Shown: positions 1 to 54,909 of the stretch, in pieces | Numbering within the stretch: position 1 is the first letter of the stretch | Layout: every line of letters starts with the position of its first letter | Assembly (NCBI GenBank): GCA_036280475.1 | Contig: DASUQP010000106.1 | Span: forward strand, 1-54,909 | DNA: 54,909 bases | Source: Methyloceanibacter sp. | GTDB lineage: Bacteria; Pseudomonadota; Alphaproteobacteria; Rhizobiales; Methyloligellaceae | Reading direction: 5' to 3' | Made by a program: the position numbers and the translations under genes | Notes under the pieces: model-generated | The model's input: the letters and a program-made list of their open reading frames with translations, nothing else | Database searches by the model: none | What the model was told of the DNA's origin: nothing

Positions 1-91
1 AGAGAGCCGCAAGCTGTTCGACGCGGCGCTATCGGGGAATCTCCCCGCCGCCTAACCCACCACGATGTGGTTGCGGTCGTGGTGCTGCGTC

Positions 92-126
92 AAAACAAAA
101 AGGGGCGCCGGTTTAAGCCGGCGCCC
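92..126 (-). terminator. Rho-independent terminator of the 157-318 gene (possibly bidirectional)
   Basis: GGGCGCCGG(103-111)/CCGGCGCCC(118-126) stem; A-run at 92-101 is a U-tract on the minus strand. Confidence 0.8.
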
Positions 127-156
127 AATGCAGCACGCAGCTACATGTTTACGGTG

Positions 157-318
157 CTACATCTTCTTCTCTTCGCATTTGCTTGTGTTGGCGTCCCAGG
201 TGCCGCCGGCCTTCTCGCAGTCGGCCGCATTCGAGGCCTTCGACACGTCGCCCGCGAGAGCGGGGCCGGCGAAACCAAGCGCGAGAGCCAGAGCAAAGGT
301 TGAAATCAGGGTCTTCAT
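157..318 (-). CDS. Small secreted protein, 53 aa, two Cys (not in ORF track)
   Basis: Manual translation MKTLISTFALALALGFAGPALAGDVSKASNAADCEKAGGTWDANTSKCEEKKM; GAGGAG RBS, ALA signal cleavage site, own promoter and terminator. Confidence 0.85.
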   Translation of the reverse strand: MKTLISTFALALALGFAGPALAGDVSKASNAADCEKAGGTWDANTSKCEEKKM

Positions 319-356
319 CACGCGTTACTCCTCTGTTGGTGCAGGGGTGAGCGGAC

Positions 357-381
357 AACGCCGCCTCGTCCGGATCGTTCC
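357..381 (-). promoter_or_regulatory. EcfG-type promoter
   Basis: GGAAC-N16-CGTT upstream of 318. Confidence 0.8.
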
Positions 382-471
382 GGACTTTTTTTCAACGCGC
401 TTCGAGATGCAGGCGTGGACAGAGACGCCAAGCTGGAGGGCGTTGAAACAGGACTTTGGCAAGAAGTGTGG

Positions 472-496
472 GGAACTTTGTTCGCATCATCGCGTT
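472..496 (+). promoter_or_regulatory. EcfG-type promoter
   Basis: GGAAC-N16-CGTT upstream of the 621 micro-ORF. Confidence 0.75.
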
Positions 497-620
497 CAGG
501 GCGATGAAACGTCGGACCTAAACCTGTCCTCTTCAGTGCGACGGAGATTTAGGCCGGCTCGGCATCAATCCTCGCCGGAACATTTCGCCAGTCTTTGTCC
601 CCCTACGAAAGGAGTCATCA

Positions 621-698
621 ATGCGTGGTGTCATACTTTGGCTGCTCGGTGTCCCGATCACGATCATCATTCTTCTTTATCTGTTCAACATTCTATAG
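621..698 (+). CDS. 25-aa single-helix membrane microprotein (not in ORF track)
   Basis: MRGVILWLLGVPITIIILLYLFNIL with AAAGGAG RBS at 608-614. Confidence 0.8.
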   Translation: MRGVILWLLGVPITIIILLYLFNIL

Positions 699-769
699 CG
701 GCAATAACGGCGCTCTTTTCGCTGGCGATCGTCTCGGTCAGCCGTTTCCAATTGGACGCGGACAAGTCG

Positions 770-794
770 GGAACCGTCCAGCCGGTTGAACGTT
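770..794 (+). promoter_or_regulatory. EcfG-type promoter of the CsbD gene
   Basis: GGAAC-N16-CGTT. Confidence 0.85.
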
Positions 795-853
795 GACCTC
801 AATATGCTTTGGCTGACCGCGGTGGGAAGCCTCCAACAAGCAGGAGTCACGTG

Positions 854-1051
854 ATGAACTGGGATCGTATCGAAGGCAATTGGAAGCAGTTCACTGGGCG
901 GGTCAAGCAGCAGTGGGGCAAGCTCACTGATGATGACCTGCAGCAAGTCGAAGGCCGTCGCGATCAGCTCGTCGGCAAGATCCAGGAGCGGTATGGCATC
1001 GCCAAGGACGAAGCCGAGAGGCAAATCGATAGCTGGCTGACCAACGTCTAG
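854..1051 (+). CDS. csbD: CsbD/YjbJ family general stress protein
   Basis: MNWDRIEGNWKQFTGRVKQQWGKLTDDDL...LVGKIQERYG signature; AGGAG RBS. Confidence 0.95.
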   Translation: MNWDRIEGNWKQFTGRVKQQWGKLTDDDLQQVEGRRDQLVGKIQERYGIAKDEAERQIDSWLTNV

Positions 1052-1062
1052 CGGAAATGCCT

Positions 1063-1092
1063 ACGGCGCCGGGCAATTCCCCGGCGCCGTTA
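1063..1092 (+). terminator. Hairpin after csbD, likely terminator
   Basis: ACGGCGCCGGG/CCCGGCGCCGT inverted repeat with weak U-tail. Confidence 0.6.
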
Positions 1093-1102
1093 ATTCTCCT
1101 GC

Positions 1103-1136
1103 CGACTTATCCCACCTCAACGACTTATCCCACCTC
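1103..1136. repeat. 16-bp perfect direct repeat, 18-bp period
   Basis: CGACTTATCCCACCTC at 1103-1118 and 1121-1136. Confidence 0.9.
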
Positions 1137-1151
1137 TATGAGGTCGCAACC

Positions 1152-1304
1152 GTGACCACCATTCTTATCATTCTCCTCATACTCATCCTCATCGGGGCCT
1201 TGCCGACTTGGCCGCACAGCCGCGGCTGGGGTTATGGACCGACCGGTATCGTCGGCATATTGCTCATCGTCTTGCTGGTCCTGATGTTGGCGGGCCGCGT
1301 GTGA
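1152..1304 (+). CDS. DUF3309 family small membrane protein (not in ORF track)
   Basis: GTG start with GAGG RBS; MTTILIILLILILIGALPTWPHSRGWGYGPTG signature. Confidence 0.9.
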   Translation: MTTILIILLILILIGALPTWPHSRGWGYGPTGIVGILLIVLLVLMLAGRV

Positions 1305-1570
1305 GATCGAGCGGCTTTCCGATTTGTCTCGTTCGGAACTGAAGGAGAGCAGAGTGCCGCGCTGGCTGACCCGCACCGAAGCCCGCCAAGGCGCAGGCCC
1401 AAGAGCAATGCTCTGGGTTCTGCTCGCTTCTCTTGCGCTCGCCTGCGCCGCGGGATTGGCACTCGGGCTCGGATGGATCACTCTGCCCTGGACCGGCTAG
1501 TCGCGCTGCGATAAAGGCGGCATCATCACAGGGAGAAGCCATCTCGGACCCTCCGGAGTTCTCGCTCGGC

Positions 1571-2575
1571 ATGGATCAGGCATTAGGGCTTCCCGAAGCC
1601 ATCTTGGTCGCGGATCTCGGCGGAACGAATGCGCGTTTCGCCATCGCCGAGCTCGCAAGCCTCACGCTCTCGCACGTGATACAGTTTCCTTGCCAAATGC
1701 ATCGCGGGCCAGAAGCGGCGATCCGCGCGTATCTCGAGCAGGTCGACGCCACGCCGAAATACGCGTCCATCGCCATTGCCGCGCCCGTCACGGGTGACGA
1801 CGTCGTCTTCACGAACTCGTACTGGTCCTTCAAGATCGGCGCGCTTTGCCGCGACCTCGGCTTCAACGACGTTCGTGTGCTGAACGACTTCGAGGCGTTC
1901 GCGCTGGCTTTACCCAGTCTGGGGTCGCAGGAAGTGCTCCAGATCGGCGGCACCGAGCCCCAAATGCGGGGCACCAAGGTCGCAATCGGCGTTGGAACCG
2001 GGACGGGCATGGCGGCGCTCGTTTGGAGCCCGGCTGGATGGGTCGCCGTGCCGAGCGAGGGCGGCCACGCGTCCTTCGCGTGTCAAACCGCAGAGGACTT
2101 TGCGCTTGCCGAGGAGCTCCGTATGGACCGGTCCCACCTCTCCGCCGAGCGGATCCTCTCGGGGCCCGGCGTCAGCGCCTTGCACCAGGCTGTTGCCGCA
2201 TTGCACGGCGTGGAGGTCGAAGCCCTTGAGCCAAACGACGTGCTGACGCGTGGGCTCGCCGGAGCCGACGCTCTTGCCGTCGAGGCCTTGCGCTTTTTCG
2301 TGCGATGCCTGGGGCGGTTCGCCGGCGATGCCGCACTGACTTTTGGCGCCCGCGGAGGCGTTTATCTCGGCGGCGGCATTACGCCCAGAATTCTCGACCT
2401 CCTAAAGGCGGGACCGTTCCGCGACGCCTTCGAGGACAAGGGCAGAATGAGAGGCTATCTTGCTCCGATTCCGATTTATGCCGTGCTTGCCGAACACGCG
2501 ACCCTTCGCGGTGCCGCCATCGGCGCAAGGATGAATTTGGCGTCGTCAAGCGCATTTCCGCTCGGCCTGTCTTAG
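1571..2575 (+). CDS. glk: Glucokinase
   Basis: ADLGGTNARFA, LNDFEA, GVGTGTG, PSEGGH and GVYLGGGI motifs; start moved to the ATG after GGAG. Confidence 0.92.
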   Translation: MDQALGLPEAILVADLGGTNARFAIAELASLTLSHVIQFPCQMHRGPEAAIRAYLEQVDATPKYASIAIAAPVTGDDVVFTNSYWSFKIGALCRDLGFNDVRVLNDFEAFALALPSLGSQEVLQIGGTEPQMRGTKVAIGVGTGTGMAALVWSPAGWVAVPSEGGHASFACQTAEDFALAEELRMDRSHLSAERILSGPGVSALHQAVAALHGVEVEALEPNDVLTRGLAGADALAVEALRFFVRCLGRFAGDAALTFGARGGVYLGGGITPRILDLLKAGPFRDAFEDKGRMRGYLAPIPIYAVLAEHATLRGAAIGARMNLASSSAFPLGLS

Positions 2576-2596
2576 GCGGCTCCGAGAGCGGGTGCC

Positions 2597-4381
2597 ATGA
2601 GCGACTTCGGACTCGATCTTGCGGTCATCGGCAATTGCCACACGGCCGCTTTGCTCGAACCCACATCGCGTCTTGTCTGGTGGTGCTATCCGCGTTTCGA
2701 CGGTGACCCCGTCTTTTCGCGTCTTCTCGCCGGCGACGATGAAAAGGGCTTTTGCGACGTCGTGCTCGAAAACATGGTGGACTTTTCGTCCGGCTACGAG
2801 CGCAACACGGCGATCGTTTCCACCGTCCTCACCGACGCGCAAGGCGCAGCCGTCAAGATCACCGATTTCGCGCCGCGCTTTCGCCAATACGGCCGGGTTT
2901 TCCGTCCTGCCCAACTCATTCGCATCATCGAGCCGATCACCGGACTGCCACGAATCGCCATTCGCGTGCGTCCAACCAGCGACTACGGCAAACCAATCGA
3001 GACCAGCGCGTTGCGCAGCAGCCATATCAGCTATCAGGGCAAGAACGCGGCGATCAGGCTCACCACCGACGGTCCCCTGTCCTACATCGATCAGGAGTCG
3101 CCGTTCGCTCTGACCAAACCCATTCACATGGTCCTCGGGCCTGACGAGCCTTTCGCCGAGGACATTGCCACGACGTGCCGCGAGTTTGCCGATCGCACGC
3201 ACGACTTCTGGATGGATTGGGTCCGCCGCCTCTCCATCGCTTACGATTGGCAAGACCCCATTATCCGCTCCGCAATCACGCTCAAACTCTCCAATTTCGA
3301 GGAGACCGGCGCCATCGTCGCGGCGCTGACGACGTCCATTCCGGAAGCCTCGGGCGCCGGGCGCAACTGGGATTACCGCTACTGTTGGCTTCGAGACGCC
3401 TATTTCGTGGTGAAGGCGCTCAATCGCCTCGGCGCCACCGAAACGATGGAAAGTTTCATTTCCTTCATTCTCGGCATCGCGGCGCAGGATCCCTTGCGGC
3501 CCGTCTACGGCATCGTGCCGACCGAACCTCTCGACGAGGTCATCGCGCCGAGCCTGAAGGGCTATCGCAGCGACGGGCCGGTCCGCATCGGCAACGCCGC
3601 GGCGTTACAGCATCAAAACGATGCCTTCGGCAGCATTGTGCTCGCGGCCATGCCGATGTTTTTTGACCGGCGCTTGCCCCGGCCCGGCAACGAAGGTCTG
3701 TTCCATTTTCTCGAGTCTCTCGGTTCGAGGGCAGCCGAGGCAGCATTCACTCCCGACGCCGGCATCTGGGAATATCGCAGCCGCGCGCACGTGCATACTT
3801 ACTCGGCGGCAATGTGCTGGGCGGCGGCGAGCCGGCTTGCGGCGATTGCGGCCCATTTGGGCTTGATCGACCGCGCTACCCATTGGGCCGATACGGCGAG
3901 CAAGATTCAGGACGCTCTGCTGGAGCAGGCTTGGAACGAGAAGCGACAGGCCTTTACTTCCGCGTTTGGATCGGAGCATCTCGATGCGAGCGTCCTGCTC
4001 TTGCCGGATATCGGGCTGATCGAACCGACCGATCCGCGTTTCACGCAGACCGTAGCCGCGGTGGAAAAAGACCTGCTCCGCGGCAAACACGTGCTGCGAT
4101 ACGCAAACGACGACGATTTCGGCATGCCTGAAGTCGCTTTTCTCGCCTGCCGCTATTGGCTCATCGACGCATGGTGGTCGCTGGGGCGGCGCGAGGAGGC
4201 ACGCGAACTGTTCATCGACTCTCTGCGTTATCGCAATAGGTATGGGCTTTTGGCCGAAGACATACACCCCGCCACAGGCGAACTTTGGGGCAATTTTCCC
4301 CAAACCTACTCCATGGCGGGACTTATTCTGACGGCGATGCGGCTGTCCCGGAGTTGGGAGGATCGCTATTGGCGCGGCTAG
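2597..4381 (+). CDS. Glycoside hydrolase family 15 (trehalase/glucoamylase-like)
   Basis: IGNCHTAAL, GAIVAALTTSIPE, RNWDYRYCWLRDA and WGNFPQTYS motifs. Confidence 0.92.
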   Translation: MSDFGLDLAVIGNCHTAALLEPTSRLVWWCYPRFDGDPVFSRLLAGDDEKGFCDVVLENMVDFSSGYERNTAIVSTVLTDAQGAAVKITDFAPRFRQYGRVFRPAQLIRIIEPITGLPRIAIRVRPTSDYGKPIETSALRSSHISYQGKNAAIRLTTDGPLSYIDQESPFALTKPIHMVLGPDEPFAEDIATTCREFADRTHDFWMDWVRRLSIAYDWQDPIIRSAITLKLSNFEETGAIVAALTTSIPEASGAGRNWDYRYCWLRDAYFVVKALNRLGATETMESFISFILGIAAQDPLRPVYGIVPTEPLDEVIAPSLKGYRSDGPVRIGNAAALQHQNDAFGSIVLAAMPMFFDRRLPRPGNEGLFHFLESLGSRAAEAAFTPDAGIWEYRSRAHVHTYSAAMCWAAASRLAAIAAHLGLIDRATHWADTASKIQDALLEQAWNEKRQAFTSAFGSEHLDASVLLLPDIGLIEPTDPRFTQTVAAVEKDLLRGKHVLRYANDDDFGMPEVAFLACRYWLIDAWWSLGRREEARELFIDSLRYRNRYGLLAEDIHPATGELWGNFPQTYSMAGLILTAMRLSRSWEDRYWRG

Positions 4382-5832
4382 TTCTCGTTTCCAACCGCAC
4401 GGGCCTTCCACAGGGCGACGGCACGCAGCGTGCCGGCGGGCTCGAAGTCGCGCTTGCGCCGATTCTCACAGGGATTTCAACGCTTTGGTTCGGCTGGAGT
4501 GGCAAGGTCGTCCCGCCCGAAAAGGTCAGGACCGAGACGGTCGATCGCAACGATGCAACCTATGTCGTCACCGACCTGGCCCAGGACGACTACGAAGAAT
4601 ACTACAATGGATTTGCCAACCGCGTTCTGTGGCCAGTTTTGCATTACCACATCGATCTGACCGAATTCACGCGGCGCGACCTCAGCGGCTATTTTCGCGT
4701 GAACCGCCATTTCGCCAACGAGCTCTCCAAAATTCTCCAACCGGACGATCTTGTGTGGGTCCACGACTATCATTTGATCCCAATTGCCGAGGAGCTGCGG
4801 CAGCGGGGACACGACAACGCGCTCGGATTTTTCCTTCACGTGCCGTTTCCCGCGCCAGAGGTGATGACGGTGCTTCCCAATCATGAGCAGCTGCTTCCGC
4901 TCCTTCTGCAATACGACCTCGTCGGCCTCCAAACGGAAACCGACGTCGGAAACTTTGTGCGCTACCTCATCGCCGAGCGTCGCGGTTCGGACCGCAGAGT
5001 CATCGAGGCAACTGGCGGTCAATTCCTGACCGGCGGTGAATTCGCGTTCTCCTCGCGCGGCCGCCAGACGAGAATCGGCAGTTTTCCCGTCGGCATTGAT
5101 GGCGCGGAGTTCGAGCGGCTCGCCCGTCGCGCTGTGAAGTCGACTTTCGTGCGTGACGTGGTCGAGAGCCTCAGCGCGCGCGCGCTTTTGATCGGCGTCG
5201 ATCGTCTCGATTACTCGAAGGGTCTGGTTCAGCGGATGGATGCGATCGAACGATTTCTCGACATGTATCCCGCATGGCGCAACAAGATCACTTACCTCCA
5301 GATTGCCCCGAAGAGCCGATCCGAGATTCCCACTTATGCGGAGCTCGAGCAGGCGGTCGGGGCAGCGGTCGGGCGGATCAACGGCAGGTATGGCGAGGTC
5401 GCCTGGACACCCATTCGCTACCTCAACCGCGCGTTCAGTCGTTCGAACCTGGCAGGATTATACCGCTCGGCGCGCGTCGCCATCGTCACGCCGCTCCGCG
5501 ATGGCATGAACCTCGTGGCGAAAGAATATATCGCGGCGCAGGACACCGAGGATCCGGGTGTGCTCGTCCTTTCCCGCTTCGCCGGAGCTGCGGTCGAATG
5601 CGAGGCTGCGGTGCTCGTCAATCCCTACGATCCGGAATCGGTGGCTCGCGCCATTGCCCAGGCGCTCGACATGGCTTTGCCCGAACGCCGCAAGCGCCAC
5701 GAGGCAAACCTGGCGGCGCTCGCACGCAATCGCCACAATGAATGGAGCACGCGCTTCCTACAATCGCTTCGGAACGCACCCAAGGCCGCGAATCGCCCCG
5801 CGGCGGCCGGCCGCCTGGATGCGCTGTTCTAA
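4369..5832 (+). CDS. otsA: Trehalose-6-phosphate synthase
   Basis: TTG start [10 protein letters not shown] with GGAGG RBS; [42 protein letters not shown]. Confidence 0.95.
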
Positions 5833-5838
5833 TTCCAG

Positions 5839-7992
5839 TCAGTCGTCGGACTCGGTCTTGACATCGACGTGACCCCAAGTCCTGACGACCTCCAACGCCG
5901 TTCGCTCGCCGTAGCGCCGGATCAGGACGTCGACGGCGCCCTCTCCCGCCCTCAACCCTCTCAGCGAGACCTCGTCCAGAAACTTTGGAAGCGTCGGCTT
6001 GACGAAGCGGATCTCGCGCTTCCAGGGATCCTGGACGATGCCCAAGCTCGCCTGAAGCAGAGCGAAGAACGAACCCGCAGACCAGGCCTGCGGCGCGCAG
6101 GCGACCGGGTAGCTCGTCGGTCCGCGGCCAGCCAGACGCGGAAAGCCGCAGAAGAGCTCCGGCAGTCGCTGCAAATCGAGGTAGCTCGCAGCCTCGAAAA
6201 GAGCGCGAAAAATCCTCGTCACTTCGCCCTTGGCGCGGTAGCGCGCGAACCCGAGCGCGATCAGCGCGTTGTCGTGAGGCCAGACCGAGCCGTTGTGATA
6301 GGACATTGGGTTGTACCGCGGCTCGGCGGTGGATATCGTCCTGATCCCCCAGCCGGAAAAACTGTCGGGCTGCATCAGTCCCGAGGCTACCTTCCGCGCC
6401 CTGTCCGGTCTGGCGATACCGCTCAACAGAACTTGACCGGCGTTGGAGGAACGTATGCGGCACGGCACCTTGTCGCCGTCGAGCGCCAAGGCGTAAGTGC
6501 CGAGTTCCCCGCACCAGAAAGAGTCTTCGAAACGTTCGGCAAGAAGGTCGGCCTCGCTTCCCAGCTGCCGAGCCCGGTCCGGGAGATTCAGGGTTTCGGC
6601 GCACCAGGCGGCAAGCCTCTTGGCGGCATAAACATAGCCTTGAACCTCTGCCACGGCGATCGGCCCTGTCGCGAGCCGGCCATCGGAGTGGAAAATCGAG
6701 TCCTGAGAATCCTTCCAACCCTGATTGATCAGCCCCTTGTCGGTCTGCCGGTCATATTCCACGAAGCCGTCACGATCCGGATCGCCAGGCCCATCGATCC
6801 ATGCGAGCGCCCTTTCGATCGCGGGCCAGAGCTCTTGCAGCGTGGCGACATCGCCGGTCGACTGCACATATTGTCCCGCCAGCAAGACGAAGAGCGGCGT
6901 GGAATCGACGCTGCCATAGTAGCGGCCGAAGGGCACCTCCTTCAGATTGGCCATCTCGCCCGCGCGCATCTCGTGCAGAATCTTGCCGGGCGCGGCGTCG
7001 GAAGCGGCATCGAACGCGGTTGCTTGCGTGGCAGCCAACCGCCTCAGCACGGCAATCGGAATGCGGCGGTCGAGCCACAGGCATTGAAGCGCGGTGATCA
7101 GTCCATCGCGGCCGAAAGTGGTCGAAAACCAAGGGATGCCGGCATAAGGGTAATACCCTTCCGGCGTTTCGGTGAGCAGCATTGCGAGGTCGGCCGTCGC
7201 CCGCCGGAGCATCTCGTTGAAACTGTGATTTGAGGTGTGGATTTTCGTTTCCACCCTCATCAGCTTCTTTCGCTCAAGATGCGCGCGCCGCATGGTTCTC
7301 AAGAACAGCGTCTCTTCGGAGCGCGAGTCGCAGGACACTCGCGTGTAGAGAGACGCGACGCTGTGCGGGCTCAGATCAAGCCGGTAGGACGCACAATCTT
7401 CGGTCAGCGTCAAAGGCGTGGGGTCGAAGGCGATATGGGTCCGCCGCATCACCCCGTCCCGGCCCGCATAAGTCAGAGTCGCGCGGGTTTCGCTGATTTC
7501 GGCGCGCTCGACCCCGCGCCGGCGCCGAACGACGCCCCGGACTTCGAAAACATCGGCGAAGTCGCTCTCGAAGGCGAGCGACAGCAGGAGCTGAACCGAA
7601 TCCGCTCCATAATTGTGCAAGGTCAGGCGCTGGTGAAGCGTCTCACGCGAGATGAACAACGTGCGCGCGATGTGCAGCAGGTTCTTGGACAGAACCACGC
7701 TGTCGCGATCGCGGAAATCGGGATTGGTCAGGTCGACTCTTAAGACACAATTGTCGTTCGATAGCGTCGATCCGAGAAGGAGAGGCGCGACGCCATTGAT
7801 GAGCAACTCAAAGCGGGAAAGGTAGCGCGTGTCGCGGTAAAACAGGCCGTCGGGTCCACCGACTGAGACCCCCACGTCGCCATGGCTGTCGAGGACGAGG
7901 AAACTGTCGTCCTGCTTCATCGTGTAGCGCGGTCGCGCGGACGACGATGTGACCGCAATGTCGAACAGCGGTTCCGGCTTAGGCTCGAGCAC
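5839..7992 (-). CDS. Amylo-alpha-1,6-glucosidase / glycogen debranching-like enzyme
   Basis: AGIPWFSTTFGRDG, PGKILHE, YYGSVDSTPL, NQGWKDS, YHNGSVWPHD, ACAPQAW. Confidence 0.9.
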   Translation of the reverse strand: MLEPKPEPLFDIAVTSSSARPRYTMKQDDSFLVLDSHGDVGVSVGGPDGLFYRDTRYLSRFELLINGVAPLLLGSTLSNDNCVLRVDLTNPDFRDRDSVVLSKNLLHIARTLFISRETLHQRLTLHNYGADSVQLLLSLAFESDFADVFEVRGVVRRRRGVERAEISETRATLTYAGRDGVMRRTHIAFDPTPLTLTEDCASYRLDLSPHSVASLYTRVSCDSRSEETLFLRTMRRAHLERKKLMRVETKIHTSNHSFNEMLRRATADLAMLLTETPEGYYPYAGIPWFSTTFGRDGLITALQCLWLDRRIPIAVLRRLAATQATAFDAASDAAPGKILHEMRAGEMANLKEVPFGRYYGSVDSTPLFVLLAGQYVQSTGDVATLQELWPAIERALAWIDGPGDPDRDGFVEYDRQTDKGLINQGWKDSQDSIFHSDGRLATGPIAVAEVQGYVYAAKRLAAWCAETLNLPDRARQLGSEADLLAERFEDSFWCGELGTYALALDGDKVPCRIRSSNAGQVLLSGIARPDRARKVASGLMQPDSFSGWGIRTISTAEPRYNPMSYHNGSVWPHDNALIALGFARYRAKGEVTRIFRALFEAASYLDLQRLPELFCGFPRLAGRGPTSYPVACAPQAWSAGSFFALLQASLGIVQDPWKREIRFVKPTLPKFLDEVSLRGLRAGEGAVDVLIRRYGERTALEVVRTWGHVDVKTESDD

Positions 7993-8015
7993 TTCTTACC
8001 AAGCGTCCCCGACGC

Positions 8016-9134
8016 TTATTCGGCGGCATAGATTCTCGCATGTACCGCATCGCCCGTCAGATTGATAGTCTGACCGGAGACGGGCTGGCGAGGCTGGCCA
8101 ACGCGGGATGGCCGCACAAGCGACTGATACACCCGCAGATAATCGTTGGCCATGCGGCGAGCCGAGAACCGCTTCTCAAAGCGCTGGCGCACTTTACGAC
8201 GATCGAGCTTGACGATTTGCGGCAACTTGGCGACTGCCTCCTCGAATGTCGTGACGACCCGGCCGGTGACCCCGTCGTCGATGACTTCAGGCACGGAGCC
8301 CCAATCGAAAGCGAGGACGGGCGTACCGCAGGCCATCGCCTCGATCATCACGAGGCCGAAAGGTTCCGGCCAGCAGATTGGAAAGAGCAGCGCCGACGCA
8401 TTGCGCAGAAAGTGACCCTTTTCCTTTTCTCCGAGTTCGCCGACGAACTCGATACCGGGGAGACCTAGCAGTGGTTTCACTTCCTCGCGGAAATAATGCT
8501 CGTCGGCGCGATCGACCTTGGCCGCGATTTTCAACTCCATGTTCAATTCGCGCGCAATGCGGATGGCCTGAACCGGATCCTTTTCGGGCGAAATGCGTCC
8601 GAGAAACGCAAGATAGCCCCCTCGCGGATCAAATTCGGCGCGATGGAGATCGAGGGGCAGGCCATGATGTATCGTCGCAATGAAATTTGCGTAAGAGATT
8701 GGCGCGCGTTGTGCGTGCGAGATGGACACAAGCGGAGTGTTGCGGAAATAGCGATAAAAGGGAGCGTTCGCCGGCAGATCCTGTCGGCCATGCAACGTCG
8801 TGACGGCGCGGCTCTCCAAGCCCCCAATCTGCGGGAAATGCAGATAGTCGATATGGAAGTGCAACACGTCGAAGTGATGCGCCACCCGCATGAGCTTGTG
8901 CAGCATGACGATGTAATGAGGAATGGGGTCATGAGCCTCGGCTTCCAGCCGCAGCGCCGACTTGCAGCAGGGTACGAAGGCGGCTTCGGTGATCGAATCG
9001 CCGCTCGCGAATAAGGTGACGTCGTGACCGAGGCCGACAAGCTCTTCCGTGAGATAAGACACCACGCGCTCCGTTCCCCCATAGAGCCGAGGCGGCACGC
9101 TTTCCATCAAAGGCGCAATTTGTGCGATTTTCAT
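8016..9134 (-). CDS. Glycosyltransferase family 4
   Basis: MKIAQIAPLMESVPPRLYGGTERVV, LGRISPEK, WPEPFGLVMIEAMACGTPV. Confidence 0.92.
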   Translation of the reverse strand: MKIAQIAPLMESVPPRLYGGTERVVSYLTEELVGLGHDVTLFASGDSITEAAFVPCCKSALRLEAEAHDPIPHYIVMLHKLMRVAHHFDVLHFHIDYLHFPQIGGLESRAVTTLHGRQDLPANAPFYRYFRNTPLVSISHAQRAPISYANFIATIHHGLPLDLHRAEFDPRGGYLAFLGRISPEKDPVQAIRIARELNMELKIAAKVDRADEHYFREEVKPLLGLPGIEFVGELGEKEKGHFLRNASALLFPICWPEPFGLVMIEAMACGTPVLAFDWGSVPEVIDDGVTGRVVTTFEEAVAKLPQIVKLDRRKVRQRFEKRFSARRMANDYLRVYQSLVRPSRVGQPRQPVSGQTINLTGDAVHARIYAAE

Positions 9135-9146
9135 GCGGTCATTCCG

Positions 9147-9176
9147 GGGATCTTGGCGAACCGGGATCTTGGCGAA
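9147..9176. repeat. 14-bp direct repeat, 16-bp period
   Basis: GGGATCTTGGCGAA twice, just upstream of the GT4 start. Confidence 0.85.
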
Positions 9177-9329
9177 TTCGCGGGGCGCGGCGTCGCCTCT
9201 AGTATAAGACTCAGGCGGCCGCAAAGTTCCAAGGTGCGCAGAGAGAAGGCGACCCCTTCCGTTTCGCGCGCCGCGTCGTCGTAGGCGCGCTTTCCTGGGT
9301 CAATCGACACCGAATTGCGGAGCGGGCGC

Positions 9330-9354
9330 GGAACCCGCCGCGTGACCGGTGGTT
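9330..9354 (+). promoter_or_regulatory. EcfG-type promoter (near consensus)
   Basis: GGAAC-N16-GGTT. Confidence 0.65.
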
Positions 9355-9391
9355 ACGCTGCATCAAAACCGGACATGAAAGGACCGTGTCA

Positions 9392-9623
9392 ATGACGAAC
9401 GAACGGAACAGAGATCGCGACACACCAGGCGGCGGCGGCCGTCCGGACGAGCGCGACGATCCTGACCGGCCCGGCTCTCGCCCGGAGAAGCGCCTTCCCG
9501 GCCAGGATCAGCAGGACCGGGGATCGCCGGCGGATCGAGGAGCCGCATCGCCCGGGTCAGGGTCGACGTGACAGCGATCAGGACGCCGCCAACGAACAGG
9601 ACGACGACGACGGTCGCGCTTAG
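9392..9623 (+). CDS. Small hydrophilin-like protein, probably frameshifted near 9520
   Basis: AAAGGA RBS; frame stops at 9571, while a shifted frame continues with similar composition to TAG 9621-9623 next to the terminator. Confidence 0.55.
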
Positions 9624-9627
9624 TTGG

Positions 9628-9652
9628 AAGAGCCCGCGCAAGCGGGCTTTTT
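9628..9652 (+). terminator. Rho-independent terminator
   Basis: AGCCCGC-GCAA-GCGGGCT followed by TTTT. Confidence 0.85.
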
Positions 9653-9812
9653 CATGAACCCCGAACCGAGTGAGCAGGTCTCCGCTGGCCCCCGAGCAGG
9701 AACATTTTTGGCTTCAGGCAATTAGTGTCGAGGGTTGCCGCCGGCAGCAAAGCTAACTGGAACACACCGATGCGCGTCCTTGGCGATGCGTGTCCGCAAT
9801 CGGAGAAAACAG

Positions 9813-10436
9813 ATGGGCCTCTTTAGCAAAGACATCAAATCCATGGACGACCTCTTCCTGCATACCCTGCAGGATATCTTTTACGCCGAGAAGCAGATCG
9901 TGAAATCGTTGCCGAAGTTGATCGAGAAGGCGACCAACCGCGAGCTCGCCTCCGGCCTTCGCAATCACCTGCGCGAGACCGAAGGCCAAGTCGAGCGGTT
10001 GGAGCAAGTGTTCACGAAACTCGGCCATACACCGAGAGGCGTCGATTGTCCGGCCATCGACGGCCTGATCAAGGAGGCCGACGAGGTCGCTGGTGAAGTC
10101 GACGACACCAAGGTGCTCGATGCCGCCATCATCGGCAGTGCGCAAGCCGTCGAGCACTATGAGATCGCGCGCTACGGCACTCTGATCGCCTGGGCGCAGG
10201 AACTCGGTCATGCCAACGTCATCAACCTCCTCAAGGCCAATCTCAAAGAAGAGAAGGCCGCGAACCTAAAGCTCAACGCCCTGGCCGAAGGAACCGTCAA
10301 TCGCAGAGCAACAGGGCGTACCGCCGCCGGCCGCCCCGGAGCGGAATCGCGCGCGGGCTCGACCCGGGCGGCGGCACAGGGGTTGACAAGGAAACGCACG
10401 GGCAAGGTGAAGCGGACCCGCCGCAAGACGAAATAG
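9813..10436 (+). CDS. yciF: DUF892 / YciF ferritin-like stress protein with basic tail
   Basis: LQDIFYAEKQ, HLRETEGQVERL, AQAVEHYEIARYGTL, LKEEKAAN. Confidence 0.92.
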   Translation: MGLFSKDIKSMDDLFLHTLQDIFYAEKQIVKSLPKLIEKATNRELASGLRNHLRETEGQVERLEQVFTKLGHTPRGVDCPAIDGLIKEADEVAGEVDDTKVLDAAIIGSAQAVEHYEIARYGTLIAWAQELGHANVINLLKANLKEEKAANLKLNALAEGTVNRRATGRTAAGRPGAESRAGSTRAAAQGLTRKRTGKVKRTRRKTK

Positions 10437-10569
10437 CCCGTGCGGCGCGCCAACGCTGCGTCCCGAATGCAGCGCAATTTGATGACCGCAGCGTCATTTC
10501 AACGATGGCGGGTTGTGGAGAGTACGGGCCTGCCATCCCGATGGACGATTGAAACAGTCCCTGCGCAAA

Positions 10570-10652
10570 GAGTCAGGGGTCTAGATGGGTTCCCCTCCTC
10601 CCGCCCACCTCTGACTCGGCCGAGGCCCGGTTCGACAAGAGCCGGGCCTCTC
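10570..10652 (+). ncRNA. Candidate cuckoo/alpha-r14-like sRNA module
   Basis: GAGTCAG...CTGACTC stem presenting CCTCCTCCC (10594-10602) in the loop, then a GAGGCCCGG/CCGGGCCTC hairpin; intergenic; no clear promoter. Confidence 0.5.
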
Positions 10653-10701
10653 TGCCGAAGGGCGGCACAAAGACGGTTTCGGAAAGCGGGAGCCGCTCCC
10701 C

Positions 10702-11721
10702 CTAGCCTCGAGAATAGCCGCCGATGATCGGAAGCACTTCGCCGGTGATGTAGCTCGAGCAGGAGGGCGCCGCGAGGAACACGAAGGCGGGCGCGATTTC
10801 TTCGGGCTGGGCCGGCCGCTTCATCGGCGTGGAGCTGCCGAATTCGGCGACATCCTCGGCCGATTGGTCGGCAGGATTCAGAGGCGTCCATACCGGGCCT
10901 GGGGCGACGGCGTTGACCCGGATGCCGCGATCGACGAGATGAGTCGCGAGCGAGCGCGTGAAGGCGTGAATTCCCCCTTTGGTCATCGAATAGTCGAGCA
11001 GATCCTTGCTGCCCAGGATGCCGGTCACGGACCCCGTCATGAGGATCGCGCTTCCCTCCTTCATGTGCGGCACCGCCGCCTTCGTCATGTAGAAATAGCC
11101 ATAGAGATTGGTCTTGATGGTCTGGTCGAATTGCTCATCGCTCAGATCCTCGAGGCTTGTCACATGCTGCTGGAAGGCTGCGTTGTTCACCAGGATATCG
11201 AGCTGGCCAAACTCTGCCAGCGTCTGCTTGACCGCGTGTTGGCAAAACTTCGGGTCGGCGACGTCGCCCGAGAGCATGAGACAACGGCGCCCCTCTTTCT
11301 CCACTGAGCGCTTCGTTTCCTCCGCGTCCGCATGCTCTTCGAGATAGGCGATCGCGATGTCGGCTCCCTCGCGTGCGTAAAGCACCGCGACAGAACGGCC
11401 GATCCCGGAGTCGCCTCCGGTGATCAGAGCGACTTTTCCCTCAAGCTTCTCGGACCCTTTGTAATGGGGCGCGTCATACATTGGCTCAGGATCAAGGTCG
11501 GCCTCAGAGCCCGGCTTCTTGAGATGCTGCTTGGGAAGCGGCGGAACCGGATAGTCGCGGGTGCCGGCCTGCATGGCATCCTGCTCTTCCTCGCCTTCAG
11601 TCTTGGGCTCGTCGGAACGATTGGCCTCTCGTTGAATTTGCCGCTGATGCCGTGCCGTGGCGCGCGCTTCGCGTTCGAACGACCCGCGTGAGGCTGATTT
11701 TCTCGGCGATCGCTTGGACAT
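10702..11721 (-). CDS. SDR family oxidoreductase (YghA/YdaD-like general stress protein)
   Basis: TGGDSGIG, NNAA, YSMTK and VNAVAPGPVWTP motifs; AGGAG RBS. Confidence 0.92.
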   Translation of the reverse strand: MSKRSPRKSASRGSFEREARATARHQRQIQREANRSDEPKTEGEEEQDAMQAGTRDYPVPPLPKQHLKKPGSEADLDPEPMYDAPHYKGSEKLEGKVALITGGDSGIGRSVAVLYAREGADIAIAYLEEHADAEETKRSVEKEGRRCLMLSGDVADPKFCQHAVKQTLAEFGQLDILVNNAAFQQHVTSLEDLSDEQFDQTIKTNLYGYFYMTKAAVPHMKEGSAILMTGSVTGILGSKDLLDYSMTKGGIHAFTRSLATHLVDRGIRVNAVAPGPVWTPLNPADQSAEDVAEFGSSTPMKRPAQPEEIAPAFVFLAAPSCSSYITGEVLPIIGGYSRG

Positions 11722-11906
11722 GGAAGTTGCTCCTGAGAATTTTCTGCGTGGACCGGCCGCGAGAAGTTGAACCCGCATCGATCGATGGCGTCTCCGCGAA
11801 GACCCGTGTCGCGAGCGCTCTGCCGACGGGGTGCAACGCTCAGCGAGCGCAAATTTGCGCGATCCCCGCGCTGCGTGAACGCGCGATTGGATCGCGTCGC
11901 CGCACT

Positions 11907-11931
11907 AACCGGCCGGCCGCAAAAACGTTCC
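11907..11931 (-). promoter_or_regulatory. EcfG-type promoter of the SDR gene (near consensus)
   Basis: GGAAC-N16-GGTT. Confidence 0.65.
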
Positions 11932-11960
11932 AGTGCCCAGAGTGATTTTCGCAGCGGGGA

Positions 11961-11985
11961 GGAACCGGCTTTCGCCTCTTTCGTT
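11961..11985 (+). promoter_or_regulatory. EcfG-type promoter
   Basis: GGAAC-N16-CGTT. Confidence 0.85.
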
Positions 11986-12056
11986 ACGCCAGCAATGCCT
12001 CTCCTGGCAGTTGTCCCACACGCTCCGCGTCCTGCGGACTTTGGAAAGGAACCTTG

Positions 12057-13148
12057 ATGATGAGAAGAGCCCTCTTGGCGGGCGCGGTCGCGTTGGCCGT
12101 CCCCCTGCTGTCCGGATCGCCAGTGCTCAATCCGGCAGCTCTGGCTGCCCCGGCGGCCTCGACCGAGTCATTCGTCCAGACCGTCGCCATGAGCGACATG
12201 TTCGAAGTTCAATCCGGTAAGCTCGCGGCCGACCAGGCCGGGAATGCGAAGGTCAAGTCCTTCGGTCAGAAGATGGTCGATGACCATACCAAGACGACGA
12301 ATGAGCTGACGCAGCTCATCAAGGACGAAAACATCACCGTCGATCTGCCCACCGCCTTGGACCGGGATCATCAGGCCAAACTCGATGATCTGAAGGGTCT
12401 TTCGGCCGATGCTTTCGACCGGGCGTATATCCCGACGCAGGTCTCCGCTCATGAAAAGGCGGTCGACCTGTTCCAGGGCTATGCGGATGGCGGCGAGAAC
12501 GCCGATCTGAAGCAGTGGGCGCAAAAGACACTGCCGGCGCTCAAAGGTCACCTTGACGAGGCGAAGCAGCTCTCTTCCGACATCAAGATGGCGGCCAATG
12601 ACAAAGACGGGCAGGCCACGACCAAGGATCGGCAGGCCGAGGTCACCGTCGAGACGAATAAGGACGACGATGTCCGTGTCGAAGCGCGGCAGCGGAAGGA
12701 TCGCGCGGCCTCGTTCGAGTATGTGTCCCGCCAGAAGCCGACCGATTGGACCGCTCAGGCCCTGATCGGCAGAACGGTCGAGAATGACGCCGGCGACAAT
12801 CTGGGCGACATCAACAACGTCATCCTCAATGAAAAGGGCGACGTGGTTGCCGTCACCATCGGAGTCGGCGGTTTTCTCGGTATTGGCGAGAAAAATGTCG
12901 GCGTGCCTTTCCAGGCGCTCGAGTTCAGGACGGACGAGGCACGGGCGGATCGGGCCACTGAGAGAAACGACGCTGACGAGAAGAAGGAGTCAGCCGATAA
13001 GCGTCGCGAAGCTCGCTTCGACACCGAGCACAGCAATATCCGCATCGTGCTGGACGCGACCAAGGAGCAGCTCGAAGCCGCTCCCGAGTTCGTGTGGCTG
13101 GACGAGCAGAGCACTGGCAGCGCGCGCGAGGAACGGGCCGTTCAATAG
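12057..13148 (+). CDS. Exported DUF4142 + PRC-barrel fusion protein
   Basis: Signal peptide; FEVQSGKLA...MVDDH...FDRAY...HL (DUF4142); LIGRTVEN...GVGGFLGIGEKNV (PRC). Confidence 0.85.
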   Translation: MMRRALLAGAVALAVPLLSGSPVLNPAALAAPAASTESFVQTVAMSDMFEVQSGKLAADQAGNAKVKSFGQKMVDDHTKTTNELTQLIKDENITVDLPTALDRDHQAKLDDLKGLSADAFDRAYIPTQVSAHEKAVDLFQGYADGGENADLKQWAQKTLPALKGHLDEAKQLSSDIKMAANDKDGQATTKDRQAEVTVETNKDDDVRVEARQRKDRAASFEYVSRQKPTDWTAQALIGRTVENDAGDNLGDINNVILNEKGDVVAVTIGVGGFLGIGEKNVGVPFQALEFRTDEARADRATERNDADEKKESADKRREARFDTEHSNIRIVLDATKEQLEAAPEFVWLDEQSTGSAREERAVQ

Positions 13149-13336
13149 CGAAGAACTGCGCGTTCAATAGCGGGCGGCTTTCGCAGGCTGGGTGGCAACG
13201 CTGCCCAGTCTGCGAATTCTTGCGCCGGCCTCGATCCTGCTGGGGTGAAAGTGCGGCTGGTTGTAAACAACCGCCGCTCATGCTCGCTTCAGACAGTCAA
13301 GATTGGTTCCCTAATTGCGCAAAAAAGTTTCTGGGC

Positions 13337-13361
13337 GGAACTCTATCCCCGCTAGATCGTT
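13337..13361 (+). promoter_or_regulatory. EcfG-type promoter
   Basis: GGAAC-N16-CGTT. Confidence 0.85.
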
Positions 13362-13403
13362 GAGTTTTCAGCAATGGAACACGATTAGGTAGGAGATGTG
13401 ATT

Positions 13404-13706
13404 ATGCGAGGAACACTTGTTGCAGCCCTCTTCGCCGGTTTGGCGGCTATGGCCTTTGCCACGCCAGCGTTGGCGTTGCCATCTTCGACGAGCATTCAGC
13501 TCGGCGCACCCAACCCGGGCGTCATCCACGTCGGGCGGAGAGACCGCTGGCGGCACTACGATCGGCGATACCGCGGGTATTCGTACTACCGGCCGTATTA
13601 CAGGCCGTACCCCTACTACTACTCTCGGCCGTACGCTTATTACGGCTACGGCGGATATCCGTACTGGTATGGGCGACCTGGCATCAGCTTCGGATTTTCG
13701 TTCTGA
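13404..13706 (+). CDS. Secreted Tyr/Arg/Gly/Pro-rich low-complexity protein
   Basis: AGGAG RBS, signal peptide, YYRPY repeats, C-terminal GISFGFSF. Confidence 0.8.
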   Translation: MRGTLVAALFAGLAAMAFATPALALPSSTSIQLGAPNPGVIHVGRRDRWRHYDRRYRGYSYYRPYYRPYPYYYSRPYAYYGYGGYPYWYGRPGISFGFSF

Positions 13707-13724
13707 GGCTGGCTGATTTCGGAG

Positions 13725-13752
13725 AGGGGCGCCCTCGCTCGGCGCCCCTTTT
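13725..13752 (+). terminator. Rho-independent terminator
   Basis: AGGGGCGCC/GGCGCCCCT stem followed by TTT. Confidence 0.8.
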
Positions 13753-13847
13753 CAACTCGGTGAGCGGCTTTCGCGCCCCCGAGATGGATAGCAATAAGGA
13801 GGGATAACAGGCCGCGGGGGCGGTCACGAAGGTGATGGAGACCGCAG

Positions 13848-14150
13848 ATGGGCTCCTTGAAACGGCGGCAGACGGGCTCCTTGAAAAAACCGCCTGCGCG
13901 CTCGCAAAAACAACAGTCCACGTTCGATTCGAACGAGCTTGAGATCATCGATCGCGTTTATCACGCAGCGTGGGCGAAGATTCTCACCCGCCATCCCGGA
14001 CATGACATCGATAAGGCTGAACAGCGCCAGACGGCGCTTCGCAAACGGTTGTTCATTCTGGCTGCCCGGGGGCCGGTCGAATTCGACACGCTCCGCGACC
14101 GCGTGCTGGTCACAATGCCAGAGACTTTGATGAACCCCACGCGCCGATAG
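13848..14150 (+). CDS. Hypothetical protein
   Basis: GGAG RBS; helical protein-like composition; no family recognised. Confidence 0.65.
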   Translation: MGSLKRRQTGSLKKPPARSQKQQSTFDSNELEIIDRVYHAAWAKILTRHPGHDIDKAEQRQTALRKRLFILAARGPVEFDTLRDRVLVTMPETLMNPTRR

Positions 14151-14159
14151 GAACCCGCC

Positions 14160-14402
14160 ATGTCTAGGCAAACTGGCTCATATGTCCGTGCCCTGAAGCT
14201 GACAGCGTTCTTGTCCGCGTTGGTAGGCGCCATCCTTCTCCAAGCTGTCGAGCCCGCCACGGCTGCTCTTAAGCACGTTATTATCATCGAGGCCGTTGAC
14301 GTCGGCTTTCCGGCGCTCATCCATGAGGAGACGCCGGAGCACATGGAGATTGCGCCCGCGAATACGATCAGCGTCGAGAAGGAGCCCGCGGCCGCCCGTT
14401 GA
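14160..14402 (+). CDS. Hypothetical exported/membrane protein
   Basis: Hydrophobic N-terminus; follows the previous ORF by 9 bp. Confidence 0.45.
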   Translation: MSRQTGSYVRALKLTAFLSALVGAILLQAVEPATAALKHVIIIEAVDVGFPALIHEETPEHMEIAPANTISVEKEPAAAR

Positions 14403-14415
14403 CATCCCCGCGCGG

Positions 14416-15339
14416 CTAGCCCAGACCCTCCTCTTTCAGCAGAGCGCGATTGATCGCCACTCCCGCCTTGGCTCCTTCGGCAATGGCCACAGCCACGAGC
14501 AGGACTTCTCGGGAGGCGTCTCCGGCCACGTAAACGCCCTTCACGCTGCTTTCTTCTGTGACGGGATCGGTGACGATGCCGCCCTTCTCGTCGCGGGCGC
14601 AGCCGAGCCTGGTCGAAAGATCGGAGCCCTGGCGGCACCCGGTTGTAAAGAACATGGCGGTGCGGGCCACGGCTTCGCCGTTCTGCAAATGGATCCTGCG
14701 CAAGGCTCCGTCGCCCGTACCCTCAAGCCTGCTGATCGGCTCGGTCCGCACCTCGATCGCCTGCTGCCCAAGCCGCTCCAAGAGGTCCGCCGAGATGGGT
14801 GACGCGCCGCCGGTGAACAACATCACGTCGCGAGACCACTGCTTCATCATCAGGGCCAAGCCGGCGCCCTTGTCGCCGGTGCCATAGACGGCGATAGCCT
14901 GGTCCCGGTGCTCGAACCCGTCGCAATATGGACAGTGGTGGACGCTCCGGCCATAGAGGGTGTCAATGCCGTCAATTTGGGGAATCTCGTCCGTCACGCC
15001 CGTCGCGAGCAAGACCTTGCGCACATTCACGGTGTCGCCACTGGCGGCGGCAACCAGGAAGCGGCCGTCCAATGGGGTTATCTCGGTTACCGGGTCGGGG
15101 ACGCCCGTCACGGTCGGATATCGTGCAAGTTCGGATCTGCCTTTAGCCAACAACTCAGCCGGCGGCGTGCCCTCTTGTCCGAGCAGGCAGTGCACGGCGC
15201 GCGACGCGCGATTTCGCGGTCGTCCTGCGTCGAAGAGAGACACGCTCCGCCGGCAGCGCCCGAGCACGAGGGCTGCGCTGAGACCGGCAGCCCCCGCCCC
15301 TACGATGGCAACATCTTGTGTTTCGTTCCTAGCTTCCCT
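14416..15339 (-). CDS. Thioredoxin reductase-like NAD(P)/FAD oxidoreductase, start codon unresolved
   Basis: DVAIVGAGAAGLSAA upstream of the track start, LLATG, HCPYCDG and GVYVAGD; in-frame TAG at 15340-15342 with no canonical start before the Rossmann motif. Confidence 0.8.
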   Translation of the reverse strand, partial: REARNETQDVAIVGAGAAGLSAALVLGRCRRSVSLFDAGRPRNRASRAVHCLLGQEGTPPAELLAKGRSELARYPTVTGVPDPVTEITPLDGRFLVAAASGDTVNVRKVLLATGVTDEIPQIDGIDTLYGRSVHHCPYCDGFEHRDQAIAVYGTGDKGAGLALMMKQWSRDVMLFTGGASPISADLLERLGQQAIEVRTEPISRLEGTGDGALRRIHLQNGEAVARTAMFFTTGCRQGSDLSTRLGCARDEKGGIVTDPVTEESSVKGVYVAGDASREVLLVAVAIAEGAKAGVAINRALLKEEGLG

Positions 15340-15406
15340 CTAGCCATTGACACCGAGCTGCACTAATGAGTCCCACCGGCCCAGACCTACGGTTCGCAGG
15401 GTATAC

Positions 15407-15432
15407 GGAACCCTTGCGGCGTGCGGCTGGTT
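15407..15432 (+). promoter_or_regulatory. Possible EcfG-type promoter
   Basis: GGAAC-N17-GGTT. Confidence 0.45.
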
Positions 15433-15536
15433 GAAATCCGGCCGAGAGCGCGGTTGGCGCAAACCGAGGCGTTCGAGGCATGCGCGCCACGCGGGCATCC
15501 CGACCCGCCGACACCGTCGAGACAAGCAGGTTTGGA

Positions 15537-16475
15537 ATGCGCCTCCTCATTCTCGTAAACCCGGGGGCGTCGCGGGCCGACGCCGCGCTCGAGGAGCTGG
15601 CCGCCTGGTTCCAGCAGAATTGCGACGCGACCTTTGTGACCACGCGCTCACGTGATCATCTCACGCAGATCCTGCTGCGTCACGGCCATGACGTCGATCG
15701 CATCGTGATCGGTGGCGGCGACGGCACGATATCGGAAGCTCTGCCGTGCTTGCTTGACCTCGGCAAGCCCTTGGCCGTGCTCCCCCTTGGAACCGCCAAC
15801 GACTTTGCCAGGTCGCTCGGCCTGCCGCGGGACTCGTTTGCTGCGGCGCGCATCGCCCTCGACGGGCCGACGCACAAGGTAGATGTCGGGCTCGTCAATG
15901 GCAGGCCCTTCATCAACGTTGCCAGCGTGGGGCTTGCAGCACAGGTCAGCCAGGTCCAATCGAAGGAATTGAAGCGAATCTGGCGGCTCTTTTCCTATGC
16001 GATCGGTCTCTTGCGCGCGGTGATCCACTCGCGCCCCTTCCGCGTCGACCTGACGATCGATCAGCACTGGACCTGGACCGGCTTGGCGTATCAGGTCAGC
16101 GTTGCGAATGGACGTTACCACGGCGGCGGGCTGAGAGTGGCGGAACATGCCGCCATCGACGACGGAAAGTTGAACGTCTATTTCGTTCTGCCGGGGAAGG
16201 TCTGGCAACTCGTCGCGGCCATCATCCACCTGAAATTCGGTTTGACGAAGCCGGAGATCCTGCAGCAGAAGAGCGGCCGCCACGTCACGATCCGCACCCG
16301 GAGGCCGCGCCCGGTCAACGCCGACGGCGAGATCGGCACGGCAACGCCCGCGGACATCACGCTGCGGCCGAAGGCCCTCAGCGTGATCGTGCCGCCGCTC
16401 GGCGGCGGGGAGGAGTCGACCCTCGTCACCCAGACCGGGCAAGCACGTCCCGTTGATAGAGACGCTCCGCGGTGA
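15537..16475 (+). CDS. Diacylglycerol kinase family (YegS-like) lipid kinase
   Basis: VNP, GGGDGT, LPLGTANDFA, NGRYHGGG, NADGE. Confidence 0.92.
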   Translation: MRLLILVNPGASRADAALEELAAWFQQNCDATFVTTRSRDHLTQILLRHGHDVDRIVIGGGDGTISEALPCLLDLGKPLAVLPLGTANDFARSLGLPRDSFAAARIALDGPTHKVDVGLVNGRPFINVASVGLAAQVSQVQSKELKRIWRLFSYAIGLLRAVIHSRPFRVDLTIDQHWTWTGLAYQVSVANGRYHGGGLRVAEHAAIDDGKLNVYFVLPGKVWQLVAAIIHLKFGLTKPEILQQKSGRHVTIRTRRPRPVNADGEIGTATPADITLRPKALSVIVPPLGGGEESTLVTQTGQARPVDRDAPR

Positions 16476-16486
16476 TCCCTGCCGAG

Positions 16487-16984
16487 TCAGCCGGAGCGAC
16501 CGCGCTTTTCCCTGCGTAACCGCAGCTTCTTGCCGGCTAGGCGTTCGAGGTAGGCCGACTCCAACCAGTAGATGCCGACGAGAGTGGCCAACGCGAAGAT
16601 CACAGCGATGGCGATCACGTTCCAGGCGGCCAGCCCACAGGCTATGCCGAGCGCCGCCGTAAGCCACACAGTCGAAGCGGTCGTCAATCCTTCGACGGTG
16701 TGAGCCTTATGGTCACGCAGGATCACACCGGCGCCGATGAAGCCGATGCCGCCCATGACGCCTTGGATGATCCCCTGCACCACGCGGCTGAGAGCGTCGG
16801 GATGGTCATCGAGATTCTGGAAGTGGATCGTTGCAACTGAGACGACCGCCGCCCCAAGCGAGACGAGCGCAAGCGTCCGCATGCCCATGGGCTTGCCCGC
16901 AAGATCGCGATTGAGCCCGACGAGCACGCCCACAAGGACGGCTGAGGCCAAACGGAGCGCGGCGTCTGCGGTGTCAGGTTCCAT
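16487..16984 (-). CDS. MgtC/SapB family membrane protein
   Basis: GMRTLALV, GIGFIGAG, GLTTASTVW. Confidence 0.9.
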   Translation of the reverse strand: MEPDTADAALRLASAVLVGVLVGLNRDLAGKPMGMRTLALVSLGAAVVSVATIHFQNLDDHPDALSRVVQGIIQGVMGGIGFIGAGVILRDHKAHTVEGLTTASTVWLTAALGIACGLAAWNVIAIAVIFALATLVGIYWLESAYLERLAGKKLRLRREKRGRSG

Positions 16985-17073
16985 GTGTCATAGTAAATTC
17001 ACAGAACCATAGATGGTTCATTAACGGGGCCATAGAGGGTTCTGACGCCCGCGTCCGGCGTCCGCGCGGCTGC

Positions 17074-17098
17074 GGAACAACTTCATCGCGCAGACATT
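17074..17098 (+). promoter_or_regulatory. EcfG-type promoter (near consensus)
   Basis: GGAAC-N16-CATT. Confidence 0.55.
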
Positions 17099-17210
17099 CT
17101 TGCTTGAGAGGATGGTCGCTCAACCGATATCCAAGACCCTTCGGCCGCTCGATGACCAAAACGGGCCTCGGCCGCACGCCGCCTGAGAGCCCGACCTTAG
17201 AGACGCCGTC

Positions 17211-18251
17211 ATGAGCCCCCGCCCCGCGCGACCGAACGATTTTGACGAGTTTGTAAAACGGAGCCTCTTCGTTGCCGCCCTCGTGGGTCTCGGCATTCTG
17301 CTCTGGTTCTTGTGGGGCGTGCTGCTCCTGATCTTCGCCGGCGCTCTCTTGGCTATTGCCATCCGCGACCTTGCCATGCCGTTTGCGCGCTGGACGCCGC
17401 TTGGAACCGGTGGCGCAATTGCCCTTGTGGTGATTCTGCTCCTGGTCGTCTTGTCGGGCACCGGGCTTGTGCTTGGAACGCAGCTCATCGCTCAGCTCGG
17501 CGAGTTGTGGACGAGGCTGCCCGAGTTCGCAGGAAGCGCTCGACAGTTCATCGGCCAGGCGCCGATCGGACGGACGGTGTTGCAGCTGCTCCCCGATTGG
17601 GAAACGATATTCCGAGGGATCACCGCCGGAAGCGCCTTGACGGCCGCGACAACCACGCTTGGCGTCGTCGCCAACGTTCTGATCGTCATTTTCCTCGCTT
17701 TGTTCTTTGCCCTCACGCCGAGACTCTACACGCGGGGCCTGGTCGCGCTACTCCCTCCCGCTCATCGGGCTCGTGGGCAGGAAGTGCTGGCGGAAACCGC
17801 CAAGGCGCTGCGGGCCTGGCTGCGCGGGCAGTTCGTGGCGATGATCGCCGTAGGGGTCGTTACTTGGATCGGCCTCACGCTGCTCGGCGTTCCACTTGCC
17901 CTCGGTCTCGCGTTCCTCGCGTTCCTGCTCGAGTTCATTCCCGTGCTTGGACCGATCGCTGCGTCTATCCCCGCCATCTTGGTGGGCCTGTCGATCAGTC
18001 CACTGCTCGGGCTCTGGGTGGCGCTGCTCTATATCGTGATCCAGCAGGTCGAGAGCTACCTCCTGCTTCCGCTTATCCAGCGCTGGGCGGTCAATCTTCC
18101 GCCGGCGCTCACCCTGATCGGGATCGTCGCCTTCGGCGTTCTCTTCGGTTGGATCGGCGTGCTGTTGGCCACGCCCTTGATGGTCGCGACCATCGTGTGG
18201 GTCAGGGAGGTGTACGTCGAATCAATTCTGGAGCCCGAGAAGAAACAGTAA
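17211..18251 (+). CDS. AI-2E family transporter
   Basis: Multiple TM helices; WLRGQ, FIPVLGP, QQVESYLLLP, GVLLATPL. Confidence 0.9.
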   Translation: MSPRPARPNDFDEFVKRSLFVAALVGLGILLWFLWGVLLLIFAGALLAIAIRDLAMPFARWTPLGTGGAIALVVILLLVVLSGTGLVLGTQLIAQLGELWTRLPEFAGSARQFIGQAPIGRTVLQLLPDWETIFRGITAGSALTAATTTLGVVANVLIVIFLALFFALTPRLYTRGLVALLPPAHRARGQEVLAETAKALRAWLRGQFVAMIAVGVVTWIGLTLLGVPLALGLAFLAFLLEFIPVLGPIAASIPAILVGLSISPLLGLWVALLYIVIQQVESYLLLPLIQRWAVNLPPALTLIGIVAFGVLFGWIGVLLATPLMVATIVWVREVYVESILEPEKKQ

Positions 18252-18271
18252 CGGTCCCATTCCGCGAGGAT

Positions 18272-18296
18272 GGAACGATTGCCTCCGCAATTTGTT
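18272..18296 (+). promoter_or_regulatory. EcfG-type promoter (near consensus)
   Basis: GGAAC-N16-TGTT. Confidence 0.7.
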
Positions 18297-18329
18297 GTCC
18301 GGCCAGCAACGCAAACTCGGAGGTTCACC

Positions 18330-18713
18330 ATGACCAAAGCAACTGCCCACCCGGATCATCGCCTCATTTCAAGCGAGGACGTTCACGGCACCAACGTGTA
18401 CGGCGTTGGTGACGAAGCTATCGGGGAGATCGACCACCTGCTCATCGAGAAGGTTTCCGGTCGCGTCTCTTACGCCGTCATGAGTTTCGGAGGATTTCTC
18501 GGCCTCGGACACAGTCACTATCCGATCCCGTGGTCTGCCCTGAAGTATGACACCGCACTCGGTGGCTATCGCACGGGCATCACGGAAGGACAGCTGAGGG
18601 ATGCGCCCGAGTTTAGTGACGACTCCTGGGAGGATCGCGACTGGGAGACTCGCACGCATGAGCATTATGGCGCCCCGCCCTATTGGGGGGATGGCCGCAG
18701 AGAAGCAGCGTAG
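18330..18713 (+). CDS. PRC-barrel domain protein
   Basis: V.GT.VY, YAVMSFGGFLGLG, PIPWSALKYD; GGAGG RBS. Confidence 0.92.
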   Translation: MTKATAHPDHRLISSEDVHGTNVYGVGDEAIGEIDHLLIEKVSGRVSYAVMSFGGFLGLGHSHYPIPWSALKYDTALGGYRTGITEGQLRDAPEFSDDSWEDRDWETRTHEHYGAPPYWGDGRREAA

Positions 18714-18735
18714 CCTTGCGCTGTGAGGCGCAAGC

Positions 18736-19182
18736 CTACGCGGAAGCCCGGCCCCAAGAGGACCGGGCTTCTTTCATTTCAGGCCATGATGGCGCCGGGC
18801 CACTTGGCACCTGCCAACCGGTTGCACCGGCAATGGCTTCTGCGAGGCGATGCGGCGCCACAGGCTTGGCGCACACGTGAACCTCAGGCAGCGCTTCGCG
18901 AATGCGGGCGACAGTGTCGGGATCGCTGTGGCCGGTGACGAACAACACCGGGATGTCACAAGCGTCCCGCAGCCATTTGGCGGCCTTTATCCCCTGCAAA
19001 CCCTCGTCGAGATAGACGTCCATCAACACGAGATCGGGCCGGCGGCTGGTGGCAAGCTCGACCGCCTCTCTTGGGTTCGAGGCCAGTCCACAAACGTCGA
19101 AACCGAGCGCGCGAAGGATCGCCTCCAAGTCGATGGCTATCAGGGGCTCATTCTCGACAATCAATGCGCGCTGGGCTGCCAT
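18736..19182 (-). CDS. Single-domain response regulator
   Basis: LIVENE, PDLVLMDV, PVLFVTG, KP. Confidence 0.88.
   Translation of the reverse strand: MAAQRALIVENEPLIAIDLEAILRALGFDVCGLASNPREAVELATSRRPDLVLMDVYLDEGLQGIKAAKWLRDACDIPVLFVTGHSDPDTVARIREALPEVHVCAKPVAPHRLAEAIAGATGWQVPSGPAPSWPEMKEARSSWGRASA
18743..18774 (+). terminator. Terminator after the PRC gene
   Basis: GAAGCCCGG/CCGGGCTTC followed by TTT. Confidence 0.7.
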
Positions 19183-19304
19183 CAGGCTTCCTTTCTCGAA
19201 GTGCCCTTCTCCTAACGTCTAGGCGCGCTTTTTGTGCCGATGTTTTCGCGCAAAGGCCCCGCTTTTTCGGCGCAATTTCTCAAGGCCGCTGGGGCCAATA
19301 TGCC

Positions 19305-19329
19305 GGAACTCCGCCGCGTTCGGGACGTT
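19305..19329 (+). promoter_or_regulatory. EcfG-type promoter
   Basis: GGAAC-N16-CGTT. Confidence 0.85.
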
Positions 19330-19361
19330 CTAGAGCGCAAGAGACGGGACAACAGGAGATT

Positions 19362-19730
19362 ATGACCATGGTTGCGATGCATGTCTTGAGCAGAACGGCC
19401 GCAGCGCTCGTTGCCGCGCTCCTTGCCGCCGGCTTGATGGTGGGAGCCGCACTGGCCGCCGCCAGCGATTTCGAAGGCACGTGGAAGACCCAGGATACGA
19501 AGGGACAAGCCTTCGAGATCATCCTGTCGGCGGATGGGAAAGCCAAGGGCAGTCGGGCCGATGAAGGCTTGAACGGGACCTGGAAAGTCGATGGCGACTC
19601 GGCCCTGATCACTTGGGACTCGGGCTGGACGACCAAGATCGTCAAGGAAGGCGACAAGTTCAAGAAGCTCGCGTTCGAAAAGGGTCAGAGCGGCGACCCA
19701 ACGCATACGGCAGACGCTCAGAAAATGTAA
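19362..19730 (+). CDS. Secreted beta-rich hypothetical protein
   Basis: AGGAG RBS, signal peptide, FEGTWK...GTWK...ITWDSGWTT. Confidence 0.8.
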   Translation: MTMVAMHVLSRTAAALVAALLAAGLMVGAALAAASDFEGTWKTQDTKGQAFEIILSADGKAKGSRADEGLNGTWKVDGDSALITWDSGWTTKIVKEGDKFKKLAFEKGQSGDPTHTADAQKM

Positions 19731-19905
19731 CGGGCGCTTCGCGCGCACCGGTTGACCACACCGCTCTCTCCGCTCGTTTCCTCGCCGGCTGCTCCGCCGG
19801 CGCGGGGACGAGAGGCTTGGGCATGCTGCTTCGATCCCGACAATTGTCTGAGCGACCGTTTTCCGAGGGCATCCGGTCCGGCCAATCGCGGGGACGCCAG
19901 AACTT

Positions 19906-19930
19906 GGAACAGGATCCCGGGTCGCGCGTT
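19906..19930 (+). promoter_or_regulatory. EcfG-type promoter
   Basis: GGAAC-N16-CGTT. Confidence 0.85.
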
Positions 19931-19953
19931 CCCGGCCCTGTAAGGAGAAGACG

Positions 19954-20154
19954 ATGAACACGCACGTCACTGACGAAGACGTTTCAGTTGGTCCACCCAA
20001 GCCCAAGGACCGAAGGGTTCTGATGACGCTGATCGGAACCGTGGCCGTGATCGTTCTTGCGCTGATAGCATTCGTCGCCTTGAGCGACTTCCCTGGCCCG
20101 TCCGAAGGCAGCGCAGACAAGGCGACGGCGCCTGCGGAGGACGTCAGGCGCTAG
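19954..20154 (+). CDS. Small single-TM protein
   Basis: AAGGAG RBS; one hydrophobic helix. Confidence 0.75.
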   Translation: MNTHVTDEDVSVGPPKPKDRRVLMTLIGTVAVIVLALIAFVALSDFPGPSEGSADKATAPAEDVRR

Positions 20155-20178
20155 GAACATCTGATAAGGTCGCGAGTT
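20154..20178 (+). promoter_or_regulatory. EcfG-type promoter (near consensus)
   Basis: GGAAC-N16-AGTT. Confidence 0.7.
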
Positions 20179-20213
20179 GGAGCCGCGTGGAGGGGTTTGC
20201 AAAGGAGATATCA

Positions 20214-20447
20214 ATGGCCCGCCACATCGTAATGGACCCCTCCGGTCACTCGACCTTCGAGTTCAATCCGGGCAGCCTGGCCGATCTTGCCAAGGCCGAA
20301 CGCCGCTTCAACAAGCTTTTGAACAAGGGATACGTGCCCGCCTATCAACGCGGCGAAGGCACGCATCGTGTTCCGCCGCAAGAGAATAGGTCTTTCGATC
20401 CGTCGGCCGAGGAGACCATCTTCATTCCGGCGCTTCGGGGCGGCTAA
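20214..20447 (+). CDS. 77-aa protein ending in LRGG; putative ubiquitin-like (beta-grasp) protein
   Basis: AAAGGAGA RBS; C-terminus FDPSAEETIFIPALRGG-stop. The CDS is solid; the fold is inferred. Confidence 0.8.
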   Translation: MARHIVMDPSGHSTFEFNPGSLADLAKAERRFNKLLNKGYVPAYQRGEGTHRVPPQENRSFDPSAEETIFIPALRGG

Positions 20448-20815
20448 TGAACATGGTTTGGCTGATGGTTGCTATTGTCGTTCTTAGCGGCCTCGCCATG
20501 CTCGTTTGTTCCATCCGCCAGCGCATGGCAGAGACAAAAGGCCTGACGCTTCTTGTGAGCAATCTCAGTGAGGAGCAGCGGCGTCAGTACGAAGCCTTTG
20601 GCTATTTCGACGCGATCGGATCCATCACGGGCAAGCGCTACCGGATCCATCACGGCAATTCGCGGAACGTCGTCCAGCTGGGCTCCGGCAACTTGCGTTC
20701 CGGCCGATGCTTTGCGCCGCGAGGCGATCTCGTTCCGGGAGATTGCATGCTTGCGCAAAAGATCGCGATTGAGAATTACGAAGCGGAAGTGCTCGCCAAA
20801 GCGCTACCTTTTTGA
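20447..20815 (+). CDS. Hypothetical protein with N-terminal TM helix, coupled to the LRGG protein
   Basis: TAATG stop/start overlap; YFDAIGSITGKRYRI...GRCFAP...GDCMLAQKIAIE. Confidence 0.8.
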   Translation: MNMVWLMVAIVVLSGLAMLVCSIRQRMAETKGLTLLVSNLSEEQRRQYEAFGYFDAIGSITGKRYRIHHGNSRNVVQLGSGNLRSGRCFAPRGDLVPGDCMLAQKIAIENYEAEVLAKALPF

Positions 20816-20864
20816 GGCGCTTTCCGTCGGGATCTCGGCCGGCGGTCGGGCCGGCGCGTGGAGA

Positions 20865-20890
20865 GGAACCGTGATCGCGTCAGCCGCGTT
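20865..20890 (+). promoter_or_regulatory. EcfG-type promoter (17-bp spacer)
   Basis: GGAAC-N17-CGTT, 8 nt before ATG 20899. Confidence 0.6.
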
Positions 20891-20898
20891 CTTTTGTC

Positions 20899-21156
20899 AT
20901 GGGTGCGGATCGGAAGACAAAGCGACGGCCGCAACGAGCCCGCGGGAAGGCCGCCACCGGCGAAGCGGCTCAAACGCACGGGACCAAATCCGCCAAGCGC
21001 GTATTGGCGGGCGCGCCGCCGCCGCAAGGTTTCCCGGCGACAGCGCCCGGAGCGCCATCCCCCGATGAAAGAGCGCCAGGCACGCGCGAACGTGGATCGC
21101 CGGACCAGAAGGGGATCGATGACCGGGAAGCCAGCAGCCGAGAGGCAAAAAGCTAG
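20899..21156 (+). CDS. Disordered hydrophilic protein, probably leaderless
   Basis: ATG at the expected TSS, no SD sequence. Confidence 0.5.
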   Translation: MGADRKTKRRPQRARGKAATGEAAQTHGTKSAKRVLAGAPPPQGFPATAPGAPSPDERAPGTRERGSPDQKGIDDREASSREAKS

Positions 21157-21326
21157 CGCAGAGAGATTTCCATCTACCACGCTTGGATTTGTCAGGCCGC
21201 CAGACGAGCGGTTAGAAATGCCTGCCGAAGCGAGAGGCTGCGCCTGGCAGCGGCCCGACGCGGCAACACGGGCGTCATAGGGTTCTCGCGGCGGCAGCGT
21301 GCAAATCACGACGGCAAACGGCAAGC

Positions 21327-23096
21327 ATGACGGTCGATCAAGGTTTGGCCTTCGCCATCGTTACCATCATGATGGTCCTCTTCGCCTGGGGCCGCTGGCG
21401 CTATGACCTCGTGGCGGCGATGGCGCTGCTTGCGGCCGTGACCGTCGGTATCGTGCCGCCGGATCAAGCGTTCAAAGGTTTCAGCGACGACATTGTCATC
21501 ATCGTGGGGAGCGCGCTCGTGGTGAGCGCGGCGGTCGCGCGATCGGGCGTGATCGAGCGCGTCGCCCGCTCGCTCGGTCCCCGTCTCGTCACGATTCACC
21601 GTCAGATCATCGCGCTGGTCGGCTCGGTGACCCTGCTTTCCGCCTTCGTGAAGAACGTCGGGGCGCTCGCCATGACCATGCCGATCGCCTTCCAGCTCGC
21701 GCGCCGCAGCGGGACCTCTCCTTCTTCACTGTTGATGCCCATGTCGTTCGGGGCGCTTCTCGGCGGGACGATGACGCTCGTCGGCACATCGCCAAACATC
21801 ATCGTGTCGCGCATGAGGGAACAGCTTCTCGGCTCGCCGTTCGGCATGTTCGATTTCACGCCCGTCGGCGCCGGCATTGTCCTGGCCGGCTTTCTCTTCC
21901 TCGTATTCGGCTGGCGACTCCTCCCCCGCCACCGCAAGGGCGCCGCCGCGATAGACGCCGCGTTCAATCTCGAGGCCTATACGACCGAGGTGAGAGTGCC
22001 CGAGGAGTCGCCCGCCGCCGGCGTGACGGTGAAAGCGCTTGAGGATCTTGGCGAGAACGAGATCGAGGTCATTACCCTTCTCAGAGGCGGGACGCGACGG
22101 TACGAGCCGGCGGGCAACGCGCTGATCAAAGCCGGCGACATTCTCATTTTGCGGGGGGAGCCGTCGGCGCTCGAACGCGTCATCGTTCTGGAGAAGCTGA
22201 AGCTGACGCGCGAAGGCAAGCGTCACGCCATCGACACGCCCAGCGACGAGATCGGCGTGATGGAAGCCGTTATCACACCGGACTCCGAGCTGGTGGGCTC
22301 TTCCGCGGGCCAGCTGCAATTGTTCGACCGTCACGCGATCAATTTGCTAGCCGTCAGCCGCAAGGGAAGGCACATCCATCGCTTGCGCGCGGTGAAGCTC
22401 CGGGCAGGCGACGTGGTCGTGTTTGGCGGCAATATCGCTGCCATGCCGGAGACGCTCGGAGAGTTGCGGTGCCTGCCGCTCGCTGGGCGCGATCTGCGTA
22501 TCGGTCGCAAAGCAAGTTTCCTGCCGCTCGCCGTTCTTGCCGCCGCCATGGCCCTCGTCGCCGTCAATGTCCTGCCGGTGGCCATCGCCTTCTTTGGCGC
22601 TGCCATAACCCTCTTGCTGGTGCGGTCGCTGTCCCTGCGCCAGGCCTATGAGGCCATCGAATGGCCGATCCTCATCATGCTCGGGGCGTTGATCCCGGTC
22701 AGCGATGCGCTGCGCACGACCGGGGGCACCGATCTGATCGCAGCCTGGCTCTCGAGCGCGGCGTCCGCGCTGCCGCCGATGGGAGCGCTCGCGCTGCTAC
22801 TCGTCAGCGCCATGGCGGTGACGCCCTTCCTCAACAACGCCGCAACGGTTCTGGTGATGGCGCCGATTGCCGCGGGCTTCGCCGGCAGGCTGGGCTATAG
22901 CCCTGATCCCTTCCTCATGGCGGTTGCGATCGGCGCCGCCTGCGATTTCCTCACGCCGATCGGCCATCAATGCAACACGCTGGTGATGGGACCGGGCGGC
23001 TATCGCTTTGGCGACTATTGGCGGCTCGGCCTGCCGCTTTCGCTGATCGTGATCGCCGTGGGAGTTCCCCTCATCGCCTTCTTCTGGCCGTTTTAA
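21327..23096 (+). CDS. SLC13-type permease with TrkA-C domains
   Basis: GGTMTLVGTSPNII, two soluble TrkA-C-like segments, FLTPIGHQCNTLVMGPGGYRFGDY. Confidence 0.9.
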   Translation: MTVDQGLAFAIVTIMMVLFAWGRWRYDLVAAMALLAAVTVGIVPPDQAFKGFSDDIVIIVGSALVVSAAVARSGVIERVARSLGPRLVTIHRQIIALVGSVTLLSAFVKNVGALAMTMPIAFQLARRSGTSPSSLLMPMSFGALLGGTMTLVGTSPNIIVSRMREQLLGSPFGMFDFTPVGAGIVLAGFLFLVFGWRLLPRHRKGAAAIDAAFNLEAYTTEVRVPEESPAAGVTVKALEDLGENEIEVITLLRGGTRRYEPAGNALIKAGDILILRGEPSALERVIVLEKLKLTREGKRHAIDTPSDEIGVMEAVITPDSELVGSSAGQLQLFDRHAINLLAVSRKGRHIHRLRAVKLRAGDVVVFGGNIAAMPETLGELRCLPLAGRDLRIGRKASFLPLAVLAAAMALVAVNVLPVAIAFFGAAITLLLVRSLSLRQAYEAIEWPILIMLGALIPVSDALRTTGGTDLIAAWLSSAASALPPMGALALLLVSAMAVTPFLNNAATVLVMAPIAAGFAGRLGYSPDPFLMAVAIGAACDFLTPIGHQCNTLVMGPGGYRFGDYWRLGLPLSLIVIAVGVPLIAFFWPF

Positions 23097-23113
23097 TTTT
23101 TGCCTCGAGCCAG

Positions 23114-23138
23114 GGAACGTTCACCGGGAGGGCCGGTT
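23114..23138 (+). promoter_or_regulatory. EcfG-type promoter (near consensus)
   Basis: GGAAC-N16-GGTT. Confidence 0.7.
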
Positions 23139-23205
23139 AGGCGGTCAGGTGCCCGGCCTCAGCCACGAGCCGGGCCCGCACCAACAAACCGTAGGAGCAA
23201 GTCAA

Positions 23206-24048
23206 ATGAAGCGTCAAACATCGACTTTGATCACCGCGGCGGCGTTTCTCGTCGCTTTCGGTCTCACCGCGGCACAGGCCGGAGCCCAGTCCGACCCGAT
23301 GGCGCCAGGCGGCGGACCGGCCGGCAGTATCGGTGCCGGCGAAGGCGGAGGCATGGCACCCGCCTCTCCGGGAGGCGGGCCCAACCAGCCCGGCAACGCG
23401 CCCGGAGCCTCGGATATGATGGACACCGGCCCGGGTAGCGCCGCCTCCAAGGGCTCGACCGCGGAAGCGCCGCCATCGGCAAAAGAGCCTAAGGGCGCGG
23501 CCGGCACGCAAACCGGCATGCCCTCAGATAGAAAGGATAGCAGGCCGGACGGCGACAAGGCCGGCACGACCGCGGAAGGCCAACCCGACACCAAGGACGG
23601 CATGTCCAAGGACGACAAGCAAGGCGCCACCCCCGAAGGCAAAGACGACAAAGAAGGCATGTCCAAGGACGATAAGCCAGGCGCCACCGCCGAAGGCAAA
23701 GACGACAAAGACGGCATGTCCAAGGACGACAAACCAGGCGCCACGGCCGAAGGCAAAGACGACGCCAAGTCCAAGGGCAAGAGCGCGCGGCTTGAGTCGA
23801 AGGACATCTCGAAGGTGAGAAGCCATTTCAGCCAGAACAAGCCGAACGTGAAGCGGATCGACAGGGACGACTTCTCAGTGTCGATCGGCATCGCGTTGCC
23901 GGGCTCGATCGTACTGTACGATCTGCCTCCCGATGTGATCGTGGTCAGCGGCCCCTGCCCGATCCAATATTTCGTCTGGGGCGACGATATCGTGCTGGTC
24001 GATTCCTGCTCGCGCGAAGTCGTGGAAATCATTGCCGGCGTCGCATAG
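23206..24048 (+). CDS. Secreted protein with disordered repeats and DUF1236-like C-terminal domain
   Basis: AGGAG RBS, signal peptide; FSVSIGIALP...LP...YFVWGDDIVLVD...REVVEII. Confidence 0.8.
   Translation: MKRQTSTLITAAAFLVAFGLTAAQAGAQSDPMAPGGGPAGSIGAGEGGGMAPASPGGGPNQPGNAPGASDMMDTGPGSAASKGSTAEAPPSAKEPKGAAGTQTGMPSDRKDSRPDGDKAGTTAEGQPDTKDGMSKDDKQGATPEGKDDKEGMSKDDKPGATAEGKDDKDGMSKDDKPGATAEGKDDAKSKGKSARLESKDISKVRSHFSQNKPNVKRIDRDDFSVSIGIALPGSIVLYDLPPDVIVVSGPCPIQYFVWGDDIVLVDSCSREVVEIIAGVA
23599..23763 (+). repeat. About 3 x 57-bp in-frame tandem repeat
   Basis: Units start at 23599, 23656 and 23713 and encode GMSKDDKxGATxEGKDDxx. Confidence 0.92.
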
Positions 24049-24073
24049 TTCCCGGGAGCGAAATCCACGCGAA

Positions 24074-24104
24074 AGAAGACGGCCGCTCCGGCGGCCGTCT
24101 TTTT
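24074..24104 (+). terminator. Rho-independent terminator
   Basis: AAGACGGCCGC-TCCG-GCGGCCGTCTT followed by TTT. Confidence 0.85.
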
Positions 24105-24211
24105 CTGGGCAGGACGACCGAGCCTTTGTCATGATGCCCTCAGGCCTCTGATTCCACGTGCCGTGCGGCCGTTCGGACGACGGGAGCTCACTTAGACGGG
24201 AGGGCTAAACC

Positions 24212-24556
24212 ATGGCTATCAAGCATGCGATCCGGCAAGTACTGACACGATTCGGAGAACTCGCCGCGCATCCTCTCGCCTTCGGCATCTGGCTGCTCTA
24301 CGCCGTGGTCTGGCTCATTCTTGATCGGGACTCGCTCGATTGGCACGGGGTGGCCACGATGGTGACCTGGTTCATGACGCTGATCATTCAGCGCGCCGAG
24401 GATCGGGATACCCAGGCGCTGCAAGCGAAGCTCGACGAGCTTCTGCGCGTCATCAAACCGGCCGACGACGCACTCACCGAGATCGACACGCTGGAGCCGG
24501 AAGACATCAAGCGTTTGAGGAAAGAGACACACTCTTCTTCCGGCGAGAAAACTTAA
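24212..24556 (+). CDS. Low-affinity iron permease (Fet4-like) family small membrane protein
   Basis: Two TM helices; IQRAEDRDTQALQAKLDELL signature; GGAGG RBS. Confidence 0.85.
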   Translation: MAIKHAIRQVLTRFGELAAHPLAFGIWLLYAVVWLILDRDSLDWHGVATMVTWFMTLIIQRAEDRDTQALQAKLDELLRVIKPADDALTEIDTLEPEDIKRLRKETHSSSGEKT

Positions 24557-25581
24557 GACGATTGACTTGCCGCGATCGTAACCGAGCGGACCATCCGTGC
24601 CGGAAACACGATCCGCGAGATGGTGCCGCCGCCACCCTGCATTTCGAGGCGTCCGGCAAGTTGCTGAGTCAGAATCTGCACAATGTTCAGCCCGAGGCTC
24701 TTTGTCGCCGCGAGGTCGAAGCCGGGCGGCAGTCCGTTGCCATCATCGGCAACCTCCAGAACGAGACTGTCCCCGCCGTTCTGGCGGAGATCGATATTGA
24801 TGGTTCCCCGTGGGCGACCGGCAAGGCCGTGCTCCAGCGAATTGCTGATGAGCTCGGTCGCGATGAGCGCGATCGGGATCGCCTGGTCTGCCGGGAGTTT
24901 TACCGTCACGGACTTTACCAGACAGTCGACGTCGAGGGCATTCCAGGATTTCACGATGTCATCGCACAGCCCCTTCAGGAACGCGCCAAAATCGATCGCG
25001 GCACCTTGCGGATCGTAGAGTTTGCGGTGGAGCTTCCCGATCAGCTCGAGCCTGCGGGAGGCGTCAGACAGGGCCTTCGTCGCGCCCCGATCGGTGACGC
25101 GCTCCCTGTCCAAATTGAGCAACGCCGCCACGATCTGGAGGTTGTTCGAGATTCGATGCTGCAGTTCGGCAAACATCGCTTCGCTTTGGTCCGCCAAGGC
25201 CCGGGCTTTCCCCCGTTCTTCCCGCAACCGCTCGATGGCGACGTTCAATGTATGAACGAGGAGAATGATGAGAGCGTTTATGAAGACATAAAGGACAAGC
25301 GCGATGACGCTGTCGGATTCGATGTTGAAGGATTGGAGCTGCGGCAAAAAGAAATACCAGGCCGCAAGCACTGACAGAGCCGTGACCAGAACGGCAGGCC
25401 CGACGCCGGCAAAGAAACTGGTGAGGATGACGGCGGGAAAGAACGTCAGAAACGGCAATCCCGGTGGAAGCAGGTCTTCAAGGCCGTAGCGAACGGCGAA
25501 CGCAACGATAAACGCGATGATGGCGAAGCCATAACCCCAGTTGCGGCCGCGACGCCAGCGTTCGAAAGTTTCAAGGATCAT
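24553..25581 (-). CDS. Membrane sensor kinase (DUF4118-like + HisKA_2 + HATPase)
   Basis: Four TM helices; ELQHRISNNLQ, ELISNSLEH, DDGNG, SLGL. Confidence 0.9.
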   Translation of the reverse strand: MILETFERWRRGRNWGYGFAIIAFIVAFAVRYGLEDLLPPGLPFLTFFPAVILTSFFAGVGPAVLVTALSVLAAWYFFLPQLQSFNIESDSVIALVLYVFINALIILLVHTLNVAIERLREERGKARALADQSEAMFAELQHRISNNLQIVAALLNLDRERVTDRGATKALSDASRRLELIGKLHRKLYDPQGAAIDFGAFLKGLCDDIVKSWNALDVDCLVKSVTVKLPADQAIPIALIATELISNSLEHGLAGRPRGTINIDLRQNGGDSLVLEVADDGNGLPPGFDLAATKSLGLNIVQILTQQLAGRLEMQGGGGTISRIVFPARMVRSVTIAASQSS

Positions 25582-25647
25582 CGATCGCGCACGCTACAAC
25601 GAGAGCGCCCTTTTCGGGACCGTGACAACACTTTTTGCCGGTGCGAA

Positions 25648-25672
25648 GGAACACTCGACAACGAGCCGGGTT
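25648..25672 (+). promoter_or_regulatory. EcfG-type promoter (near consensus)
   Basis: GGAAC-N16-GGTT. Confidence 0.65.
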
Positions 25673-25725
25673 TCCCAATCAAGTAACATTCGGGGAAGTT
25701 CTTGTTCAAGAGGTGCATCGTGAAC

Positions 25726-26106
25726 ATGGTCTCGTCCGCACCCGTTATCCTTGTTGTCGAAGACGAGTACATCATACGTGCCGCCCTTGTCGCCGAACTG
25801 GAGCAAGCAGGTTGGAAGGTTCTCGAAGCACGCACGGGCGAAGCGGCGCTTGCTCAGCTCCGTGGCGAACAGCGGATCGACGTTCTTGTCACGGATATTC
25901 AACTCGCCGGATACCTGAGTGGTTGGGAGGTCGCCGAGGGCTTTCGGGCCGCAACGCCCGACATACCCGTCGTCTACATGTCGGGCAAAGCCGTCGATAA
26001 ATCGCGCATGGTTCCAGGCAGCGTTTTTCTGAGCAAGCCCTTCGCGCCGCAGGACGTCTTGGCGGCCGCGCGCGAGACCATGCAAATGAGCCAACGGACA
26101 GCCTAG
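25726..26106 (+). CDS. Single-domain response regulator
   Basis: ILVVEDE, VLVTDI, PVVYMSG, FLSKPF. Confidence 0.9.
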   Translation: MVSSAPVILVVEDEYIIRAALVAELEQAGWKVLEARTGEAALAQLRGEQRIDVLVTDIQLAGYLSGWEVAEGFRAATPDIPVVYMSGKAVDKSRMVPGSVFLSKPFAPQDVLAAARETMQMSQRTA

Positions 26107-26149
26107 GCGAAGATGTGCGTTTCGACTTTCGGCGAGAGAACGCAACGTC

Positions 26150-27262
26150 CTACGCGGCTCTGAGGTTCAAGGAATCGGCGACGAAGTTGATTGCGATGCG
26201 CGTGCCGGTTCCGGGAACAGACGTAACGTCAAGCTCGGTTTTGGCGTTTTCGCGCAGGGTTTGCAGAATCAGCGCGCCAAGCTTTTCGTCCGCCGGCCAG
26301 GTGACGCCGGGAGGAAGGCCGATCCCGTCATCGGCGACGATGACGCGGCAGCCATCAGGTTCTTCACGCAGGCATTCGAGCGTAATGGTTCCACTGTCAC
26401 GGCCCACAAATGCATATTTGAAGGCGTTGGTGAGGAGCTCATTGACGGTAAGGCCAATCGGCATGGCGACGTTGATCGAAACCGGCACGATTTCCACCTT
26501 GACGTCGAGCCTGATCCCCTCGACCGCGTGCGTGCGCATGACACCGGCGGCAATCTGACTCAGATACTGTCCGAGGTCGATGTCTTGCCCGGCCGGCGTC
26601 GCCGACAGCGCGTGATAAAGAAACTGGAGGGATTCGATGCGGCCGGCCAGACGCTTGAAAGCGGTCTCCTCTCCGTTGCGCTGGGACCGCGCTTCGAGCC
26701 TGATGAGCGCGGTGATGAGCTGGAGGTTGTTCTTCACCCGATGCTGGAGCTCTTTGAGCAAGAGATCCTTGTCGCGGATCTGACGCGCAAATTCTTCCCG
26801 CTGACTGCGTTCGCGCTCCGTCACGTCGACAAGGGCGGCGATGCGGTATTTCTCCGTGCCTTCGTCGTCTTGGATCACGCCGGCATAGACCTCGACGAGA
26901 GCGGGTTTCGGCTCCTGCAACTGGAATGTGCCGACCGAATCCTCATCTGTCAGAAGCGCATGGCCGAGCGTGAGCTGGGGATCGTCCTCGTTGCGGAACG
27001 CTTCCAGGATCGACCAGCTGCGGCCTTTTATTTTCCCAACGTCGTGGCCTGTAAGGGCTGCAAACGCCTTATTGGCGTAAACGATCCGCTGCTCGCCACG
27101 CACGGATTTTGACACGATCACGGCGATGGGAACGTGATCGAGGAAGTGCTTGAACTCTTCAAAGCCGACGGTGCCCGCGATCTCGACCGCGTCGAAGATG
27201 TCGTTGACTTGCGACGCCGCGTCGGAGGCTTGTTCAGTCATTTCGGAATGCTGGATCGCCAT
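26150..27262 (-). CDS. Cytoplasmic PAS + HisKA_2 histidine kinase
   Basis: IVYANKAFAALTG (PAS), ELQHRVKNNLQ, NELLTNAFKYAF, DDGIG. Confidence 0.9.
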   Translation of the reverse strand: MAIQHSEMTEQASDAASQVNDIFDAVEIAGTVGFEEFKHFLDHVPIAVIVSKSVRGEQRIVYANKAFAALTGHDVGKIKGRSWSILEAFRNEDDPQLTLGHALLTDEDSVGTFQLQEPKPALVEVYAGVIQDDEGTEKYRIAALVDVTERERSQREEFARQIRDKDLLLKELQHRVKNNLQLITALIRLEARSQRNGEETAFKRLAGRIESLQFLYHALSATPAGQDIDLGQYLSQIAAGVMRTHAVEGIRLDVKVEIVPVSINVAMPIGLTVNELLTNAFKYAFVGRDSGTITLECLREEPDGCRVIVADDGIGLPPGVTWPADEKLGALILQTLRENAKTELDVTSVPGTGTRIAINFVADSLNLRAA

Positions 27263-27591
27263 TGGCTCTTCTTGGACCGGCTTGGACGGGTAGGTTCGGG
27301 GTTGAACCGGGGGCCGCTGCCACGGCCTTTGCAACAATAGCCTTGCTGTGACCAGATTATGGCGCAATCCCCTGCGGTGTGAAGGGCCTAAACCGGGAAG
27401 GCGGCAGGGGGCCTGACCTCGGCGGCTCCGCGTGCCTCCGGCCGGCCCGAAGTCGCTCCACGCGGCCGACCGAGGACTTTGTCATGACAGCCGGCGGCTC
27501 CAGTGGGCCCCAGCCAACGAGCTTGCGAGGTGACGTTGGAGAGGCGGTGCGTCGGGCTCGGAGGCGGGGGCCCGGACGGGGGGTCAAGCGG

Positions 27592-27798
27592 CTATCTCGA
27601 CCTTTTTGAGGTTGAGCTCGACACGTGCTCGGGCTTGCCCTTGCGTTTGGTCGAGGCCATCTCATCGAGCTCTTTTTCGCTCATTGAGTCGTACATGCTT
27701 CTCGATGCGCCCTTGAGCGCGCTGACCTTCTGTTTGCCGCGTTTTGCGGCCAGCGCTGCGCCCGCCGCCTTCTGCTGAGCCCGAGATTTCGCTGGCAT
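27592..27798 (-). CDS. DUF3008 family protein
   Basis: MPAKSRAQQKAAGAALAAKRG...MYDSMSEKELDEMAST; GGAGAG RBS. Confidence 0.9.
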   Translation of the reverse strand: MPAKSRAQQKAAGAALAAKRGKQKVSALKGASRSMYDSMSEKELDEMASTKRKGKPEHVSSSTSKRSR

Positions 27799-27940
27799 GA
27801 TGTCTCTCCACAATAAGGGCCTCGAGACCCCCCGCGGCCGTCTCCTGAGGCGGAGCACGAAAGCCGTATGAACGCGTCCGAAGCGATTTTGATCCGGCTC
27901 ACGGCGAGCGGATAAGCCCTGACCAAGATCGGTAGTGTTT

Positions 27941-27965
27941 GGAACAACTTGTCTCTCGTCGCGTT
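27941..27965 (+). promoter_or_regulatory. EcfG-type promoter with no CDS before the next terminator
   Basis: GGAAC-N16-CGTT. Confidence 0.8.
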
Positions 27966-27969
27966 GACG

Positions 27970-28114
27970 GGGCCTAACGACAGCAGCGGTAACCGCGAGC
28001 GGTTTACCGCAAGCGTTTACCGCAAGCGGTTCGCCGTGAGCGTTTGCCGCGGCCATACAGTCGAGAAGAAGCCCGGGGTCTCCTGCACCCTCCCACCTGC
28101 CCCGGGCTTCTTTT
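27970..28114 (+). ncRNA. Candidate ~145-nt stress-induced sRNA
   Basis: Bounded by an exact promoter and a 12-bp terminator stem (28067-28111) with a C-rich loop; five tandem units inside; no RBS/ATG. Confidence 0.7.
27985..28051 (+). repeat. Five tandem 13-14 nt units, consensus AGCG(G)TTTACCGCR
   Basis: Units start at 27985, 27998, 28012, 28025 and 28039. Confidence 0.9.
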
Positions 28115-28152
28115 GCCAGGCGGCTTCGATGCATGCTTTCGTGAAGAGGTTT

Positions 28153-28177
28153 GGAACGCAACGCTGCGAGCCGCGTT
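28153..28177 (+). promoter_or_regulatory. EcfG-type promoter
   Basis: GGAAC-N16-CGTT. Confidence 0.85.
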
Positions 28178-28225
28178 TCCGATACGAACCGTAGTCACCG
28201 TGATCCAAGGAAAGGAATCGAACCC

Positions 28226-28525
28226 ATGTCCTCTACCGACACCCCCGATATGCGCCCCAGCGCGGCCAAGCGGCCACCCTCAGCCGCGGGATCGGCAAGC
28301 CGTGATGCGAGCGACCTCTCCGATCAGATCGACGCGATCCGAACGGATCTCCAGAGTTTGAGCTCCACCGTCGGGCGTATCGCCAATCGGCAGCTGAGCC
28401 GCGCCCAAGACAAGGTTTCCGAGACCGCGCAGGACGCGGAGGACGCGATCCGCCGCAATCCGCTCTCGGCGGTGGCCATTGCCGTCGGACTGGGGTTCCT
28501 GTTCGGCGTGTTCACGCGCCGCTAG
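28226..28525 (+). CDS. DUF883 / ElaB-YqjD family tail-anchored protein
   Basis: IRRNPLSAVAIAVGLGFLFGVFTRR C-terminus; AAAGGA RBS. Confidence 0.9.
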   Translation: MSSTDTPDMRPSAAKRPPSAAGSASRDASDLSDQIDAIRTDLQSLSSTVGRIANRQLSRAQDKVSETAQDAEDAIRRNPLSAVAIAVGLGFLFGVFTRR

Positions 28526-28537
28526 CGACAAGCGTCC

Positions 28538-28957
28538 ATGCTTCGCACCGCGCTCGCCCTGCTTTCATCCTTACAGGTCGGTGCCCGCATCAAGGAGACG
28601 TACGACCGTTGGGTCCGGCAAGGGATCGCCGTGGCAATCGCCGCCGTCCTACTTTTGGCGGCCGCGGCGTTTGGACTCTTTTCTGCTTACCAGGCCCTCG
28701 TCGCCCCCTACGGGTTCACTCGGCTTGAGGCCGCGGCGATCATGGCCGGCGTGCTGCTCGCGTTCGGACTCCTTGTCCTCGCGGTCGTTCCCGCCTTGGG
28801 GAAGAAGCCTCGGGTCAGGCAGCCGGTCATGCTCACCAGGTCCGGCGAAGGCATGGACCTCGTGGACCGCGGCGTCGGACGGGCCATGCAACAGGTGGGC
28901 CCCCTCACCGTGCTCGTCATCGCTTTTGCGGCGGGACTTTTGGCGGGGCGCCGCTGA
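28538..28957 (+). CDS. Membrane protein co-transcribed with the DUF883 gene
   Basis: Three hydrophobic helices; 12 bp downstream of the DUF883 gene. Confidence 0.75.
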   Translation: MLRTALALLSSLQVGARIKETYDRWVRQGIAVAIAAVLLLAAAAFGLFSAYQALVAPYGFTRLEAAAIMAGVLLAFGLLVLAVVPALGKKPRVRQPVMLTRSGEGMDLVDRGVGRAMQQVGPLTVLVIAFAAGLLAGRR

Positions 28958-31027
28958 ACGGTTTGCACGTTCTCGTCCGTGGTCTTGTGGTTTTGCGGGC
29001 TCTCTCGATGCGGGCACCGTGGCGCTGTCACGGATCGCGGTGGGGGCATCGTCTTCGCCCGGCTCCTCACTCTTGAGTTCTCCCTTCGCGGCGGCGATGG
29101 CGATTTCCGCGGCCTCTTGCAGGGACGCGGCGTAGGCGTCGGCTTCGGCTTCCGCCAGCACTTCTTTGACGGCGTTCGCATCCCCCTCCCCGCCGAAGAA
29201 TGCCACGAGGATCGCCGTTCCCTCCGGCAGGATGCGGCGCAGCCGGCGGACAAGGTAGCGGGTATGAGCAGGGCCGGCGCCGAGGCCGAGATAGCATAGG
29301 CAGACAAATTTCGCTTCGGTGCCGGCGAGCGAGGCGATATGGCCTGCCGAGATCGTTTCCGTCTCAAGCGCCGCCGCGCCGAGCCCGCGCTTCTTCAACA
29401 CCTCGGCGAGCAAGGCGGCAGCAGCTTCGTCAAGAGCCGTGCGTCCGCCAATGCAGAGAACGGGCTCGTCCACCTGCCATCCGGGCGCAAGCTCGGCACG
29501 GTCGATCTCGGGCGCCGCCTCCGTCTCATCTCCTTCATTCTCGGCAGCGTCGAGCGAGGCGAGACCGGTCGGGGTCTCGTCGGGTTCCTCCGCTTTTTGG
29601 CGCAGCTTGGAGAACCAGCGGCGCGGTTGGAAATCGGCAAGATCGTCGAGCATCTCCTTGACCGTATCGGAAATGCGCTCCGTCTGCTCCGCATCGAGAA
29701 GGCCGCGGCGCGCGTCCCGCTCGGCAAGCTTGAGGCCTGCGAGCGCCACGTTCTCGAAACAGGCTACGAAACCCTGATCCTTGAGGCAGAGTTCGGCCTG
29801 GTAGGTGGCCTCGGCCGCATCCCCGGAGAGCGCGCGCTGATAGAAGCTCTGATCGGGAGTCAGCGCCGGCTCATCGCCAAGCAGTACCTCGAACACATGC
29901 AAATCCTCGACATTGCGACCGAGCACGGCGAGACAGACCGTGATCGGCATGGCAAGGAGCAGCCCAAGCGGTCCCCACAGCCAGGTCCAGAACACGGTCG
30001 AGACGACAACCGCGATCGGCGACACGCCCGTGCCATGCCCGAACACGAGAGGCTCTACCACTTGGCCCATCGTCACTTCCGAAACGACGTAGAGCGCAAG
30101 CACGATCAGGAAGGTCGACCAACCCGGATCGACCACCGCCGCGAGCAAGAGCGGCGGCATCGCCGCGATATAACCGCCAATAAAGGGCACGAACCGCATG
30201 AGCATGGCGAGCACCCCCCATACGAGGGGGGTTGGAATGCCGATCACCCACAGCGCAACGGTTATGAAGGTACCGAAGGCGGCATTGATCAAAAGCTGCC
30301 GCAGGAAGAACTTGCTCAAGCGGGTCGCCGCGTCGTTCAGCGTCGTGGTGGCGCGCTGCAAGTCGGAGGAGCCCAGCAACCTGATGAAGCGGTCGCGCAG
30401 ATCCTCGCGCTGGAGCAGGATGAACACCACGAAGAGGAGGACGATGCCCGCGGTCGCGAGCGGCGGCAGCAACGTGCCGGCGATTTGCCGGAAGATTTCG
30501 ACGGAGGTCGGCTGAGGCTGGCGGACCTCGACCGGCATGGGACGGTCGGCCGGTCGCTCGGCCTCGGCACCGACTTCCGGTGTCGGCGGGGACTCCCTCC
30601 CGGACTTGTTCAGCTCCTTTTGCAGGTCGGAAAGGACGTCACCGGCCTTCTTCAGTACGGAGGAACTCGGCGCTCCCTCGCGCAAACCTTTGATCTTTTC
30701 CGTGAGCGCGTGGCGGTAGCTCGGCAAGTCGGCGGCAAGCTGCGTGATCTCGCGCGACATGAACCAGCCGAGGGCGAAGATGATGGCGAACGCGCAGCTC
30801 ACCACGATGCCGACGGCGATGACGCGCGGCAAGCCGATCCGCCTGAGCAGGACGAGCGGCCGGGTGAGAACGAAACTCAAGACGATGGCAACCGTGAGCG
30901 GAAGGAGCACCTCGCGCCCGAAATAGAGGGCGGCGATGACCAGCGTTGCGATGAGCAGGCCTTGCAGAATCGCGGTGCGGGCGTCCGAGGGAGCGGAGAG
31001 GACGGGGAAACGCGATCGAGGCGGCAT
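28649..31027 (-). CDS. Long AI-2E family transporter with C-terminal soluble domains
   Basis: REDLRDRFIRL, RFVPFIG, WTWLWGPLGLLLAMPIT, FYQRAL.GD; last ~100 aa overlap the opposite gene. Confidence 0.88.
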   Translation of the reverse strand: MPPRSRFPVLSAPSDARTAILQGLLIATLVIAALYFGREVLLPLTVAIVLSFVLTRPLVLLRRIGLPRVIAVGIVVSCAFAIIFALGWFMSREITQLAADLPSYRHALTEKIKGLREGAPSSSVLKKAGDVLSDLQKELNKSGRESPPTPEVGAEAERPADRPMPVEVRQPQPTSVEIFRQIAGTLLPPLATAGIVLLFVVFILLQREDLRDRFIRLLGSSDLQRATTTLNDAATRLSKFFLRQLLINAAFGTFITVALWVIGIPTPLVWGVLAMLMRFVPFIGGYIAAMPPLLLAAVVDPGWSTFLIVLALYVVSEVTMGQVVEPLVFGHGTGVSPIAVVVSTVFWTWLWGPLGLLLAMPITVCLAVLGRNVEDLHVFEVLLGDEPALTPDQSFYQRALSGDAAEATYQAELCLKDQGFVACFENVALAGLKLAERDARRGLLDAEQTERISDTVKEMLDDLADFQPRRWFSKLRQKAEEPDETPTGLASLDAAENEGDETEAAPEIDRAELAPGWQVDEPVLCIGGRTALDEAAAALLAEVLKKRGLGAAALETETISAGHIASLAGTEAKFVCLCYLGLGAGPAHTRYLVRRLRRILPEGTAILVAFFGGEGDANAVKEVLAEAEADAYAASLQEAAEIAIAAAKGELKSEEPGEDDAPTAIRDSATVPASREPAKPQDHGRERANRSAAPRQKSRRKSDDEHGEGAHLLHGPSDAAVHEVHAFAGPGEHDRLPDPRLLPQGGNDREDKESEREQHAGHDRRGLKPSEPVGGDEGLVSRKESKRRGRQK

Positions 31028-31105
31028 GTCGGTTCTGTCCGCACGCAAGGTTGTCAGCTGTAAGAGGCCGGCCCTTTTGGTTCCTGGCTCAGGCCCCCGA
31101 CAGTA

Positions 31106-31192
31106 TCAGAACTGAAGGCAGCGCAACGGCAAGTCGCGAATGGATAACGGAAAGGGGATTCCGACGAGCCGCAAGAGAACGCCGCGCATCAT
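31106..31192 (-). pseudogene. Degenerate paralog of the 621-698 microprotein
   Basis: MMRGVLLRLVGIPFPLS... versus MRGVILWLLGVPITI; GAGGA RBS. Confidence 0.55.
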
Positions 31193-31230
31193 GGTTTCCT
31201 CGACCGGATGGCTGTTGTCTTGCGCCTAGC

Positions 31231-31255
31231 AACGCGCGATGTGTCTTGAGGTTCC
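31231..31255 (-). promoter_or_regulatory. EcfG-type promoter
   Basis: GGAAC-N16-CGTT. Confidence 0.8.
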
Positions 31256-31323
31256 AAGCCGGCCGCGACGCCGTCCCCTGTGGCGGCTTCGGCTTGACCC
31301 GGCTCGCCCGCTCGCGATTTCGT

Positions 31324-32346
31324 TCAGGAACCGCCCGGCTTCGCGGCTGCCGGGTCGCGCGTCACGGGGCTCACCGGCCGCTTTTCGCCGCCGGGTCCCC
31401 CGGCCACGTGATCGGCGACGAAGGCGCCCCGCTTGCCCATCGGACGCGGCTCGCCCGTGGTCGTGTCCTCCGCCGTCTGCAGCTCGAGCTCGGCATTGAT
31501 CTCCGCGCCGAGCAAGACGATGTAGAACGACATGTAAAGCCAGAACAACAATATGACGACGGCGCCGAGCGACCCGTAGACCCTGTCGTAGTTGGCGAAG
31601 TGCGACACGTAGAGAGAGAAGCCCGCCGAAGCAATCAGCCACGCCACCATGGCGAACAGAGAGCCGATGCTCACCCAATGCCATTTGGCGCTGCGGCGGC
31701 AAGGGCCATAACGGTAGAGAAGGGACAAGATGAAGAGGACGAAGAGCGCGAGGAACGGCCATCGTCCCACGCCGACGACCAGCTCCAGCGCGCGCGAATA
31801 GCCCGCGACGGCAAACAGAATCGGCACGTAGACGATGGCGAGAAGCATGACCACGCCCCCGACCATGCCGATGATCGTGAAGGTGAGCGCGTTCAAATAG
31901 TATTGGAACAGGCTCCTGCGCTCGGGTTCTTCATAGGCGATATTCAGGGCTGCCATCATGGCCTGCGTGCCGGCAAGGGCGCTCCACAGGGCAAGGCCCA
32001 GGCTGACGGCAAGACCCCAGCCGAGCCTTCCCCCAGATGCCGCGGCGACGCGTTGGATCTGATCCATCACCATGTCGCTGGCCTGCGGAGGAAGCACGGA
32101 CCGAAGAATCCCGAAATGCTGCTCCACAGTGTCCGGGCTCGCCGTTAGGCCATAGACGGAGATCACCGCCGACAGCACGGGGAAAATGGCCAGGAGAGCA
32201 AAGAAGGCGCAGCCGGCCGCCACGACGGAGAGATTGTCGCGGTTGCTCTCGGTCCAGACGCGCTCAGAGACCTGCCACAAGCCTTTGAGCGGAATGTGGT
32301 AGGGAAGTGTTGCGTCGCGGCCGTAAGGATCGGGCTTGCGGTTCAT
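31324..32346 (-). CDS. YihY/BrkB family membrane protein
   Basis: AAGCAFFALLAIFP, ALNIAY, LYRYGP, YGSLGAVVILLFWLY...LLGAEINA. Confidence 0.92.
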   Translation of the reverse strand: MNRKPDPYGRDATLPYHIPLKGLWQVSERVWTESNRDNLSVVAAGCAFFALLAIFPVLSAVISVYGLTASPDTVEQHFGILRSVLPPQASDMVMDQIQRVAAASGGRLGWGLAVSLGLALWSALAGTQAMMAALNIAYEEPERRSLFQYYLNALTFTIIGMVGGVVMLLAIVYVPILFAVAGYSRALELVVGVGRWPFLALFVLFILSLLYRYGPCRRSAKWHWVSIGSLFAMVAWLIASAGFSLYVSHFANYDRVYGSLGAVVILLFWLYMSFYIVLLGAEINAELELQTAEDTTTGEPRPMGKRGAFVADHVAGGPGGEKRPVSPVTRDPAAAKPGGS

Positions 32347-32444
32347 GAATGACCGTGTCCGCCGAGGCCGGGAATGGCGATGACGCGCCAGAACCCGCTC
32401 GGCCGACACGAGCATACTCGTCTCCCCGAGGCCCGCCTAGGAGT

Positions 32445-32603
32445 CTAGAGCCGCCCAAGCAGAAGCAGGATGAGCACGACGACGAGAATGACGCCAATGA
32501 TGCCGGAAGGCCCGTATCCCCACGCCCGGCTATGGCCCCAGGTGGGAAGGACTCCGATCAAAATCAGGATCAATATGATAACGAGGATGGTCGTAAGGTC
32601 CAT
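32445..32603 (-). CDS. DUF3309 family protein, second copy
   Basis: MDLTTILVIILILILIGVLPTWGHSRAWGYGPSG; GGAGG RBS. Confidence 0.9.
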   Translation of the reverse strand: MDLTTILVIILILILIGVLPTWGHSRAWGYGPSGIIGVILVVVLILLLLGRL

Positions 32604-32696
32604 AAGACTTCGTCCTCCACCGCATAGTTCGGCCGGCATCGCGCGCGGCGGCAAAGCAGTCGTTTTCGCCGAGAGACGCGAGCCTTGGCTGAACTT

Positions 32697-32721
32697 AATC
32701 GATTCGCGGCGGAATTGTTCC
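32697..32721 (-). promoter_or_regulatory. Possible EcfG-type promoter
   Basis: GGAAC-N16-GATT. Confidence 0.45.
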
Positions 32722-32900
32722 TGGAGAGACCTTGCGAACGGCCGAAAACTCCGACTTTCCCCTGGAAATTGCGGCTGCCGGCCCTCCGCCGACGGGATGG
32801 GCTCCCACCCGCCGAGAATTGGCCCCGCCTGCAAGACTTGCGCGTTATATGCGATCGTTGGGCGAATATGCCCCTGTCATACCCCTCATCATCGGCGAAG

Positions 32901-33257
32901 ATGGCACGAAAAACGGAAGCGCAACGCAGGAAGGAAGCCAAGGAGCGAGCGGAACGCGCCCTCCGCAAAACCAAGGAGAGACTGGGCCTCGGTCAGCCCG
33001 GACCGCTCCGAGGCGCAGTCCCCAGTCCGCTTGCTGCGATCAGCAAGCGACGCCATGCGAAATTGCCTTCCACGTCCGATCGCATCCCAGGATCAGCTCC
33101 GGCTTCGGACGTGCTCCATGGGCATAAGTGGAAGCGAGGGGTCGAGGAAAGCGACGCGACCATGCGCGAGATGCAGCGAAAGTCTATGCGAATTGCGCCG
33201 GCTTACAATAAGGGCGCCCTGCAATATCTGCCCAAGGGCGTCGATCGCGACGAATAA
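32901..33257 (+). CDS. Basic hypothetical protein
   Basis: Arg/Lys-rich, C-terminal IAPAYNKGALQYL; start uncertain, no good RBS. Confidence 0.6.
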   Translation: MARKTEAQRRKEAKERAERALRKTKERLGLGQPGPLRGAVPSPLAAISKRRHAKLPSTSDRIPGSAPASDVLHGHKWKRGVEESDATMREMQRKSMRIAPAYNKGALQYLPKGVDRDE

Positions 33258-33391
33258 CCGGGAAGATCACCCCAGCGATGCGCGTGAGCCTCCGAAACCG
33301 CGCCGCAAACTACGCCGCTAGCGGTGGAACGCGATCCGGGAGCCGTGCCCGCCCATGGAAGTCCTGATGAAGATTCCGCTTTCGGGCCTGA

Positions 33392-33676
33392 TCAACGTCC
33401 GAAGCCCGCTTCGGAGTTTCGGCAAAGGCGTTTGAGGTCGGCTTCGGCCTCTTCCTCTGTCGGATAGGCCTCCTTGCCGATTCTGGTGACACCCTCGTCA
33501 CCCGGGGTTGGCTCGATATCCACCACCAGGCACTTCTCGTCGGAGGAGCGCACGATCCACCAATTTGCAAGGCTCGGAGTGGGAGCAAGGATCCCGATCA
33601 GAACAGCAGCATCGATCAAGAGAACGCGAAGGAACCGCGTACGTGTCGGATCGCCACTCCCGGATGAATCAGTCAT
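33392..33676 (-). CDS. Small exported protein with two Cys
   Basis: GGAGG RBS; signal-like segment, then WWIVR...KCLVVD...Y.TEEEAEA...LC. Confidence 0.7.
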   Translation of the reverse strand: MTDSSGSGDPTRTRFLRVLLIDAAVLIGILAPTPSLANWWIVRSSDEKCLVVDIEPTPGDEGVTRIGKEAYPTEEEAEADLKRLCRNSEAGFGR

Positions 33677-33755
33677 CGATTTTTCGACCTCCATGCACGA
33701 CGTTTGGCGGCGCGCGTTCGGCGAATGATGCGACCGATTTTCGCCTGACTGCCGC

Positions 33756-33780
33756 AACCACGTCCCCGCGGGGATGTTCC
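33756..33780 (-). promoter_or_regulatory. EcfG-type promoter (near consensus)
   Basis: GGAAC-N16-GGTT. Confidence 0.65.
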
Positions 33781-33974
33781 CAGCTCAACCACATTTTTTT
33801 AAGCATGGAACCGCCGTCTCCTGACATCGGTGCCAGCTCATTTCTGCCCTTGGAAAAGGGCGCCGCAGGTTCGGTGAGGATGCGAAAGAGCAAGAAGCAT
33901 GATGGTTGCGCTCCATCCGTGAATAGGGCTTGAACAACGGTACCCCGTCCGGCGCTTCTGCAGTGCTTTTGGCG

Positions 33975-33999
33975 GAAACAACTTGGTTTCCGCGGCGTT
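33975..33999 (+). promoter_or_regulatory. EcfG-type promoter variant
   Basis: GAAAC-N16-CGTT upstream of ATG 34040. Confidence 0.55.
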
Positions 34000-34039
34000 T
34001 TCATAATGCCGCTTCAAAACCTCGTTCGGAGCCAACACC

Positions 34040-35187
34040 ATGCAGATCGTTAACCGCCTTGGCGCAGCTCTCGCCTTTGTGACCTCGGTTGCCCATAGGG
34101 GCCGCCCGCAGCGACGATGTCGTGGCTCTGCCGTGGGCAGACGCCAAGGTCGAAAGCCTCGCAACTCTTGATAATCCGTGGGCGATGGCGTTTCTCCCTG
34201 ATGGCCGGCTGCTGATCACCGAGAAGCCCGGCAATCTGCGCGTCTATGCCGACGGCAAGCTTTCAAAGCCGATCGGCGGCGTGCCGAAGGTGGAATATCA
34301 CGAGCAGGGCGGCCTGCTCGGCACGGCCGTCGATCCGAACTTCGCCGACAATTAGCTCGTCTATCTGTCCTATACCGAGGCGGCGCCGGAGCAGCCTGCC
34401 GATGCCAAGGACGAGGGCGATCCACGTCTCGGCGAATATCAGGATCTCAAGGATGTGGTGCTGAAGGGCCTTGCCGTTGCCCGCGGGCGGCTCGACGGCG
34501 ATCAACTCAAAGACGTGCAGGTCATTTGGCGGCAAACGCCCAAGACGATTGGACGCGGGCATTTTGGGGGACAACTGGTATTCGCCCCCGACGGCACGCT
34601 ATTCATTACGTCCGGCGATCGCCAGAGATTTGACCCGGCCCAGGATCTCGGCTCGACACTCGGAAAGATCGTGCGGATAAACCCGGACGGTTCGATACCT
34701 CAAGACAATCCCTTCGCGAAGGAGCCCGGCGCGCTGCCCGAAATATGGAGCCTCGGTCACCGCAACCCGCTCGGCGCGGCATTCGAGCCCGGGTCGGGCA
34801 AGCTGTGGCAAGAACTACGGCTGGCCGGTCGTGAGCGAGGGCAGCCACTACAACGATGTGCCGATTCCGCATCATGCGCAGAAGGCCGAGTTCATGCCGC
34901 CACTCAAATTTTGGAATCCCTCGGTTTCCCCGTCAGGCCTCTTCTTTTACACCGGTGATACGTTCAAGGCGCTGAAGGGCAACGCCTTGCTCGGCGGCTT
35001 GTCGTCGGAGGCATTGATCGTGCTCACCGTCAAGGACGGCAAGCCGCTCGATGACAACATCGCAAGGGTCGGGCACCGCGTTCGCGACGTTGCCGAGATG
35101 CCGGACGGGAGCTTGCTCCTGCTGACTGATGGCGACGACGGCGAGCTCCTTCACCTCACACTCTCGCGTGAGAAGGAAGCCGGTTAG
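34040..35187 (+). pseudogene. PQQ-dependent sugar dehydrogenase (GSDH/YliI-like), disrupted
   Basis: PWAMAFLPDG, QGGLL, HFGG, GHRNP, NYGWP and RVRDV motifs split by a frameshift near 34093, TAG at 34353-34355 and a deletion/frameshift near 34810. Confidence 0.9.
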
Positions 35188-35224
35188 AGCGGAGCACGGT
35201 GGGGCACGCGATAGTTCGATCGCC

Positions 35225-35249
35225 GGAACGCATGAAGCGGCAACTCGTT
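35225..35249 (+). promoter_or_regulatory. EcfG-type promoter
   Basis: GGAAC-N16-CGTT. Confidence 0.8.
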
Positions 35250-35254
35250 CCTTC

Positions 35255-35340
35255 GTCAGGCAGCGTAAACCTTCCCCAGCTGGTTAGGCCCGGTGCCGTG
35301 TCATTCCTCCCTTGTGGCGGCAGCGGTGCCGGGCCGCTCC
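35255..35340 (+). ncRNA. Candidate sRNA or structured leader with CCUCCC loop
   Basis: Stem 35287-35335 (with G-U pairs) whose loop is TTCCTCCCTTG, directly after the promoter. Confidence 0.45.
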
Positions 35341-35446
35341 GCCTCCGAGCCGCGATGAAACTTCACCCCAGCTTGCGTGTTCCTTCTTCGCCGGACGTTC
35401 GAAGCCTGTCCGCAAATCAAACCTTCTAAAAGCCAGGAGTGGGCTC

Positions 35447-35881
35447 GTGAGCGATTGGACCTTGGATGACATTGCGGAAAAGCTGCGCGATATCGACTTT
35501 GCGATGTTGCTGACGCAGAGCGAAAGCGGCGAGATTGCGGCGCGGCCGATGAGCAACAACCGCGAGGTGGAATATGACGGCGATTCGTATTTCTTCACCC
35601 TGGAAGAGACGGACATGGTCGCGCATATCGAGCGCAATTCGAAAGTCGCGCTCTCCTACGCGGGAAACAAGGGCCTGCTCGGCAAACCGCCGATGTTCAT
35701 CGCCATGCGAGGCGTGGCCGAGCTGATACGCGACAAGGATCGGTTCGCGGCGCATTGGAGCGAGGATCTCGAGCGCTGGTTCGAGGACGGTGTCGATACA
35801 CCCGGCCTCGTGCTGATCAAGGTCCACGCCGACCGCATCCACTATTGGGACGGTGAGGACGACGGAGAGCTCGAGGTCTGA
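35447..35881 (+). CDS. Pyridoxamine 5'-phosphate oxidase-like FMN-binding general stress protein
   Basis: GTG with AGGAG RBS; AARPMSNN, W...LERWFEDGVDTP, IHYWDGE. Confidence 0.9.
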   Translation: MSDWTLDDIAEKLRDIDFAMLLTQSESGEIAARPMSNNREVEYDGDSYFFTLEETDMVAHIERNSKVALSYAGNKGLLGKPPMFIAMRGVAELIRDKDRFAAHWSEDLERWFEDGVDTPGLVLIKVHADRIHYWDGEDDGELEV

Positions 35882-35928
35882 TCGCACCTTCGCTCTTGAC
35901 GCTTGTCGTTTTGCGATTGCGGAGCTGC

Positions 35929-35953
35929 GGAACTCCCGCTGTCGAGCGTCGTT
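35929..35953 (+). promoter_or_regulatory. EcfG-type promoter
   Basis: GGAAC-N16-CGTT. Confidence 0.85.
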
Positions 35954-35989
35954 GTGTCGGTAGCAGTCCAAATTGGAAAGGAAGCCCTC

Positions 35990-36214
35990 ATGGGAAACAA
36001 GCAACGGCAAAAGAGCGACAATCCACCTCAGAAGCACCCCGAACAGGTGGAGCAAAATCCCGAGCACCGAGACCGGGACTATAAGCGGGAGGAGACGAAT
36101 ATCGATCGCAGCGAGCGTCGCCCGGGTCAGCAAACAGAAAAACAACGGCGAACGGGCGAACGCGACGCCGTCGAGGGCGAAGGCGAGGCCGAGGACGAGA
36201 GCGCCGTCTCCTAG
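35990..36214 (+). CDS. 74-aa hydrophilin-like protein
   Basis: AAAGGA RBS; Q/E/R/D-rich, no hydrophobic core. Confidence 0.75.
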   Translation: MGNKQRQKSDNPPQKHPEQVEQNPEHRDRDYKREETNIDRSERRPGQQTEKQRRTGERDAVEGEGEAEDESAVS

Positions 36215-36271
36215 AGCATTATCCCATCGAATTGAATCATGACCCCCTCTTACTCCCCCCGGGAGCGTGGT

Positions 36272-37582
36272 TCAATGCGACGAAATAATGCTCTGCGGAT
36301 CGATCAATCCCCAGGACTGGACCTTGGCGAAATCGCCGTCGATCAGTTTCTGCCCGATGTCACGCCGATACCGGGCATTAGGAATCACCAGCTTGCCGGC
36401 CAATTCGTGCGCCGCGTCCCGAGCCGCCGTGATGGTGTCTCCGGTGCCCGTCACCACGAGCGTGTAACCGTTTGCGCCGCTGGTCACGAGGACGCCGTCG
36501 CTCAGGCCCACTTCCCCGTAATGGAGGTTGGCACGCTCGGCAGTCGAAAGCTCGCCTTTGAAACTGATCGGCAATCCCTTCGGCTCTAAGACATGCTCGC
36601 GTGAATAGGGAAACGGAGGGGTTGTCATCACGATGCCGACGCAGAACCCCGGTTCGACCTCGAACCTGGTGGCGCTGCGGTCCAGCATCGCGCGAAACAA
36701 TGCCCCCCATCCCGTTCGCTGCAACGGATCGAGGATGGCGTAGCCGGGATAACCGAAGCGGCAAGTGAACTCGAGCGGCCAGATGCCTTGCGCGTTGACG
36801 ATGGTGTTGAGGTTGATATAGCCGCAATAGCCGTTCTGCTCGAGAAGCGGACGCATTTTGCCGAGCGTGCGCTCGAAGAACGTCTTGCCGCCGCTGTAGG
36901 TCACGACCGTCCCCATTTCACCGGTGAGTTCGCCCATGTCGTGCGGAAAAAACCGTTTATGCTCCCAGTCGAGACAGGCAGGCATGAGGAACTCGACACC
37001 GTTGAAATAGGCGCCGACGCCCATCTCGATGCCTTCGACGAACTCCATCAAAACAAAACTGGCGGTTGCCAAATTCGGATCGGAGGAAAGCACGGACCGC
37101 ACATCCGCTCCGTCGGGCCGGCTACCGACAAACGTTGCCGCGTCGGGCCCGTTTGATTTCACGACATAGCGCGCGGGCCGTTCGGCAATGAACCGGCGCG
37201 CCTCTTCGATCTGCGAAAACGTGAATGTCGCAGCCGTCGGCAGGCCGAGATCGGCAAGAACGTTCTGCGCGTAAGTGCGATCGTTCTCCAGGCGCGCGCC
37301 ATAGGCGCTGCTGCCGATGACATTGAAACCGTCGGCTCTCAGACGGTCCTGGAGCTCTCCCCGACCCGAGCCGACATTCTCGAACAAGAGGCAGCCCTCG
37401 GATCCGGCCTCGCGCACCCACCCGAGCTCGTTCTGCCAATCTTCCACGTGCGGTACGAGACCGAGAAGGGTATCGCGGCAAAGAGGATTGCCGATGTAGA
37501 TCTTGACCTCGTGTCCCTCGGCGGCGAGGCGAAGATAAAGCGATCCGAGATCGGCAGCGTCACCGATCCCCAGAAAACGCAT
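36272..37582 (-). CDS. PurD-like ATP-grasp ligase (divergent paralog)
   Basis: VVKSNG, EFVEGIE, EHKRF...GELTGEMG and LEFTCRFGYP correspond to PurD motifs; the GSGGREHA motif is absent. Confidence 0.85.
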   Translation of the reverse strand: MRFLGIGDAADLGSLYLRLAAEGHEVKIYIGNPLCRDTLLGLVPHVEDWQNELGWVREAGSEGCLLFENVGSGRGELQDRLRADGFNVIGSSAYGARLENDRTYAQNVLADLGLPTAATFTFSQIEEARRFIAERPARYVVKSNGPDAATFVGSRPDGADVRSVLSSDPNLATASFVLMEFVEGIEMGVGAYFNGVEFLMPACLDWEHKRFFPHDMGELTGEMGTVVTYSGGKTFFERTLGKMRPLLEQNGYCGYINLNTIVNAQGIWPLEFTCRFGYPGYAILDPLQRTGWGALFRAMLDRSATRFEVEPGFCVGIVMTTPPFPYSREHVLEPKGLPISFKGELSTAERANLHYGEVGLSDGVLVTSGANGYTLVVTGTGDTITAARDAAHELAGKLVIPNARYRRDIGQKLIDGDFAKVQSWGLIDPQSIISSH

Positions 37583-37599
37583 CCACCGATCTCCCGAGG

Positions 37600-38535
37600 C
37601 TAAGCGGCTTGGCTCTGCCGCACATCGAGGCCGAAGTGAGCACGATAGCGCTCAAAGCAACGGGCGCCGTGCCACAATCGGATAACCGCACCTTCGCCGA
37701 TCGCCGCGGCGCAACGAGGGTCCTCGGCAACGAGCGAACGCAGCACCTCTCGGTTCCAGCACTCGGAGTGCTTGATGTCCAAGACGGCATGCAAGGTGAA
37801 ATAGAGGCGTTTCTTCGTCGGCACACGCAGTCGCTTCAGCCCGGCATCGACAAAGCCGGCCCGCGTTGGCGCCGTCATCTCGATCGCGCCGAGCGCGCCG
37901 ATCGATTGAAAACAGTATCGCCGGCTACGGGCCATCGCCAACATGGCGTTGCCCAATGCCAAGGATTCGGGCACCACTCTTTCGGGCCGCGCATCGATAT
38001 CGAGATAGCTGGCGAGCCTTTCGAGGAGCGGACCGTGCATGGCTGTGTCCCGGCCGCGGCCCATCTCGTCCCAATAGTTGCGCGCCATCTCCAGCTTGGC
38101 GGTGACGGGCATCTTCACCTGCGTGAGCGCCAGCAGGTCGTCGAATCCCGCCTCGCCGGCAACTTCCTGCGTCAAAAACCAGAGCATTTCATCGCGGGTC
38201 GCGGCTTCGGCCAGCCAGGGAAATAGGGGATCGCCCTGCCCCGGACCCGTCTCCTTGAGGTCCTCGAACCAGTCGATGAAATCATCGACATCGCTTGGGA
38301 CGTCGGCCAATAGGGGGCTGATCTCGTCACGTACCGCTTCGATATATTCGCCCTCGGCACGCAGGACCTCAGCGTATGTCTTCAGCTCGTCACGCCACGC
38401 CTGGTGAGGGAAACGGGGTCCCAGCTGCTGCCCGTTATATTTGCTGAGTTCGGTCTGGAACCGTTCGAAGCCGGGGCCGGACAACTCGCCGGCGTCTTTC
38501 GTCGAAAAGTAATACGTCACGGAACTAGCTCTCAC
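37600..38535 (-). CDS. Heme-oxygenase-like diiron (iron-containing redox) enzyme
   Basis: NYWDEMG..H, IE and YFTLHAVLDIKH give the E/H/E/H/D/H ligand pattern; GTGA overlap with the upstream gene. Confidence 0.88.
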   Translation of the reverse strand: MRASSVTYYFSTKDAGELSGPGFERFQTELSKYNGQQLGPRFPHQAWRDELKTYAEVLRAEGEYIEAVRDEISPLLADVPSDVDDFIDWFEDLKETGPGQGDPLFPWLAEAATRDEMLWFLTQEVAGEAGFDDLLALTQVKMPVTAKLEMARNYWDEMGRGRDTAMHGPLLERLASYLDIDARPERVVPESLALGNAMLAMARSRRYCFQSIGALGAIEMTAPTRAGFVDAGLKRLRVPTKKRLYFTLHAVLDIKHSECWNREVLRSLVAEDPRCAAAIGEGAVIRLWHGARCFERYRAHFGLDVRQSQAA

Positions 38536-39461
38536 TTTCTTGCTACGAGGCTCACAACAGCGATGCGATCGACGCCGGCATAGGAGGGCTTTTCGAGCTC
38601 CTCGCCAAAGACGTCGGGATCGACTTCCTCATAACGAAACTGAGAGCAATAGAGTTTCAGGAACGGCTCGACAGAATCGAAAAAAGGGTCACCTCCGGCG
38701 ATAATCGGGGTTCCGGTGTAGAGAATAAGACGACCGCCCGCAGCTAACCGGGCCAAGCCTTCCGCTGCTATTCGCGCGGCGACCGCGACCCCCAAATCCC
38801 CGCCGCCATGCCGATAGAGGCGCCGTTCTTCATCCACCAGATAAGGAGGGTTGGCGATGATGAGGTCGGCTTCGCCTTCAAGTCCGTCCAGAATGTCGCT
38901 GTGCAACACGCGCGCATGAGCAACGTCGTTGATGGCAGCGTTGACGGCGCTGAAGACCAATGCCTTGCGGTTGATGTCGGCAAGAAGGATTTCAGCCTCG
39001 CCCGGCAGGCAGCGCGCCGCATAGAGCCCTCCAGCTCCACTGCCGCTTCCGACATCGACGAGCCTCAGGCGTCTGTCCGAGGCCACATCGGCAACCGAGT
39101 CTCGGACGAGTCTCACAAACCGATAGGTGTCAGGCCCGAAAAACACGGCGTCGGGCTCGATCGTGGGGAAGGCCGAGTGGGCGAAGACCATGTCGCCGAT
39201 CGTGGCAAACCTCACCCGCGATCGATAGCGACCGTTGTCAGGTGCCAAGGCGTCGGCCTCCGACAAGAGCTCGAACATGGCTGTTGCGATTTCATCGCGC
39301 TGAAACGGGCGGTTCCACCCGAATATTGACCGTAACGTCGTTGACGCTTCAGGCCGATTGAGGACGAGGCCGTGTGTGGCCGGCGTTACCGCTACAAATC
39401 GGTATCCCTCTTCTTTCAGCGAACGGCCCAACGCGACGAGGGCGAGACACTTGGCGTCCAT
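38532..39461 (-). CDS. Class I SAM methyltransferase, HemK-like NPPY type
   Basis: VFFGPDTYRF, DVGSGSGAGG, IIANPPY. Confidence 0.9.
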   Translation of the reverse strand: MDAKCLALVALGRSLKEEGYRFVAVTPATHGLVLNRPEASTTLRSIFGWNRPFQRDEIATAMFELLSEADALAPDNGRYRSRVRFATIGDMVFAHSAFPTIEPDAVFFGPDTYRFVRLVRDSVADVASDRRLRLVDVGSGSGAGGLYAARCLPGEAEILLADINRKALVFSAVNAAINDVAHARVLHSDILDGLEGEADLIIANPPYLVDEERRLYRHGGGDLGVAVAARIAAEGLARLAAGGRLILYTGTPIIAGGDPFFDSVEPFLKLYCSQFRYEEVDPDVFGEELEKPSYAGVDRIAVVSLVARK

Positions 39462-39503
39462 ACCCGGATGGCCTGTAGACGATGCACCGATGGCCGAGTG
39501 CAG

Positions 39504-41390
39504 CTAGTATCGCGAGGCCGTACGCCAGGCCGCGGTCTCGCCCGCCGGAACGGCAAAGAGATTTCTCAGTGCTTCGACATCCACCGGCTTCTGCAAAACC
39601 GGGGTTGTCCGGTACCGGGGATTGAGGCTCTCCAAGCCGTAACCGCTCACGAAAACGAAGGGTATGCCCCGAGCGGCGAGGTCGTCGGCCAAAGGATAGA
39701 CCAACTCCTCTCCGAGCCTGATGTCGAGAATGGCGGCAGCGATGGGCTGTCGCGCCGCCGCCGACATCGCATCGCCCAAATTGGTACAAGGGCCAACGAC
39801 TTTGAACCCCAGAGTCGTGAGGGCCTCGGCCATCATCATTGCGACGATGGACTCATCTTCCACGAGCATCACCGCGCTGCCCTTGTCGATTTCGAGGGAC
39901 GATTTCGCCGGCATGTTCGATAGCTTCTGACCGCCGCCCCGGTTCCGGTGTTCGGCCATCTCGCCGAGCGGCAACAACAACTGACAGAGCAGGCCGTCGC
40001 GTCGCCAGTTAAAGTCAGCCCGGCCGCCAAGCTGTTCGAGACTCGCCTTGATGACACGCGTGCCATAGCCCTTCAACTTGGGCGGCACCACTTCAGGACC
40101 GCCCTGCTCCAACCACTCAATCGTCAAGCCGTTCGCGCCAATCCCCCACGACACACTCAACTTGCCGGCGGCATTGCTGAGAGCGCCGTATTTGGCCGCA
40201 TTCGTCGCGAGCTCATGCACCCCCAACGCGACCGTTTGCGCACGTTTGGCATCGAGGAGCACGGCGGGACCGTCGTCATTGATGGTCACGCGATCGCCCG
40301 CGCGATAGGGGTCCAACTCCTCGACCAGCATACGCTTGAGATCCGCGCCCTCCCATCGGCTCTCCGACAAGAGCATGTGCGCGCGGGAGAGGGCTCTGAT
40401 CCGGCCCTCGACGACCGCGGCGTAGGCTTCGGCGGACTCTGCCTTGGTCAGGCGCAGCATCGACTGAACGATGGCCAGCACGTTCCGCGCCCTGTGATCC
40501 ACTTCCTTGGCCAGAAACGCCTGACGCTCCTCCGCCTCCTTGCGATCCGTGATGTCGATGGTGACGCCGCTGACCCGCACCAGACGACCCGCCTCGTCGG
40601 CGCTCGGCGCGGCGGTTCCAAAACACCATCGCCGCTCACCGTCCGGCCGCCGGACGCGGAACTCCGTCTGATAGGCTTTGGCGCCGTCGGAAAAGTCGGA
40701 GATCATTTCCTGCAGGCGTTCCGCATCCTGCGGCTCGACGAGCGACATCACCCTTTCAAGGGTCGGCTTGAATGTCTGCGGATCGACGCCAAAAATGCGG
40801 CATTGACCCTCATCCCACATCCAGTCTCCGTTGATGAGGTCCCAATCCCAGGAGCCCATGGCACCGGCCGCAAGCGCAAGATTTCGTCGCTGCTCGCTCT
40901 CGGCCAGCTTGTGCACGTATGATTCAAGTTCCGCCGTTCGCTCGGAGACGCGGATCTCCAGTTCCCGGTTCAAAGCCTCCAATTGCCGCGTTTTGCGATA
41001 GAGCTCGGCGAAGATCTTGACTTTGGCGCGCAAGACCGCCGGCACCACCGGCACCGGGACATAGTCGACTGCGCCCATCTCGTAGCCGCGCAGGCGATCG
41101 ACGTCGGATATATTTATGGCCGAGATGAAAATAATTGCCGTCTTCTGATAGCGGGGGTGGTCGCGGATCATGGCCGCAAGTTCGAATCCATCGAGGTCGG
41201 GCATGCAGACATCGACGAGAACAACGGCAATCTCGTTCTGAAGCAGCTGACTGAGTGCTTCAGTCCCGGACGATGCCTTCAGGAGATTTTCGCCGAGATC
41301 CTGGAGGATGACCTCATAGCTGAGCAGCTTTGATGGCTGGTCGTCGACCAGGAGAATGTTGAGTTTCTCCACCGCCGTCATTGCTTGCAC
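39504..41390 (-). CDS. REC-PAS-HWE histidine kinase-REC hybrid
   Basis: NILLVDD, MGSWDWD (PAS), EVDHRARN, HELATNAAKYGAL, WLE; C-terminal REC with PFVFVSGY. Confidence 0.92.
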   Translation of the reverse strand: MQAMTAVEKLNILLVDDQPSKLLSYEVILQDLGENLLKASSGTEALSQLLQNEIAVVLVDVCMPDLDGFELAAMIRDHPRYQKTAIIFISAINISDVDRLRGYEMGAVDYVPVPVVPAVLRAKVKIFAELYRKTRQLEALNRELEIRVSERTAELESYVHKLAESEQRRNLALAAGAMGSWDWDLINGDWMWDEGQCRIFGVDPQTFKPTLERVMSLVEPQDAERLQEMISDFSDGAKAYQTEFRVRRPDGERRWCFGTAAPSADEAGRLVRVSGVTIDITDRKEAEERQAFLAKEVDHRARNVLAIVQSMLRLTKAESAEAYAAVVEGRIRALSRAHMLLSESRWEGADLKRMLVEELDPYRAGDRVTINDDGPAVLLDAKRAQTVALGVHELATNAAKYGALSNAAGKLSVSWGIGANGLTIEWLEQGGPEVVPPKLKGYGTRVIKASLEQLGGRADFNWRRDGLLCQLLLPLGEMAEHRNRGGGQKLSNMPAKSSLEIDKGSAVMLVEDESIVAMMMAEALTTLGFKVVGPCTNLGDAMSAAARQPIAAAILDIRLGEELVYPLADDLAARGIPFVFVSGYGLESLNPRYRTTPVLQKPVDVEALRNLFAVPAGETAAWRTASRY

Positions 41391-41395
41391 GTCCC

Positions 41396-44300
41396 TTATC
41401 GATGCAGCCAGCTCCGCATGGCGGAGAGCAGTTGCTCCGTGTTCACCGGCTTGGCGATGTATTCCGAGGCCCCGGCCTCAAGCGATTTCTCGCGGTCGCC
41501 CTTCATCGCCTTCGCGGTCAGCGCGATGATCGGCAAGCGGCGAAAGGCGGGATCCTCCCGGATCGCCGCAATTGTTTCATAACCATCCATTTCCGGCATC
41601 ATGATGTCCATGAGCACGATCGCAAGGTCAGGCGTGGATTTGACCAGTTGTATCGCCTCACGGCCATTGACCGCGGTGAGGACCCGCATGCCGCGCCGCT
41701 CAAGCATGCTGCTGAGAGCGAAGATGTTGCGTGCGTCGTCATCGATAAGCAGCGCGGTCTTGCCCTTCAGATGTTCGTCCGAGCGATGCAGCCGCTCGAT
41801 CATCTGCTGCTTGTCCGGCGGCAATTTCGTCACCAATCGATGCAGGAAAAGGGCAGTCTCGTCCAAGAGGCGCTCGGGCGACTCGACGCCCTTGACGACA
41901 ATGCTGCGCGCCATCGTGTGCAGTTGGGCGTCCTCCTCGGCGGACAATTCTCGTCCGGTAAAGACGATGACCGGGATATCCGAGAGAGAGTCGTCCGCGC
42001 GCAATTCCTTCAGCAGGTCGAAGCCGGACATGTCGGGCAGACGGAGATCGAGCACGACGCAATCGAAGCGCTCCTCGTTAAGGAGATCGAGAGCTTCGGC
42101 GCCGGTCCCGGTCGTGACCACTTCGATGTCGTCGTGTCCAAGAAGCTCGGCGATGCTCATCTGCTCGGCTTCATTGTCCTCAATCACCAGGAGGCGTTTC
42201 TTGTGGGGTTCGGCGAAATCCTTGATGCGGGAGAGAGCGCTTTCGAGACTCTCCGTCGAGGCCGGCTTGGTAAGGAAAGAGTAGGCGCCGCGGGTCAGTC
42301 CGTGCTGGCGGTCCTCTTCCATGGTCAGGATCTGAACCGGGATGTGCCGCGTGATCGGGTTCTGCTTCAGCTGGCTGAGAACGGTCCAGCCGAGCATGTC
42401 GGGGAGAAAGACGTCGAGCGAGATCGCGGTCGGCCTGAATTCCAGCGCAAGCTCGAGTGCCTCCCTGCCCCGCATGGCAATGACAACCTTGAATCCGTTC
42501 TCGCGCGCGAGATCGCTGAGCACGCGCGCATAGTGAGGATCGTCCTCGATGATCAGCAGGACGGCGTCGCCCGGCTCAATGTCATCCCTGTCGTCGGGAA
42601 TGCGTTCGACCGAGTGCTCGTAGACGACCGTCGGCATGAGGGGCCGAGCCATCTGCGGTCCGCCGACACCGGCCGGCGCCGGCCGCGCCGGCACCACCGG
42701 TCCGGCGTAGACCATGGGCAGGTAAAGCGTGAAGGTGCTGCCCATGCCGGGCGTGCTCTTGGAGCCGATCTCGCCGCCGAGCAGGTTGGAAAGCTCGCGG
42801 CTGATTGCGAGACCAAGACCCGTGCCGCCGTATTTTCGGCTCGTGCTCGCATCGGCCTGCTGGAACGCTTCGAAGATGATCTTTTGCTTATCGAGCGGGA
42901 TTCCAATACCGGAGTCGGAGACTTCGAACGCGACAACGCTGGACACCTGACTGAGGATCGGGTGGTCGGCGCTCCATCCCTCGGTGACCGGATATACCTT
43001 CAGCCAGACGCCGCCCTGTTCGGTGAACTTGACCGCATTCGACAGCAGGTTCTTGAGCACCTGCTGCAGGCGTTTGGAGTCGGTCGTGATGCTGTGCCCG
43101 AGATTGGGATCAAGCTCGACATTGAAGGAAAGATCGCGGGCTTCCGCCTCGTGGCGGAACGGGCGTGCGACCGCCTCGACCAGGCTGCTGAAGGAAATCT
43201 GCTGGGCGTCGACGCTGACGGTTCCCGATTCGATCTTCGACAGATCGAGAATGTCGCTGATCAGATTCAGCAAGTCTGTGCCGGCGGCATAAATGGTGCG
43301 GGCGAACTCGACTTGCCTCGGCGCGAGGTTCCCTTCCGGGTTCTCACTCAGTTGCTGACCGAGAATGAGGATGCTGTTGAGCGGTGTCCTGAGCTCATGC
43401 GACATGTTCGCCAGGAATTCCGACTTGTACTTGGACGTGAGCGCGAGTTCGCCCGCTTTTTCCTCGAGCGCGCGCCGTGCCTGCTCAATCTCCTGGTTCT
43501 TGCGCTCAACCTCCACATTGCGCTCGGCGAGCTGTTGCGCTTTTTGCCCAAGTTGATCGTTGGTCTGTTGCAGCTCACGCTGCTGGGTTTGCAGTTCGGT
43601 CGCCAGCTGTTGCGACTGTTTGAGCAAAGATTCCGTCTGCATCGTGGCTTCAATGCTGTTCAGCACGATGCCGATGCCGCCGGTCAATTGCTCGAGGAAG
43701 GTGACTTCGAGGTCGGTGAACTCCTCCACGGATGCCAATTCGATCACGGCCTTGACCTGGTTCTCGAACAGGATCGGCAAGACGATCACGTTTCTCGGCG
43801 CCGCCTTGAACAGCGCCGAGCCGATAGTGACGGCGTTGTCAGACATCTGCGAAATGAGGATGCTGCGCGCATCGGCGGCGCACTGCCCGATCAGGCCTTT
43901 GCCAAACCGGAGCAGGGGCGGATGACCATTGACGTCGTCGTCAGCATAGGACGAGAGCAGTTTCAGGCTCGGCTCATCGCCGCTGCCGTCGACTTGGTAG
44001 ATCACGCCAAGCTGCGCATTGACCAGCGGCGCCAACTCGGAAAGCAGGAGGCGTCCCACCGTCGCGAGGTCTCTCTGGCCCTGCAGCATGTTGGTGAACT
44101 TGGCGAGATTGGTCTTGAGCCAGTCCTGCTCCGTGTTGCGGTCCGTCGTCAGCCGCAGATTGACGATCATCGTATTGATGTTGTCCTTGAGCTCGGCCAC
44201 CTCGCCGCGCGCATCGACCTGAATGGATCGGGTCAGATTGCCTTGCGTCACGGCGGTCGCCACTTCGGCGATGGCGCGGACCTGATTGGTCAGATTGGCG

Positions 44301-47300
44301 GCAAGAAGATTGACGTTTCCGGTCAAGTCTTTCCACGTTCCGGCCGTGCCGGGCACGTTGGCCTGCCCGCCAAGACGCCCCTCGACGCCGACCTCACGCG
44401 CGACGGTGGTCACTTGGTCGGCGAAAATCGCAAGCGTATCCATCATATTGTTGATGGTTTCGGCGAGCGCCGCCACCTCGCCTTTCGATTTGACGGTCAG
44501 CTTCTGCTTCAAATCGCCGTTGGCGACGGCCGTCACCACCTTGACGATGCCGCGCACCTGCTCGGTGAGATTGGCGGCCATCACGTTCACGGTGTCGGTC
44601 AGGTCTTTCCACGTTCCGGCGACGCCGGGCACCTGAGCCTGCCCGCCGAGCTTGCCTTCGGTGCCGACCTCGCGCGCGACGCGGGTCACTTCCGAAGCAA
44701 ACGCGTTGAGCTGGTCCACCATCGTATTGATGGTGTCCTTTAGCTCGAGAATCTCGCCTTTCACGTCCACGGTGATCTTGCGGGAAAGGTCGCCGCGCGC
44801 CACGGCCGTCGTCACCTCGGCGATGTTTCGCACTTGCGTGGTCAGGTTGGCCGCAAGGAGGTTGACGTTGTCGGTCAGGTCCTTCCAGGTCCCGGCCACG
44901 CCGGGCACGTTGGCCTGTCCGCCAAGCCGCCCTTCGGTGCCGACCTCGCGCGCCACGCGCGTCACCTCGCCGGCAAACGAGCGCAGCTGATCCACCATCG
45001 TGTTCAGAGTCTCTTTCAGCAGAAGGATTTCGCCACGCACGTCCACGGTGATCTTCTTGGAAAGATCGCCGCTTGCGATCGCGGTCGCCACCTCGGCGAT
45101 GTTACGCACCTGCGCCGTGAGGTTGCCCGCCATGAAATTCACGTTGTCGGTCAAGTCCGCCCAAGTGCCGGCAACCTCGGGCACCTGCGCCTGCCCGCCG
45201 AGTTTGCCTTCCGTGCCGACTTCGCGCGCGACGCGCGTCACCTCGGAAGCAAACGCATTGAGCTGATCCACCATCGTGTTTATGGTGTTCTTGAGCTCAA
45301 GAATCTCGCCCTTCACGTCCACCGTGATCTTGCGCGAGAGGTCGCCGCGCGCGACCGCCGTCGTCACCTCGGCGATATTGCGAACTTGCGAGGTCAAATT
45401 GCCCGCCATCGAGTTCACGCTGTCGGTCAGGTCCTCCCACGTGCCGGCCACGCCCGGCACATTCGCCTGGCCGCCAAGCCGGCCTTCCGTGCCCACCTCG
45501 CGCGCCACGCGCGTCACCTCGGCGGCAAACGCATTCAGCTGGTCGACCATCGTATTGATGGTCTCTTTCAGCTGGAGAATCTCGCCGCGCACGTCCACCG
45601 TGATCTTGCGCGAGAGGTCGCCGTTGGCAATCGCGGTCGCCACCTCGGCGATATTGCGCACCTGGCCGGTGAGGTTGCCGGCCATTGAGTTCACGCTGTC
45701 GGTGAGATCTTTCCACGTGCCGGCGACGCCCGGCACTTCGGCCTGGCCGCCGAGCTTGCCGTCGGTTCCCACCTCGCGTGCCACGCGCGTCACCTCGGCC
45801 GCGAACGCATTCAGCTGATCGACCATCGTATTGATGGTCTCTTTCAGCTGTAGAATCTCGCCGCTCACGTCGACGGTGATCTTCTTGGAGAGATCGCCTT
45901 CGGCCACGGCGGTCGCCACCTCGGCGATATTGCGCACCTGTGCCGTGAGGTTGCTGGCCATGGAGTTCACGCTGTCGGTCAGATCCTTCCACGTTCCGGC
46001 AACGCCCCGCACCATGGCCTGACCGCCGAGCTTGCCTTCGGTGCCGACCTCGCGCGCCACGCGCGTGACCTCGCCGGCGAAGGCATTGAGCTGATCCACC
46101 ATCGTGTTGATGGTGTCCTTGAGCTCGAGAAGCTCGCCGCGCACGTCCACCGTGATCTGCTTTGAGAGGTCGCCGCTTGCGATGGCCGTCGCCACCTCGG
46201 CGATGTTGCGCACCTGGGCCGTGAGGTTGCTGGCCATGGAGTTCACGCTGTCGGTCAAATCCTTCCAGGTGCCGGCGACGCCGAGCACATTCGCCTGGCC
46301 GCCGAGCCGCCCTTCCGTGCCGACCTCGCGCGCCACGCGCGTGACCTCGCCGGCGAAGGCATTGAGCTGATCGACCATCGTGTTGATGGTCTCCTTCAGC
46401 TGCAAAATCTCGCCGCTGACGTTCACGGTGATCTTCTTGGAGAGGTCGCCGCCGGCGATGGCGGTCGCGACTTCGGCAATGTTGCGGACCTGCGCCGTGA
46501 GGTTGCTGGCCATGAAGTTGACGTTGTCCGTCAAATCTTTCCACGTGCCCGCGACACCCGGCACAGCCGCCTGGCCGCCGAGCTTGCCTTCGGTGCCGAC
46601 CTCGCGCGCCACGCGCGTCACTTCGGAGGCAAAGGCATTCAGCTGATCCACCATCGTGTTGATGGTGTTCTTGAGCTCGAGAATCTCGCCACGCACGTCG
46701 ACCGTGATCTTGCGGGAGAGGTCTCCGCGCGCGACCGCCGTCGTGACTTGGGCGATGCTGCGCACTTGCGCGGTCAGATTGCCGCACATGGCGTTGACCG
46801 AGTCGGTGAGGTCCTTCCAAGTCCCGGCCACGCCGGGCACGATGGCCTGACCGCCGAGCTTTCCGTCGGTGCCGACCTCGCGCGCCACGCGCGTCACCTC
46901 CGAGGCGAAGGACCGCAACTGATCGACCATGGTGTTGATGGCCTCTTTCAGCTGCAGAATCTCTCCGCGCACGTCCACGGTGATCTTCTTCGACAGATCG
47001 CCGTTGGCGACGGCGATCGTCACGTCGGCGATGTTGCGCACCTGAGCGGTCAGGTTGCTTGCCATCGAGTTCACGCGCTCGGTGAGGTCCTTCCACACGC
47101 CCGTGACCTCCGGCACGTCGGCCTGGCCGCCGAGCTTGCCTTCGGTGCCGACCTCGCGCGCCACGCGCGTCACCTCGGACGTAAACAGGCCGAGCTGCTT
47201 GATCATGGTGTTGACGATCGTGGCAGAGTGCAGGAATTCGCCCCGCAGCGGCCGGCCGTCGACATCGAGCCGCATGGTCTGGAGGAGATCGCCTTGGGCG

Positions 47301-47710
47301 ACGGCGGCGATGGCGCGGGTCACTTCGGTGGTCGGCCAAAGCAGATCGTCGATCAGCGTGTTGATCGACGTCTCCATCTCACCCCAGGCGCCGTGCGAGA
47401 CGCCGAGTTTCACGCGCTTGCGCGTTTCGCCTTCGCGGCCGACGACCTGACCCACGCGCTCGAGCTGATTGGCGAGGCGCTGATTGGCGCCGACGATTTC
47501 GTTGAACGCATCGGCGATCTTTCCTTCAATTCCGGACCGGTCGGAGGGCATGCGCACGGCGAAATCGCCGACGCGCATGGCCTGAAGGGCCTCCAGCAAC
47601 TCATGAAGGATCGCGCCGGACTTGCCGTTTAAAGGGGGCTCAGCCGCGAGCGGCGGGGCCGCCTTCTCGTCCGGGCCGTTGAGGTCAACTGACTCGCTGG
47701 TCGGCTGCAT
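41396..47710 (-). CDS. Poly-HAMP hybrid histidine kinase (HAMP repeats-GAF-HisKA-HATPase-3xREC)
   Basis: Eleven 92-aa repeats; [32 protein letters not shown]; three receiver domains; no TM helix. Confidence 0.95.
44150..47185 (-). repeat. 11 x 276-bp in-frame tandem repeats (poly-HAMP)
   Basis: [22 protein letters not shown]...INTMVDQL counted 11 times in the translation. Confidence 0.95.
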
Positions 47711-47906
47711 GACGTCGCTCCCGCCGAAGCAGATTGAGATGGTTCAGGGATGCACAGAGGAAGGTGTTGAAGCCGCCGAACGTGTCGCAAGGCGCTGCTT
47801 CAACATTCAAAACTGGCACAATTGATGAAACCCGCGGGTGTTCGCGACCCTCCCACCCCAGCTTCATTATGTGAGCTCCCGTGAAACGCCCGTGGTCCAG
47901 ACGAGA

Positions 47907-47931
47907 AACGCCTTCTGGGCCAAATGGTTCC
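47907..47931 (-). promoter_or_regulatory. EcfG-type promoter of the kinase-enzyme operon
   Basis: GGAAC-N16-CGTT about 200 nt upstream of 47710. Confidence 0.75.
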
Positions 47932-48063
47932 TGCCGAATTTTATTGTTTAACTTAAGACCGAGGCCAATTGGGTCTAGGTCGGCAAGCACGATCTTGATG
48001 CCGCCGCCTGGGGGTTTCAATACAAATTTACCAACCGGTCGACGGCCGGCAGGCGGCAGGCCC

Positions 48064-48354
48064 CTAGCGCGATCGGGTGGGTCCAATGCCGGTGAGAAGC
48101 CACTCGACGGAGACCCGGCAGGCGAGGCAGAACGGCACGATCAAATTGTGCGGCATGAGCGAGGCGCCGCGGCCTTCATATTTGGTGTAGGTCTCCCGCG
48201 TGACCCCCAGCAATAGGGCCATCTCTTCCAGGGGATAGCGGGCCCTCATCCGTGCCTGCCTGACGCGCGCCGCAAACGCAGCGCGATATTCCTTCGGCGT
48301 TACGCGGCGCCGTTTTGGGGCTGTGATTGCAGCTCCGCTGCGGGTTCTAACCAT
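48064..48354 (-). CDS. XRE-family helix-turn-helix regulator
   Basis: RVRQAR...LEEMALLLGVTRETYTKYE...VSVEWLLTG. Confidence 0.82.
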   Translation of the reverse strand: MVRTRSGAAITAPKRRRVTPKEYRAAFAARVRQARMRARYPLEEMALLLGVTRETYTKYEGRGASLMPHNLIVPFCLACRVSVEWLLTGIGPTRSR

Positions 48355-48532
48355 TCCAAGTCGTCCATAAAGGCCAGCGAAGAAATACCAAGAGACGGCC
48401 GCTCTTGTCCTGCAAATAAGGGGTTAACGGCCGCGCGGCCGCAGCAATGCTCCGTCCCCCAGCACCTGCGCTCAAGCTAAGGCTGCGAGGGCCTAACGCG
48501 CGTCACGGACAAGCAACGACATGATTTCGTAG

Positions 48533-48557
48533 GGAACATCCCGCTATACGGGAAGTT
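48533..48557 (+). promoter_or_regulatory. EcfG-type promoter (near consensus)
   Basis: GGAAC-N16-AGTT. Confidence 0.65.
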
Positions 48558-48676
48558 GTCTCCGCACCTCGACATTCGAACAAGGTTGGCCGTCGACATA
48601 CGAGGACGCGGATTCGCGCTCCGGAGCCCGCGTGAAACCTGAATCCTGCCCCCTTCCCCTTGGCGCATGAAGAACG

Positions 48677-50380
48677 ATGCTTTTTATCGCCCTTGCGGTT
48701 GACTATGACGGTACGCTCGCCCACGACGGACGGGTGGACGACGCCGCGATGGCGGCCCTGGAAAAAGTCAAGAAATCCGGACGCAAGCTCATCCTCGTCA
48801 CGGGCAGAGAGATCGCCGACCTGCAACGCGTCTTCAGCGGGATCGAGATTTTCGATCTCGTCGTCGCCGAGAATGGCGCGCTTCTCTTCGACCCGGCGCA
48901 AAAGAAAGAGGAGCCGCTCTCGCCTCCGCCGTCTGATCGTTTCGTGGCGCTGTTGCGAAGCCGGAAAGTCGCGCCGCTCTCCGTCGGGCGTTCGATCGTG
49001 GCGACCTGGGAACCGAATGAAACGATCGTGCTCGAAGCGATCCGCGACCTCGGCCTCGAGCTGCATATCATCTTCAACAAGGGCGCGGTCATGGTTCTTC
49101 CGGCGGATATCAACAAGGCGTCCGGCCTCAAAGAGGCACTCAAGCGGCTCTCGTTGTCTCGCTATAATGTCGTCGGCATCGGCGATGCCGAGAACGACCA
49201 GGCGTTCTTGAGCGCTTGCGGCTGCGCGGTCGCGGTGGCGAACGCCTTGCCATCGGTAAAGGAAAAGGCGGACTTCGTTGTCGCCGACCACGGCGCCGGG
49301 GTGGCCGAACTCGCCGAAATCCTGACTGGGACGGATCTCGCCGGCCACAATACCGGCCTCGGCAAGATTCAGCCTGTCATCGGCGAGGATGCGGGCGGGA
49401 AGCTGCGCCAACTCAAGCCATTGGATACGGTTCTCGTCACGGGATCCTCGGGCGGCGGGAAGTCGACCGTCGTCACGGCGCTGATGGAGCAGATGATCGA
49501 CGCCAACCTTCAGTTCTGCGTGGTTGATCCTGAAGGCGACTATGCGGAGTTCCCGGCCGTGGCGGTGGGTGATGCGAAACACGAGCCTCGCATCCCCGAG
49601 GTCATGGACCTCCTGGCCAAGCCGGATACGAGCGTGGTGGTCAATCTTCTCGCCATCGATCCCGGAGAGAGGCCTCGCTACCTTGCCGGCTTGTTGCCGG
49701 AGCTGTCGAAACTTCGCATCGAAACCGGCCGCCCGCATTGGATCGTGCTTGACGAGGTGCATCATTGCCTGCCGGCCAACTGGGACCCGGCGCCGGTGTC
49801 GCTGCCGCAAGAGCTCCCGGCCGCGATCGCTGTCACCGTCCATCCGGAAGAGGTTGCAGCCGAGTTCCTCAAGATGGTGACGACGGTGGTGGGCGTCGGC
49901 GAGCAGGCGAAGAAGATGATCGAGACTTTCTGCGGCGCGCGCGGCGAAGCTTGCGGCACCTTCCCGGAACGGCCGGATGCAAAGCACGGCCTTGTGTGGA
50001 CGGCGACCGGCGGGGTGCAGGCCGTCGCCCTAAGGCGGCCGAAGGTACGTCAGAAACGGCATATTCGCAAATACGCGCAAGGCGAGCTTGGCGAGGACAG
50101 AAGCTTCTACTTTCGCGGCCCGCAAGGCGCGCTGAACCTGCGCGCCCAGAACTTGGCCATTTTTCTCCAGCTGGCTGAAGGGGTTGACGACCAAACCTGG
50201 ATGCACCATTTGCGCGCCGGCGAATATTCGCAATGGTTCGACCAAGCCATCAAGGATGAGGAGTTGGCGGCCGAAGCTCGTATCGTGGAGCAGGATGAAA
50301 CGCTTTCGGTCACGGAAACGCGCACGCAGATCAAGAAGTTGGTCGAGAACAAATATACGGCGCCGGCCAAGAGCTCGTAG
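48677..50380 (+). CDS. HAD-IIB phosphatase fused to a P-loop NTPase
   Basis: DYDGTL, VTGR, KASG, GDAEND; GSSGGGKST, VVDPEGDY, IVLDEVH. Confidence 0.9.
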   Translation: MLFIALAVDYDGTLAHDGRVDDAAMAALEKVKKSGRKLILVTGREIADLQRVFSGIEIFDLVVAENGALLFDPAQKKEEPLSPPPSDRFVALLRSRKVAPLSVGRSIVATWEPNETIVLEAIRDLGLELHIIFNKGAVMVLPADINKASGLKEALKRLSLSRYNVVGIGDAENDQAFLSACGCAVAVANALPSVKEKADFVVADHGAGVAELAEILTGTDLAGHNTGLGKIQPVIGEDAGGKLRQLKPLDTVLVTGSSGGGKSTVVTALMEQMIDANLQFCVVDPEGDYAEFPAVAVGDAKHEPRIPEVMDLLAKPDTSVVVNLLAIDPGERPRYLAGLLPELSKLRIETGRPHWIVLDEVHHCLPANWDPAPVSLPQELPAAIAVTVHPEEVAAEFLKMVTTVVGVGEQAKKMIETFCGARGEACGTFPERPDAKHGLVWTATGGVQAVALRRPKVRQKRHIRKYAQGELGEDRSFYFRGPQGALNLRAQNLAIFLQLAEGVDDQTWMHHLRAGEYSQWFDQAIKDEELAAEARIVEQDETLSVTETRTQIKKLVENKYTAPAKSS

Positions 50381-50456
50381 TTCGACGTTGAAGCGTTATT
50401 TTGTGGCCGGTGATCGCGCGAAACGAACGCCCGTGTGTAGGAATTTGATATCGGGT

Positions 50457-50481
50457 GGAACAGAGTGGTTCTTCTGGCGTT
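50457..50481 (+). promoter_or_regulatory. EcfG-type promoter
   Basis: GGAAC-N16-CGTT. Confidence 0.85.
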
Positions 50482-50518
50482 ATAGATGTACGGAGTGGGC
50501 TTTGAAGGGAAAATTGCC

Positions 50519-50740
50519 ATGATTAAGACAATAGGCGGTGTCCCGGTGAAGACGCGCGTACCATTAGTTGGATGGGCTTTCGCGGGACTTCTAACGGTCC
50601 TCTCGATGACATCTTCGCTTGTGCAGAATATTTCGCGTCCGGCGGACGTTTCAGCTTCGGCGTTTGGGCCCTTGACAACGTCGGAGCGAGTTGCGGCGCC
50701 AACCCGTCACGCGAGTGCAAGCGCGAGCTGGTGGTATTGA
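50519..50740 (+). CDS. Small membrane/exported protein
   Basis: AAGGGA RBS, hydrophobic segment, own promoter. Confidence 0.6.
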   Translation: MIKTIGGVPVKTRVPLVGWAFAGLLTVLSMTSSLVQNISRPADVSASAFGPLTTSERVAAPTRHASASASWWY

Positions 50741-50830
50741 GAAAAACCATCGTTGACGCCGCCGGCAGCGTCTCGCGCCCGATGGGTTTCCTGCCGAACT
50801 CAGCGTCAAGTTCGAAGCATCTTCCAAGCG

Positions 50831-51877
50831 TCATTTTCGATCGTTGCGGAAGCTCGTGCTTGTCTCAAGAAAGCGCATGAGCGCGCTTTCCATCCTGTTG
50901 AGGCCGGCGCGCACGCGGCCGCGGAACAAAGATGCTCCTAGCTTGCCGCTCTCATAGGCCTTGATCACCACGGGATGGATGTAGCTCGACCGCGCAACGC
51001 TGCGCGTGTTGACCAATATCTCGCTCGCTCTATCGGCCGCCTGCACGATCGTCTGCTTTTTCAGCCTCTCCGTTTCGTGACCGTTACGTTCGGTCAGGAA
51101 CGCCAGCGCTTCGGCGGACGCCCGGAAGGTGCGGAAATCCTTGGCCGTTACGTCGGTGCCGCTTGCTTCGGCGAGAAATGCGTTGACCTCACGCGCCGTG
51201 ACCGGCCGCACCCGTCCATTGTCGTCAACTGCGCTGAAGAGCCGCCGCCCCTTGCCTGCCAGCAGGCGCCTCGTGACACGGGCGAGCAACCTGTCCTTGA
51301 CTTCTCTCCTGACCGGCTTGCCGGCCTTGCCCTTGAATTCCACCACGACTTTGTCGCCTGTGACAGCCACGTCGCTCTTGAGCAGGGTTGAGGCGCCACG
51401 CGAGCCCGTTGCCTGCGCGTATTCGTCATGGCCCGGCCGCAGCAGCGCACGATCGATCAGCCTCACGACGGCCGCGATAACGTTGTTTCGGGTCAACTCC
51501 GGCGCTGACAAGGCCTTACGTACCGTGTCGCGCAGACGCGGGAGCGCCGAACCGAGTCGCCGCAATCGATGCAGTTTGGTTTCAGCGCGAGCGTTCTCCC
51601 AATCCGCGTGGTAGCGATACTGCAAGCGCCCTTCCACGTCGCGGCCCACGGCCTGAATGTGAGCGCGATCATCCTCGGCGATGCAGACTTCGGTCCAAGC
51701 CGGCGGAATCGCGAGCTGCCTGATGCGCGCTTTTAGCGATTTGTCGCGCACGGTACGGCCTTCGCCGTCGATGTAACCGAAGCCTCTGCCACAGCGGCGG
51801 CGCCGCAAACGAAGATCTGCCGTCTCGACGTAGGTCAGGCCATAACGGCTGCAAAGAGTTTTGACTTCGCGTGGCAT
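50831..51877 (-). CDS. Bacterial DNA topoisomerase IB
   Basis: IPPAWTEVCI, GRLQYRYH, FKGK, TAKDFRT, NTRSVARSSYIHP (catalytic Tyr). Confidence 0.93.
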   Translation of the reverse strand: MPREVKTLCSRYGLTYVETADLRLRRRRCGRGFGYIDGEGRTVRDKSLKARIRQLAIPPAWTEVCIAEDDRAHIQAVGRDVEGRLQYRYHADWENARAETKLHRLRRLGSALPRLRDTVRKALSAPELTRNNVIAAVVRLIDRALLRPGHDEYAQATGSRGASTLLKSDVAVTGDKVVVEFKGKAGKPVRREVKDRLLARVTRRLLAGKGRRLFSAVDDNGRVRPVTAREVNAFLAEASGTDVTAKDFRTFRASAEALAFLTERNGHETERLKKQTIVQAADRASEILVNTRSVARSSYIHPVVIKAYESGKLGASLFRGRVRAGLNRMESALMRFLETSTSFRNDRK

Positions 51878-51989
51878 GATCAGGCGAAACCCGCCAAGCT
51901 ACCGGTAAGTTTCAGAAACTGGGAATTTAATCTGCCGTCGCAAGCCCTCGCTTAAGGGTTGCCGGAAGCATCTCCATCCCGCGGCTGCG

Positions 51990-52691
51990 TCAGAATCGCC
52001 GGAAGACGAACCGTAAGCGTTTGCGCCATCGCTTTTTTGAATACTTCTTCTTCGACTTTTTTGCCGTGGCGGAACGCTCCTGCTGCTCCAGCGCCCCGGT
52101 TTCGTCATCGTCCGCTAGCGCGGCCTGGTCCTCACCATATCCGGGAACGCTCGGTTCTTCTGTGGCGGCGATGTGCTCTTCATAGATCCATCCCTCGCGC
52201 GAGGTCGCGGGATCGCGAATTCTGACCCAGCCAAGGTTTCGCTCGAGAAGCCGCATTTCCGCACCGGCCGTGGCGTAGCCGAGCCTGGATGACGACACCG
52301 ACGGACCGCTATGCACCGGCGCCCCGCGCAGGAGGCGACCCCAGGCAGGAGTCGCTTGTTGTTCGGTGCCTAACGAGGATGGAGCTTGAGTCGAGGCTGT
52401 CCCATTCGGCGCGGAGTCTTGCAGGTCTTGCTGGCTTTCGGGGGCGTATCCTTGACCGGCATCGCCTGCGCCTTCCTCGACAACGGATAGACCACCGGTC
52501 TCAGTGGATGGACCGGCCGGGTCTATCGCGTGCAGGTTCGATTGAGGCCGCGAACTTCGCTGCGCCTGCTCGGGTCCGTTCAATGGCGAGTTTTTGGCCG
52601 GTGCCGGGGCTTCGACGGGGGATGGGGTGAAGGCCCCCGCGACATAGAGAAGAGCGCCACAAAACGCCAAAAATAGAACGACCCACTTCAT
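51990..52691 (-). CDS. Exported protein with bacterial SH3-like domain and basic tail
   Basis: N-terminal hydrophobic helix; VHSGPSVSS...GWVRIRDP...EGWIY. Confidence 0.8.
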   Translation of the reverse strand: MKWVVLFLAFCGALLYVAGAFTPSPVEAPAPAKNSPLNGPEQAQRSSRPQSNLHAIDPAGPSTETGGLSVVEEGAGDAGQGYAPESQQDLQDSAPNGTASTQAPSSLGTEQQATPAWGRLLRGAPVHSGPSVSSSRLGYATAGAEMRLLERNLGWVRIRDPATSREGWIYEEHIAATEEPSVPGYGEDQAALADDDETGALEQQERSATAKKSKKKYSKKRWRKRLRFVFRRF

Positions 52692-52700
52692 GGTCAGCAC

Positions 52701-52725
52701 AACGCCCGCCTAGCACCCCCGTTCC
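52701..52725 (-). promoter_or_regulatory. EcfG-type promoter
   Basis: GGAAC-N16-CGTT, 9 nt before ATG 52691. Confidence 0.8.
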
Positions 52726-52848
52726 CAAGCCGCGGGCGTTCAGCGACGGATGCAACCCGTCCCCATGAAGGAATCCCGGCATGGCAGCCCTTCTTGCCCC
52801 TACCGTCATCGCTGCGCCCCGGGCCGAAGTCCCCGGGCGGCCCGCCAA

Positions 52849-53097
52849 CTATTGCTGGCCAGTGGCCGGCGCTGGCGCCGCAGGCGGGCTCGCCTTCTCG
52901 CCCTCAGGCGCGGTCGCTTCGTGAACCTCCTGGCGTACCTCTTCGCCGACCTTCTCGAACGAGGCGCCAAGTGACGCGCCGACATAGTCCCAATTGACGA
53001 TGTCCCGCTTGTCGGAGTCGGGACCGACATGGTCGACAAGAAAGACGACGAGTATGGTGAGGGCGATTCCCGTGAGCACGCCTGAAAAATAAGGCAT
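52849..53097 (-). CDS. Small single-TM protein
   Basis: GGAGG RBS; MPYFSGVLTGIALTILVVFLVD...IVNWD. Confidence 0.8.
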   Translation of the reverse strand: MPYFSGVLTGIALTILVVFLVDHVGPDSDKRDIVNWDYVGASLGASFEKVGEEVRQEVHEATAPEGEKASPPAAPAPATGQQ

Positions 53098-53127
53098 GTT
53101 GGACCTCCACAATTCCCGCCTCAGCAA

Positions 53128-53152
53128 AACGCCTTGCGACGCGCATAGTTCC
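53128..53152 (-). promoter_or_regulatory. EcfG-type promoter
   Basis: GGAAC-N16-CGTT. Confidence 0.85.
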
Positions 53153-53238
53153 GGGACGACGCGTCGACGGCAGGGCGACAATCCGTCGATCGCCTTAGGA
53201 GAGCGCTTCGCGTTTGCAGCGCAAGGGCACGCGACGGA

Positions 53239-53430
53239 TCAGCTCGCCTTCTTTTTCGGAACCTTCTTGCCCTTCTTGCGCGCTTCGGAAAGCCCGATGG
53301 CAATGGCTTGCTTGCGACTCTTGACCGTGCCGCCTTTGCCGCCCTTACCGCTCTTCAACTTCCCACGCTTAAATTTGCGCATTTCGCGCTCAACGTCCTT
53401 AGAAGCGCTGCGTGAATACTTCCTCGCCAT
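53239..53430 (-). CDS. DUF6496-like small basic protein
   Basis: VEREMRKFKRGKLKSG...VKSRKQAIAIGLSEARKKG; GGAGG RBS. Confidence 0.88.
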   Translation of the reverse strand: MARKYSRSASKDVEREMRKFKRGKLKSGKGGKGGTVKSRKQAIAIGLSEARKKGKKVPKKKAS

Positions 53431-53465
53431 GCCGATCCTCCACGCACGTGCGAACGCGTTACGAC

Positions 53466-53636
53466 TTACGGGGCAGATCCCCTGACGAAATGCGTCACCA
53501 GCGAGATCAACAGGAGCACAAGGAACACGAAGAACAAGATCTTGGCGATTCCGGCCGATGCTCCCGCGATGCCGCCAAATCCCAAGGCACCCGCCACGAG
53601 TGCAATGATCAAGAAAACCAAGGCCCAATACAACAT
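53466..53636 (-). CDS. DUF1328 (UPF0391) small membrane protein (not in ORF track)
   Basis: [47 protein letters not shown]; GGAGG RBS. Confidence 0.93.
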
Positions 53637-53692
53637 GGTCAACCTCCACTTCCAGTCGAGCGGAGTTCAGTCCGCCAAAAGCTGACCGTTAA

Positions 53693-53717
53693 AACACATG
53701 CAACCCGCCCAAGTTCC
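53693..53717 (-). promoter_or_regulatory. EcfG-type promoter (near consensus)
   Basis: GGAAC-N16-TGTT. Confidence 0.7.
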
Positions 53718-53888
53718 GAAGCCCTACCGCATTTTCCGTGAAGCGGTTCACGCGGCTTAACCCTGCCGGGTTTTCACGGCCAGTTGCGAGGGTCGCATGC
53801 CTTCAAGCCGGCCGGCCTGGCCACCGACATCGACGGGCACGACAGAGACGGGCCGGTTCGCGTGCGCGGCATTTGACCGTTGGGCGCT

Positions 53889-53913
53889 GGAACTGTGCGG
53901 TCACGGCTTCGTT
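53889..53913 (+). promoter_or_regulatory. EcfG-type promoter
   Basis: GGAAC-N16-CGTT. Confidence 0.85.
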
Positions 53914-53936
53914 CCCCTCATATAAAGGAGAACGCC

Positions 53937-54002
53937 ATGGCTTCCATGCAGGACTGCGGGCAAATATGCATCAAGGCGGCCCGACGGTTCACGCCTTCGT
54001 AA
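53937..54002 (+). CDS. 21-aa micro-ORF with CxxxC (peptide or gene remnant)
   Basis: AAAGGAGA RBS; MASMQDCGQICIKAARRFTPS. Confidence 0.5.
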   Translation: MASMQDCGQICIKAARRFTPS

Positions 54003-54011
54003 AGCCCTGCC

Positions 54012-54506
54012 ATGAACAAGCAATCGCATTTGGATCGGGTTTGGGAGGTTGTTGGCAAGGTCGGCGTGTGCATGATGACCACGCACTTTGCGGACGGCTT
54101 GCGCGCGCGACCCCTCGAAGCGAGAGCGGACCGAGACGAAAACGTCATTTGGTTTTTGAGCGATCGCCGGGGAGCCAAAGACGACGAGATCGAAGCCTAT
54201 CCTTCGATCTGCCTGACCTTCATCGATCCAAAGGAAAAGGTTTACCTGTCGATTTCCGGGACGGCATCGGCTGCGCGCGATCCAGAGCGTGCGAAGAATC
54301 TCTGGAACAAAGAACAGCAAGCGTGGTGGCCAAAAGGCCCGAGTGACCCCAATGTTCTGGTCATCGCGTTCAGGCCGCAAAGAGCCGAGATTTGGGACGG
54401 GCCGGCGAGTTCAGCCGTCGCGTCATATGAATTTGCGAAAGCGCGCGCGACAGGCACAAAGCCGAATCTCGGCGAGAACCGCAAAAGCACGGTGAAAATG
54501 GACTGA
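54012..54506 (+). CDS. Pyridoxamine 5'-phosphate oxidase-like general stress protein, second copy
   Basis: CMMTT, RARPL, YLSISG, AWWPKGPSDP, AEIWD. Confidence 0.9.
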   Translation: MNKQSHLDRVWEVVGKVGVCMMTTHFADGLRARPLEARADRDENVIWFLSDRRGAKDDEIEAYPSICLTFIDPKEKVYLSISGTASAARDPERAKNLWNKEQQAWWPKGPSDPNVLVIAFRPQRAEIWDGPASSAVASYEFAKARATGTKPNLGENRKSTVKMD

Positions 54507-54562
54507 GAGCTTCGACATTCGCCGCATGGTGAGGCACGCGGCGACGATCGGGGCGCCTGCGA

Positions 54563-54715
54563 TTAGCGAGGCTCGACGTTCGGGTCCGCTCCCGGGGTGC
54601 CCGGCGGAGGAATGACTTCCTCGTCATGACCGGCCTCGGGGTTTGGGACGTCGTCCGTATAGATTTCCTCATCGCCTATCGGGGGAGGCGTGATGACGCC
54701 GTTGCGCTCTATCAC
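54563..54715 (-). pseudogene. Probable C-terminal remnant of a Pro-rich protein
   Basis: ERNGVITPPPIGDEEIY...VIPPPGTPGADPNVEPR-stop; in-frame TGA at 54734-54736, no RBS or signal peptide. Confidence 0.45.
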
Positions 54716-54909
54716 GGCGGAGCCGCGTGGCGTTCATCGCACGTTCGTTAATGCCGATGCAATCTCGCGCATGATGCTCGGACGCCAGGGTGCGGTGCGC
54801 TTGTCGCCAGATGAGACGTGACCTTCGGGCTTGGAATCACCGAGGCGTCGAGGATGCGCTCGCGGTGCTATTGGCCGCCGGCGCTGTTCCCGTTTGGGCG
54901 GTCGCCTCT

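Follow-up and report, generated by a model that had tools for sequence, protein, structure and literature searches.

Within the window, by which we mean the whole 54,909-nucleotide stretch of Methyloceanibacter sp. DNA that was analysed (contig C106, positions 1-54909), two overlapping genes, here called A and B, lie on the forward strand. Gene A (20214..20447) encodes a protein of 77 amino acids for which alignment, an AF2 model and fold searches predict a beta-grasp of ubiquitin-like topology with a free C-terminal Gly-Gly. Its translation ends in EETIFIPALRGG immediately before the stop codon, the last residues being PALRGG. The sequence AAGGAG (20202..20207, forward strand) forms a ribosome binding site six nucleotides ahead of the ATG, and further upstream on the same strand is an EcfG-type promoter-like site, GGAAC-N16-AGTT (20154..20178), with GGAAC at 20154-20158 and AGTT at 20175-20178. 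Gene B (20447..20815) encodes 122 amino acids, which alignments, the AF2 model and VIA-align divide into an N-terminal hydrophobic helix and a core of about 95 residues; its translation has a hydrophobic N-terminus followed by NVVQL...GRCFAP...GDCMLAQK. The two genes share a TAATG stop/start overlap (20445..20449, forward strand), an arrangement that makes their translational coupling likely. Each is present in one copy in its own genome, which is 84% complete. These features (promoter, ribosome binding site, a 77-residue reading frame ending in Gly-Gly, TAATG overlap, and a 122-residue reading frame with a hydrophobic N-terminus) had been listed in an initial annotation of this DNA, and all are present in the sequence.

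A 66-amino-acid reading frame with a single transmembrane segment (19954-20154) precedes the pair. It had no family match in Pfam or other family libraries. A perfect GGAAC-N16-CGTT stands in front of it at 19906, and its stop codon abuts the -35 box of the gene A promoter.

Gene A encodes a predicted divergent beta-grasp protein with a conserved Gly-Gly end

We found 43 close homologues of A and 1045 clusters of homologues at 50% identity. The protein had no significant match in Pfam, NCBIfam, PHROGs, PADLOC or PDB sequences, and the Pfam families of ubiquitin, ThiS, MoaD and Urm1 are absent both for A and from the 25 highest-ranking families found for 90 relatives. Its Atlas matches are unnamed clusters, mostly actinobacterial and viral, at 0.92; the nearest cluster that bears a family name is ThiS at 0.78, which is a lead only.

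G76 and G77 are invariant in 41 aligned sequences; across 90 diverse ones their conservation is 90% or higher, and the tail there reads F-x-P-x-L-x-G-G. The protein ends in Gly-Gly in 42 of 43 close homologues and in 102 of 104 A reading frames from 109 loci, most of which were retrieved together with B, so that Gly-Gly was not a selection criterion. Among the best 150 distant representatives 110 end in Gly-Gly and five in Ala-Gly; of the remaining 35, most appear to be frameshifted. By comparison, 26 of 3194 long reading frames in the Methyloceanibacter genome (0.8%) end in this way. Exceptions include the homologue in virus Rctr197k, which ends in IPG, and one copy on viral contig L107, which ends in GGA. 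The Gly-Gly end that had attracted attention in the single sequence is thus conserved. The ubiquitin-like LRGG is not a family feature, since the arginine varies and only L-x-G-G is conserved.

Homologues in large phages are longer, at 117-142 amino acids (L203 7821-8249; L204 7845-8207; L222 2435-2788). By eye, an N-terminal hairpin-helix unit seems to be repeated in the Rctr197k copy.

The AF2 model of A (pLDDT 92) has the element order E-E-H-E-(E)-E, that of a beta-grasp. Foldseek returned matches with E-values of 0.05-0.2 and TMq of 0.28-0.44. All 48 rows shown are beta-grasp-containing proteins (ubiquitin, ISG15, RBD, PB1), a count inflated by redundant ubiquitin entries. VIA ranked protein L first (Z 5.2-5.5; for the top match Z 5.5, rmsd 3.0 over 57 residues), followed by the Ddi1 UBL domain (4.7), MoaD (3.9), BubA (3.8) and ThiS (3.7). 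Both lists consist mainly of beta-grasp proteins matched over residues 1-77, although the fold scores for A, like those for B, all fall under the tools' own reliability marks. The beta-grasp topology proposed at the outset is therefore borne out in the predicted model and in both lists, whereas the proposed likeness to ubiquitin is not, the best structural matches being simple beta-grasps of the protein L/G B1 type. Because protein L leads the list and the scores are modest, we regard A as a probable simple, divergent beta-grasp outside the ubiquitin family.

Gene B has an invariant cysteine and a variable N-terminus

Gene B has 145 close homologues. It had no significant match in Pfam, NCBIfam, PHROGs, PADLOC or PDB sequences, and its Atlas matches are unnamed clusters only, under 0.9. 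Neither Cys88 nor Asp99 varies among the 76 close and 25 diverse sequences compared. The cysteine is present in all 120 close matches listed, in all 80 metagenome loci and in all 53 long forms (49 by pattern and four by eye), and hence was kept in every set counted. Loci were searched with the stretch Asp-x-Met-Leu-Ala-Gln-Lys, so the conservation of that stretch among them is selected; Cys88 lies outside the pattern. Lys105 is at least 90% conserved.

The N-terminus behaves differently from the core. A transmembrane-like segment is found in 64 of 110 close matches and six of 53 long forms, and the long N-termini fall into 26 clusters among 49. The membrane anchor is consequently a local, clade-specific trait. 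The initial description of B as membrane-anchored holds for the hydrophobic N-terminus of the window copy but not for the family as a whole. On these counts we reject a family-wide role in membrane or lipid conjugation, and the associated idea of lipid conjugation has no support. Some phage copies carry low-complexity N-termini rich in Thr, Trp and Asn (L107 5689-6282; L204 8494-9270; L203 8267-9073). Intact A-B or B-E1 fusions were absent among the 53 long forms, which is weak evidence by the tool's own note; one of these forms is a frameshift-like A-B hybrid lacking Gly-Gly.

In the AF2 model (pLDDT 90) B consists of two helices, four strands and two further helices, with a predicted alpha-beta4-alpha core. 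Cys88 is placed at the end of the fourth and last strand, 11 residues before the invariant Asp99, which opens the following helix. Foldseek gave no match for B in the PDB. In VIA, RWD, UEV and UBC domains occupy seven of the top eight rows (best Z 4.7; rmsd 3.1-4.0 over 84-101 residues), the best matches being catalytically dead RWD domains. We take about 26 of the 50 rows to belong to these domains, 15 of them by title. True E2s score about Z 3.0, and the diverged E2 BubB (9eav_D) scores Z 2.7 with an rmsd of 4.1 over 71 residues; the unrelated CV_2116 reaches Z 4.2 and YkuJ scores similarly, and by the mark used in VIA a Z below 8 may reflect a common arrangement.

The position of the cysteine can be set beside that of the nucleophile in BubB. 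By eye, the Prok-E2_E/BubB family has an S-R-H serine followed 11-14 residues later by the Asp with which a long helix begins, and in the available text of the Bub study S333 of BubB is catalytic (PMC11601596). Cys88 and S333 are compatible by alignment range offsets (model 114 to chain 361), which is a looser comparison than a residue-level superposition. An HHalign comparison of B with four Prok-E2_E/BubB rows, one of them in the wrong frame, gave a non-significant E-value of 0.49, and Pfam E2 families had no match among the 25 diverse members. The close family of B has no conserved His near the cysteine, where BubB and BilB have an invariant one; several distant phage copies read C-x-H. The resemblance to an E2 active-site region noted initially is thus upheld, weakly (Z no higher than 4.7), at the level of an E2-fold-like topology but not by profile similarity or a conserved His. 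We consider the assignment of an E2 fold to the model of B suggestive.

These scores leave room for another reading, in which A and B would be non-covalent partners: the Gly-Gly tail of A would dock into B, for instance to inhibit it or in an antitoxin-like manner, Cys88 would serve other chemistry, and the E2-like look of B would be only its common alpha-beta4-alpha arrangement. The weak Z-scores, the similar values of CV_2116 and YkuJ, the want of profile similarity to E2 families, the highly variable N-termini of B and the lack of a linked E1 or peptidase are all in keeping with it. We nevertheless judge it unlikely. The retention of Gly-Gly from phages to bacteria down to about 10% identity, together with an invariant cysteine in the partner, is a signature of C-terminal chemistry, and two independent fold searches indicate two halves of one pathway.

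A and B form a mobile two-gene module

Gene A lies just upstream of B in 78 of 80 genome loci, and the other two loci begin near contig ends. These loci are the best 80 of 472 matches, mostly from Bradyrhizobium and related metagenome-assembled genomes, and are not independent. A stands beside B in 23 of 25 viral B loci, some of which are duplicates and one of which (L108) has A after B, and upstream of B in 56 of 80 metagenome loci. Of the 24 metagenome loci that lack A, 16 have less than 700 nucleotides of upstream sequence and eight have at least 700. One viral locus (L081) has A without B, and the viral contig L107 carries three tandem, strongly diverged A-B pairs (3589-6282), each B with its cysteine. 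The pairing seen in the window therefore recurs, and A-B is a conserved two-gene module.

When all reading frames of the 109 loci were clustered, no recurrent third gene appeared beyond clade synteny. Candidates for a third conserved gene were rejected because the recurrent neighbours trace to one syntenic Bradyrhizobium clade or to related prophages.

The distribution of the module is patchy. The pair is present in none of 24 genomes of the same genus and in four of 300 genomes of the phylum, one of the four matches being weak, and B is found on 13 Bradyrhizobium plasmids. The module is carried by phages, plasmids and islands.

A search that starts from the structure of B tests the pairing free of sequence selection. 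With the B model, Foldseek returned two unnamed entries (TMq 0.62-0.67) whose lengths equal those of the two B copies of virus Rctr197k, and a protein of 397 amino acids from the cultured Agrobacterium jumbo phage Atu_ph07 (A0A2L0UZL2; TMq 0.60, probability 0.89, E-value 0.55, 10% identity). We matched the latter to AUZ95012.1 by its length and a C-V-Y...D-x-M motif. Directly upstream of AUZ95012.1 in this 490-kb phage is AUZ95013.1, a protein of 117 amino acids that ends in QFAGG. Profile scores against the families are not significant (E 0.06 for AUZ95013.1 as A and 0.13 for AUZ95012.1 as B), so the assignment rests jointly on fold, motif, gene order and the Gly-Gly end. An HMM search of Atu_ph07 with the family profiles likewise gave nothing significant, tblastn of B against cultured phages gave no match, and single-protein viral scans gave self matches only. 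The two Atu_ph07 genes did not come up in a limited text search of the virion proteomics of this phage. In another large-phage record, LR756511, A ends in VAGG. The Rctr197k pair is flanked by transposase-like genes and two annotated CRISPR arrays (L203 6330-6584 and 13548-15062).

The frequency of the pair in phages raises the possibility that it serves in counter-defence. In such a role phage A and B would intercept the E1, E2 or JAB proteins of defence systems (CBASS Cap2, Bil, Bub), draining or misdirecting conjugation, and the bacterial copies would be domesticated. Many phage records carry the pair with no E1 (26 of 29, and Atu_ph07), and the patchy occurrence in bacteria, the plasmid copies in Bradyrhizobium and the tandem diverged copies of L107 would also fit. 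We think a decoy role quite improbable, however, given that three other hosts have only a housekeeping E1, that stable copies under EcfG-type promoters hint at a role in the host, and that PADLOC found no match for the window proteins.

A putative stress-response promoter in the close clade

The EcfG consensus is GGAAC-N16-CGTT in the portion of the source available to us (PMC7083833). The site ahead of A differs from it by one mismatch and lies 60 nucleotides before the ATG, which places the promoter pattern at a distance suitable for a member of the EcfG regulon. Allowing GGAAC-N17/18-GTT, a site precedes A in 16 of the 77 genome loci, compared with 0.8% of random 160-mers. It is kept in all seven of the closest loci, 54-63 nucleotides before A, and in none of 27 viral loci. 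The EcfG-type promoter is thus a trait of the close clade and not of the family.

The window as a whole is rich in such sites. Making up 2.3% of the genome's bases, it contains 32 of the 126 GGAAC-N17/18-GTT sites in the genome; for perfect GGAAC-N16/17-CGTT sites the count is 19 of 60. By Pfam, the neighbouring genes include PRC-barrel, receiver, histidine-kinase-like, MgtC, AI-2E, DUF1236 and low-affinity iron permease genes, and NepR is encoded elsewhere in the genome, on contig C79. From its sequence, this region is likely to be a general-stress-response island, and the host copy of A-B probably belongs to the EcfG regulon and is switched on in the general stress response. The stress induction suggested by the initial annotation is accordingly favoured by the motif for part of the bacterial family, but the viral copies lack it. 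Contigs from RNA runs (four metatranscriptome runs from two studies) span A and all or part of B; we do not count them as evidence, since contigs cannot show transcription.

A variant promoter-like motif, GGAACTTT-(N14-15)-ATT, recurs 59-69 nucleotides upstream of A at other loci (L012, L021, L031, L040, L041, L043, L045, L047, L053, L059, L068 and L076). It is possibly read by another ECF sigma factor.

Candidate sources of an E1

No ThiF-family, ThiS/MoaD-family or Prok-JAB gene lies on contig C106, in agreement with the initial remark that the window has no E1/ThiF, JAB, thiamine or molybdopterin gene, and none emerged as a recurrent neighbour in the 109 loci. Each is found elsewhere in the genome, which has one ThiF-family gene (275 amino acids, contig C206), two ThiS/MoaD-family genes and one Prok-JAB match. 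From its motifs, we take the ThiF-family protein to be of MoeB type; it lies beside genes that we presume to be dut and coaBC-like. A single E1 is also found in three of five other hosts that bear the pair, one of the three being a complete genome. Should A undergo activation, a housekeeping E1 of the host would in several cases be the sole candidate for it. There is a precedent in Thermus thermophilus, where, in the text available, TtuC is the sole E1, activates TtuB, MoaD and ThiS, and is required for TtuB conjugates (PMC3980101).

A phage-encoded cognate E1 was considered and rejected. E1 genes occur in three of 29 phage records, the three largest, and in none of the 13 that are at least 90% complete; genome size confounds the association, and Atu_ph07 has no E1 gene. 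Each of the three E1 genes is distant from the pair, in a cluster with JAB linkage, and two of these clusters have a predicted Ubl-like gene of their own. These separate clusters of JAB-like and ThiF/E1 genes (L210 13835-9719 in G327; L208 12429-8757 in Rctr197k; L209 13760-9617 in LR756511), whose labels we assign from motifs, look like another phage-encoded Ubl system. The Ubl-like gene found in two of the three ends in PKTPFG, and two clusters share an upstream protein of about 300 amino acids that is similar by eye.

The use of a MoeB-type E1 would also be compatible with a sulfur or redox relay like those of Urm1 and SAMP, in which the host MoeB/ThiF would adenylate and thiocarboxylate A, and B would be a cysteine-bearing acceptor and not an E2. 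A persulfide or acyl-disulfide would then form at Cys88, possibly with self-modification on Lys105, under oxidative stress. As far as the available text goes, a Gly-Gly beta-grasp that is activated by an E1 of MoeB type usually serves to carry sulfur (PMC3980101), and Urm1 modifies Ahp1 with no E2, needing the peroxidatic cysteine of Ahp1 and a nearby lysine (PMC7016264). The conservation of Lys105, the EcfG-type promoter and the distant Atlas lead to ThiS point the same way. We rate such a relay as fairly unlikely: clustering of the 109 loci showed no linked gene of a sulfur pathway, the model of B resembles RWD/UBC folds and not rhodanese, peroxiredoxin or MoaE, and the conservation of MLAQK is partly due to the search pattern. 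Partners of MoaE or rhodanese type, Pup and TAPI-type tail Ubls were dropped, having no fold or neighbourhood support.

If no E1 took part, B itself might activate or cleave at the Gly-Gly of A as a peptidase or transpeptidase. The lack of a linked E1 and the few A copies with a residue after Gly-Gly (L107) would agree with this. It is nonetheless highly improbable, as A nearly always ends at Gly-Gly and so has no peptide bond left to exchange, B has neither a nucleotide-binding fold nor a conserved His, and no intact A-B fusion is seen among the long B forms.

A possible minimal conjugation module and its relation to known systems

The reading that we place first, while holding it tentatively, is that A and B are a minimal Ubl and E2 conjugation kit that uses a host E1 in trans. 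A housekeeping E1 of the MoeB/ThiF type would adenylate A in trans; B, predicted to have a minimal E2 fold, would take A over as a thioester on Cys88; and A would finally be joined to an amine of a target chosen by the variable N-terminus of B. This reading builds on the reading frames, their linkage, the conservation of Gly-Gly and cysteine, the lack of a linked E1 or peptidase and the single host E1, together with two folds that are both predicted. A broader version, on which we lean a little less, is that an E1-less kit spread by phages was domesticated into the alphaproteobacterial stress response, where it would hijack the E1 of molybdenum cofactor or thiamine synthesis to drive a minimal E2 of about 95 residues and address its targets through a swappable N-terminus of B; Atu_ph07 would be among the phages that carry it.

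Were the first reading true, a housekeeping MoeB/ThiF could feed an E2, which bears on the origin of ubiquitination from sulfur transfer. Phages would have a protein-tagging tool, and a covalent modifier would be added to the rhizobial general stress response. The broader version, if true, would join the activation of sulfur carriers to protein conjugation by E2s, a link so far missing. Culturable Bradyrhizobium and phage Atu_ph07 offer settings in which A-B can be tested.

We found no published description of the pair, most supplementary tables (Bil/Bub operon lists, EcfG regulon tables) and subscription journals lying outside the literature covered. It is absent from the available portions of the papers compared (PMC1779556, PMC7824862, PMC6102473, PMC11601596, PMC11601603, PMC10557695). 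In the literature covered, as far as its available text goes, each characterised bacterial Ubl-E2 system comes with a dedicated E1 and serves to defend the host. As A-B has neither a linked E1 nor a linked peptidase, it does not belong to Bil, Bub or type II CBASS.

Several systems share individual features with A-B. As in TtuB/TtuC, SAMP/UbaA and Urm1/Uba4 (PMC3980101, PMC7016264; available text), a Gly-Gly beta-grasp would use a single, shared and unlinked E1 of the MoeB/ThiF type. However, in the same sources those systems have no E2 and transfer sulfur to tRNA or cofactors, and unlike ThiS, MoaD and Urm1, A has no profile match to these proteins and has a fixed cysteine-bearing partner. 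RWD and UEV domains are the best structural matches of B (Z 3.7-4.7), but they are eukaryotic adaptors with no catalytic cysteine, whereas the cysteine of B is invariant.

Bil is a four-gene antiphage operon of BilA (Ubl), BilB (E2), BilC (JAB) and BilD (E1) in the text available (PMC10557695). As is predicted for A-B, it combines, according to that text, a stand-alone Ubl with a cysteine-bearing E2 and no E3, the E2 being proposed to pick the target. Bil differs in encoding a dedicated E1 and a DUB, and its E2 has a His next to the cysteine; A-B has two genes, no such His in the close family, and is located in phages and in clusters with stress promoters.

Bub (6E/DUF6527) comprises, in the accessible part of its description, the Ubl BubA, the diverged E2 BubB of Prok-E2_E type, the JAB-E1 BubCD, and BubE (PMC11601596). 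In that description, as is predicted for A-B, the Ubl gene lies directly ahead of a diverged, C-terminally shortened E2 fold and there is no E3. A nucleophile just ahead of the long helix would be a further likeness, along with the weak alignment of B to BubB. A-B differs in having no linked E1, JAB or BubE, in having Cys in place of Ser, in keeping A and B as separate genes, in an A that needs no processing, and in being carried by phages; there is also no significant profile similarity between the two. By analogy with these systems, A-B may work like a reduced Bub/Bil core.
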